NCBI GenBank assembly: GCA_002952755.1
Contig: CP025011.1
Location: 1,170,001 to 1,202,000, forward strand
Source: Candidatus Saccharimonadota bacterium
Lineage (GTDB): Bacteria; Patescibacteriota; Saccharimonadia; Saccharimonadales; UBA4665
Reading direction: 5' to 3'
DNA length: 32,000 bases
Shown here: positions 1 through 32,000 of the stretch, in pieces
Layout: every line of letters starts with the position of its first letter
Numbering within the stretch: the first letter of the stretch is position 1
The notes under the pieces: model-generated
Told to the model about the DNA's origin: nothing
Database searches by the model: none
What the model saw: the letters and a program-made list of their open reading frames with translations, nothing else
Translations under genes and position numbers: made by a program

Positions 1-687
1 ACAGAAGCCACACCAACCCCTCCTGCAGCCTCGCCGCAACCACCAACGAGCAACAATGAAAGCAATCTTGCTGATGCCGTACAAGATCTTATTTCGAGCA
101 CCATACCAGCTGCTCCCATGCCTGCCGCTCCTCCCCCAGTAGCTGCACCAGCTGCTCCTGCCATGTCTATACCGGCGACGCCTACTGTTCCTCCAACTAC
201 AGCGATATCTCCACAACCGCCCGCAACCACGACTCCCGCAGTACCTGCGCCAAATCCTGCATTGACACCGGCTCCAGCTACTCCGGTAACTGCCGTACAA
301 GCAACTCCCGCAGCGCCACAACCAACTCAGCAGGCAGCGCCAGCCGTTTCCACACCCCCACCAGTAGTTTCGCCAGTCACCGCAGCACCCCCAGTCCAAC
401 CACCCGTAGAAACGCCATTGTCTTCAGCCGCCAGCGCTCCAGCTACAACCCCAAACGACGACAGCATCGCGATGTCTAAAAAGAAGATTATCTCACCAAT
501 AACCGATGGAAATGCGGCAGCGCCGACCGATCTGAGCAGCCTATTGGCCAAAGAAGGCATTAGCAATATCGACGATCCCGCACCAGCCGGCACCGTAACC
601 ACACCACATCCCCCTGGCCACGTCATCTCTCCTAACCCGGTAAATGCGAACGGTCAGCCAGTAGACCCCAATAGTATCGCTCTCTAG
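1..687 (+). CDS. Pro/Ala/Thr-rich low-complexity protein, C-terminal part (5' end lies outside the window)
   Basis: Frame 1 is open from base 1, with no stop before 685-687, so the ORF-track Met at 118 is internal. Composition is dominated by P/A/T/V. The last ~70 aa are more ordinary (MSKKKIISPITDG...). No recognisable domain. Confidence 0.55.
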   Translation, partial: TEATPTPPAASPQPPTSNNESNLADAVQDLISSTIPAAPMPAAPPPVAAPAAPAMSIPATPTVPPTTAISPQPPATTTPAVPAPNPALTPAPATPVTAVQATPAAPQPTQQAAPAVSTPPPVVSPVTAAPPVQPPVETPLSSAASAPATTPNDDSIAMSKKKIISPITDGNAAAPTDLSSLLAKEGISNIDDPAPAGTVTTPHPPGHVISPNPVNANGQPVDPNSIAL

Positions 688-696
688 GGGGCTCTG

Positions 697-1368
697 ATGA
701 GAATCAATAAATTTGTCGCACTCCATAGTGGCTTGTCGCGCCGTGCAGCAGATGCTGTTATTGCCCAAGGGAGGGTACTGATAAACGGCAACTATGTTCA
801 GGCAGGTCAGAATGTGAACCTAAAAGATGTAGTAACCTTGGACGGCCGAGCGCTTGCTGTTCAGCCCAAGCTACAAACCATCCTACTCAACAAACCCGAA
901 GGATATGTGGTGAGTCGGGATGGACAGGGCAGTGCGACTATCTACAATCTATTACCCCCAGAGCTGCATAACCTTAAACCGGTGGGGCGGCTCGACAAAG
1001 ACTCTTCCGGACTGCTTCTGCTTACCAACGATGGTCAACTCGCCCAGGAGCTCACACATCCCAAGTACCAAAAAACAAAAGTGTACGAAATTTCCCTAAG
1101 CTCGCCCCTCACGTCTACTCACCAGAAACAAATTGTCGAAGGCGGCGTTCACTTGGATGATGGTATAAGTAAGCTTGGCCTGCAAAGGCTAGAGCAGCAG
1201 GATGAACGGTCGTGGCGAGTCTCCATGCACGAAGGACGCAACCGCCAGATCCGCCGCACTTTCGGCTCGCTAGGGTACCAGGTGATCCGATTGCACCGAA
1301 CTCAATTTGGCACATATCAGCTGCCGGCAAGTTTAACGCCAGGCGAGTGGATTACTATTACTCCTTAA
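697..1368 (+). CDS. 16S/23S rRNA pseudouridine synthase, RsuA/RluB family, with N-terminal S4 domain
   Basis: S4-like N-terminus (MRINKFVALHSGLSRRAADAVIAQGRVLINGN). Catalytic-Asp motif GRLDKDSSGLLLLTNDG. C-terminal EGRNRQIRR motif typical of the family. GGGGG lies 6 nt upstream of the ATG. Confidence 0.9.
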   Translation: MRINKFVALHSGLSRRAADAVIAQGRVLINGNYVQAGQNVNLKDVVTLDGRALAVQPKLQTILLNKPEGYVVSRDGQGSATIYNLLPPELHNLKPVGRLDKDSSGLLLLTNDGQLAQELTHPKYQKTKVYEISLSSPLTSTHQKQIVEGGVHLDDGISKLGLQRLEQQDERSWRVSMHEGRNRQIRRTFGSLGYQVIRLHRTQFGTYQLPASLTPGEWITITP

Positions 1369-1439
1369 CCACAGTGCTAACATCTATGTAATAAAAACGC
1401 TATGGTTTCAAGTGGTCTTATCTGTTATACTGTGCCTAA

Positions 1440-2807
1440 ATGAGTAGTCAAAAAGTGCCGATTGTTGCTATCGTCGGGCGTGCCAATGTCGGCAAGTCCA
1501 GCCTGTTCAACACGATTTTAGAGCGTCGAGAAGCCATCGTCGCGCGCGAGGCTGGCACTACTCGCGATAGCATCATGGCGAAAGCCAGCTGGCAAGATCA
1601 GGATTTTTGGCTCGTAGACACCGCCGGCGTGAAAGATGCTGAGGACGATTTTGAGTTCACCATTCAGGAACAGATACTGCAGGCTACTGAGAGTGCTGAT
1701 GTTATTTGGGTAGTTGTCGAAGCTGACATCCCGATTACCGATGAAGACCGCCGTGTGGCTACGATGGCGCTCAAAAGCCGGAAGCCCGTATTTCTCATCG
1801 TCAACAAGGTAGACAAAGCCCGGGGACACGATCTGGATGCTTTTATGCGTCTGGGTATCAAGCCGATTATCCATACCGCTACCACCCAGCGACGGGGCAT
1901 CAGTCAGCTGCTCGATACGCTCGTAGAGGTAATCCCTAAAGCAAGTGTGCGCGAAGATGATGATCGATTACATATAGCCCTCATAGGCCGTCCTAACGTG
2001 GGCAAATCGGCCCTGTTTAATACCCTAGCCAAAAAACAGCAGGCTATTGTAGCCGACCGAGCCGGCACCACCCGCGACATTAACCGCACTATTGTGCGTT
2101 ACGAAGGTCGCGAAGTAGAGATCATGGACACCGCCGGTATTCGCCGCCCGGGCAAGATCGGGCAGGGGATTGAGCACTTCAGCATTGTACGTACGCTTAG
2201 TGCTATCGAGCAGGCCGATATTTGTTTCTTGCTGATGGATGTGAACGAACTGAACGTTGGCCTGGATCAACGCATTGCCGGCATTATTAAAGAAGCAGGC
2301 AAGGGCCTTGTGCTCGTGGTAAGCAAGTGGGATTCAGCCAAAGATAAAGACGCCTTTACCCGTGATGCCCTCGCCCCACAAATCGCCGCCACGTACGACT
2401 TTGTGCCATGGGCGCCACTCATCTTTACCAGCGCTATTGATGGCCAGAATGTTACCAAGCTATTCGAGCTGGCGCTCGAGATTGATATACGCCGCAAACA
2501 GCGCCTCACCACTTCAGAATTAAACCGGTGGCTGCGCGAATCAGTCGATAAGCACCCACCGGCCGGCCTCAAGAACCGGGCACCCAAACTTAACTACATC
2601 GTCCAAGAAGACGACAATCCCATACCCGCTTTTAAAGTCTTTGGCAGCCACACCAAGTTCCTGCACTGGAGTTACAAGCGCTTTTTGGAGCGCGAATTCC
2701 GCGAGCGTTATCAATACGAAGGTACTCCCGTGCAATTCTGGTTCATCGAAAAGCACGAAACGCACAAGCACGGCAACAGCCCCACTAAAGAACCTCGTAA
2801 GTATTAG
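1440..2807 (+). CDS. der: Ribosome-associated GTPase Der/EngA (two tandem GTPase domains plus KH-like C-terminal domain)
   Basis: Two P-loops (GRANVGKSSLFN and GRPNVGKSALFN). Two DTAG G3 motifs. NKVD and SKWD G4 motifs. Basic C-terminal tail. Confidence 0.95.
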   Translation: MSSQKVPIVAIVGRANVGKSSLFNTILERREAIVAREAGTTRDSIMAKASWQDQDFWLVDTAGVKDAEDDFEFTIQEQILQATESADVIWVVVEADIPITDEDRRVATMALKSRKPVFLIVNKVDKARGHDLDAFMRLGIKPIIHTATTQRRGISQLLDTLVEVIPKASVREDDDRLHIALIGRPNVGKSALFNTLAKKQQAIVADRAGTTRDINRTIVRYEGREVEIMDTAGIRRPGKIGQGIEHFSIVRTLSAIEQADICFLLMDVNELNVGLDQRIAGIIKEAGKGLVLVVSKWDSAKDKDAFTRDALAPQIAATYDFVPWAPLIFTSAIDGQNVTKLFELALEIDIRRKQRLTTSELNRWLRESVDKHPPAGLKNRAPKLNYIVQEDDNPIPAFKVFGSHTKFLHWSYKRFLEREFRERYQYEGTPVQFWFIEKHETHKHGNSPTKEPRKY

Positions 2808-2910
2808 GCCCAGCAACTTCCTCATTCAAGTAGAGCGTTACACGCAGGCCGACTAAAGTCGGTCTGGTTGCACTACGCTTGACTCTACTTGAAGGAGCGC
2901 GTTGCTGGGC
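2808..2910 (+). other. 103-nt rod-like nested hairpin starting 1 nt after the der stop; possible U-tract-less terminator, 3'UTR structure or MITE-like palindrome
   Basis: Three nested helices share a centre near 2859. The outer helix is gcccagcaac (2808-2817) with gttgctgggc (2901-2910), 10 bp perfect. The middle helix is ttcaagtagag (2825-2835) with ctctacttgaa (2883-2893), 11 bp perfect. The apical helix is gccgac-taaa-gtcggt (2848-2863). Confidence 0.5.
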
Positions 2911-2967
2911 GTCAAGATGTCGCTGGCTCTTACCGCTTAACCCCTCTTAAGGTATACTCATAGAGAT

Positions 2968-3609
2968 ATGGGACTATTTCAACGTCGTCCGCAGGCTGGC
3001 GAAACCATCCAGTATTACACGCTCGGGCAGAATAAAACCGTGCTGGTCGTAGGCCTGGGCAACCCCGGCAAAGAGTACGACGGTACGCGCCACAACATTG
3101 GCTTTGCCTGTCTCGATGCATTTGCCAAAGCCAACGACTTTGGGCCCTGGATTGATAAAAAGGACCTCAAATGCCAGCAGGCAACCGCCACGCTCGCCGG
3201 AACACGTGTGATCCTCATCAAGCCCACTACATTCATGAACTTAAGCGGCGACGCCGTGCAAGCCGTAGCTAATTTCTACAAAATTGCTGCAAGCAACCTA
3301 GTTGTCGTGCACGATGAGTTGGATATTCCGTTTGGCCAGATTCGCTTGCGTATAGGCGGTGGCAGCGCCGGGCATAACGGGCTCAAATCGATTATCAGCC
3401 ACCTCGGAGAAGGTTTTGCCCGCGTGCGCATCGGCATTGGCCCCAAAGAACCAGAGCAAATGGATAGCGCCGACTTTGTACTGGCCAAATTCAACGCCGG
3501 CCAATCGTCCCATATGAGCGAACTCACCCGCGAAGTCAGCGCCATACTTAGCGAGTATGCCTACGGCGGCGCGCAGCTCCCACAAGAAACCCGCAGTTTT
3601 ATCGTGTAA
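2968..3609 (+). CDS. pth: Peptidyl-tRNA hydrolase
   Basis: Signature LVVGLGNPGKEYDGTRHNIGF, later VVHDELD and GHNGLKS motifs. The ATG start gives a 24-aa N-terminal extension. An in-frame GTG at 3040 would give the canonical MLVVGLGNPG start. Confidence 0.92.
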   Translation: MGLFQRRPQAGETIQYYTLGQNKTVLVVGLGNPGKEYDGTRHNIGFACLDAFAKANDFGPWIDKKDLKCQQATATLAGTRVILIKPTTFMNLSGDAVQAVANFYKIAASNLVVVHDELDIPFGQIRLRIGGGSAGHNGLKSIISHLGEGFARVRIGIGPKEPEQMDSADFVLAKFNAGQSSHMSELTREVSAILSEYAYGGAQLPQETRSFIV

Positions 3610-3618
3610 TAGATAGTG

Positions 3619-4518
3619 CTACGAAATTAATTCGGCTGGGATAATTCCGTCTCTAATGACCAGACCATACGTGTTAATCTCGGCATTGTTGTCTGGATCT
3701 ATGTCTCTTGTGGCGTAGTCAAAATTAACTGCGGGTAGTCCTAAGGCGCCCAACTTATAAATGATTGCTAGTTGCTCGGCTGGGAGCGTTACTGTCACTT
3801 CACCAATTGATTCACCGCCAGCCTGTTCCCAGGCCGCGATACACGCCTCGCCAATTTTACCAACTTGATACCATTGCAGTTGATCCATGCGTACCATATC
3901 TGAAAAAAAGCGAGCCATGCCATCTATGTCATCTTCTTCTGACTTGAGCGTATCCACAGCATCTGCCAATGCAACAAGCATCTCCTCTGCGTCACCCGAA
4001 GGCTTGCCATATGCCCCGCCCAGCTGAAAATCAATGATACGGAGCTTGTAAGGATCGTCGGCGAGCTCCATGAGCCTATCGGTGTAGGTCTGCTGATACA
4101 CCCAACCCCCTCGTTCAGCAGCCAACTGGCCGCTTTCTCGGCGAATCATACTACCCTCAAGGCCATGAACGACCATTGCCGATCGCCGTGCCACCTGTTC
4201 ATACGAAGTTCCGTCTCTGAGACCAAGGTCAGCCGCCGTTCGAGCTCCAGTTAAATACACATTGACTGTTATATCTGTAGGCGTAGCGCCTAACCGATAA
4301 GCTTCATCAAAAAAGTCATAACCGCGCTGCAGGGAGTCGCTATTTCTTAGCTCCGGCGGCACATTTGTATTACCCAAAGCATCCCAGGTTCCCATAGGAC
4401 GGCGACTTTCAACAAATGGTATGTCAGTTATAGCGTAGGGCTGATAAAGCTGCAGGTTACCGTCAGCTCGTTCGTCTACCCATGTTTCTGGGGGGAGTAT
4501 CCGCCTCGCTTCACTCAT
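3619..4518 (-). CDS. Hypothetical cytoplasmic protein, 299 aa, no recognised domain
   Basis: Long ORF with ordinary composition. It has its own promoter-like TTGTAA-17 nt-TATAAT, with the ATG 7 nt after the -10. Convergent with pth, leaving only a 9-nt gap between the stops. Confidence 0.7.
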   Translation of the reverse strand: MSEARRILPPETWVDERADGNLQLYQPYAITDIPFVESRRPMGTWDALGNTNVPPELRNSDSLQRGYDFFDEAYRLGATPTDITVNVYLTGARTAADLGLRDGTSYEQVARRSAMVVHGLEGSMIRRESGQLAAERGGWVYQQTYTDRLMELADDPYKLRIIDFQLGGAYGKPSGDAEEMLVALADAVDTLKSEEDDIDGMARFFSDMVRMDQLQWYQVGKIGEACIAAWEQAGGESIGEVTVTLPAEQLAIIYKLGALGLPAVNFDYATRDIDPDNNAEINTYGLVIRDGIIPAELIS

Positions 4519-4525
4519 ACTATAT

Positions 4526-4554
4526 ATTATAGCATATTTATCATAGTATTACAA
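4526..4554 (-). promoter_or_regulatory. Promoter of the 299-aa gene; apparently leaderless
   Basis: On the minus strand, TTGTAA (4554-4549), a 17-nt spacer, then perfect TATAAT (4531-4526). The ATG at 4518 follows 7 nt later. Confidence 0.6.
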
Positions 4555-4555
4555 C

Positions 4556-4602
4556 AAAAAAGACCGGCGAGAGGGGGTGGGCACCGCTCGCCGGTCATTT
4601 TT
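4556..4602. terminator. Strong bidirectional intrinsic terminator
   Basis: A perfect 10-bp GC-rich stem, gaccggcgag (4562-4571) with ctcgccggtc (4587-4596), encloses a 15-nt loop. The loop can add a ggt/acc extension. An A6 run (4556-4561) gives U6 on the minus strand. A T5 run (4598-4602) gives the + strand tail. Confidence 0.8.
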
Positions 4603-4956
4603 GGGGATATCGTCGCCGATCTCCCCACTCCCTTCAACCCACCCCAGCGAAAGCGTCGAAACTAAAACTCCATAAAGTTCGCGCCGGTTGCGACAAGCAA
4701 CCATCCTTATCAGACACGCCAGCCCACAAAGAGGGCCTCCATAACCGTGAGGTCATAGGGGTCCCCGTAAAAACCAAAGTTAATACGAGGTTCAGTTAAA
4801 GGGGTTAGTATGTTTTAGAACGTCTGATTGCAAGCAATCAACGCCAATAGAAAAGTGGAGGGTAACAACTTGGTCTACGTGGCCGTTCTAAAACAATCTA
4901 ACAATTTGTTAGAATGGGGGATATAAGGTGCGTAAACGTATCGCGTACATTTACAG
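4556..4956 (-). ncRNA. Candidate ~400-nt structured non-coding RNA of unknown family
   Basis: Bounded by the consensus promoter at 4963-4991 and the terminator at 4556-4602. No ORF of 60 aa or more in any frame. Structural elements seen:
- a 9-bp hairpin at 4932-4954, starting right after the predicted TSS;
- a 17-nt perfect palindrome at 4897-4913;
- a 12-bp perfect long-range helix, 4811-4822 with 4884-4895;
- the hairpin GGTTGC-ttgtc-GCAACC at 4686-4702;
- a GCGA (GNRA)-capped hairpin at 4603-4626.
None of the conserved cores I know for tmRNA, RNase P or SRP RNA is present. Confidence 0.5.
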
Positions 4957-4962
4957 GATGCG

Positions 4963-4991
4963 ATTTTAGCATCATGTAGGGTGCCTGTCAA
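4963..4991 (-). promoter_or_regulatory. Near-consensus sigma-70-type promoter driving the candidate ncRNA
   Basis: On the minus strand, TTGACA (4991-4986), a 17-nt spacer (4985-4969), then TAAAAT (4968-4963). Predicted TSS near 4956. Confidence 0.65.
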
Positions 4992-5011
4992 TACTTTTTA
5001 CATAAATTTGT

Positions 5012-5875
5012 ATGAAATTCAACAAGCTTGTGCTTTCCACCTCTGATGTTCCGAATAAATTAGGGAACATTTCTTCGCCACCGAGACAGTTGTATATACT
5101 CGCTCAGAATGTTAAAGAACTATTTTCTCGACCCGCAGTAGCCGTGGTTGGCAGTCGTAAAGTCAGTAGCTATGGTAGGGCAGTTACGTCCAGTCTTGCT
5201 GGAGAATTGGCCAGGGCAGGGATTGTTATTATAAGCGGTTTAGCGCTCGGTGTCGATAGTATTGCTCATCAAGCCGCAATCGACGCTGGCGGAACGACGA
5301 TCGCCGTGCTGCCAAGCGGGTTGGGCCAGATATATCCAGCGACGCATCGGGGATTGGCTGAGGCCATCCTAGAACGGGGCGGGGCACTGATTACCGAATA
5401 TCCCGATGGCACACCTATAATGAAGCACAATTTTATCGCCCGCAATCGACTCATTTCCGGTCTTTCGGATGCCGTCCTCGTTACTGAGGCTGCTGCCAGG
5501 AGCGGCAGCCTGCATACCGCCGATTTCGCTCTTGAACAGGGAAGAACGGTATTGGCCATACCAGGAAATATCACCAGTGCAACATCGGCCGGCACGAACA
5601 ATCTCATCAAGAGCGGGGCGCTTACGGCCACCGAACCTGCCGATGTCCTGCGTGCCATTGGCATCGAACCCCTGCTTGCAGATCGTCCTGCCCCAAAAAG
5701 CAGTAATCCTAACGAACAGGTACTTTTAGACCTCCTCACATGCGGACTACAGGATGGCGCAGTATTATTAGAACAGAGTCGATTGGGGGTGAGTCTTTTT
5801 AATCAAAGCCTGACGATGCTCGAAATCCGTGGGCAGATTCGAGCACTCGGAAACAATCAATGGACGATACAATAG
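5012..5875 (+). CDS. dprA: DNA-processing protein A (DprA/Smf)
   Basis: Rossmann-like DprA core VAVVGSRKVSSYGRAVTSSLAGELARAGIVIISGLALGVDSIAHQAA...GTTIAVLPSGL...ARNRLISGLS. C-terminal winged-helix-like tail. Classic dprA-topA synteny. Confidence 0.9.
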   Translation: MKFNKLVLSTSDVPNKLGNISSPPRQLYILAQNVKELFSRPAVAVVGSRKVSSYGRAVTSSLAGELARAGIVIISGLALGVDSIAHQAAIDAGGTTIAVLPSGLGQIYPATHRGLAEAILERGGALITEYPDGTPIMKHNFIARNRLISGLSDAVLVTEAAARSGSLHTADFALEQGRTVLAIPGNITSATSAGTNNLIKSGALTATEPADVLRAIGIEPLLADRPAPKSSNPNEQVLLDLLTCGLQDGAVLLEQSRLGVSLFNQSLTMLEIRGQIRALGNNQWTIQ

Positions 5876-5879
5876 AGTT

Positions 5880-6053
5880 ATGAGCACTAAAGCACTGGTC
5901 TGGATCGGCATTTTTATCGGCTCAACCATCGGTGGATGGCTGGGGGCACTGCTAGCCCATGGGAATTGGCTGAGCTGGCAAAGTATCTTTGGTGGAGCGA
6001 TTGGCTCATTCGCCGGTATCTACGCTAGCTTCAAAAGCAGCCAGCTTTTCTAG
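5880..6053 (+). CDS. Small glycine-zipper membrane protein (57 aa, two predicted TM segments)
   Basis: The internal ATG at 5880 lies 4 nt after the dprA stop. Sequence is MSTKALVWIGIFIGSTIGGWLGALL...FGGAIGSFAGIYA, with GxxxG-type repeats. The ORF-track start at 5829 would overlap dprA. Confidence 0.55.
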   Translation: MSTKALVWIGIFIGSTIGGWLGALLAHGNWLSWQSIFGGAIGSFAGIYASFKSSQLF

Positions 6054-6142
6054 CCACTTTTTACTCATTCTTGCAAAAATGTTTGCGTTTTACGGCTTAC
6101 TTGCGTAGTATGGCGGTTACGTATAAGATACGTGAGATAAGC

Positions 6143-8434
6143 ATGAGCAAAAATCTAGTCATTGTTGAGAGCCCGGCCAAGGCCAAGACTATCGAAAAAT
6201 ACCTGGGCAGCGAGTACATCGTTAAAAGTTCTATTGGACACATCCGTGGTTTGCCCAGCAAAAACGGTAGTGTCGATGTTGCCAACAATTTTGCCCCAAA
6301 ATTTGAAGTTGACCCTGACAAAAAAAAGGTGATCGCCGAACTCAAGGCCGCCGCCAAATCTGCAGACAGCGTGCTACTCGCTAGCGATGAAGACCGTGAA
6401 GGGGAGGCTATCGCCTGGCACGTGGCCGAAGTGCTCAAACTGAACCCAAAAACAACCAAGCGCATAGTCTTCCACGAAATTACCAAAAACGCGCTGGATG
6501 AAGCCGTAAAAAACCCGCGCACCATTGATATGAACCTGGTGGAGGCACAACAGGCCCGCCAATCACTTGATTACTTAGTAGGCTTTGAATTGAGCCCTGT
6601 GCTGTGGCGCAAAGTCCGCGCCGGCCTTTCGGCTGGGCGTGTCCAGAGCGTAGCCGTACGCCTGATAGTGGAACGTGAAGCCGAGATTGACGCTCACGTA
6701 CCAGAAAGCACCTTTAAGCTAACTGCCGAATTCACTCTAAGCGATGGCACGGCCTTATTGGCCGGCAGCAGTAAGAAGTTTGCCACCGCCGAAGAAGTTC
6801 GTGAAGTACTCCAAGCCTTTGCTGGCAGCACCTTTACCGTAGCAAACGTCTCCCAAAAACCGGGTACGCGCAGTCCGGGCGCACCGTTCACCACCAGTAC
6901 TCTGCAGCAAGAGGCGAGCAGCAAACTCGGCTATAGTCCACGCGCTACCATGCAGCTCGCGCAGCGCCTGTACGAAGCTGGACACATTACATACATGCGT
7001 ACTGACTCAGTGAACTTAAGCACTCAAGCACTTGGCGCCATGACCAGCTTTATCACCAAAGAATATGGCGAAAACTACCACCAATACCGAACGTTCAAAA
7101 GCAAAAGCGCCAACGCCCAGGAAGCTCACGAAGCCATTCGCCCCACGAATGTCGCCCAGGAGTCCGCCGGAGCTGATGAGCAACAAAAGAAGCTCTATAA
7201 CCTTATCTGGCGCCGGACGCTAGCCAGTCAAATGGCACCAGCGCAGCTTGAAAACACTACCGTTAGCATTGCCGCGAATGGCTCAAAAGAGACCCTGGAA
7301 GCGAAAGGGCAAGTAGTACTTTTTGATGGTTTTCTAAAAGTGTATGGGCGCAGCGGGGACGACACACTACTGCCAGCGCTAAGTGTCGGCGATCCACTGA
7401 CGCTCCAATCTGCCGAAGCCCTCGAAGCCCTCAGCCGCGGCCCAGCCCGTTACACTGAAGCTACTCTGGTTAAAAAACTCGAGGAAATGGGCATTGGCCG
7501 CCCAAGCACCTACGCCAGCACTATTAATACCGTTCAAACTCGCGGTTACGTAGAGCGTGGCGACCTAGAAGGGGTGGAAAAAGATATTCAAAAAATCCGC
7601 CTTGAAAACGGCGTAGTCGAGCAAACTACCGAAAAGCTGATGTACGGCCGCGACAGCAACAAACTATTTCCGACCGATACCGGCAAAGTGGTCACCGGCT
7701 TTTTGGTGAAATATTTTGCAGAGGTGATGGACTACGACTTCACCAAGGATATCGAGGAAGAACTCGACCAGATTGCTTTGGCTAAAAAAAACCGTGTTGA
7801 GGTTCTTGAGGAATTCTACAATCCGTTCCATAAATTAGTAGAGGATAGTGCCGACGTTTCACGCGCCGAAGCCACTCAAGCTCGCCACATCGGCAACGAC
7901 CCTAAAACCAACAAGCCTATTTATGCGCGCTTCGGCCGCTTTGGACCAATGCTCCAGCGAGGGGAACAAGGTGATGACCCTAAGCCAGATTTTGCACCAC
8001 TGCCAATCGGCAAGAAGATAGAAACTGTCACCCTGGAAGAAGCGCTGGAGATGTTCCAGCTGCCCCGTCTCGTAGGTCAAACCGCCGATGGCAAGGACAT
8101 GAAAGCCAATATCGGCCGCTTTGGGCCGTACGTACAGGTTGAAAAGACCTTTGTATCTATCAAGCCGCTAAGTCCATTTGACATCACAGAATCAGAGGCA
8201 CGCGAACTATATCAAGCCAAGCTTCAAAAAGAAGCCAACAAGTACATCCAGGTATTCCCAAGTGGCATCCAAGTCGTAAATGGACCCTATGGGCCTTACA
8301 TCACCGACGGCAAAAAAAATGCCAAAATACCAAAAGATAAAGAGCCGGCCGCTCTCAGCGAAGCAGAAGCCAAAAAGCTGCTCGATGAAGCGCCAACACG
8401 CAAGCGTTTTACCCGTCGCCGTAAGGCCTCTTAG
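6143..8434 (+). CDS. topA: DNA topoisomerase I (type IA), with a Zn-finger-less C-terminal repeat domain and a Lys-rich tail
   Basis: Toprim N-terminus MSKNLVIVESPAKAKTIEKYLG. DEDREGE motif. Active-site region GHITYMRTDS. C-terminal repeats of GRFGPY type (ARFGRFGPM, NIGRFGPYV, NGPYGPYITDG). The ORF-track TTG start at 6071 adds 24 implausible residues. Confidence 0.95.
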   Translation: MSKNLVIVESPAKAKTIEKYLGSEYIVKSSIGHIRGLPSKNGSVDVANNFAPKFEVDPDKKKVIAELKAAAKSADSVLLASDEDREGEAIAWHVAEVLKLNPKTTKRIVFHEITKNALDEAVKNPRTIDMNLVEAQQARQSLDYLVGFELSPVLWRKVRAGLSAGRVQSVAVRLIVEREAEIDAHVPESTFKLTAEFTLSDGTALLAGSSKKFATAEEVREVLQAFAGSTFTVANVSQKPGTRSPGAPFTTSTLQQEASSKLGYSPRATMQLAQRLYEAGHITYMRTDSVNLSTQALGAMTSFITKEYGENYHQYRTFKSKSANAQEAHEAIRPTNVAQESAGADEQQKKLYNLIWRRTLASQMAPAQLENTTVSIAANGSKETLEAKGQVVLFDGFLKVYGRSGDDTLLPALSVGDPLTLQSAEALEALSRGPARYTEATLVKKLEEMGIGRPSTYASTINTVQTRGYVERGDLEGVEKDIQKIRLENGVVEQTTEKLMYGRDSNKLFPTDTGKVVTGFLVKYFAEVMDYDFTKDIEEELDQIALAKKNRVEVLEEFYNPFHKLVEDSADVSRAEATQARHIGNDPKTNKPIYARFGRFGPMLQRGEQGDDPKPDFAPLPIGKKIETVTLEEALEMFQLPRLVGQTADGKDMKANIGRFGPYVQVEKTFVSIKPLSPFDITESEARELYQAKLQKEANKYIQVFPSGIQVVNGPYGPYITDGKKNAKIPKDKEPAALSEAEAKKLLDEAPTRKRFTRRRKAS

Positions 8435-8556
8435 CCTGTTGTATTTTTAAAACTAGTTTGTATCTGAGGCAAGATATTTCATAGAGATATTCCTACGACA
8501 CAATGTATTCATTGCTGTCTATTTCGTGCTAGAATAATTTTAGTTCAGAAGAGGTA

Positions 8557-8585
8557 TTGACTTTTCGGCATGTTAGTTTTATAGT
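8557..8585 (+). promoter_or_regulatory. Sigma-70-type promoter for the 8625 gene
   Basis: TTGACT (8557-8562), a 17-nt spacer, then TATAGT (8580-8585). A ~35-40-nt leader follows, with AGGGA 8 nt before the ATG. Confidence 0.6.
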
Positions 8586-8624
8586 TTATGTTAAATGCGA
8601 TCATTATGAAGGCAGGGAAATAGC

Positions 8625-9674
8625 ATGGCAGACACTCCGGTGGCAAAATCAGTACTGAATACCGAAAAATTCGTTCAGGATATTTTGGCGAGTATTGAGC
8701 GTGATCGTGAACGCGAAATCATTGCCCGTCGCTTTGGCCTTTTTGACCGCCGCGAGACCCTCGAACAGATTGGTGAGCTGTTGGGAATTACACGCGAGCG
8801 TGTCCGCCAGCTAGAAAAATCAGTCATCGCCCGCTTTAAAGCGACAGCGGAGCAGGGGCAACTACCCCATATTAAAGAAGTCGAAACCAGTCTCATGCAG
8901 CACCTCGCAGAGATGGGACAAGCCGCACGTGTCAGCGGCCTAACGGGCGCAGTTACTGCTGAAAATAGCAAAACCGACCAATCTAGAGTCGTCTTTCTTG
9001 CCACCCTATGTCCTCAGCTCAGCGTTATTGAAGAAGATGATCACTATTACCAGGCAATAGGCATTACTAGCGTCCGCGGTGTCGATGCAATGAAGGCTGA
9101 TATCAAGAAGCTCATCGAGGCGATCACAGCCGCTAAAGAGCCCGTGGCTATCGAAGCGGCAGCCAAAGCAGCTGCTATCACTGCCGCAAGCGAAGCTGCA
9201 GCCCTTGCTAGCATTTCTAAGAGCCTAGCAACCCTTAACAACCGGTGGGGCCTTGTAAAATGGCCAATGGTTAACCCGAAGAATATTCGTGACAAGATCT
9301 ATGTGATTCTCAAAGAAAACGGCAAGCACATGCACTTCAACGAGATTTCTGAAGCCATTAAAGGCAGCGACTTTAAGCGTAAAGACGTTACCACGCAAGC
9401 TATTCATAATGAGCTCATTAAAGACAAGCGCTTTGTGCTCATTGGCCGCGGTATCTACGCTCTTAAAGAATGGGGCTACGAGAAAGGCACTGTTGCCGAT
9501 ATTATCAGCGAAGTACTACGCGAAGCAGGGGAGCCTCTGCACCGCGACGAGATCGTCAAACGCGTGCTTAAGAGCCGCTTTGTGAAAGAAACGACTATTT
9601 TGCTCAACTTACAGGGCAAGGCTCAATTCAAGCGCGTTGCTAAGGCGACCTACGAGCTAGCTGAAGAAGCATAA
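8625..9674 (+). CDS. DNA-binding protein with an N-terminal sigma-70 region-4-like HTH and C-terminal HARE-HTH-like winged-helix repeats
   Basis: The N-terminus REIIARRFGLFDRRETLEQIGELLGITRERVRQLEKSVIARF is a typical sigma region 4.2 HTH. An Ala-rich linker follows. The C-terminus has two repeats of the type (ILKENGKHMHFNEISEAI...RFVLIGRGIYALKEWGY and ISEVLREAGEPLHRDEIVKRV...FKRVAKATYELAE), resembling the RpoE-delta/HARE-HTH fold. Confidence 0.65.
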   Translation: MADTPVAKSVLNTEKFVQDILASIERDREREIIARRFGLFDRRETLEQIGELLGITRERVRQLEKSVIARFKATAEQGQLPHIKEVETSLMQHLAEMGQAARVSGLTGAVTAENSKTDQSRVVFLATLCPQLSVIEEDDHYYQAIGITSVRGVDAMKADIKKLIEAITAAKEPVAIEAAAKAAAITAASEAAALASISKSLATLNNRWGLVKWPMVNPKNIRDKIYVILKENGKHMHFNEISEAIKGSDFKRKDVTTQAIHNELIKDKRFVLIGRGIYALKEWGYEKGTVADIISEVLREAGEPLHRDEIVKRVLKSRFVKETTILLNLQGKAQFKRVAKATYELAEEA

Positions 9675-9679
9675 GCCAT

Positions 9680-10255
9680 ATGAGCCAGGGGCCTGAATTC
9701 GACACTCAGCCCAGTGATCTTCGGGCTTTCCATCTGTCGGTACAGCAAAGACTCTTGTCTGTCAGCTACACGGACTGCCATCGGGCCAGAATAGAGATCG
9801 ACGGCGGAGTGGCAATATATGATGACTACCTAGTAGCTGCAGGGGAACATCCAGAATTCGTACAGGGGCAACAGACGCTAGAAGAAGATCTGAGACGCCG
9901 TCCTGATGATGCCGAATATTATGACTGCTGCGAAAGACTTGCCTATGATCTGCTTGAAGCTGGAAAAAGTATGGTTAGTGTTTCATTCTTCCCAGAGAGT
10001 AACCGCGACAGCTTTGTAATCTTTAGACTGAGAGATCTAATAACTCCAGACGGGCAGGCAGACGAAGATTACATCTGGCCCACAATAGCGCGTGAAAGGT
10101 GGGCAAATCCGGAGCCTATTGATGAAGAGCAGCCTGTAATTGTTGTCGTAGGGCATGATGGTAGGGTGCGTGAAGTCTCCCAGGAATTAAGCTCATTCCC
10201 CGATTTAATGAGGCTATCTGCATACGAGCAAGCTCAGTCACCGAATGCAGCGTAA
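9680..10255 (+). CDS. Hypothetical acidic cytoplasmic protein, 191 aa
   Basis: The ATG lies 5 nt after the stop of the 8625 gene, suggesting co-transcription. Asp/Glu-rich, with no recognisable motif. Confidence 0.55.
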   Translation: MSQGPEFDTQPSDLRAFHLSVQQRLLSVSYTDCHRARIEIDGGVAIYDDYLVAAGEHPEFVQGQQTLEEDLRRRPDDAEYYDCCERLAYDLLEAGKSMVSVSFFPESNRDSFVIFRLRDLITPDGQADEDYIWPTIARERWANPEPIDEEQPVIVVVGHDGRVREVSQELSSFPDLMRLSAYEQAQSPNAA

Positions 10256-10452
10256 CTGCACATAATACGAACACTAACCATAGTTGCTGGCATGTCGCCG
10301 GAGTAGCCAAGTTATTATGTAGTATTTATTTAAGTATAGAACTTTGCTTGAGGATAAAAAGGGTAGAACAAAAAGTGATGAGGGAGATGGTAAGGAGCCA
10401 AGTGGACGAGAATAGACAAAGGCGCAGACATAAGAAAAGAGATATCAACTAG

Positions 10453-10480
10453 ATGTCGCACAATGTATATTTCACGACTC
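10453..10480. promoter_or_regulatory. dif-like candidate Xer recombination site (weak call)
   Basis: The sequence atgtcgcacaa-TGTATA-tttcacgactc has the E. coli dif central hexamer. The core CGCAcAATGTATATT matches dif in 14 of 15 positions. The outer arms have GTCG/CGAC dyad symmetry. The right (XerD-type) arm does not match the consensus. Confidence 0.25.
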
Positions 10481-10500
10481 AAGTATGCGGCCTCAAGACC

Positions 10501-10838
10501 ATTGTGGATACACCTCGATACAGGGGAGCTAGGTTATAATGCGCCAAGTAGCCTGGTATATTCGTTATAATCTCTTTTCGCGCAGACGTCTTTATCGAAT
10601 AAATACCTGCCTGGACACCTATACTTTTCCGGGTATCCACAATTAAGTCGTTGTAAAAACGTGGAATTTGACTTTTCCACAGTTTGGTCGTGAAAGTATT
10701 TGCTTTTTACGTCTTTTGGTTATCTATATATCTTCCCCCTCCTACCCTATATTTTGAGTATAATTTGACATATACTCATATGCATTTCTCTATATATATT
10801 TCACAAGCGGAAGCACAGTACTTTTTGTATGTGAACAA
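10501..10838. promoter_or_regulatory. Cluster of DnaA-box-like 9-mers next to an AT-rich segment
   Basis: There are four 9-mers one mismatch from TTATNCACA:
- tgtggatac at 10503-10511 (reverse complement GTATCCACA);
- GTATCCACA at 10633-10641;
- TTTTCCACA at 10673-10681;
- tgtgaacaa at 10830-10838 (reverse complement TTGTTCACA).
The first two sit inside a perfect 11-bp inverted repeat, 10501-10511 with 10633-10643. Confidence 0.3.
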
Positions 10839-10884
10839 AAGACGAACTATAAGGGTAGAGCGGGCGTGTCGGTTTGCTTATACT

Positions 10885-11838
10885 CTACTTGTAGTAAGCT
10901 CGGCCTTCAACCCGAACATCCATATAACTGCCCGGAGTTATATGATCGCGCTCTAACTGCTGTTTAACTGCCAGGTAGGTGCCTGCCTCTTCCCTGGCGT
11001 TACCCCGTAGATTAAATTTAACTGGATACTGCACGCCACTTATGCGCACATCCAGCTCGCTGGTGCCCTTCGGTAGGATCAAATCAGTTATAACGAGCTG
11101 TTTTGCCTTTAATTGCCCAGCCACCTCTGTTATAAAAGCGACATTCGCTCCTGGCAGCGCAATATCTCCAGGATTAACCGCTAAGCCGCTCTGATCGCTT
11201 ACAGTTGGCAGGTGTAAGGTGGTGAGAGCCGGAGCTTCGGAAGTCGTGAGCAAAGCACGACCGTTGCTATCAAGTGCGTATACACGCCCGCTTGTCGTCG
11301 CCAAAAGAAGTGCGGGTATTGCTGGTTGCAAATACACTCTAGGTCGCACACCGATAAAAGGCACTTGTACGTGAATATCAGTCAGCTCGGGAAATTGCTG
11401 CTTTAAACGATTGTCAATACGGGCCGTCTGGATACTGAACTTTGCGCGGTTGAGAAGCGAACTTGAAAAAGCCTGTCGTATGCCAAGTTCATATGCCGTT
11501 TTAGGCCTTACATAGAGCTGCGAAGGATCGCTACTTTGCACAAAAGCCAACTGAGGCGTTCCTATGAGGAACATATTTAAGACCAATAAAACTATGGTGG
11601 CAACCACGAATCCTGAGCGCGGGATACGCTTGAGGAGGGGCGGACGTTTATCGCGCCTGGTTTGGGCAGCACCGCTCACTGGCTCACTAACGACCTGCCT
11701 TATGTTGCGATCACGCGGCGTTGCTGCTTGGACTGCCGGCCGGCTGGCATGATAAGAGAACACTGCCGCTTTACGCTGCGTACCAACATGTATCGGACGA
11801 GCACGTCCTTGTACCACAAGAGTTTTTTTCTTAAACAT
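10885..11838 (-). CDS. ftsQ: Cell division protein FtsQ/DivIB-like (N-terminal basic tail, one TM segment, POTRA-type extracytoplasmic domain)
   Basis: It sits immediately after murG, 4 nt from its stop. A single TM segment, FVVATIVLLVLNMFLIG, follows a basic N-terminus. The C-terminal end ...YMDVRVEGRAYYK is typical of the family. Confidence 0.65.
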   Translation of the reverse strand: MFKKKTLVVQGRARPIHVGTQRKAAVFSYHASRPAVQAATPRDRNIRQVVSEPVSGAAQTRRDKRPPLLKRIPRSGFVVATIVLLVLNMFLIGTPQLAFVQSSDPSQLYVRPKTAYELGIRQAFSSSLLNRAKFSIQTARIDNRLKQQFPELTDIHVQVPFIGVRPRVYLQPAIPALLLATTSGRVYALDSNGRALLTTSEAPALTTLHLPTVSDQSGLAVNPGDIALPGANVAFITEVAGQLKAKQLVITDLILPKGTSELDVRISGVQYPVKFNLRGNAREEAGTYLAVKQQLERDHITPGSYMDVRVEGRAYYK

Positions 11839-11842
11839 CTTT

Positions 11843-13039
11843 TTATGTTTGCTTATCTTGAACGGCCGGTGTCACAGTATCCGCTACTTCTAATAATAAC
11901 ATCGCCAGCAGGTGCGCGGCATTCGGCCGTGCTAAGGCAGCTAGTTTGGCGCCGAGTGCCACGGCCTTTTTGGGGTTGTCTAAGAGATCAGTTATAGGAG
12001 CCATGAGCGCATAATGGTCTTCTTTTAATGTCTGTTCATTTACCAGACGCACCGCTTTGCGATCTGCTAATACCTGTGCATTCCTGAGCTGATGTCCACC
12101 AGCGAGTAAGGGATTTGGCACAACGACGCACGCCTTGGATTGTGCAGCAAACTCGGCAATGCTTGTCGCCCCAGCCCGCGTCACGACCACATCCGCAGCA
12201 GCGCTGTATTGATATAAATTGGTCACATGGCCTTTTACTACAACCCGCTGCAGTTCCTTAGGAGATAGATGTTGCTTATACTGCTGGCGTAAAGGCGCCT
12301 CCAACGCACGGCCAGCAATGTGAATAACCCATAAACCAGAATAGCGCTCAAGCAAATCAGGGAGACAGTCAGCAACGGCCTCGTTCAGGTTCTGCGCGCC
12401 ATTGCCGCCTCCCGTGATAAGGAGTACGTGCGTAGCCGACTCGAGCCCTATCTGCCGTTTGCTATCCTGTGCTTGTGCAGGTGTGAGTGTATGGAAGCTA
12501 TGAGCAATTGGTACGCCTACAGTAACCGTCTTGCTAGGAGGATACACGTAAATCTCTTTTGGCAGCGCGACTGCATGGAGGCGTGCCCATCTAGCAATAA
12601 TCCGATTGGCAAGGCCCGGCAAGGCGTCGGAATCGTGGGTTATATACGGAATACCACGTAATGCAGCAGCGAGTCCAATGGGCACGCCTACAAACCCCCC
12701 TTTAACAAAAATGACATGGGGTCGTAATTTGCCTAATAGCCAGAAACTTTGCCAGAGTCCCACTACCACCCACACTGCATCGCGTAGATTTTTGTACAAC
12801 GTCTGCACATCGAGTAGCTGTTTTATCCCCTCGCCATGATACCGCCGAAACTTCCCTGCCCTTATCGTAAAACTGCGATCAATGTTTGGGTCGTCAGCCG
12901 GCACATCACCAAGCGCATCACCGCGCTGGCCAATGTATATAATGTCTATTTCCGGGCGTAGCCGCTTGAGCTCATGAGCGACTGCCAGGATTGGGGTGAT
13001 ATGCCCCCCTGACCCGCCGCCCGTCATAACGATCCTCAT
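11843..13039 (-). CDS. murG: UDP-N-acetylglucosamine--N-acetylmuramyl-(pentapeptide) pyrophosphoryl-undecaprenol GlcNAc transferase
   Basis: MRIVMTGGGSGGHITPILAVAHEL glycine-rich N-terminus, then ITGGGNGAQ, and the C-terminal AGATSIAEF...P.P....HQ..NA motifs. The start is placed at the ATG at 13039, which has GGAAGGA 6 nt upstream. The ORF-track start at 13081 adds 14 aa. Confidence 0.92.
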   Translation of the reverse strand: MRIVMTGGGSGGHITPILAVAHELKRLRPEIDIIYIGQRGDALGDVPADDPNIDRSFTIRAGKFRRYHGEGIKQLLDVQTLYKNLRDAVWVVVGLWQSFWLLGKLRPHVIFVKGGFVGVPIGLAAALRGIPYITHDSDALPGLANRIIARWARLHAVALPKEIYVYPPSKTVTVGVPIAHSFHTLTPAQAQDSKRQIGLESATHVLLITGGGNGAQNLNEAVADCLPDLLERYSGLWVIHIAGRALEAPLRQQYKQHLSPKELQRVVVKGHVTNLYQYSAAADVVVTRAGATSIAEFAAQSKACVVVPNPLLAGGHQLRNAQVLADRKAVRLVNEQTLKEDHYALMAPITDLLDNPKKAVALGAKLAALARPNAAHLLAMLLLEVADTVTPAVQDKQT

Positions 13040-14240
13040 AGACGTTCCTTCCGCCGGTTTGTTCTGTTTGTCTGGGTACATTGTATAAAGTATACCGCGA
13101 AATTTGGAAGACTAAGCCTACAGCCGCCATTACAAACAGCACACTTGTCCCACCGTAACTAATAAACGGTAGCGTAATGCCCTTAAGTGGCAAGACTCCC
13201 ACCATAGCTCCAATATTAATGAGGGCCTGTGTGGCCAACCATGCGAACACCCCCGTAGCAACGAGCCGGGTAAAGTCGTCAGGAGCAAGCTCCATAACTC
13301 GCTTAATACGCGAAAGAAATGCAGCAAATAGTGCCAGTAAAATGCTCACTCCGATAAATCCGAACTTCTCGGCATAAATGGCGAAAATCGAATCATTTTC
13401 AGCTTCCGGCAAATAGCCAAAGGCTTGCACGCCTTTGCCCAGTCCCAAACCGATCAAGCCGCCTGAGCCAACTGCAATAAGCGCCTGGCAGGCCTGATAG
13501 CCAGTCTGGAGCGTGGCGCAATTGCTTGTACTCCCTTGATGCAAAAAAGCCTCTATACGTGCTCTGCGATAAGGCACAGCCGAAATAACAAGCGTACCCA
13601 ACAACATCAAAATACCAACCACCATAGCAATACGCTTCATCGGCATGCCAGCTACAAAGACCATCACACCAGCCATGGACATCATCACCATCATCGAACC
13701 AAAATCGCTCTGCTTCCAGGCGACCACCCCACCTATAATGAGCGTGCCGATAAGTAGTGGCTTCAGCGTTGCTTTCAAATCAGTGATCGTGCCAAGCTTG
13801 GCACGTAGCGACAAAAAACCGGCGAGCGCTATAAGAATAGCGAATTTCAAAAGTTCAACCGATTGGAACGATAGCCCCCCTACCCTAATCCAGCGATGCG
13901 CTGGATATTGATCATTTACTGGCAACGCGAGTGCCAAAAGCGTTGCCAGACTGGCAACTCCTAAGAGCGGAACGGCTAATTTGCTCCATATATCAAGCGG
14001 AATGCGGGCGGTTATTGCGAAGATAATAACTCCCAGACCAATGGCGATCAACTGCCTGGTAATAAAAAAATTACTGCTCACCTGTTTCTCGACGACGAGC
14101 GCCGGGCTAATAGCATATACAACTATCAGCCCAATAGCCAGCAAAAGCGCACTTAGAATCAATAAGAGATAGTCGGGCCGATGGCGACGAGCGGTAAGCG
14201 GCTGCGAAGACATGGGGGCACGGCGCGTTACTGCCCCCAT
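12972..14240 (-). CDS. ftsW: SEDS-family peptidoglycan glycosyltransferase / lipid II flippase FtsW
   Basis: About ten hydrophobic segments. Family motifs GSGGLIGLGLGKG, LPEAENDSIFAIYAEKFGFIG and LPFISYGGTS. GGGGGAGGA lies upstream of the ATG at 14240. The hydrophilic C-terminal tail overlaps murG by 68 nt. Confidence 0.9.
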   Translation of the reverse strand: MGAVTRRAPMSSQPLTARRHRPDYLLLILSALLLAIGLIVVYAISPALVVEKQVSSNFFITRQLIAIGLGVIIFAITARIPLDIWSKLAVPLLGVASLATLLALALPVNDQYPAHRWIRVGGLSFQSVELLKFAILIALAGFLSLRAKLGTITDLKATLKPLLIGTLIIGGVVAWKQSDFGSMMVMMSMAGVMVFVAGMPMKRIAMVVGILMLLGTLVISAVPYRRARIEAFLHQGSTSNCATLQTGYQACQALIAVGSGGLIGLGLGKGVQAFGYLPEAENDSIFAIYAEKFGFIGVSILLALFAAFLSRIKRVMELAPDDFTRLVATGVFAWLATQALINIGAMVGVLPLKGITLPFISYGGTSVLFVMAAVGLVFQISRYTLYNVPRQTEQTGGRNVYEDRYDGRRVRGAYHPNPGSRS

Positions 14241-14329
14241 ATAATGGCTGTCCTCCCCCTATGTGAAGCGTAGTTAGTCTCGCCAAGAGAGTGTAATGAG
14301 AAACCTGCTTGCACGCGACACATATGCCT

Positions 14330-15376
14330 CTACACATACCTCCCAATAAGAAATACAATGAGCCCAAGCACGCCCGCAACTTGGCCAATAATCCAAAAAC
14401 GCATAGTAACTTTGGTCGCTGGCCAACCACTAGCCTCAAAGTGGTGATGAATCGGCGCAATCTTGAAGATCTTTTTGCCGCCCCTTAGCTTCTTAGAGGA
14501 AATCTGCAGCGCACTTGAGCCAGCTTCGACCACAAACACGAAACCAATAACCGGCAGGAGCAATACTGTGTCGGTGATCATCGCTACTACACCAAGTGCT
14601 GTCCCGAGTGAGAACGAACCGATATCGCCCATCAGGAAGCGTGCGGGAGGGATGTTAAACCAAGTGTAACTGAGCAGCGCACCGACCATCGTCAGACAAA
14701 AGCCAGCTACCGCAAAACGTCCCTCAAGTACCGCAATGAGCGCATAGATTGCGAACGCCGTAGAAGTAAGCCCGCCAGCTAAACCGTCCTCTCCGTCGCT
14801 AATATTCACGGCATTAGCTGTAGACACTACAGCCGCCACAAATAACGGAATAATCCAGGCACCAATCATCCATTCGCCGTGTACCATAGGTACATGAATA
14901 CCATGCACATCAAGCTTAAAATAGAAGTAGAGGCCACCAAGCGTCGCGACAAGCGTGGTAAGTAGTAGCTTAATCTTGCTGCGCAAACCGGCAATACCAC
15001 CACCTGTTCCGCGGACATTAATGATATCATCGAGCAGTCCCACGCACCCTGCACTAATAAAGGCGGCTAGAGGCAGCCAAGTTCCGGAACGACTCAAGTT
15101 AAAACACAAGGTTACAAGCGATACCGCCACCACGAATACCATACCTGCCATAGTCGGGCGCAGACGTTTTGGCTTGGCATCGTGCAGTTGCATAAGTACG
15201 GTTGCTGGCTTGCCTGTGGCGTCGAGCGTGCGGGGCTTTTTCCACCACTTTCGTCTATATGCAATGGTGGTGTAGATCGGCGTAAGCAAGGTGCTTACTA
15301 AAAAACCTAGGAAACCTAAAAGCAGCACTCGAATTAAGGTGTCTGTTTGTACAGATAGGTACAATGTTGTATGCAT
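14330..15376 (-). CDS. mraY: Phospho-N-acetylmuramoyl-pentapeptide transferase
   Basis: Motifs NAVNISDGEDGLAGG, MGDIGSFSLG and APIHHHFE. Multi-TM protein. AAGGGA lies 6 nt upstream of the ATG. Confidence 0.95.
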   Translation of the reverse strand: MHTTLYLSVQTDTLIRVLLLGFLGFLVSTLLTPIYTTIAYRRKWWKKPRTLDATGKPATVLMQLHDAKPKRLRPTMAGMVFVVAVSLVTLCFNLSRSGTWLPLAAFISAGCVGLLDDIINVRGTGGGIAGLRSKIKLLLTTLVATLGGLYFYFKLDVHGIHVPMVHGEWMIGAWIIPLFVAAVVSTANAVNISDGEDGLAGGLTSTAFAIYALIAVLEGRFAVAGFCLTMVGALLSYTWFNIPPARFLMGDIGSFSLGTALGVVAMITDTVLLLPVIGFVFVVEAGSSALQISSKKLRGGKKIFKIAPIHHHFEASGWPATKVTMRFWIIGQVAGVLGLIVFLIGRYV

Positions 15377-15405
15377 GATTATCCCTTATTGTTAGCCTTA
15401 GTATA

Positions 15406-17178
15406 TCACTGACCCTTTGGCGGTACGCCAAAATTATCGATAAGGGTGTGTCCTAGGCTGGCAAATATCGGCTGCGCTGCGCCCGTGCCTGCATACCCTC
15501 CGTTTTTCGGATCATTTACTCTAACCATGATAACATAATCAGGCTTATCGCCGCCCACGAACCCTAAGTAGGTACCATTGAAATCATTTTCGAGATATCC
15601 GCCACCTGGCTTGGCAATCTGCGCAGTACCAGTCTTGCCGCCTACCATATATAAGCTTTGATTAAATGGCGGCGTGAGGTAGTGATGGTTCACGACATAT
15701 TCGAGTAAGCCTTGCATCTCCTGGCTCACCTGCGACGAAACAACATCCGACTTCAGTACTTTGGGCTGCATAACTGTTGTTTTGCCTGACGCGTCAGTTA
15801 GTTGATCAACGAGATGCGGCTGGTAGTACGTGCCCCCATTTATGATTGAGGCAAATGCCGCCGCCATCTGCAGTGGTGTAGCCGTCATCCCCTGCCCGAA
15901 TGCGGTGTTGGCGTAGGTAAGATTGCGTGCGTAGCCGTTATCCGGGTCTGGGATAGTGCCACTGGCTTCATAGCCCTGCTCTATACCTGTCGGCTGGCCA
16001 AAACGAAAATGATTCGCCATGTAATCGTGCCATGCGTCACGACCTTTCTTATTGATCATGGTGCCTCCCGGCTGGCTCATCTGCATCAATTCCCAAGTTG
16101 CTCCGGTATTAAGTGACAGGTTTAATAGATCAGCGATGCTCTTTACGCCAGGCCCACCGTCTTCTTCGATATTAGTAATGTTGAAGCCGTCCACTTCCCA
16201 GTGTGCCGGATCGTTATAGGTTTGATCGGCCTTAATTACTCCCTGGTCCAGCGCTGCGGCAGTCGTGAGTGGTTTCATAATAGAGCCGACTTCCAGTGGC
16301 GACGTTACTGCAGCATTAGAAAAGACCGATGGATCGCTCACATCTGTAAAATTTGATGGATCAAAAGTTGGCCAATTAGCCATAGCTTTAATAGCACCAG
16401 TGTTGGGGTCTAAAATCAGCGCACTGCCGGAATCAGATTTATCGTTCTTCAGTCCTGCCTGCAGCACACTTTCCAGCTGGCGCTGCATAGCCATATCAAT
16501 CGTGAGAACAACGCTATCGCCTGGTTTGGGAGCAATCTGCACATTACCGGTATTGGCCGCCAGTGGCACCCCGTTGATATCGGTTACTGCTTTTAACTCC
16601 CCGGGGGTACCGCTCAGGTCCTTATTGAGTGCTTGCTCTAGGCCATATACTCCTATGCCGTCATTATTCACAAAGCCTAGCACCTGCGAGGCGAGCGACC
16701 CATCTGGATAGGTACGATAGGTCATCTCCTGGGCGCCAATGCCTGCATATTTGTGACGCAAGATAGTGTCTTTGGTGCCGGCTGACAGTTTCTGCGCAAG
16801 CACCACATACCGGGTATGCGACGTACCCAATCGACGTCTATAATCCTCAATTTTACCACCAAGCGTTGCCGCCAGCGTTTCAGCTACCTGGTCAGGTTTT
16901 TTGACAAGCGTAGGATCGGCAAATAGCGTGTACAACTTCTGGTTGAGCACAATTGGCACAACCGTTCCACCACTATGAGCCTCAATGAGTCCACGCGAGG
17001 CCGGAATCTCATACTCTTTGAGCTGATCGCTAAGCGCTGCCTTACGATAATAGTCATAATGAATAACTTGCAGATAAAAGGCCCGAACCCAAAAAATACC
17101 GATAACAACTGTTACCAGCGTAAAAACCCACCGTGCGCGCCGAATGGCCTGCTGCGGACGAGCCTGCATGCTATCCAT
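15406..17178 (-). CDS. ftsI: Class B penicillin-binding protein (FtsI/PBP2-type transpeptidase)
   Basis: N-terminal TM anchor. SxxK (GSIMKP), SxN (LSLNTG) and KTG (GGKTGTAQ) motifs in the correct order. Located at the dcw position after ftsL. Confidence 0.9.
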   Translation of the reverse strand: MDSMQARPQQAIRRARWVFTLVTVVIGIFWVRAFYLQVIHYDYYRKAALSDQLKEYEIPASRGLIEAHSGGTVVPIVLNQKLYTLFADPTLVKKPDQVAETLAATLGGKIEDYRRRLGTSHTRYVVLAQKLSAGTKDTILRHKYAGIGAQEMTYRTYPDGSLASQVLGFVNNDGIGVYGLEQALNKDLSGTPGELKAVTDINGVPLAANTGNVQIAPKPGDSVVLTIDMAMQRQLESVLQAGLKNDKSDSGSALILDPNTGAIKAMANWPTFDPSNFTDVSDPSVFSNAAVTSPLEVGSIMKPLTTAAALDQGVIKADQTYNDPAHWEVDGFNITNIEEDGGPGVKSIADLLNLSLNTGATWELMQMSQPGGTMINKKGRDAWHDYMANHFRFGQPTGIEQGYEASGTIPDPDNGYARNLTYANTAFGQGMTATPLQMAAAFASIINGGTYYQPHLVDQLTDASGKTTVMQPKVLKSDVVSSQVSQEMQGLLEYVVNHHYLTPPFNQSLYMVGGKTGTAQIAKPGGGYLENDFNGTYLGFVGGDKPDYVIMVRVNDPKNGGYAGTGAAQPIFASLGHTLIDNFGVPPKGQ

Positions 17179-17187
17179 TATATGCTA

Positions 17188-17538
17188 CTATTGCCGAACA
17201 GTACTCGTAGGGGCAACCGAAACGAGACCTTTTGCGACATCGCTGTTTTGGATACGATCAACCGCTTGCAAGCGTGCCGAAGCTACTTGCAAGTCGTCCC
17301 GCTCAGCTATCAGCGTCGCTTGCTGCTGCTGTAAACTGCTAATTTTATAGCCGTAGGCATTCGTTTTCGTTACCTGTGTGAGATACATCAAACCGAGTAG
17401 GAGCGCGAGCACAATTAAAATGATCGTGTTGCTAACCGGCCCGAAGGCATGCTCTTGAGTGCGAAAAGGTGTGACGTTTTGATTGCGCGCGGCAAAAACG
17501 TTCTTGCGGCCTAAGGCCAATGAGCTTGAATATGTCAT
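17188..17538 (-). CDS. ftsL: Cell division protein FtsL-like (small bitopic protein with coiled coil)
   Basis: Single TM segment IILIVLALLLGLMYL, followed by the heptad-like ISSLQQQQATLIAERDDLQVASARLQ. It lies between rsmH and ftsI. The start is placed at the ATG at 17538. The ORF-track TTG start at 17610 would make a 10-bp hairpin coding. Confidence 0.55.
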   Translation of the reverse strand: MTYSSSLALGRKNVFAARNQNVTPFRTQEHAFGPVSNTIILIVLALLLGLMYLTQVTKTNAYGYKISSLQQQQATLIAERDDLQVASARLQAVDRIQNSDVAKGLVSVAPTSTVRQ

Positions 17539-17566
17539 AATGTTTGTTTTTGTTTTAGTGGCCGTC

Positions 17567-17593
17567 AGGAGCGAGCGTTTATAGCTCGCTCCT
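17567..17593 (-). other. Perfect 10-bp hairpin in the rsmH-ftsL spacer
   Basis: aggagcgagc (17567-17576), a 7-nt loop, then gctcgctcct (17584-17593), flanked by ggcc/ggcc. The T-run lies on the + (antisense) side only. Confidence 0.5.
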
Positions 17594-17712
17594 TTGGCCG
17601 GTTTTTGCAACTAAACTCTCAGTTGAGGTCTTTCGACCCGAACCGTGATTTTTGTTGCCCGGTGGCTTTCGTCAGTTATAACAACTGGCATAGGTGCCCC
17701 CTTCTTTTTTGG

Positions 17713-18606
17713 TTATTTTTGTTTCAATGCGGCGCGGAGCTTGGCACTCCTTGCTCGCGGATTAAAAACAATTTCAGATTCGTCGCCGACCACTGGATGC
17801 TTGGTAAGAATCCTGAGAGTTGCATCGTAGCGATCGCCGCCCGCTTGCGCAAATGCCTGTTTGACCATGCGGTCTTCGAGACTATGGAAGCTGATAATGG
17901 CGAGCCGTCCTCCAGGTGCGAGCAGCGTGTCGATCCATATGGGCAAACTTGCCTCTAACAAACCGAGTTCATTGTTCACCGCGACGCGTAACGCTTGGAA
18001 CGTTCGCGTCGCAGGGTGAACTTTGCTGTGCCCTGGCCAGGCTTTGGCAACGAGAGTGGCGAGCTCTTTCGTGGATTTTAAGGGACGCTCCTGCACAATG
18101 AGTGCTGCGATCGTCCGAGCTTTGGGCTCCTCGCCATAACGTCTTAAAATATCCGCGAGCGCCGCTTCGGAATAGCTATTGAGCACTATTTCCGCTGTAA
18201 GCTCTTGCGTGGTATCCATGCGCATGTCGAGTGGACCATCTTTGCTGATGGAAAATCCGCGACTCGCCTGATTAAGGTGCGGTGACGAAACGCCCAAGTC
18301 GGCCAAAATCATGTCGAACTGCTTTCCTTCTTCAGCCAGTTTTTTGCTTGCCGAATAAAAGTCTGCGTGCCTTATGTCCACTCCATATTCACCGAATCGA
18401 TCCCGTAGGCTTTTTACGGCTGCCGGGTCTCTATCGATGAGCACGGTATGTTTTGGGGCTTTCGTACGTTCTAGTACCGCGCTTGCATGCCCTCCGTATC
18501 CGCCGGTTAGGTCGAGGTAGCTATCCCCACCCTTCGGGTCTAAATACGTCAGTGTTTGCTCAAGCAATACTGGAATATGTTCGGATGTTTTACTTCCTTG
18601 GTGCAT
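17713..18606 (-). CDS. rsmH: 16S rRNA (cytosine1402-N4)-methyltransferase
   Basis: HIPVLL N-terminus, SAM-binding DLTGGYGGHA, DLGVSSPHL, and FHSLEDR near the C-terminus. Located at the dcw position after mraZ. Confidence 0.95.
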   Translation of the reverse strand: MHQGSKTSEHIPVLLEQTLTYLDPKGGDSYLDLTGGYGGHASAVLERTKAPKHTVLIDRDPAAVKSLRDRFGEYGVDIRHADFYSASKKLAEEGKQFDMILADLGVSSPHLNQASRGFSISKDGPLDMRMDTTQELTAEIVLNSYSEAALADILRRYGEEPKARTIAALIVQERPLKSTKELATLVAKAWPGHSKVHPATRTFQALRVAVNNELGLLEASLPIWIDTLLAPGGRLAIISFHSLEDRMVKQAFAQAGGDRYDATLRILTKHPVVGDESEIVFNPRARSAKLRAALKQK

Positions 18607-18621
18607 CCTTGCTAACTATAC

Positions 18622-18702
18622 ACTTTTTTGTTTTGGTGTTTTTGTTTTTGCAAGATCACCTAATCAGCAGCCAACTTTTTGTTTTGTACGTTTTTGTTTT
18701 TG
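18622..18702 (-). repeat. Two ~29-nt C/A-rich direct repeats in the rsmH leader
   Basis: On the minus strand, CAAAAACAAAAACGTACAAAACAAAAAGT (18702-18674) and CAAAAACAAAAACACCAAAACAAAAAAGT (18650-18622). They are spaced 52 nt start to start and are roughly 85-90% identical. Confidence 0.75.
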
Positions 18703-18974
18703 TGGTGAACAAGCACTGGATCGGTCTAGAAGTTATTTTTGTGATTTTAGAAAATCAGCGAGCTTCTTGACTCTGGTGTCTGTTCGTAAGTTGAGAGACT
18801 TATGTGTGAGGTGGAGTTTTGGGAGGTGTTCTTTCGAACAAAGGTACCAGGGTTTTTAAAAAGTGGTGCCCTATTGCCACTTGTTGACTGCCGAATAGCT
18901 GATCTCGCAGTGTCTTAATATAGCGAATTACGAATAACTTTAAATTGTTAAAGTGCTGCAAATCAACCGGAAAT

Positions 18975-19340
18975 TTATGCAGTGCCAGCCATAAGCCGCC
19001 AATACTTTCCGACACGTACTGCCACGATGTCCTTATCGATTCCCGCGTACTCCAGCAAATGCTGCTCAAGAGTTATTCGCCCCTGCTTCGCATCACACTC
19101 GCCTTCTGTTTTGCCCATCCGGAACTGCACGTTGAGATCGGCTGTCTGCTCGTCTAGGATATTCCCTTTGAGAAGCGGCTCGACATCATCGTCCCAAACC
19201 GATTTGGGGTACAGATGGAGATACTTTTGGAACCCTCGGGTAAGAACTACCCCGCTGGCAAATTCGGCGCGCAGTTCGGTCGGTATTGTCAACCGCCGTT
19301 TGTCGTCGAGTTTGCGTTGGAAGTAATCTACCGTGGCCAT
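18975..19340 (-). CDS. mraZ: Transcriptional regulator MraZ (short form, 121 aa)
   Basis: Two SpoVT/AbrB-type half-domains carry the DxxxR-type motifs LDDKRRLTIP and DAKQGRITLEQ. It is the first gene of the dcw cluster, and cognate GTGGG repeats lie upstream. Confidence 0.88.
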   Translation of the reverse strand: MATVDYFQRKLDDKRRLTIPTELRAEFASGVVLTRGFQKYLHLYPKSVWDDDVEPLLKGNILDEQTADLNVQFRMGKTEGECDAKQGRITLEQHLLEYAGIDKDIVAVRVGKYWRLMAGTA

Positions 19341-19409
19341 TAGTACTCGTTTAGGTTAATTAATTTGCTAGTGGTTTTTGTTTTATGTGACCCTGGGTAG
19401 TCTATTTTG

Positions 19410-19460
19410 GATTACCCACGATTACCCACTGAGCTGATCATACTACCCACTACTACCCAC
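19410..19460 (-). promoter_or_regulatory. MraZ operator: four phased GTGGGTA boxes
   Basis: On the minus strand, GTGGGTAGTA occurs twice in tandem (19460-19441) and GTGGGTAATC twice in tandem (19429-19410). Box spacing is 10, 21 and 10 nt. One further TGGGTAG lies in the opposite orientation at 19394-19400. Confidence 0.7.
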
Positions 19461-19466
19461 ATACAA
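19437..19466 (-). promoter_or_regulatory. Candidate Pmra promoter of the dcw cluster
   Basis: On the minus strand, TTGTAT (19466-19461), then an 18-nt spacer made entirely of two MraZ boxes, then TATGAT (19442-19437). This predicts a ~90-nt leader. Confidence 0.55.
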
Positions 19467-19502
19467 GTGGTTTTCGGTTAAAATAGGACGAAAATATAAA
19501 AG

Positions 19503-19540
19503 TTATCCACAGCTTTGCCACCTTCGCTAAGTTATCCACA
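19503..19540 (+). promoter_or_regulatory. Two perfect consensus DnaA boxes
   Basis: TTATCCACA occurs at 19503-19511 and 19532-19540. Each lies within an identical 12-mer, aagttatccaca. They share orientation, are 29 nt apart, and lie about 40-75 nt upstream of the candidate Pmra -35. Confidence 0.6.
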
Positions 19541-19577
19541 ATATATGGTGTTAGTCATATTTTTTGACACGCTAAGC

Positions 19578-19835
19578 CTATTTTCCTGAGACAGTTGGGA
19601 GGCGCGCCGCAATATCAAATGTAATCGGGACGCGGGTGGTCTCCTCACGCATATACTGCCCTACCAGCCCAAAGCCTTGGGCATAAGCCTGGCGCATCAC
19701 ACCGAACAACTTGCCGTCGGTCCGAATCAGAGCGAACCCTAAAAAGCCCAGCATAAAGATCAGGTAATACTGATGTCGGAAGAAATATTCTAGCTTCAGA
19801 TGAAACGGTTTCTTATGTGGTATGTTTGTTTTCAT
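19578..19835 (-). CDS. Small hypothetical membrane protein (85 aa, one TM segment)
   Basis: The ATG at 19835 lies 13 nt after the -10 of a strong promoter. The ORF-track ATG at 19853 lies inside that -10 box. The hydrophobic segment is YYLIFMLGFLGFALI. Confidence 0.5.
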   Translation of the reverse strand: MKTNIPHKKPFHLKLEYFFRHQYYLIFMLGFLGFALIRTDGKLFGVMRQAYAQGFGLVGQYMREETTRVPITFDIAARLPTVSGK

Positions 19836-19848
19836 GGTAGACAAACAT

Positions 19849-19877
19849 ATCATACCAAGGCATTAGCATTTTGTCAA
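19849..19877 (-). promoter_or_regulatory. Sigma-70-type promoter for the 85-aa gene
   Basis: On the minus strand, TTGACA (19877-19872), a 17-nt spacer, then TATGAT (19854-19849). Confidence 0.6.
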
Positions 19878-19891
19878 TTATATGTCATGCA

Positions 19892-20914
19892 CTAAGTTTT
19901 AGATGCGGTGCCGACGAGTTCCATAATCGCATCCGCTAGTGCCTTGCTATCGTGGCGAATAAATGAGCGACTTGCCGCCAAGAGGTCACCCTTCTGTGAG
20001 GCAGCGGCTTCTGAAGCAATGAGCTTACGCCCGAAAGCTCTATAATGGGCCTGCGCTAATTCGCTTTGCCGCACAGGCACCATGAGCTCGCCGACTTGGG
20101 CATACTTGTCTAATAATGTCTTGGGGGGTCTTGCGTCGTTGTATAGGACCGTATCTAGCACTGGGCCGCCAGCGAAACGCTCAATCTCGGCAGCGTGATC
20201 GGCAACCGAGAAATCAGTTGTTTGCCCCGGCTTCACCACTAAATTGCATACATATACGACGGTCGCTTTGGTCTCTTGTAATGCTTCGGCAACTCCATCA
20301 ACAACGAGTAATGCCCCCAGCGAAGTGTAGATATCGCCAGGCGCAATCACAACCACATCTGCACGGGCAATCGCCTCGGTGGCGGCTGGATTGATATGCG
20401 CAGCCGGCTCGAGAAACAGCTCTGGATTTTTGAGACCGTGTCCAAATTCCATAACATCGATCTTGCCCTCGCCGTGCACCACTATCTTATGATTATCCCA
20501 GGCAATACTGAGTCTGGAATTATCTAGCGTAATGGGCACCACATTTCCCTTGCTGCGGAGCACCTTGCCGGCAATGCGCACCGACTCATTAAAATCGTGT
20601 GTCATTCTCTCGACCGTACTTAGAAACAGATTGCCAAACGAATGCCCTGCCAGTGGCCCATCTTCATAGCGGTAATTAAAAAGCTCGCGTAATTCCTGAG
20701 GTGCATCGCTTAACGCCACTAAACATTTGCGCACATCGCCGGGTGGCAGTACGCCAAAATCATCACGCAATTGGCCGCTTGAGCCGCCATCATCGGCCAT
20801 GTTCACGAGCGCCGTTAATAAAATGGGTTGTTCTTTTAGGCCGCTGAGCACCGAAAAACTCCCAGTGCCGCCACCGATAACAACTACCCGAGGTAAGGAA
20901 GTAGCCGTGTCCAT
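19892..20914 (-). CDS. YvcK/CofD-family protein (gluconeogenesis factor / UPF0052)
   Basis: N-terminal VVVIGGGTGSFSVLSGLK dinucleotide-type loop, then ADDGGSSG and GPGDIYTS-like (APGDIYTSL) motifs characteristic of the YvcK/CofD family. Confidence 0.85.
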   Translation of the reverse strand: MDTATSLPRVVVIGGGTGSFSVLSGLKEQPILLTALVNMADDGGSSGQLRDDFGVLPPGDVRKCLVALSDAPQELRELFNYRYEDGPLAGHSFGNLFLSTVERMTHDFNESVRIAGKVLRSKGNVVPITLDNSRLSIAWDNHKIVVHGEGKIDVMEFGHGLKNPELFLEPAAHINPAATEAIARADVVVIAPGDIYTSLGALLVVDGVAEALQETKATVVYVCNLVVKPGQTTDFSVADHAAEIERFAGGPVLDTVLYNDARPPKTLLDKYAQVGELMVPVRQSELAQAHYRAFGRKLIASEAAASQKGDLLAASRSFIRHDSKALADAIMELVGTASKT

Positions 20915-20998
20915 ACGCTTAGCATACCCTAGTTACCCTCAACTCCATAAGAGATCGGTGGTAGGCCCCAGGTAACATCTGATACACTGGGTAGCATT

Positions 20999-21667
20999 AT
21001 GCCGGGAGCGAGGCGGATCCATCAGATACCAGCAGCCGATAGGCCCAGGGAAAAGTTGCAGCGCAAAGGCGCGGCTACGCTTTCCGACTTCGAGCTATGG
21101 GAAGTGCTTGTTGGTATTGGAAGTATGGGCGCGGCCGTTGGATCAATTGCCAAACAGCTGCAGAAACTGCTACAAAAAGGGCCGGACGCGATTACCTACG
21201 AAGCCCTCATTGCCATCAAGGGAATAAATATCGCGACTGCCGGTAAGATTCTTGCTTCACTCGAGTTAGCCCGCCGTCATTTAGTGAGAGATATTCAACC
21301 CTTACGCACCCAGCAAGACATCCTAGCTCGTCTGCACGATATCCGCACAAAAAAACAAGAATATTTTGTGTGCTTGTCACTCGATGGTGGGCAGCGACTC
21401 ATCTCACAGCGCACGATTACCATCGGCACCTTAGATGCTGTACAAGCGCATCCGCGTGAAGTATTTGCCGACGCTATCGCCGATCGTGCTGCTACGATCC
21501 TTGTCGCCCATAACCACCCCTCGGGCGATCCGCAACCGAGCCGTCAAGATATCACTCTCACCCAGCAGCTCCACGCCAGCGGTCAGTTGCTGGGCATTCC
21601 CTTGCAAGACCACCTTATTCTGACTAAAACCGAACATTTTAGCTGCCGCCAGCACCACCTACTTTAG
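20999..21667 (+). CDS. radC: RadC-like JAB-domain protein
   Basis: N-terminal RPREKL...LSDFELWEVL helix-hairpin-helix region. JAMM-type motif HNHPSGDPQPSRQDITLT near the C-terminus. Confidence 0.88.
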   Translation: MPGARRIHQIPAADRPREKLQRKGAATLSDFELWEVLVGIGSMGAAVGSIAKQLQKLLQKGPDAITYEALIAIKGINIATAGKILASLELARRHLVRDIQPLRTQQDILARLHDIRTKKQEYFVCLSLDGGQRLISQRTITIGTLDAVQAHPREVFADAIADRAATILVAHNHPSGDPQPSRQDITLTQQLHASGQLLGIPLQDHLILTKTEHFSCRQHHLL

Positions 21668-21773
21668 ATCAAAAATGTAATTTTTACATACCCTACCTCT
21701 GTTATGAAGGGATATTGCATACTAGGTAACCTATGATATGATTGCGCCCAGCGTAATAGGTGGAGTGAGTGGG

Positions 21774-22727
21774 ATGGCCAAATGTTATATCGAATCACGA
21801 ACGTCAGCCGCGCGTGGCACTGACAGCATTGCTGCCGACGTCGTCAGGCATTTACATACAAGAGAACATCTAGGTAAAGCGGCAATTATCTGCGACCAAC
21901 CACTAGCCGTGCTGGCAGTGGCGCGTAAACAGTGGCTCAAAATATCCCGCTCTATCCAAAGACAACGCGCCAGCACACTCAATGCCGACAAGATTCTTAA
22001 ATTTACTCACACTATAACCCATATGCAACACATGCATTTCTCAACGAAATCTCCTCTCGAACAACCAGATGCCAATTTTTACTTTCTGCGGCCACACGAT
22101 CTTAGTATCATGCCCCTACAATGCTGGAGCGTATATATTTTAAGCAGTCTAGGAACAAGCACTGCCCAGACGCTTCTGATGCAAATTCCAAGCGAAGCAC
22201 TGATTGTCGACTATACTCACACTGATACTTGGAGAGACTTGGACGTAGCACCTAAATCAACACTCGAAAAGTACGTAGTGCAGGAGTGGCGTCAGGTCGA
22301 GCAATTCTTGCGAACGCATAATATCGCCATTGAGTTACTGACAAGTGATATACAGGACGTAGATACTATGGACGACGCACTGGACACCCTGTTAAGTGTG
22401 AACCGCAAATTCCTACACATTGCCAACGAATTTCAGCGGACACTAGAACTTGCTAGGCCCCTGCGCCTTACAAAAGAAACACGTGCCCGCTACGATGCCG
22501 TTGTACTGCTGGCTCACCGCGTGCAGGCCCTCAGCCCGGGCGCCTTTACTCAGCGCTTCCTGGAGACCTACAACGAGGACGACACTTTCTTTCTCTACGA
22601 TCATCGCAAGCTTACTTTGGGAGGAGAAACTCTTGAGGTGGCCTTCGGTAGGCATGCTGCCGCTGGCAGATTGCATTTAGCGGAGGCGCTCAGAACGTTT
22701 GCTGCGCGACAAGATCTGAAAAATTGA
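21774..22727 (+). CDS. Hypothetical protein (317 aa from this start), no recognised domain
   Basis: Long ORF. The ATG at 21774 is preceded by AGGTGGAG with an 8-nt spacing, which is better than the ORF-track ATG at 21738. No TM segments or known motifs. Confidence 0.6.
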   Translation: MAKCYIESRTSAARGTDSIAADVVRHLHTREHLGKAAIICDQPLAVLAVARKQWLKISRSIQRQRASTLNADKILKFTHTITHMQHMHFSTKSPLEQPDANFYFLRPHDLSIMPLQCWSVYILSSLGTSTAQTLLMQIPSEALIVDYTHTDTWRDLDVAPKSTLEKYVVQEWRQVEQFLRTHNIAIELLTSDIQDVDTMDDALDTLLSVNRKFLHIANEFQRTLELARPLRLTKETRARYDAVVLLAHRVQALSPGAFTQRFLETYNEDDTFFLYDHRKLTLGGETLEVAFGRHAAAGRLHLAEALRTFAARQDLKN

Positions 22728-22739
22728 AGTTGGTGCATT

Positions 22740-23351
22740 TCACTCACTCAAGGTTAAACGCCTATCTGACACCTTACGAGGCCACATAATTGCGACTACA
22801 AAAATAAGATTAATCGTTGCAATATAAAGCGGGAAAGCAATTGCTTGCAGCGTAAACGGGCCAACCGACATAATAAGTAGTCCAGCTATCACATCCAGAC
22901 CATAGAAAAGTGCTGGCTCAGTATGGGGCAAACGAATGGTTTTATGCAAAGCTGGCACGACCGCAATACAGTCAGTGAGTATTGATACCCATACACCAAT
23001 CCATGGTCTACCTAAGGTAAGCCAGAGTAACACCCCCATAAAACAGAGCACCAGACACAATATATCAAGCTGACTATGTCCACCTACACCCCGCTTTATC
23101 GATAACCCTAAGATGCCCACTGACTGTATAAACGCGACTAATGCCAGCCAAACACCAGAAGTATCGCCACCGGCCCACAACGAGGTAACACTCACTGCAG
23201 TAATGACAGTCAGCAACAAACGGGTCATCCGTTCAGGCTTTGCCCTACCTTCAAAAATTGCAATACCGTAGGTTATACTCGCGATAACCGGCAATAAGGA
23301 GCCGAATATCAACACCATGGCCCTTATAGGCCAGCCCTCTAAAACGATCAT
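22740..23351 (-). CDS. Integral membrane protein of unknown function (about 6-7 TM segments)
   Basis: Hydrophobic throughout. The start is placed at the ATG at 23351 because TATACT lies 6 nt upstream and this avoids overlapping the divergent regulator. ATGs at 23378 and 23435 are alternative starts. Confidence 0.6.
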   Translation of the reverse strand: MIVLEGWPIRAMVLIFGSLLPVIASITYGIAIFEGRAKPERMTRLLLTVITAVSVTSLWAGGDTSGVWLALVAFIQSVGILGLSIKRGVGGHSQLDILCLVLCFMGVLLWLTLGRPWIGVWVSILTDCIAVVPALHKTIRLPHTEPALFYGLDVIAGLLIMSVGPFTLQAIAFPLYIATINLIFVVAIMWPRKVSDRRLTLSE

Positions 23352-23428
23352 GACCCCAGTATACAAACTCGCCTGCATCGGTACGAAAATGTGTCCATAA
23401 ATCCGGACAACTACGCTACAATGTGGGC

Positions 23429-24211
23429 ATGTCATCCATCCAAATCATTACTAAATACCTTGCCAAGCTCGGTTTAGAGCATGACGCTGTAACGTTGTAT
23501 ATTGCCCTGGCTAAATATGGTCAGTCCACTGCGCTGCAGCTAGCAAAACATACCAAGGTAAGCCGGACACAAGTCTATCGTCATCTGGAATTACTCCAAC
23601 AATATGGTCTCGCCAGCGCCGAGCAGTTGCAGTACGGTACGCTTTACCGTGCACTTCCCCTTGATAATATCGAAGGGATCCTTGCCAATCGCGAAGCCGA
23701 GACAGCAGCCATACGTCGCAATCTCGGCGCTATGACTGCAGCTTTGCAAGTTATCGCTGGCGGGAGTGGCCCCAAGGCAACAGTGCAGCACTACTACGGA
23801 CAGGCCGGCCTCAAGCAAGTAAACTGGAACCTTACCAAAGCCGACAAGGAGTACCGCTGTTTCGAAGCTGCGCATATCTCCGCTCATTTAGATCAGGCTT
23901 TTGCCCGTAGACTGCGTGAACGCTGCATCGAGCGTGAGCTTACGAGTTACGACCTCACCAATGACATACGCGTGCACAGCAAACAACTCGAGCCATACGA
24001 ACCGACGCGCACTTTTCTCCGCCACGTTGACCCAGCCATACTCACCATCAACTTTGAGGTACTGCTCTATAATGATGTCGTGACATTGCTGGATTACACC
24101 AGGATCAATGCTATGGCAATCGAAATTCATCACCCTAGCCTCCACGCTATGATGCGCCAATTATTTGATGCGATGTGGACGCAAGCGACACCACTGACTA
24201 TATTGCCTTAG
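23429..24211 (+). CDS. TrmB-like winged-helix transcriptional regulator
   Basis: N-terminal LGLEHDAVTLYIALAKYGQSTALQLAKHTKVSRTQVYRHLELLQQYGLA matches the TrmB-type HTH pattern. The ATG at 23429 has TACAAT 6 nt upstream. The ORF-track start is a GTG at 23423. Confidence 0.65.
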   Translation: MSSIQIITKYLAKLGLEHDAVTLYIALAKYGQSTALQLAKHTKVSRTQVYRHLELLQQYGLASAEQLQYGTLYRALPLDNIEGILANREAETAAIRRNLGAMTAALQVIAGGSGPKATVQHYYGQAGLKQVNWNLTKADKEYRCFEAAHISAHLDQAFARRLRERCIERELTSYDLTNDIRVHSKQLEPYEPTRTFLRHVDPAILTINFEVLLYNDVVTLLDYTRINAMAIEIHHPSLHAMMRQLFDAMWTQATPLTILP

Positions 24212-24214
24212 GCT

Positions 24215-25780
24215 CTATGTCTTGGCCGTTATCTTCAAAATATCGGCGCCATATTTCTCTAATTTGGTTGGGCCAAAACCGTTGATACGTAGGAGGTCTT
24301 GTTCGGTTTGTGGCTTGAGCGCTGCTACTTCCATGAGTGTTTTATCGTGGGCAATGATATATGGTGGGAGATTTTGCTCCTTGGCAGAGTTCGCGCGCCA
24401 CGAGCGCAGCTCTTCAAATAGCACATTGTCAACTGGTAAAGTGCTGTCCGTTGCTGTAGTAGCTCGATCTTGGCGCTCATGCGCACCGCTCGCTTCATCA
24501 GCTTTCCAGGTAGCAATCTCACCAGCTAGATCTTGTAGTGCCCGCTCACTCCGCGCTCGTAGATCGGCATCTATTTGTTTGGCGAGCGGGCTCACCCGTA
24601 GTGCCATACCGTTGAGTCCATCAAGGATCAAATGCTTCAGGGAACGGACCCTGCTGAGTGCCACATAGCCCATGCCCTCTACAAAGGCGCGTGACAAATC
24701 AATCCGCGCAGCATCGAGCGTCATACCCTGACTTTTATGCACGGTAATCGCCCACGCTAAACGCAGTGGTAGCTGCGTAAGTTGCGCCCGGCGCTTATCA
24801 CCATCTACGAGCTCCCAGGTTTCCGGTCGTATCGTAACCCGATTCCCATTTACGAGTTCGACAATAGGATGATCAGTGAGCTTCTCGAAGCCGACCACGG
24901 TGCCCAAGCTACCGTTCGCGTACTTGCGATCCTGAGCATTCTTTATACACATAACTTGAGCATGCTCTTTCAAACGGAGTGTCTCAGGCGCCAAACAGGA
25001 CCGCATTAGCTGTTCAACATACTTTTTGCCACCATGCGTTTCCATATAATATTCATGTGTATCCCCCTCCAGCTCGTCCAGTTGTTCGAGGTTCACGGTA
25101 TCGACATCGACGTTCACCGTAAGCAACCGAGTCTGAGGTGTAAATGGATCTTCAGTAACGCCAGCTCGAGATCGCAGGGTATCGAGCTGACTTCTGGTGA
25201 GTACGCCGGCACGAATGCCGTTCAAAATATTGGTATAGTCTTCATCCTTACTCTGTCGATATTGCTTCTCAAGATAGCAGACAGTGAATACATTTTGTTG
25301 CCACACCTGTGCTGCGATGACAAAACTGCCAGCGCGACTATCGCTGCGGTTCACCGGCGGCAACTGGAAAAAATCGCCGCAGAGTACCACCTGGATACCA
25401 CCGAATGGCTCGTCCACGTCGCGCACGTAACGCAAAATCTCATCCACCATATCCAGACGAAAATCGTGCAGCATACTAATCTCATCAATAATGAGAGTCT
25501 GCACCTTTCGCAGCAATTCCTGCCTGGTCTTACCAATTTTAGCAGCCATATGCTTGTCGAAACTATCGTGCACACCAATGCCCGACCAGGCATGAATGGT
25601 CGTGCCGTTTAGATGGGTTGCAGCCAACCCGGTTGTAGCGGTTACCGCGACGCTCTGGCCGCGTTTTTTAGCACGACGGATAAACGTATTAAGCACATAG
25701 GTCTTACCGGTACCGGCGGCACCAGTGAGTAATACCGACCGACCGGATTCCAGAATTGCCAGTGCCTCGTCTTGAGTCAT
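24215..25780 (-). CDS. Pif1/RecD-like SF1 DNA helicase with a C-terminal HRDC domain
   Basis: Walker A GAAGTGKTY, Walker B LIIDEISM, LCGDFFQLPPV, and motif VI-like WAITVHKSQGMT. The C-terminal ~80 aa (LFEELRSWR...PPYIIAHDKTLMEVAALKP...LLRINGFGPTKLEKYG) is HRDC-like. Confidence 0.85.
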   Translation of the reverse strand: MTQDEALAILESGRSVLLTGAAGTGKTYVLNTFIRRAKKRGQSVAVTATTGLAATHLNGTTIHAWSGIGVHDSFDKHMAAKIGKTRQELLRKVQTLIIDEISMLHDFRLDMVDEILRYVRDVDEPFGGIQVVLCGDFFQLPPVNRSDSRAGSFVIAAQVWQQNVFTVCYLEKQYRQSKDEDYTNILNGIRAGVLTRSQLDTLRSRAGVTEDPFTPQTRLLTVNVDVDTVNLEQLDELEGDTHEYYMETHGGKKYVEQLMRSCLAPETLRLKEHAQVMCIKNAQDRKYANGSLGTVVGFEKLTDHPIVELVNGNRVTIRPETWELVDGDKRRAQLTQLPLRLAWAITVHKSQGMTLDAARIDLSRAFVEGMGYVALSRVRSLKHLILDGLNGMALRVSPLAKQIDADLRARSERALQDLAGEIATWKADEASGAHERQDRATTATDSTLPVDNVLFEELRSWRANSAKEQNLPPYIIAHDKTLMEVAALKPQTEQDLLRINGFGPTKLEKYGADILKITAKT

Positions 25781-25833
25781 AACCCTTTATAGTCCCTCCT
25801 GCAATACGTGTCGTCATTGTAGCAGCAACTCGT

Positions 25834-26574
25834 CTAAAGTGAAGCTCTTTTCTGACTCTTAAGCCCCATAAAATGCTTGCGTTGTTCGGGGGATAGATGT
25901 TCGATGGCATAGCGGAGTGTGGTGCGTGGCATGGTCGCCGCATGTTCGGTCAAAAAATCGAGGAGCGGTTGCCTGCTTACCCGCTTGCCTATCTCTCGAA
26001 GCATCCAGCCTACTGCTTTTTGGATAAGATCTTCTTTGTCGTACAGTAACACCTGAGCGAGTTGTAGCGTGATGTCAGCGTGGCCTTTCTTCACAAATGC
26101 AAACGAACTTAAGATAGCCACACGGCGCTGCCAGATATTGGCATTACGGGCCAGGTCAAATAACAAGTCGGGCGAGTGACCGTATAATTGCTCGCCGATA
26201 ATGAATTCGGCCGAACTGTCTACGAGATCCCAATTGTTTACAAACCCCTGACGAACATTCGCAAGGTAAAGGGCAAAAATTGCCTGCTTCCCAGAAGGAT
26301 CTGCCAGGGCGTACTGATCAGCGAGCAAAATAACAGCGGCTAGGCGGTGTTCGTGCACTTTGCTATGGAATAGCTTCTGTACCTCGCTGAGTGGTAGTGC
26401 GAGAAACTGCCTACAAACTCGACGGATATCAGGCACACGAACACCGATAAATATATCTCCAGCGCCATACTCCCCTTCGCCAGTTTTAAAAAACCGAGCG
26501 AGGAATACGCCATCGTCGACGCGGGCCAGACCTCTAAGTCCATCGATGACAGCTTGTGCAGTTAATTCATTCAT
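25834..26574 (-). CDS. DNA alkylation repair protein (AlkD/AlkC-like HEAT-repeat glycosylase family)
   Basis: Pattern FFKTGEGEYGAGDIFIGVRVPDIR...HEHRLAAVILL...NNWDLVDSSA...WQRRVAILS...VGWMLREIGK fits the family. The start is placed at the ATG at 26574 (MNELTAQ), 5 nt after the upstream stop. The ORF-track start at 26664 would overlap the upstream gene by 85 nt. Confidence 0.78.
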   Translation of the reverse strand: MNELTAQAVIDGLRGLARVDDGVFLARFFKTGEGEYGAGDIFIGVRVPDIRRVCRQFLALPLSEVQKLFHSKVHEHRLAAVILLADQYALADPSGKQAIFALYLANVRQGFVNNWDLVDSSAEFIIGEQLYGHSPDLLFDLARNANIWQRRVAILSSFAFVKKGHADITLQLAQVLLYDKEDLIQKAVGWMLREIGKRVSRQPLLDFLTEHAATMPRTTLRYAIEHLSPEQRKHFMGLKSQKRASL

Positions 26575-26579
26575 GATCG

Positions 26580-26999
26580 CTACGGCTTCAGCAAACCAAT
26601 CACCATGCCCATAGCAAGCAATGTTACGAAACGATTGCCGACGGCCAGTGCCGTGAGTTTCCAAGGCTTTTGTTCGAAGCTGTTATGGATCACTAGTGTC
26701 GTCGCAGCAATACCAATCCAAACCCAAAACGCGGTATTAACCGCATCCATAAAGAAAGACCCCTTAAAGAAGGCGTGCGCCAAAAAGGTAAGGTGAGCGA
26801 GAATGTACGCTGTTAAAAGCGAACCAACAGCTGCGGACACCATTGGCCCCACCACCTTTCGTTTGGTCTTCAGATTATTCAAACCAGCCAATTGCTCCCA
26901 AACCGTACCAAAAACTGTCTTGGAATACCAAATTGTGCCAACTATCATTGCAGCCACCGTGGCCAGAATAACGGCAAGCCAGTTAACTTCTACACTCAT
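26580..26999 (-). CDS. Four-TM membrane protein, DUF1761-like
   Basis: N-terminal NWLAVILATVAAMIVGTIWYSKTVFGTVWEQLAG resembles the DUF1761 signature. Four hydrophobic segments. GGGAGG lies 8 nt upstream of the ATG. Confidence 0.6.
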   Translation of the reverse strand: MSVEVNWLAVILATVAAMIVGTIWYSKTVFGTVWEQLAGLNNLKTKRKVVGPMVSAAVGSLLTAYILAHLTFLAHAFFKGSFFMDAVNTAFWVWIGIAATTLVIHNSFEQKPWKLTALAVGNRFVTLLAMGMVIGLLKP

Positions 27000-27070
27000 T
27001 GCAGGACCCTCCCATGTTACGTTTTTAGTATGCTCCGCTAAGCAGGCACGCGTCTAGCCAGATCTTTTTG

Positions 27071-28141
27071 TTATATGCCGGCTTGCAACAACATATCATC
27101 GTCGGTGCTAGAGAGTTTAAGCGGACGCTTGCGTAGAATTTCGTAACGCAGTCCGGTAAGATTTGACTCCATATAGTCGTCATTGAGTAAATTCACAAAT
27201 TTGGTTAAATCTTTTTGATTCATAATGATAATGGCACCCGCATCGTCGACCATAAGATCTACGCCAATTTCTTCGGCATGGTCGATCAGTTGCTCTTGCT
27301 TAAGCTCCCCTACCTCGATCTTCTGCAATTTATTGATAAGTGCACGGTTACCTTCAACTGCCGACTGTAGCGTAATGCCCTCCGCAAAACTGAGCTTATA
27401 GTTTGCCTCAATCTCTTGCACTTTTTTATTGGCAATACTGTTTTTCTTGGCATCGTAGCCAAATAAACGGTCCAGCTTCGCTTCGTTAAATACATATAAG
27501 TCTTGGTCGAGGACAAGCATGTGGGCTTCAGCAGGAATCTTGAGCGCAGCAGCCTCAAAAGATTTAAACACCTTGCCGTTCACCATCCAGGTGCCCTCGC
27601 CTTTTAGCATCTGGCCACCAGATAGAGCCTTGATGATATAAAAAGGCTGCGGCATTTTGGGGTGACTGACGCGTACCAGTGCACCTTTGATACGTTTGAG
27701 GTCATGTTCTTCCTCGGTGAATAATTCGATCTCGTGCTCCTGGGTACGAATCCAGTGCATCACCTCGCGCAATTTCTCAATCTTCTTCCACTGCACACGC
27801 TGAATGACACCTGACTCGCCTTCTCCATCGCTAAAATCACGCACAACAACGCCTTCTTCTGCACCCTCAAGGACTTGCTCCAATGTATTGTCGATGAATA
27901 GCTCCTGCAAATGCTTGCCAAGGCTTGGATCAAGCTTCGTACGATAGACAACGTTGTTCTTGTTTATCCAGAAAACCTCAAGCGCCAACTCTTCCTTGTA
28001 CTCAAATAGATTATTTGCCCACGCAAAAACGTCTGTCTCCTGGTAGTCATCATCTTTCAGCTCTGACAATATATCGGCAGGAGCTTCCGATTCTGGTTTG
28101 ATGATTTGATTATCTGTTTTAATAGGCTCGTCGTCTGGCAT
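27071..28141 (-). CDS. KwaB/DUF4868-like protein (family call from memory, unverified)
   Basis: 356 aa from the ATG at 28141, where TAGAAT lies 7 nt upstream; the ORF-track start is 28150. Acidic N-terminus. Central LVLDQDLYVFNEAKLDRLFGY. C-terminal FVNLLNDDYMESNLTGLRYE...KRPL resembles the C-terminal signature I recall for DUF4868. Confidence 0.5.
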   Translation of the reverse strand: MPDDEPIKTDNQIIKPESEAPADILSELKDDDYQETDVFAWANNLFEYKEELALEVFWINKNNVVYRTKLDPSLGKHLQELFIDNTLEQVLEGAEEGVVVRDFSDGEGESGVIQRVQWKKIEKLREVMHWIRTQEHEIELFTEEEHDLKRIKGALVRVSHPKMPQPFYIIKALSGGQMLKGEGTWMVNGKVFKSFEAAALKIPAEAHMLVLDQDLYVFNEAKLDRLFGYDAKKNSIANKKVQEIEANYKLSFAEGITLQSAVEGNRALINKLQKIEVGELKQEQLIDHAEEIGVDLMVDDAGAIIIMNQKDLTKFVNLLNDDYMESNLTGLRYEILRKRPLKLSSTDDDMLLQAGI

Positions 28142-28195
28142 ACACACCATTCTACCGGACCACTCGTCAAAAAGCTGCTGTAAAAAAGCACTCTG

Positions 28196-28624
28196 CTAAA
28201 CGCTAGGCCTTTTTTGCTGTTGCTCACGGGCGCGATTTGCCCACTGATCGGCAAGCTCGTTACCCGGATCATTATTATGACCGCGGACCCATATGAGCGT
28301 CGCCTGAGATTGACGATACAACGGGCAGACTTCCCGAACGATGTCGAGATTTTTAATTTCGCCGCCTTTTTTCTTCCAGCCGTTCTTTTCCCATGGTATA
28401 GACCATTTAGTAATGACATTGATCCAAAATTCGCTGTCGGTATAAATCTGCGCTTGTTCGTCTCTAGCGTCTTTCAGGGCGGCGATAATCGCTTGGCCTT
28501 CCATACGAATATTGGTTGTATTATGCTCACCGCCAAGCTGGCACACTTCCATATTTTTGATAACTGCGAATCCGCCCGTACCCGGATTCGGTTCGCAGCT
28601 ACCATCGGTATAATAGACAATCAT
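28196..28624 (-). CDS. rnhA: Ribonuclease HI
   Basis: The DEDD catalytic pattern is in order: YTDGS, RMEGQA, IYTDSE, and GHNNDPGNELADQWA. Confidence 0.9.
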   Translation of the reverse strand: MIVYYTDGSCEPNPGTGGFAVIKNMEVCQLGGEHNTTNIRMEGQAIIAALKDARDEQAQIYTDSEFWINVITKWSIPWEKNGWKKKGGEIKNLDIVREVCPLYRQSQATLIWVRGHNNDPGNELADQWANRAREQQQKRPSV

Positions 28625-28664
28625 TATATGAGTGTAGCAGAACTCGCATCAGGAGCAGCAGCTA

Positions 28665-30011
28665 TTAAGTCAGGAGATCAGTTGTTAGTTCGCGAGTAGC
28701 AACACGGCGCTGTTCGGCAGTATCGCGGTCGCGGATGGTTACCGTACCGTCTTCGAGTGTTTGGAAGTCGATCGTTACACACAATGGCGTACCGATCTCG
28801 TCTTGACGGCGGTAGCGCTTCCCGATGTTGCCGTTGTCATCCCACATGACGGCGCCGAGCTCTCTTTTAAGCTGTGCATATACTTCCTGAGCCCTAGAAA
28901 CAAGTTCCGGTTTGTTCTTGAGTAGTGGGCTGACTGCAGCTTTGTAGGGGGCAAGGCTCGGCTTGAGCTTGAGCACTAAGCGCTTTTCGCCATGTAATTC
29001 ATCTTCCGCAAAAGCATTGGCCAGTACGGCCATAAGCATACGGCCCACACCTACCGAACTCTCTATGACATACGGGGTAAACTTCTGACGTGTTTCGTCA
29101 TCAAAATATTGTAAATCTTTGCCGCTCCCCCTTTGGTGAGCACTCAGATCAAAGTCGGTCCGGTTATGCGTTCCCCAAAGCTCCTTGAAGCCCTGTGGGA
29201 ATCTGAAGTAGATGTCGTGTGCTGCCGCAGCGTAGTGTGCGCGCTCTTTTTCGTCATGCTCATGCCATTGCAAGTTTTCTTTGCTAATACCCAGTCGCTC
29301 CACCAAAAAATTCCAGGCGAATTCGCGCCACTGTGCATAGGCGGTTTCTTGCATCTCGGGCTTGATGAAATACTGCATTTCCATCTGTTCTAACTCGCGG
29401 ACACGGAAGATAAAATCGCGCGGTGAAATTTCGTTTCTGAAGGCTTTGCCTATTTGAGCAATGCCGAACGGCAACTTGGCACGCATCGTTTCCCGTACAT
29501 TTTCGTAGTTGGTGAATATCGAACCCGCAGTTTCTGGACGCAAATAAGCCACCGAACTTTCATCTTCGACAGGGCCGACCCATGTCTTCATCATCATGTT
29601 ATACTTGCGCGGTTCAGTGAGCGTATGCTTACCGCAAACGGGGCAAGCTTTGTCCTTGAGAAGTTCTTTAAGTTCGCTCAAGTCGGTCGAATCGGTGTCC
29701 GCTAGATGATCAGCCCGCAAACGGGCCCCACAATTTTTGCAGTCCACAAGCGGGTCGGTAAAACCGGCTACGTGGCCGCTTGCTTCCCATAATCTAGGGC
29801 TTTGAATAATAGCACCGTCTACCCCGAACACATTATCGTGCTCACGGACCATCGCCCGCCACCATTCTTGCTTTAGGTTATTAACCAGCTCCACACCCAA
29901 AGGGCCATAATCCCAAAAGCCGGCTATACCACCGTAGATATCGCTGGCTTGAAATACAAAACCTCGGCGTTTTGCCAAGTTTGTAATATCTTCTAGAGAA
30001 ACAGTGCTCAT
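28665..30011 (-). CDS. glyQS: Glycine--tRNA ligase (dimeric class II GlyQS type)
   Basis: N-terminal RRGFVFQASDIYGGIAGFWDYGPLGVEL. Class II motifs (FRNEISPR, ...RVRELEQMEMQYF). C-terminal anticodon-binding region with GKRYRRQDEIGTP. Confidence 0.95.
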   Translation of the reverse strand: MSTVSLEDITNLAKRRGFVFQASDIYGGIAGFWDYGPLGVELVNNLKQEWWRAMVREHDNVFGVDGAIIQSPRLWEASGHVAGFTDPLVDCKNCGARLRADHLADTDSTDLSELKELLKDKACPVCGKHTLTEPRKYNMMMKTWVGPVEDESSVAYLRPETAGSIFTNYENVRETMRAKLPFGIAQIGKAFRNEISPRDFIFRVRELEQMEMQYFIKPEMQETAYAQWREFAWNFLVERLGISKENLQWHEHDEKERAHYAAAAHDIYFRFPQGFKELWGTHNRTDFDLSAHQRGSGKDLQYFDDETRQKFTPYVIESSVGVGRMLMAVLANAFAEDELHGEKRLVLKLKPSLAPYKAAVSPLLKNKPELVSRAQEVYAQLKRELGAVMWDDNGNIGKRYRRQDEIGTPLCVTIDFQTLEDGTVTIRDRDTAEQRRVATRELTTDLLT

Positions 30012-30139
30012 CGTGTAATACTTACCTTTCGAGGTCTTAACGTAGGAATTACATACATAAGAGATAGGGCCCTAGAGGCCACTCTTTTGTCCAAACCCTT
30101 ACTCTGTCTTGACTCTCAGCATGCCCATATCAGTTCTAA

Positions 30140-30832
30140 TTATACCCGAAGATAGGTTTGCAGCATAGAGTACATCAGAGGTGCGAGCTCGCTGGTCAAT
30201 TGGCTACTCCCCTGCACTTGCGCCATAACCTTAGCAGGGTGCGATGCAAAACTCAGACGAAGATATTTGATATGTGTAGGCCTAAAACGACCACGATCGT
30301 CTATCTGGAAGCACATGTCGTCAAAACTAAAGGCATAGGTATGGTCAGACGCAAGCCGTCTACCGTCTATGTCTGTTTCGAGATTGGGCGCATGGCCGCT
30401 CAAGTGTAGCAATTGTGCCGCAAACCAAAAACGAATAATCTCCGTCGATACGGTTCTATCGTCGAGCGCTTCAAAAGCAGAGCGTAATACAGTGAAGTAC
30501 TCCCGCTCGGGCTCGTCCTCTGTTACGCGATGTAATTGTTTGATCAGATCATAGCCTGCCATTGTGCGGTCTAAATCGGTAACGATCGTACCATAGTGAG
30601 TAACGAGCCTGGTGGATACGAGCGTACCAAGGTCGCTCTTGCCTTTTACATAGGTGATGATGCTCACACTAAATAGCTCAATACCGCCAGCCAGCTTGGA
30701 TTTGACACGACGTACACCCTTAGCCATTAGGCGTATTTTGCCTAACTCTGGCGTGAGTAGCGTAATGATACGATCGGCCTCACCATAATCGGTTCTGGCT
30801 AGAATAATAGCTTCGGTAACGAGCTGGTTCAT
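30140..30832 (-). CDS. recO: DNA repair protein RecO
   Basis: N-terminal OB-fold pattern EAIILARTDYGEADRIITLLTPELGKIRLMAKGVRR.KSKLAGGIELFS. The ATG at 30832 forms an ATGA overlap with the stop of the upstream receiver gene. The ORF-track start at 30847 adds 5 aa. Confidence 0.85.
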   Translation of the reverse strand: MNQLVTEAIILARTDYGEADRIITLLTPELGKIRLMAKGVRRVKSKLAGGIELFSVSIITYVKGKSDLGTLVSTRLVTHYGTIVTDLDRTMAGYDLIKQLHRVTEDEPEREYFTVLRSAFEALDDRTVSTEIIRFWFAAQLLHLSGHAPNLETDIDGRRLASDHTYAFSFDDMCFQIDDRGRFRPTHIKYLRLSFASHPAKVMAQVQGSSQLTSELAPLMYSMLQTYLRV

Positions 30833-31212
30833 ATGCCGCTCGTACACTCGCGGATCAATCGAACAAGGTCCAGCAAGGTGGTGCGCGGTTTATAGCAAAC
30901 AGCCACCACTCCCAGGTCAGCGTGCAAAATACTCTCGATATCGGCCAGTATGAGCGGTGGTATGGTTGTGTTCACGACTACTGGAATGCTTGCCCATTCC
31001 GGATATGAGCGAAATTCGTGCAAAAATTCGACTCCATTATGGGCAGGGAGCTGTAGCTCCATGAGCAGAATATCTGGCATACGCCTATCGGCCGCATCGA
31101 CTGCTGCCTGCCCCCCGGCGACATGCACCACGTGGTGGCCGACATGGGCGAAGGCCCGTGTATACGTTGCCGCCAACAAGGTGTTAGGTTCTATCAATAA
31201 TATATTTGACAT
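30829..31212 (-). CDS. Stand-alone receiver (REC) domain protein lacking the phospho-acceptor Asp
   Basis: CheY-like pattern. It reads ILLIEPN where the acidic DD pair is expected, and DILLMELQLP where DxxxxDxxMP is expected, so the acceptor is Glu. The conserved Thr (VVVNTT) and Lys (CYKP) are retained. No output domain. Confidence 0.8.
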   Translation of the reverse strand: MSNILLIEPNTLLAATYTRAFAHVGHHVVHVAGGQAAVDAADRRMPDILLMELQLPAHNGVEFLHEFRSYPEWASIPVVVNTTIPPLILADIESILHADLGVVAVCYKPRTTLLDLVRLIRECTSGI

Positions 31213-31223
31213 GAGTACAAAAT

Positions 31224-31949
31224 TTATACAAATTGTAATTGCCTGCTCGGTTGCAGCGTAGCTGCCAGGCCTTGTTCGTGCTGGTACCGACCGACACGCA
31301 AGCGGCTGTTCATTGAGCGAAAAATGGCATCGGCAACAAATAAGCCTGCCGCGCTACCCGTGCCAATAGCCGTAAGCGGCTGTCTGGCCTTGCCGGCGAG
31401 GTCTAGCGCAGTACGCCACCGATCCGCTCTTAGCTCCTCGTATTCACCATACATGCCGGCAACGAGGCCGTGTGGTGTCCGATGAAAGCCAAGCGTGACA
31501 TGCCGTGGCCGACGCTCCGGCCTAGATGCTTCAGCTTCGACAAGACTAAAGCCCAGCGAAAGTAACGCCGCCTTTAACCCGCGCTGATGACTCATGACCG
31601 GCCCATAGCGTCCACCCACTCGTAGCTCCAATTCGACGCCATAATACTGCGCAAAACGACTCAGCTCATGCGCTACATCAACCAGCAGCGAAGATACAGA
31701 AACCGGCTCCATGACCAGTTCGACTTGTTCACTCCATAGCTGCAGACCAAGCAGATAGCTATCGACAAGCGTTAACGCGGCAGCGGCCTGGGTGCCGATC
31801 GCCCCCACGTCCGTCATTCGGAGATCGCCAGTGAGTTGGCCGAGCTCGGCCTGCCGAGCGATGGTCGTGAGCGGTACTTTGAGTTGCTCGGCAATGGAGA
31901 GTAGCAAATCATCAGAGCCCACGCGGACCGGATCATCCCCTATTGCCAT
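31224..31949 (-). CDS. Cytoplasmic histidine-kinase-like protein with degenerate H-box and ATP-binding boxes (pseudokinase candidate)
   Basis: The DHp-like SIAEQLKVPLTTIARQAEL aligns with the HisKA consensus SHELRTPLTsI, with Glu at the His position. The C-terminal GTGSAAGLFVADAI resembles a G2 box, but the N and G1 boxes are not recognisable. No TM or sensor domain. GAGGG lies 8 nt upstream of the ATG. Confidence 0.55.
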   Translation of the reverse strand: MAIGDDPVRVGSDDLLLSIAEQLKVPLTTIARQAELGQLTGDLRMTDVGAIGTQAAAALTLVDSYLLGLQLWSEQVELVMEPVSVSSLLVDVAHELSRFAQYYGVELELRVGGRYGPVMSHQRGLKAALLSLGFSLVEAEASRPERRPRHVTLGFHRTPHGLVAGMYGEYEELRADRWRTALDLAGKARQPLTAIGTGSAAGLFVADAIFRSMNSRLRVGRYQHEQGLAATLQPSRQLQFV

Positions 31950-32000
31950 CTACTCGCCCTCTCTTAGTTCTCTCTTCATACTAACACACGCGGTCCGTTC

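Follow-up and report, generated by a model that had tools for sequence, protein, structure and literature searches.

Several large non-coding RNAs of bacteria, namely OLE, ROOL, GOLLD, the raiA motif RNA and HEARO, share a set of features with the RNA that we report here: they are several hundred nucleotides long, have covarying helices arranged around invariant single strands and variable peripheral hairpins, possess their own promoter and terminator, are confined to one lineage and have functions that are unclear or partly known. ROOL and GOLLD are also linked to phages. Other likenesses are to class A RNase P RNA (RF00010), in size, in the combination of a conserved core with lineage-variable peripheral helices, in the single-copy housekeeping-type gene and in the strong promoter; to tmRNA (ssrA), in size, in G-rich and C-rich segments able to form pseudoknots and in core-genome location; and to the C-rich-loop sRNAs of Gram-positive bacteria (RsaE/RoxS and RNAIII, which pair with G-rich or Shine-Dalgarno sequences), in the invariant CCCCC, CCUCC and CCACCCCC motifs exposed in loops and linkers.

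The RNA also differs from each of these systems. With respect to the first set the resemblance is of kind only: there is no sequence or structure match to the Rfam models of OLE, ROOL, GOLLD, raiA and HEARO at any threshold used; the RNA lies at a fixed core locus (pth / RNA / dprA-topA) of a reduced genome of ~1 Mb and not within prophages or stretches rich in tRNA genes; and phage contigs have the apex of its 3' hairpin only, not the whole RNA. Unlike RNase P RNA, it lacks the P4 pseudoknot core, the P1 end pairing and any match to RF00010 at E<=10. Unlike tmRNA, it has no tRNA-like domain, CCA-proximal acceptor stem or tag frame, and the four Rfam tmRNA models are negative. Relative to RsaE/RoxS and RNAIII it is ~4 times longer and shows an elaborate conserved tertiary-type architecture, in a window where most genes (all but 4 of 31) lack a Shine-Dalgarno-like motif.

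A predicted RNA gene next to dprA

The window is the whole 32,000-nt stretch of the Saccharibacteria contig CP025011.1 analysed here. The gap between dprA and a 299-aa gene (4519-5011) has no sizeable ORF, the longest found in an ORF scan being of at most 51 aa. An earlier, sequence-only reading had noted this gap and proposed that it holds a dedicated, structured minus-strand RNA of ~400 nt of no recognised family. Rfam searches, homologues, covariation and comparison of ORFs lend support to this proposal, and inspection of the sequence recovered each element on which it was built: the promoter TTGACA-17-TAAAAT at 4991-4963, to which a promoter scan adds a TG extension, the 9-bp 5' hairpin (4954-4932), the 17-nt palindrome UCUAACAAAUUGUUAGA (4913-4897), the 12-bp long-range helix (4895-4884 with 4822-4811), the tgattgc/gcaatca hairpin (4840-4824) and GGTTGC-ttgtc-GCAACC (4702-4686), all on the minus strand. 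The elements of the unit, with the support that homologues provide, are:

4986-4991, minus: -35 box TTGACA, from the scan, preceded by the A-rich stretch AAAAAGTA; invariant in 25/25 aligned homologues
4963-4971, minus: extended -10 box TGCTAAAAT with TG extension; T41, G42, T44, A45 and T49 invariant in the alignment
4932-4954, minus: P1, 5'-terminal hairpin, 9 bp here; 9/10 pairs double-changed, 88% of cells paired
4914-4931, minus: J1/2, conserved single strand GCACCUUAUAUCCCCCAU(U); near-invariant, unpaired in every consensus fold
4897-4913, minus: P2 hairpin UCUAACA/UGUUAGA; 98% paired, 3 double-changed pairs
4884-4896, minus: P3 5' strand UUGUUUUAGAACG of the long-range helix; 12/13 pairs double-changed, 96% of cells paired
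GCCA 4883-4880 / UGGC 4846-4843, minus: P3a, short helix closing L3a; weakly supported (72% paired, 5/5 pairs double-changed)
4853-4870, minus: L3a, invariant loop AGUUGUUACCCUCCACUU, containing CCUCC; all 18 nt identical in 132/145 homologues
4824-4840, minus: P3b, variable hairpin UGAUUGC/GCAAUCA; a hairpin here in all homologues, of unrelated sequences and lengths
4811-4822, minus: P3 3' strand CGUUCUAAAACA, by covariation, followed by the conserved linker (U)ACUAA (4810-4805)
4794-4804, minus: P4 5' strand CCCCUUUAACU, opening the 3' domain; pairs with 4639-4630, 98% paired
4722-4792, minus: lineage-variable hairpins I-III and the P5 5' strand ACCCC (4762-4758), by covariation (helices 2, 3, 5 and 6)
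4646-4720, minus: P6-P9 junction, including P6 (GGCG/CGCU) and P7 (GUC...GAU); helices 7-11 pair at 82-100%
4702-4686, minus: P8; 6 double-changed pairs
4685-4652, minus: P9 with loop UUUAUGGAGUUUUA; 5 double-changed pairs
4630-4645, minus: block 9, GGGGUGGGUUGAAGGG, the 3' strands of P5 and P4; GGUGGG in 144/146 homologues, 2-3 nt on its 5' side vary
4603-4626, minus: P10, optional hairpin GGGGAGAUCG-GCGA-CGAUAUCCCC; 94% paired, absent from ~30% of homologues
4556-4596, minus: 3' hairpin and intrinsic terminator; 10-bp stem with 7/10 pairs double-changed, 99.6% of cells paired
4587-4571, minus: invariant apex GCGGUGCCCACCCCCUC; in the form GCGGTGCCCACCCCCTC in 139/146 homologues
4583-4575, minus: apical loop UGCCCACCC, containing CCACC; invariant
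4561-4556, minus: U6 tract

Taken singly, the sequence is no more than suggestive: its promoter-like and terminator-like matches (5 against 3.6 and 1 against 2.3 expected, respectively) are no more frequent than in shuffles, and folding gives z-scores of -5.6 (minus strand) and -3.8 (plus strand). It is the comparison that decides that the unit is real, since the promoter boxes, helices and terminator are kept or covary in ~170 homologues. Both promoter boxes are essentially invariant in the alignment, with an extended -10 consensus of TGnTAnAAT, and the comparison shows that a strong sigma-70-type promoter and an intrinsic terminator belong to the predicted gene itself, with a transcription start inferred at ~4957-4954 (minus strand). 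It appears close to certain that the gap genuinely encodes an extensively folded RNA of ~400 nt; to judge from the alignments, 4991-4556 on the minus strand is a self-contained unit that runs from promoter to terminator and specifies a non-coding RNA of this size. The best overall explanation, to which we assign a probability of roughly 0.8 as a whole, is that the unit encodes an RNA of ~400 nt (4956-4556, minus strand; 330-450 nt in relatives) predicted to be independently transcribed and trans-acting, and that it would be a conserved core gene of Saccharibacteria.

Homologues and genomic context

Homologues, ~170 in number, were recovered from Saccharibacteria genomes and metagenomes. A single-sequence nhmmer search reaches, with E=6e-71, loci whose DprA is just 67% identical, and a profile search gives 193 matches in genome, metagenome and viral loci. 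A covariance model of the 5' domain (R1) detects the RNA at 100/100 selected Saccharibacteria loci, and neither R1 nor nhmmer detects it at any of 18 dprA loci of other CPR classes or other phyla; the scans outside Saccharibacteria covered dprA neighbourhoods, and the restriction to the class holds for that scope. Against R1 the RNA analysed here scores 159 bits (E ~1e-36), its own sequence being one of the R1 seeds. It carries all anchor blocks of the proposed family, which we define by the conserved promoter, P1, P2 and P3, the L3a loop AGUUGUUACCCUCCACUU, the P4 pair CCCUUUAAC/GUUGAAGGG and the 3' hairpin with the apical loop UGCCCACCC.

Nearly all homologues share a single genomic position, in the order der-pth-[variable]-RNA with dprA-topA running divergently; among the loci compared the RNA has kept its place in the core genome, in one copy, and its core blocks are more conserved than the neighbouring proteins. 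The sequence past the terminator is unconserved: the downstream 299-aa gene is found at one other locus alone (L002), and at many loci the terminator adjoins a convergent pth. At least 15 loci are missing dprA and keep the RNA beside topA.

Covariation and predicted architecture

The structure is strongly conserved in relatives, with compensatory changes. In the 5' domain 91.3% of cells are paired and 29/35 pairs are double-changed, giving a covariation score of 0.347 against 0.151 in shuffles; the corresponding values for the 3' domain are 96.0%, 40/81 and 0.327 against 0.132, and for neither domain does any of 500 shuffles reach the observed score. Shifted-partner controls are ~30-49% paired (32-45% in the 5' domain and 38-49% in the 3' domain). 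The 3'-domain alignment has invariant G-U pairs, for example in P4 (columns 12:192) and in P9 (columns 139:175); these would be A-C mismatches on the plus strand, which places the RNA on the minus strand, as does the promoter.

Covariation shows the 5' domain as a predicted array of P1, P2 and a P3 three-way junction, the last of which would present the invariant 18-nt loop AGUUGUUACCCUCCACUU. The sequence of P1 is variable and its structure is kept. The P2 loop has an inserted hairpin of 10-160 nt in ~40% of homologues. A likeness of GUUUUAGAGC in P3 to a Cas9 repeat was judged coincidental: cas genes are absent nearby and P3 is a perfect intramolecular helix. The 3' domain is likewise shown, by the same kind of comparison, as a predicted set of coaxial helices P4-P5-P6 capped by the P7-P9 junction. 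Its P4 pair covaries to AAU/AUU in the divergent locus L041 and takes the form UUGGAUACC/GGUAUCGAA in L057, a similarity judged by eye; P5 is CCCC/GGGG, CCCG/CGGG or CCCG/UGGG across clades; and in helices 2, 3 and 5 of the variable-hairpin region every pair is double-changed. The GCGA-loop hairpin (4626-4603), which had been counted among the notable helices of the unit, is present; yet, with absence scored as an A5-to-A6 distance of <20 nt, it turns out to belong to the lineage-variable periphery, like the hairpins in the middle of the 3' domain, rather than to the core. The invariant single strands of the RNA are pyrimidine-rich: GCACCUUAUAUCCCCCAUU, AGUUGUUACCCUCCACUU and the terminator apical loop.

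The 3' hairpin had been described as a terminator, and the stem GACCGGCGAG/CUCGCCGGUC with its U6 tract (4596-4556) is indeed one, the stem covarying through five pair types. The description falls short in that the apex is an invariant functional module in addition: across 1.32 Mb of non-viral loci (L001-L200) all 161 copies of an apex 15-mer fall inside the RNA gene. A pseudoknot of block 9 (GGGUGGG) with the apical loop (CCCACCC) was considered as a candidate; the two offer an 8-nt perfect complement, yet the pairing is unsupported, because block 9 pairs in P4/P5 with covariation, is altered in L101 and L153 while the loop is unchanged, and is apparently missing from L052 and L057, which are putative reduced relatives.

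The hairpin apex in viral contigs

The apex GCGGUGCCCACCCCCUC turns up again in no fewer than 50 viral contigs of IMG/VR (50 of the 87 viral-contig matches), where it sits on unrelated, covarying stems of 6-17 bp with strand-specific G-U wobbles. Its positions are of several kinds: between two tRNA genes (L233 and L234); between portal-side genes and genes leading to the major head gene (the L207 family); and at the 3' ends of small transcription units (L284 and L285). An IMG/VR contig with a match to the RNA, L273, has a mobile-element-like cluster beside that match; the cluster comprises RecT, FtsK/PD-(D/E)XK and two DNA methylases. Scans of viral contigs with 15-mers and 14-mers for other modules of the RNA gave matches that the family profile does not recognise, save L273 and two marginal ones (E ~7e-4), and we take the module matches to be due to chance. 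No homologues of the hairpin region were found in GenBank (cultured) phages, no cis G-rich partner for the phage hairpins above shuffled expectation, and no known Rfam family at gathering thresholds in 16 viral loci. Since phage contigs carry the apex only, on stems of their own, we infer that it is a portable recognition module.

Known families and rival explanations

Rfam 15 has no match at gathering thresholds in the window, in keeping with the failure of the sequence-only reading to recognise a family. Permissive searches of the locus (4400-5150, E<=10) and of 20 homologous loci (E<=5) return noise only, and gathering-threshold searches at 17 other dprA loci find no known family at the locus. 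The noise consists of unrelated miRNA models and a Thr leader. ARAGORN predicts no tRNA or tmRNA at the RNA locus in the window or in 22 related loci. The literature on non-coding RNAs of Saccharibacteria or Patescibacteria and on the apex sequence yielded no description of this RNA, and a TM7x transcriptome preprint reports no small RNAs as validated in that organism (10.1101/2022.03.25.485537). We consider it highly probable that the RNA family is new and previously undescribed.

The RNA's length of ~400 nt, strong promoter, single copy and conservation throughout the class would also suit rnpB or ssrA, that is, a diverged RNase P RNA, tmRNA, 6S or SRP RNA missed in CPR by the standard models. 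Two stretches offer a vague likeness: GGGUUGAAGGGUG to what we take to be the E. coli RNase P segment GGGUGAAAGGGUG, and CCCUCCAC to tRNA/tmRNA 3' ends that are presumably of the E. coli form CUCCACCA. Moreover, CPR RNase P RNAs can score below Rfam thresholds (PMC8172020); lowered thresholds with RF00010, however, sufficed to find class A RNase P RNA in all circularised CPR genomes of one survey, including two Saccharimonadia (Lui et al.; PMC8172020). Against all four identities, the corresponding models are unmatched at E<=10 on the locus and at E<=5 on the 20 homologues: RF00010 and RF00011 for RNase P, with its P4 pseudoknot core and P1-P12 architecture; RF00013 for 6S RNA; RF00169 and RF01854 for SRP RNA, with its domain IV symmetric and asymmetric loops and GNRA-type apex; and the tmRNA models, permuted forms included, on which Rfam and ARAGORN agree. 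Inspection of the sequence revealed no RNase P core (~GAGGAAAGUCC, with the segment that pairs with it in P4), no tag reading frame and no T-arm or CCA end of tmRNA; and both ends of the RNA form local hairpins, leaving no P1-type pairing of the 5' and 3' ends, no acceptor stem and no tRNA-like domain. 6S RNA, further, is a rod of ~180 nt with a closing stem and a large central bubble, whereas this RNA has a two-domain multi-junction fold of ~400 nt. We regard such a diverged housekeeping RNA as very unlikely.

The unit might instead act in cis, either as a riboswitch- or T-box-like leader or attenuator of the downstream gene or as an antisense or divergent regulator of dprA: its terminator is followed after ~40 nt by the 299-aa gene, which has the same orientation, the terminator loop CCCACCCC has a complement in GGGGUGGG that recalls switch elements, and its promoter is 20 nt from the dprA start codon. 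The 299-aa gene, however, is lineage-specific and has a promoter-like site of its own (4554-4526), the next gene is often a convergent pth, and the RNA persists where dprA is lost; hence it is neither a leader nor a dprA-linked element. Rfam gives no T-box or riboswitch match in the window or at the locus, and the loop complement lies clear of the terminator stem, which means that its pairing could not prevent termination. We give the cis readings hardly any credence. Still less plausible, to the point of being nearly negligible, is that there is no RNA gene at all and that the gap encodes a small protein or is a DNA element, for instance a site of recombination or attachment or what is left of a mobile element. 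ORFs of 32-51 codons are present in the window, and the cluster of L273 and the apex in phage contigs point toward a DNA element; yet no small ORF is conserved among homologues in position, frame or presence (L062 is without any ORF of >=20 codons), indels are not multiples of three, the helices pair through strand-specific G-U wobbles and the locus is syntenic and single-copy. The phage stems, moreover, differ from the host stems, and so the apex sites are not attP/attB identity blocks.

Proposed function

We propose a housekeeping RNA or ribonucleoprotein role. Our best guess is a trans-acting RNA or RNP whose exposed C-rich loops would bind a conserved partner that phages use too: the covarying helices would act as a scaffold that exposes three invariant pyrimidine-rich strands, J1/2, L3a (CCUCC) and the apical loop UGCCCACCC (CCACC), for binding a G-rich RNA segment or a dedicated protein, and phages may have copied the apex to reach the same partner. 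As a mechanism, binding of a trans partner by the exposed loops is tentative. The analogy with the C-rich-loop sRNAs suggests that the C-rich motifs may base-pair with G-rich targets; within the window, the only sites complementary to L3a, J1/2 and the apex are on the opposite strand of the gene itself, and the obvious cis partner of the apical loop, GGGUGGG in block 9, is occupied in P4/P5. The paucity of Shine-Dalgarno-like motifs among the window genes, many of which look leaderless, weakens an anti-Shine-Dalgarno-like role.

An unlikely, more specific proposal is that the RNA forms the core of a new Saccharibacteria RNA-recognition system, in which a ribozyme or RNP would read the portable 17-nt apex GCGGUGCCCACCCCCUC through invariant segments or a bound protein; the RNA's 3' end would itself bear a single copy of this tag, and phages would add the tag to small RNAs and insert it between tRNA genes and ahead of the genes that lead to the major head gene, so that their transcripts are processed, stabilised or hidden by the host machine. 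For the RNA itself to be a ribozyme or RNA-processing RNP that recognises apex-tagged RNAs, with its own 3' hairpin filling the recognition site in cis and tagged phage transcripts being processed or protected, seems quite improbable. In its favour, the RNA is large and combines an invariant core with a variable periphery, like RNase P and the group I/II ribozymes; inspection shows that apex positions 3-14 have exact complements in two invariant segments (GGGGUGGG of block 9, CACC of J1/2); and the phage copies in L233, L234, the L207 family, L284 and L285 lie at plausible processing sites. On the other side, block 9 is fully paired in the covariation-supported structure, the block-9 variants L101 and L153 keep the apex, the putative reduced relatives L052 and L057 appear without block 9, and a 12-bp pairing within a 17-nt loop would be sterically unlikely.

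Significance

Saccharibacteria are ultra-small epibiotic bacteria with genomes of ~1 Mb and very little non-coding DNA. That a 400-nt RNA is kept class-wide at one locus of such compact genomes, with core blocks that surpass the neighbouring proteins in conservation, makes an important role likely. As cultured, naturally transformable Saccharibacteria strains and Tn-seq data exist (PMC10633639), its essentiality, partners and structure are directly testable, and the apex that is common to the RNA and to uncultivated phages opens a separate route to its function. Provided that the hosts of these phages are indeed Saccharibacteria, the apex could in turn mark the phages of these hard-to-culture bacteria. 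Few large bacterial non-coding RNAs with complex folds are known; the RNA would join them as a new class and, apart from the small lysM-TM7 motif, would be the first CPR-specific class of non-coding RNA found in the searchable literature.

The locus and its gene content

The RNA gene occupies the gap between dprA and an ORF of 299 aa without a Pfam domain; topA follows dprA, and der and pth lie upstream. Checked against the sequence, every element that the sequence-only reading had listed is present at its coordinates, and the gap that it had described as free of long ORFs has none larger than 51 aa.

Features of the RNA gene and its neighbours in the window
3619-4518, minus strand: 299-aa ORF
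4519-5011: gap between the 299-aa ORF and dprA, holding the RNA gene
5012-5875, plus strand: dprA (PF02481, E=3e-70)
4991-4963, minus strand: promoter TTGACA-17-TAAAAT with TG extension
4954-4932, minus strand: 5' hairpin
4913-4897, minus strand: palindrome
4895-4884 pairing with 4822-4811, minus strand: 12-bp helix
4840-4824, minus strand: inner hairpin
4702-4686, minus strand: hairpin
4626-4603, minus strand: hairpin
4596-4556, minus strand: GC-rich hairpin followed by U6

Taken singly, the window sequence gives weak signals for an RNA gene: sites resembling promoters or terminators occur no more often than in shuffled sequences, and the predicted fold of the minus strand (-152.6 kcal/mol, z=-5.6) is better than that of the plus strand (z=-3.8). 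Only one related genome locus of some 60 carries the 299-aa gene (L002, at 42% identity), which appears to be a lineage-specific insertion separating pth from the RNA.

Conservation and synteny in Saccharibacteria

Relatives of DprA, taken from GTDB contigs with one genome per species, place the host within the Saccharibacteria, the best matches having 67% amino-acid identity. With the intergenic query alone, homologues were recovered that lie immediately upstream of dprA and share its orientation there (E-values down to 6e-71), and a pattern combining two of the invariant blocks gave at least 120 matches among metagenome contigs. A profile search yielded 193 matches (61 genome, 127 metagenome and 5 viral loci), from which 146 distinct full-length RNA sequences were obtained. 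R1, a 5'-domain covariance model with the window sequence among its seeds, detected each of 100 Saccharibacteria loci selected for the test (E<1e-6) and none of 18 dprA loci belonging to other CPR classes, Chloroflexota and Firmicutes.

The conserved order is der, pth, a variable segment and then the RNA on the minus strand, divergent from dprA and topA. Of the 158 RNA copies away from contig edges, 129 diverge from dprA; the remainder include at least 15 that lack dprA and adjoin topA instead. This order, with its variable neighbours, argues that the RNA is neither the leader of a downstream gene nor an element tied to dprA: outside the window the 299-aa gene occurs only at L002 and in many loci the convergent pth takes its place, while the RNA is retained in those loci without dprA. 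In many loci pth ends a few bases from the RNA terminator, which accounts for the bidirectional look of the latter.

In the metagenome contig L193 a pair of dprA fragments lies between two inverted RNA copies, 972-1422 (minus strand) and 2862-3315 (plus strand), owing either to a true inverted duplication or to an assembly artefact. Five metagenome-assembled genomes (L003, L012, L016, L035 and L067) carry the labels Pristimantibacillus, Parcubacteria, Nevskiaceae, Burkholderiaceae or Gammaproteobacteria; the locus is of typical Saccharibacteria type in most of them and CPR-like in L067, a sign that these public records may be mis-binned or mislabelled.

A minus-strand RNA gene with a covarying fold

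Across the alignment of homologues, little or no variation is seen in the -35 box and the extended -10 box. The small ORFs, already doubted in the sequence-only reading, vary in position, frame and presence on either strand, with one homologue lacking any ORF of 20 codons or more; hence no small ORF is conserved. Many helices contain G-U pairs when read on the minus strand, some of them invariant, and the opposite strand would have A-C mismatches in their place. By these comparative criteria the unit is an RNA gene encoded on the minus strand.

Helices P1-P10 fall into two domains. For the 5' domain, a model-based alignment of 96 distinct sequences has 91.3% of cells paired and double-sided changes in 29 of 35 pairs (9/10 in P1 and 12/13 in P3); its covariation score is 0.347 against 0.151 in shuffles, none of 500 of which reached that value, and controls with partners shifted by 1-3 columns have 32-45% paired. 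A separate MAFFT alignment, built without any fitting to the structure, agrees. P2 is mostly invariant, but in about 40% of the sequences its loop contains an inserted hairpin of 10-160 nt. For the 3' domain, a MAFFT alignment of 27 sequences of the window's clade has 96.0% of cells paired (shifted controls 38-49%), both sides changing in 40 of 81 pairs, and scores 0.327 against 0.132 in shuffles (0/500 reaching 0.327); as the structure is an RNAalifold prediction from the same alignment, the percentage paired is somewhat favoured, the count of double changes not.

In this architecture P1 and P2 are separated by the single strand J1/2 (GCACCUUAUAUCCCCCAUU). A three-way junction, P3, follows, with a short arm P3a, whose loop is the invariant AGUUGUUACCCUCCACUU, and a variable hairpin, P3b. 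A linker, ACUAA, leads to P4 (CCCCUUUAAC/GUUGAAGGG), which is stacked on P5 and P6 with the P7-P9 junction as cap; an optional hairpin, P10, precedes the terminator hairpin. Per-sequence folds recover the P4-P5-P6 plan with its junction in distant clades, where the peripheral hairpins are very different, and a second type of central domain exists, e.g. in L062 and L034. The P3 strand GUUUUAGAGC/G (4884-4896 with 4811-4822) resembles the start of the Streptococcus-type Cas9 CRISPR repeat; we regard this as coincidental, there being no nearby cas genes and the helix being intramolecular.

Comparison with known RNA families

The search of Rfam 15 proposed earlier, run at gathering thresholds over the whole 32-kb window (1-32000), returned no family, and no tRNA gene was detected there. 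At E<=10, window 4400-5150 gave only noise (miRNA and enterobacterial sRNA models), and 20 homologous loci at E<=5 gave two weak matches, both unrelated. ARAGORN found no tRNA or tmRNA in the window and 22 related loci except one unrelated tRNA-Gln; as the two ends of the RNA each form local hairpins, there is no acceptor-stem-like pairing of 5' and 3' ends. Class-A RNase P RNA was recovered with RF00010 at lowered thresholds in all circular CPR genomes of Lui et al. (PMC8172020), a set including two Saccharimonadia, whereas the RNA of the pth/dprA locus gives zero RF00010 signal.

The searchable literature, subscription-only papers and genome annotation records aside, holds no description of this RNA. 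The TM7x transcriptome preprint (10.1101/2022.03.25.485537) reports no validated small RNAs in TM7x, and the sole motif given for this phylum by Weinberg et al. 2017 is the small lysM-TM7. Lacking both an Rfam match and a published description, the RNA is classified as a new family without demonstrable kinship to a known kind.

The 3' apex and its occurrence in viral contigs

The terminator stem covaries freely, whereas the 17 nt topping it, at 4587-4571 in the window, have the form GCGGUGCCCACCCCCUC in 139 of 146 homologues. Divergent relatives (L036, L041, L046, L051, L059 and L060) show that the true apical loop is the 9-nt UGCCCACCC, closed in divergent lineages by GCGG/CCUC, with a C-U mismatch, or GCGA/UUGC.

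Within the non-viral loci (L001-L200, 1.32 Mb) all 161 copies of the 15-mer GGTGCCCACCCCCTC lie inside the RNA gene; it is also present in 86 IMG/VR loci. There, 50 of 87 matches stand between the arms of a 6-17 bp inverted repeat that differs among contigs and has strand-specific G-U wobbles, which indicates an RNA hairpin that keeps this apex while its stem covaries. At least 50 of the viral contigs (L201-L286) have such a hairpin. The viral copies are mostly intergenic, in several settings.

Settings of the apex in viral contigs
L207 family (e.g. L207:2867-2884): between a small ORF that follows the portal gene and the genes leading to the major head gene
L233, L234: between two tRNA genes
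L284, L285, L209: at the ends of small promoter-to-terminator units
L202, L214: within long ORFs, some 35 codons short of the stop; such cases are few

No other block of the RNA is present in the viral contigs in a form recognisable by the family profile, a G-rich partner is not found near the viral copies above chance, and Rfam, GenBank phages and the searchable literature contain nothing similar to the apex hairpin. One contig classed as viral, L273 (IMGVR_UViG_3300049064_000004; regions 5738-6877 and 7925-8386), has a complete RNA gene beside RecT, FtsK/PD-(D/E)XK and two DNA-methylase genes, with a second apex copy at 6863-6877 (minus strand); it is probably a mobile element inserted at the usual dprA site.

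Upstream of dprA, L052:3500-3970 and L057:3700-3970 contain what by eye appears to be a reduced relative of about 220 nt, with the same promoter type as the full-length RNA, the CACCCUCCUUU loop, a P4 that covaries and a terminal loop containing CCACC. Its loop GCACCCUCCUUUAG is a near-match to the 16S anti-Shine-Dalgarno tail. R1 detects neither locus, and their putative kinship is offered as a lead only.

Proposed mode of action

The comparative data show an autonomous conserved RNA with a complex fold, three invariant pyrimidine-rich single strands and a portable 3' apex. We infer that the helices would form a scaffold and that the invariant strands would touch a conserved partner. A candidate partner is a G-rich RNA with which these strands would base-pair, which would explain their near-complete nucleotide fixation.

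The anti-Shine-Dalgarno tail of 16S rRNA is CACCUCCUU, and both J1/2 and L3a (the loop at 4853-4870) resemble it. A role as a sponge for Shine-Dalgarno sequences is nevertheless not favoured, because such motifs precede only 4 of the 31 long ORFs of the window and many genes are apparently leaderless: TATACT/TATAAT-like (TAnnnT) boxes lie 6-9 nt before the start codon of many window genes (examples are 4526-4554, ahead of the ATG at 4518, and the sites preceding 1440, 2968 and 13081), suggesting that leaderless mRNAs may be widespread in this genome. An internal pseudoknot would instead use the complement GGGGUGGG, which is occupied in P4/P5 and not kept everywhere the loop is kept; a partner in trans, protein or RNA, is therefore ranked above it. 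A more novel and less probable reading would make the RNA a machine that recognises or processes RNAs tagged with the hairpin.

Follow-up and report, generated by a model that had tools for sequence, protein, structure and literature searches.

The window, a 32,000-nucleotide stretch of a Candidatus Saccharimonadota genome, encodes a protein genuinely homologous, over its full length, to KwaB, the DUF4868 protein of the Kiwa anti-phage system, at a locus that is not a Kiwa system. The protein is a member of a distinct KwaA-less subfamily without the organisation of a defence system, and hundreds of Saccharibacteria genomes have its gene between those of RNase HI and a helicase of the Pif1 type. 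Because KwaA is missing and the locus holds this position, DNA binding in genome maintenance is a more likely function for the protein than a part in a reordered defence system.

A full-length KwaB homologue

Kiwa, one of the commonest defence systems of bacteria, is recognised by kwaA, which encodes a protein with four transmembrane (TM) segments and shares an operon with kwaB, usually lying directly ahead of it. KwaB is the DNA-binding effector of the system; it binds both single-stranded (ssDNA) and double-stranded DNA (dsDNA) without sequence specificity, prefers ssDNA and stalls forks, and this non-specific binding is kept safe through its tethering by KwaA (PMC11785009).

A sequence-only reading of the window had assigned a 356-aa open reading frame (ORF) to the KwaB/DUF4868 family, pointing to two sequence blocks, HMLVLDQDLYVFNEAKLDRLFGY and LLNDDYMESNLTGLRYEILRKRPL. 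The ORF and both blocks are present on the minus strand (Table 1), an alternative in-frame ATG at 28150 giving a 359-aa form, and the family assignment was borne out by profile comparison. The Pfam KwaB model (PF16162) matches the 356-aa protein with 55.9 bits (E 7e-15), above its gathering cut-off of 26.3, and nine KwaB models of PADLOC match it as well, the best of them (E 4.8e-18) aligning residues 48-345 with positions 13-315 of the 320 in the model. As the canonical reference we used KwaB of E. coli O55:H7 RM12579 (PDB 9mtn, 9nyu and 9mrx; PF16162); the E. coli kwaAB locus was obtained via a fragment contig and a collection of E. coli genomes. Comparison by hhalign with a profile of 15 canonical KwaB sequences returned a probability of 100% (E 2.6e-43) over 301 columns, in which residues 34-343 of the window protein span the whole of E. 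coli KwaB (1-315) at ∼16% identity. Against a single KwaB sequence, the last 65 columns only were aligned, with a probability of 50%. In a Foldseek search of the PDB with an AF2 model of the protein (pLDDT 79.4), the sole significant matches were the three KwaB entries named above, at an E of about 1e-11 and over 312-333 columns, with TM-scores of just 0.39-0.47 that perhaps reflect a differing orientation of the two domains.

Both hhalign and Foldseek show the two-domain architecture of KwaB, with an N-terminal Rossmann-like domain and a C-terminal DUF4868 domain, along its full length, and the two proteins have in common a central DxYxxN...LF block and the C-terminal motif LLNDDYxxSxLT. The window protein differs in carrying an additional disordered, acidic N-terminal tail of ∼35 residues with a D(I/V)FxWAN motif after it, and in its acidic pI (4.8, versus 7.0 for E. 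coli KwaB), which we count against a role in DNA maintenance. Equally counted against it is that four of the six residues with which E. coli KwaB contacts DNA are changed at the aligned position. In this mapping, which was made at ∼16% identity, R142 and R167 are kept as basic residues (K180 and K201), K187 and R233 fall on A221 and N270, next to which stand the invariant lysines K222 and K271, and N134 and D169 show no conservation; the two kept positions and the two nearby lysines lend DNA binding partial support.

Gene order and conservation in Saccharimonadia

The window is housekeeping DNA, with the dcw cluster further along, rather than a defence island. The run of DNA-metabolism genes described in the sequence-only reading (recO, rnhA, the AlkD-like gene and the Pif1-like helicase with HRDC) was recovered with Pfam, but the description had passed over the glycyl-tRNA synthetase (GlyRS) gene between recO and rnhA. 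From its domain scores, the helicase belongs to the Pif1 family of SF1B and carries an HRDC domain. RNase HI is indeed encoded upstream of the KwaB-like gene; the 45-nt gap reported along with the 356-aa form, however, fits the start at 28150, whereas the start at 28141 leaves 54 nt. The DUF1761 gene is found 71 nt downstream with GGGAGG ahead of its ATG, as had been stated. A promoter and terminator scan of positions 24000-31300 gave counts no higher than in shuffled sequence, and operon structure cannot be read from it.

Table 1. The KwaB-like gene and its neighbours in the window.
Feature	Position	Strand	Length	Support	Remark
Pif1-family SF1 helicase with C-terminal HRDC	24215-25780	-		Pfam PIF1 (E 5e-41, 141.2 bits), HRDC (E 6e-24, 84.3 bits) and Pif1_2B (25.9 bits), all above thresholds	
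AlkD-like DNA-alkylation repair protein	25834-26574	-	246 aa	Pfam DNA_alkylation (E 1e-50, 173 bits)	246-aa form as in public gene call
DUF1761 membrane protein	26580-26999	-	139 aa	Pfam DUF1761 (PF08570), 91.5 bits (cut-off 31), full profile length	
KwaB-like protein	27071-28141	-	356 aa	Pfam, PADLOC, hhalign, AF2 and Foldseek	
RNase HI	28196-28624	-		Pfam RNase_H (E 1.5e-32, 113 bits)	Recurrent upstream neighbour
Glycyl-tRNA synthetase	28665-30011	-		Pfam, public gene call	
RecO	30140-30847	-		Pfam RecO_N, 74 bits	
Response-regulator receiver protein	30829-31212	-		Pfam, public gene call	

Neighbouring genes were counted at 80 species-representative loci with 6-kb flanks, the immediate neighbours being scored at 78 loci. 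The conserved order, all on one strand, is recO, glyS, RNase HI, the KwaB-like gene and the Pif1-HRDC helicase, with variable genes inserted between them. The helicase is the most consistently linked gene: it is encoded downstream on the same strand at 51 of the 63 loci with at least 5 kb of downstream sequence, and directly adjacent at 18-19 of 78. RNase HI lies upstream on the same strand at 39 of the 57 loci with at least 5 kb upstream (directly adjacent at 13-17/78), and the backbone of glyS, recO and receiver genes was found upstream in matching order and strand at 20-40 of the 80 loci (6-kb flank). Direct adjacency of the KwaB-like, Pif1 and RNase HI genes is missing in most loci, where variable genes intervene, a point that we count against a role in DNA maintenance. 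The linkage extends to a deeper clade from an independent metagenome set, in which the KwaB-like proteins are 39-46% identical to that of the window and where Pif1 was found at 13/15 loci and RNase H at 16/17. In one distant genome (L103) the order is swapped to RNase H, PIF1 and KwaB-like, and the three genes are still together. Inside one lineage, synteny with Pif1 and RNase HI can be simple inherited gene order.

The sequence-only reading had raised rnhA and DUF1761 as possible recurrent neighbours, and the census upheld the former only. A DUF1761 gene is located within 6 kb at 20 of the 80 loci, ten times upstream and ten times downstream, and is the immediate downstream gene at 3-4 of 78; in the deeper clade it occurs in 2 of 23 clusters. 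The AlkD-like gene is found at only 9 of the 80 loci, in varying positions. Both genes are lineage-specific insertions into the backbone and not partners of the KwaB-like gene.

Across 57 loci, the identity of the KwaB-like protein to its window counterpart tracks that of Pif1 (Spearman rho 0.88), and its mean identity of 63-67% is no lower than that of GlyRS or RecO at the same loci. The alignment of 47 KwaB-like sequences contains 74 invariant columns, and dN ranges from 0.07 to 0.22, dS being saturated in all but one tested pair, so that no dN/dS value is given. Judging from these sequence comparisons, the gene appears to be vertically inherited in Saccharimonadia under strong purifying selection. 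Such a housekeeping locus, linked to Pif1 and RNase HI and diverging along with its neighbours, contrasts with canonical Kiwa, which is horizontally transferred and has ∼54% of its loci tied to mobile elements (PMC11785009).

Absence of KwaA and relatives in phages

PADLOC, which the sequence-only reading had proposed running, matched KwaB among the window ORFs and no KwaA, every predicted multi-TM protein included, and it found none among the families listed for the 156 immediate neighbours. With E. coli and Emticicia KwaA as tblastn queries, matches were obtained at the positive-control loci only (L097-L099). In all, KwaA went undetected in the window, at ∼175 related loci and beside every relative. 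The 139-aa DUF1761 protein matches no PADLOC model, nor does BLASTP detect any similarity between it and KwaA of E. coli. Using a crude predictor, with which two real KwaA proteins score 3 TM, we found a neighbour with at least three predicted TM segments upstream at just 4 and downstream at 5 of 78 loci, and at none of 15 more distant loci.

More distant relatives were collected from IMG/VR contigs (L087-L095), Logan contigs (L082, L085, L101 and L104) and BFVD (A0A8S5QWK1); the query for the IMG/VR scan was a 6-sequence alignment, the 15-sequence alignment being too divergent. These proteins, encoded on phage genomes or phage-like contigs, fall into the KwaA-less subfamily of the window protein, have the common motifs and are 28-50% identical to it. 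Their genes differ in setting, lying in early recombination-type regions next to RecT, ERF, YqaJ, RNase_T, PDDEXK or SF2 helicase genes. The order in L082 is RecT, YqaJ, ..., KwaB-like, PIF1 and HerA, so that the KwaB-like and Pif1 genes are paired as they are in the window, and the L082 PIF1 protein is 45% identical to the window helicase. Pif1 directly follows the KwaB-like gene in L084, RecT is encoded near it in L085 and L087, ERF and RNase_T in L104, and a PDDEXK/FtsK protein in L101. For several phage copies (L090-L095) the neighbours are all unannotated, which we count against the DNA-maintenance reading. Terminase, tail and endolysin matches back the phage identity of L089-L092 and L095. 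Stop-codon recoding was considered for L089 and rejected, its KwaB-like ORF being intact, and the P0174 locus, considered as a canonical KwaA-KwaB pair, turned out to be phage-like and to lack KwaA as well. PHROGs gave weak matches only, to phrog_11123 (no known function), and a tblastn search of the GenBank phage collection with the phage-like relative P0128 gave no match. In a neighbour-joining tree, built without support values, the canonical KwaB proteins group separately from the KwaA-less ones.

Possible roles of the KwaB-like protein

We give an even chance to the KwaB-like protein being an accessory factor that binds DNA in the course of replication, recombination or R-loop processing. 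Co-option of a KwaB homologue for DNA or R-loop transactions had been offered as one of two explanations in the sequence-only reading, and it agrees with what was found: the gene is repeatedly linked to RNase HI and most of all to the Pif1-HRDC helicase, and the pairing with Pif1 comes up again in distant genomes as well as in a recombination module of phage-like type. The protein would keep the ability of KwaB to bind ssDNA and dsDNA, turned on the cell's own DNA, and may recognise or hold intermediates of replication or recombination (forks, flaps, R-loops or DNA ends, for example), the substrates on which Pif1 and RNase HI, encoded nearby, act. The phage relatives, several of them encoded beside single-strand annealing recombinases, nucleases and helicases, might do an equivalent job in recombination-dependent phage replication.

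A counterpart is found in the genetically tractable Southlakia epibionticum, whose strain ML1 encodes a 337-aa DUF4868 hypothetical protein (SEML1_0265) in a similar neighbourhood (RNase HI, hypothetical, Pif1 [K15255], DUF4868, ..., YvcK/CofD, rsmH). Unlike in the window, Pif1 precedes the DUF4868 gene in Southlakia, and we infer orthology between SEML1_0265 and the window gene from synteny and domain content only. Published Tn-seq data class this gene and Pif1 alike as non-essential, and insertions in them bring no fitness cost across T0-T2 (three sampled time points); therefore, any maintenance role is dispensable in the laboratory. This dispensability fits a defence role equally well.

It bears on a rather unlikely alternative, in which the protein is a stand-alone, KwaA-free effector that, in the manner of KwaB, directly binds phage or plasmid DNA entering the cell and that was fixed in Saccharimonadia, its synteny with Pif1 and RNase HI being accidental. 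Besides being dispensable as defence genes are, the gene has defence effectors as its only characterised relatives (PMC11785009), and its phage homologues could be decoys or superinfection-exclusion genes. However, it occupies a fixed housekeeping locus with co-diverging neighbours and neither defence island nor mobile element, it is at least as well conserved in sequence as GlyRS and RecO, and its pairing with Pif1 recurs in unrelated contexts. Moreover, since the safety of KwaB depends on tethering by KwaA, an untethered effector would need some other means of avoiding self-DNA.

The acidic character of the protein, its changed DNA-contact positions, its low identity to E. coli KwaB and the many phage copies with unannotated neighbours would also be expected if only the fold were common to KwaB, the neighbourhood being uninformative and the protein having a non-DNA role, for example as a nucleotide-binding regulator acting through the N-terminal Rossmann-like domain. 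We regard this as improbable: the best-conserved blocks are the DUF4868 motifs common to canonical KwaB, and Pif1, RNase H, RecT, ERF, YqaJ, PDDEXK and SF2 helicase genes co-locate with the gene repeatedly in independent contexts. The other explanation of the sequence-only reading, a reordered Kiwa with the DUF1761 four-TM protein replacing KwaA as membrane sensor, draws on a small multi-TM protein, like KwaA, encoded close downstream on the same strand behind a strong ribosome-binding site, but is scarcely credible given the scatter of DUF1761 genes on both sides, the lack of resemblance of the 139-aa protein to KwaA and the missing multi-TM neighbours at the 15 more distant loci, and it is refuted by the yardstick of that reading itself because the neighbours vary freely.

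The DNA-maintenance reading can be taken further, though here we are doubtful: the KwaB-like protein and Pif1 could form an old two-protein DNA-maintenance and recombination module of Saccharibacteria and phages, to which RNase HI was added in Saccharimonadia, with the KwaB of Kiwa as an exapted, KwaA-tethered member, or the history could have run in reverse. If so, a defence effector and a conserved chromosomal maintenance factor would use one DNA-clamping mechanism. More generally, the KwaA-less subfamily is conserved, with its synteny to Pif1 and RNase HI, throughout a class of reduced episymbionts and is found in recombination modules of phages too, which suggests that the DUF4868 DNA-binding fold has a housekeeping and recombination role, either ancestral or parallel.

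The expectation that any such finding would be undescribed holds in part. We found no paper discussing the association of the KwaB-like gene with Pif1 and RNase HI, but the Southlakia gene is already listed as DUF4868 in the published Tn-seq table, and in NCBI these proteins carry the name [quoted passage not shown] The locus cautions against counting “KwaB-like” annotations in Patescibacteria as defence genes.

A KwaB homologue outside a Kiwa system

The 356-amino-acid (aa) protein encoded in the window is a KwaB homologue over its whole length, and the label "KwaB-like" is already attached to it in databases. It matches the Pfam model KwaB (PF16162) with 55.9 bits (cutoff of 26.3) as well as nine KwaB models of PADLOC, the best of which covers residues 48 to 345. 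Direct sequence comparison with the solved KwaB chains yielded a weak match (E = 0.005), restricted to the C-terminal LLNDDY...LT motif. We obtained the E. coli O55:H7 RM12579 reference locus for kwaA and kwaB as well as one Emticicia locus, and then used hhalign to compare a profile of 26 members of the subfamily with a profile of 15 canonical KwaB proteins. The alignment gave a probability of 100% and an E value of 2.6e-43 over 301 columns (KwaB 1 to 315 versus window residues 34 to 343). The AlphaFold2 model of the protein (pLDDT of 79.4, pTM of 0.74) has the KwaB structures 9mtn, 9nyu, and 9mrx as its sole significant PDB matches (E of about 1e-11), with modest TM-scores (0.39 to 0.47), perhaps due to a different orientation of the two domains. 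The N-terminal ∼35 residues are acidic and poorly modeled (pLDDT of <50 over residues 1 to 19), and the length of this stretch differs between homologues.

Genes surrounding the KwaB-like gene in the window
Feature	Position	Strand	Basis or remark
Response-regulator receiver	30829-31212	-	ORF map
recO	30140-30847	-	Pfam RecO match
Glycyl-tRNA synthetase	28665-30011	-	ORF map
RNase HI	28196-28624	-	Pfam RNase_H match
KwaB-like 356-aa ORF	27071-28141	-	Pfam KwaB PF16162; alternative ATG 28150 gives 359 aa
139-aa ORF	26580-26999	-	Pfam DUF1761, 91.5 bits
AlkD-like gene	25834-26574	-	Pfam DNA_alkylation match
Pif1-type helicase with HRDC domain	24215-25780	-	Pfam PIF1 and HRDC matches
TrmB-like HTH regulator	23423-24211	+	After Pif1-HRDC helicase gene

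A sequence-only reading of this DNA had assigned the families KwaB, DUF1761, RNase_H, DNA_alkylation, PIF1 with HRDC, and RecO, all of which Pfam confirmed; the motifs it quoted are present in the window, as is the GGGAGG 5' of the 139-aa ORF. The AlkD-like gene starts at ATG 26574 in the public gene call (246 aa), 5 nt past the DUF1761 stop codon, while the mechanical ORF runs for 276 aa from TTG 26664, overlapping the DUF1761 gene. The remaining window is core chromosome, with topA (topoisomerase I), dprA, der, pth, CofD/YvcK, radC, xseAB, and an mraZ-rsmH-ftsW-PBP-mraY-murG cluster. PADLOC matches to the ShosA, PsyrA, LeoA, and LeoBC models in window 1-23000 are probably explained by ordinary housekeeping proteins, for instance DprA and the Der GTPase, rather than by defense genes.

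Kiwa combines KwaB with KwaA, a tetramer-forming protein with four transmembrane (TM) segments that anchors KwaB at the membrane, and spreads by horizontal transfer, with about 54% of loci associated with mobile elements (PMC11785009), whereas the KwaB-like gene of the window has an ordinary chromosomal setting. The sequence-only reading had considered a Kiwa module with the DUF1761 protein as membrane partner. PADLOC found no KwaA among the window ORFs, including all predicted multi-TM proteins, and listed none among the immediate up- and downstream neighbors in 80 related genomes; two genuine KwaA proteins used as tblastn queries matched the control loci only, and the DUF1761 protein has no similarity to KwaA. 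Of 80 loci, only 20 have DUF1761 within 6 kb of the KwaB-like gene (10 on the upstream and 10 on the downstream side); it lies directly downstream in 3 to 4, and it is present in 2 of 23 metagenome clusters. Neighbors with at least three predicted TM segments were found upstream in 4/78 loci and downstream in 5/78, and a multi-TM neighbor in 0/15 distant loci. The locus is not a Kiwa system, and the neighborhood census, by which the sequence-only reading itself had proposed to judge the matter, rules out DUF1761 as membrane partner.

Chromosomal neighborhood and inheritance

The protein has 1,821 database relatives, the best 120 of which are 59 to 100% identical to it, the source-named entries among these being labeled mostly Saccharimonadales or Patescibacteria. 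A scan of representative genomes, one per species, located relatives in 220 stretches, the best 80 of which were analyzed. Their common gene order, always on one strand, is receiver, recO, glyS, ..., RNase HI, ..., KwaB-like, ..., Pif1-HRDC. Pif1-HRDC lies downstream of the KwaB-like gene in 51 of the 63 loci whose downstream sequence extends to at least 5 kb (directly adjoining in 18 to 19 of 78), and RNase HI is found on the upstream side in 39 of 57 (directly adjoining in 13 to 17 of 78). The gaps between RNase HI and the KwaB-like gene and between the latter and Pif1 (window 26580-27070 and 25781-26579), with their equivalents in loci L001 to L185, act as hot spots for insertion within a backbone that is otherwise conserved. 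Among the genes inserted there are GH6 with ricin lectin, NUDIX, NYN, DUF218, DUF1761, AlkD, and ABC transporters.

A metagenome scan added 80 loci, forming 23 clusters at 90% identity, whose KwaB-like proteins are only 39 to 46% identical to that of the window (GC content of 37% to 55%). Among these clusters, Pif1 is downstream in 13/15, often after a gap of only 36 to 40 nt, and RNase H is upstream in 16/17. At a locus with 30% GC (L084), Pif1 directly follows the KwaB-like gene. On a 71-kb chromosomal contig (L103), RNase H is followed by PIF1 and then by the KwaB-like gene, a swap shared with the cultivated Southlakia epibionticum, where SEML1_0262 (RNase HI) and 0263 are followed by 0264 (Pif1, K15255) and 0265 (DUF4868) (PMC10633639, Tables S1 and S2). 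Genes kept together through rearrangement are stronger evidence for a functional link than static synteny. A TrmB-like HTH regulator is divergently encoded beside Pif1 in many chromosomal loci.

Across loci, the identity of the KwaB-like protein to that of the window tracks the identity of Pif1 (Spearman 0.88, n = 57), and likewise those of the receiver, RecO, and RNase HI. Its mean identity (63 to 67%) is at least as high as those of GlyRS (53%) and RecO (57%) in the same loci. With dN of 0.07 to 0.22, saturated dS, and 74 invariant columns across 47 sequences, the pattern is one of vertical inheritance under strong purifying selection, not of a mobile defense gene. The GlyRS beside recO is 82 to 86% identical to the window's in three species-representative loci (L001, L015, and L020) and only about 50 to 55% in all others, including many where the KwaB-like protein stays at 75 to 84%; this split may point to the existence of two types of GlyRS or to displacement of the gene at this site.

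The wider subfamily and phage-like copies

An exhaustive HMMER search over 1.84 billion cluster representatives returned only 175 relatives. Those 28 to 42% identical to the window protein frequently have phage-like contexts, as on the Logan contigs L082 (RecT, YqaJ, exonuclease-like, HTH, KwaB-like, PIF1, HerA; PIF1 there shares 45% identity with the window helicase), L085 (RecT, KwaB-like, ..., PDDEXK/FtsK), L101 (PDDEXK/FtsK, then KwaB-like), and L104 (ERF, RNase_T, ..., KwaB-like), and on contig L096, with YopX. The gene is also present on nine IMG/VR contigs, most of about 32 kb, five of which carry phage-type genes in the flanks: terminase large subunit (L091 and L092), tail protein (L090), and endolysin or amidase (L095 and L089). 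On another, L087, RecT is upstream and an SF2 helicase downstream. L088 (IMGVR_UViG_3300008472_000016), with the order RNase H, KwaB-like, Pif1, looks chromosomal and groups with the chromosomal loci from metagenomes; it may therefore derive from the host, or from DNA flanking a prophage, rather than from a phage. A rough NJ tree, which lacks support values, separates the canonical KwaB proteins from the KwaA-less group and intersperses the chromosomal clades with copies from mobile elements. Our literature search turned up no paper on a KwaB subfamily without KwaA or on its neighborhoods with Pif1, RNase HI, and annealases.

The copies on L082, L085, L089 to L092, L095, L096, L101, and L104 lack KwaA, and several phage-type copies adjoin RecT/ERF annealases, YqaJ, RNase_T or PDDEXK nucleases, and Pif1/SF2 helicases. 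Two phage contigs encode a TrmB-like HTH protein shortly upstream of the KwaB-like gene (L090:4936-5709 and L095:3784-4668).

Possible function

The substrates of Pif1 helicases are forks, flaps, G-quadruplexes, and RNA-DNA hybrids; from such hybrids, RNase HI strips the RNA. The most economical reading is that the KwaB-like protein would act with both as an accessory factor binding DNA structures, and that the phage copies would serve recombination-dependent replication. Of the two options in the sequence-only reading, the better supported is the second, in which a homologue of KwaB has been co-opted for transactions on DNA or R-loops, with Pif1 instead of DUF1761 as the key partner.

KwaB dimerizes, and its DNA binding is sequence independent and extends to both ssDNA and dsDNA, with ssDNA preferred; DNA is predicted to thread through its basic channel, and stalling of replication forks has been proposed (PMC11785009). 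When the six mutated DNA-contact residues of KwaB were mapped onto the window protein, two were conserved as basic (K180 and K201), two were offset by one position, to invariant lysines (K222 and K271), and two were lost. The protein as a whole is acidic (pI of 4.8). From these data and the known activity of KwaB, we infer that DNA binding is probably retained.

The main rival is a stand-alone defense role. In Southlakia Tn-seq data, the syntenic DUF4868 gene and Pif1 were nonessential in coculture at T0, T1, and T2 (PMC10633639), a dispensability that fits an accessory repair role and is compatible with stand-alone defense too. RNase HI showed a late growth defect in the same work (PMC10633639).
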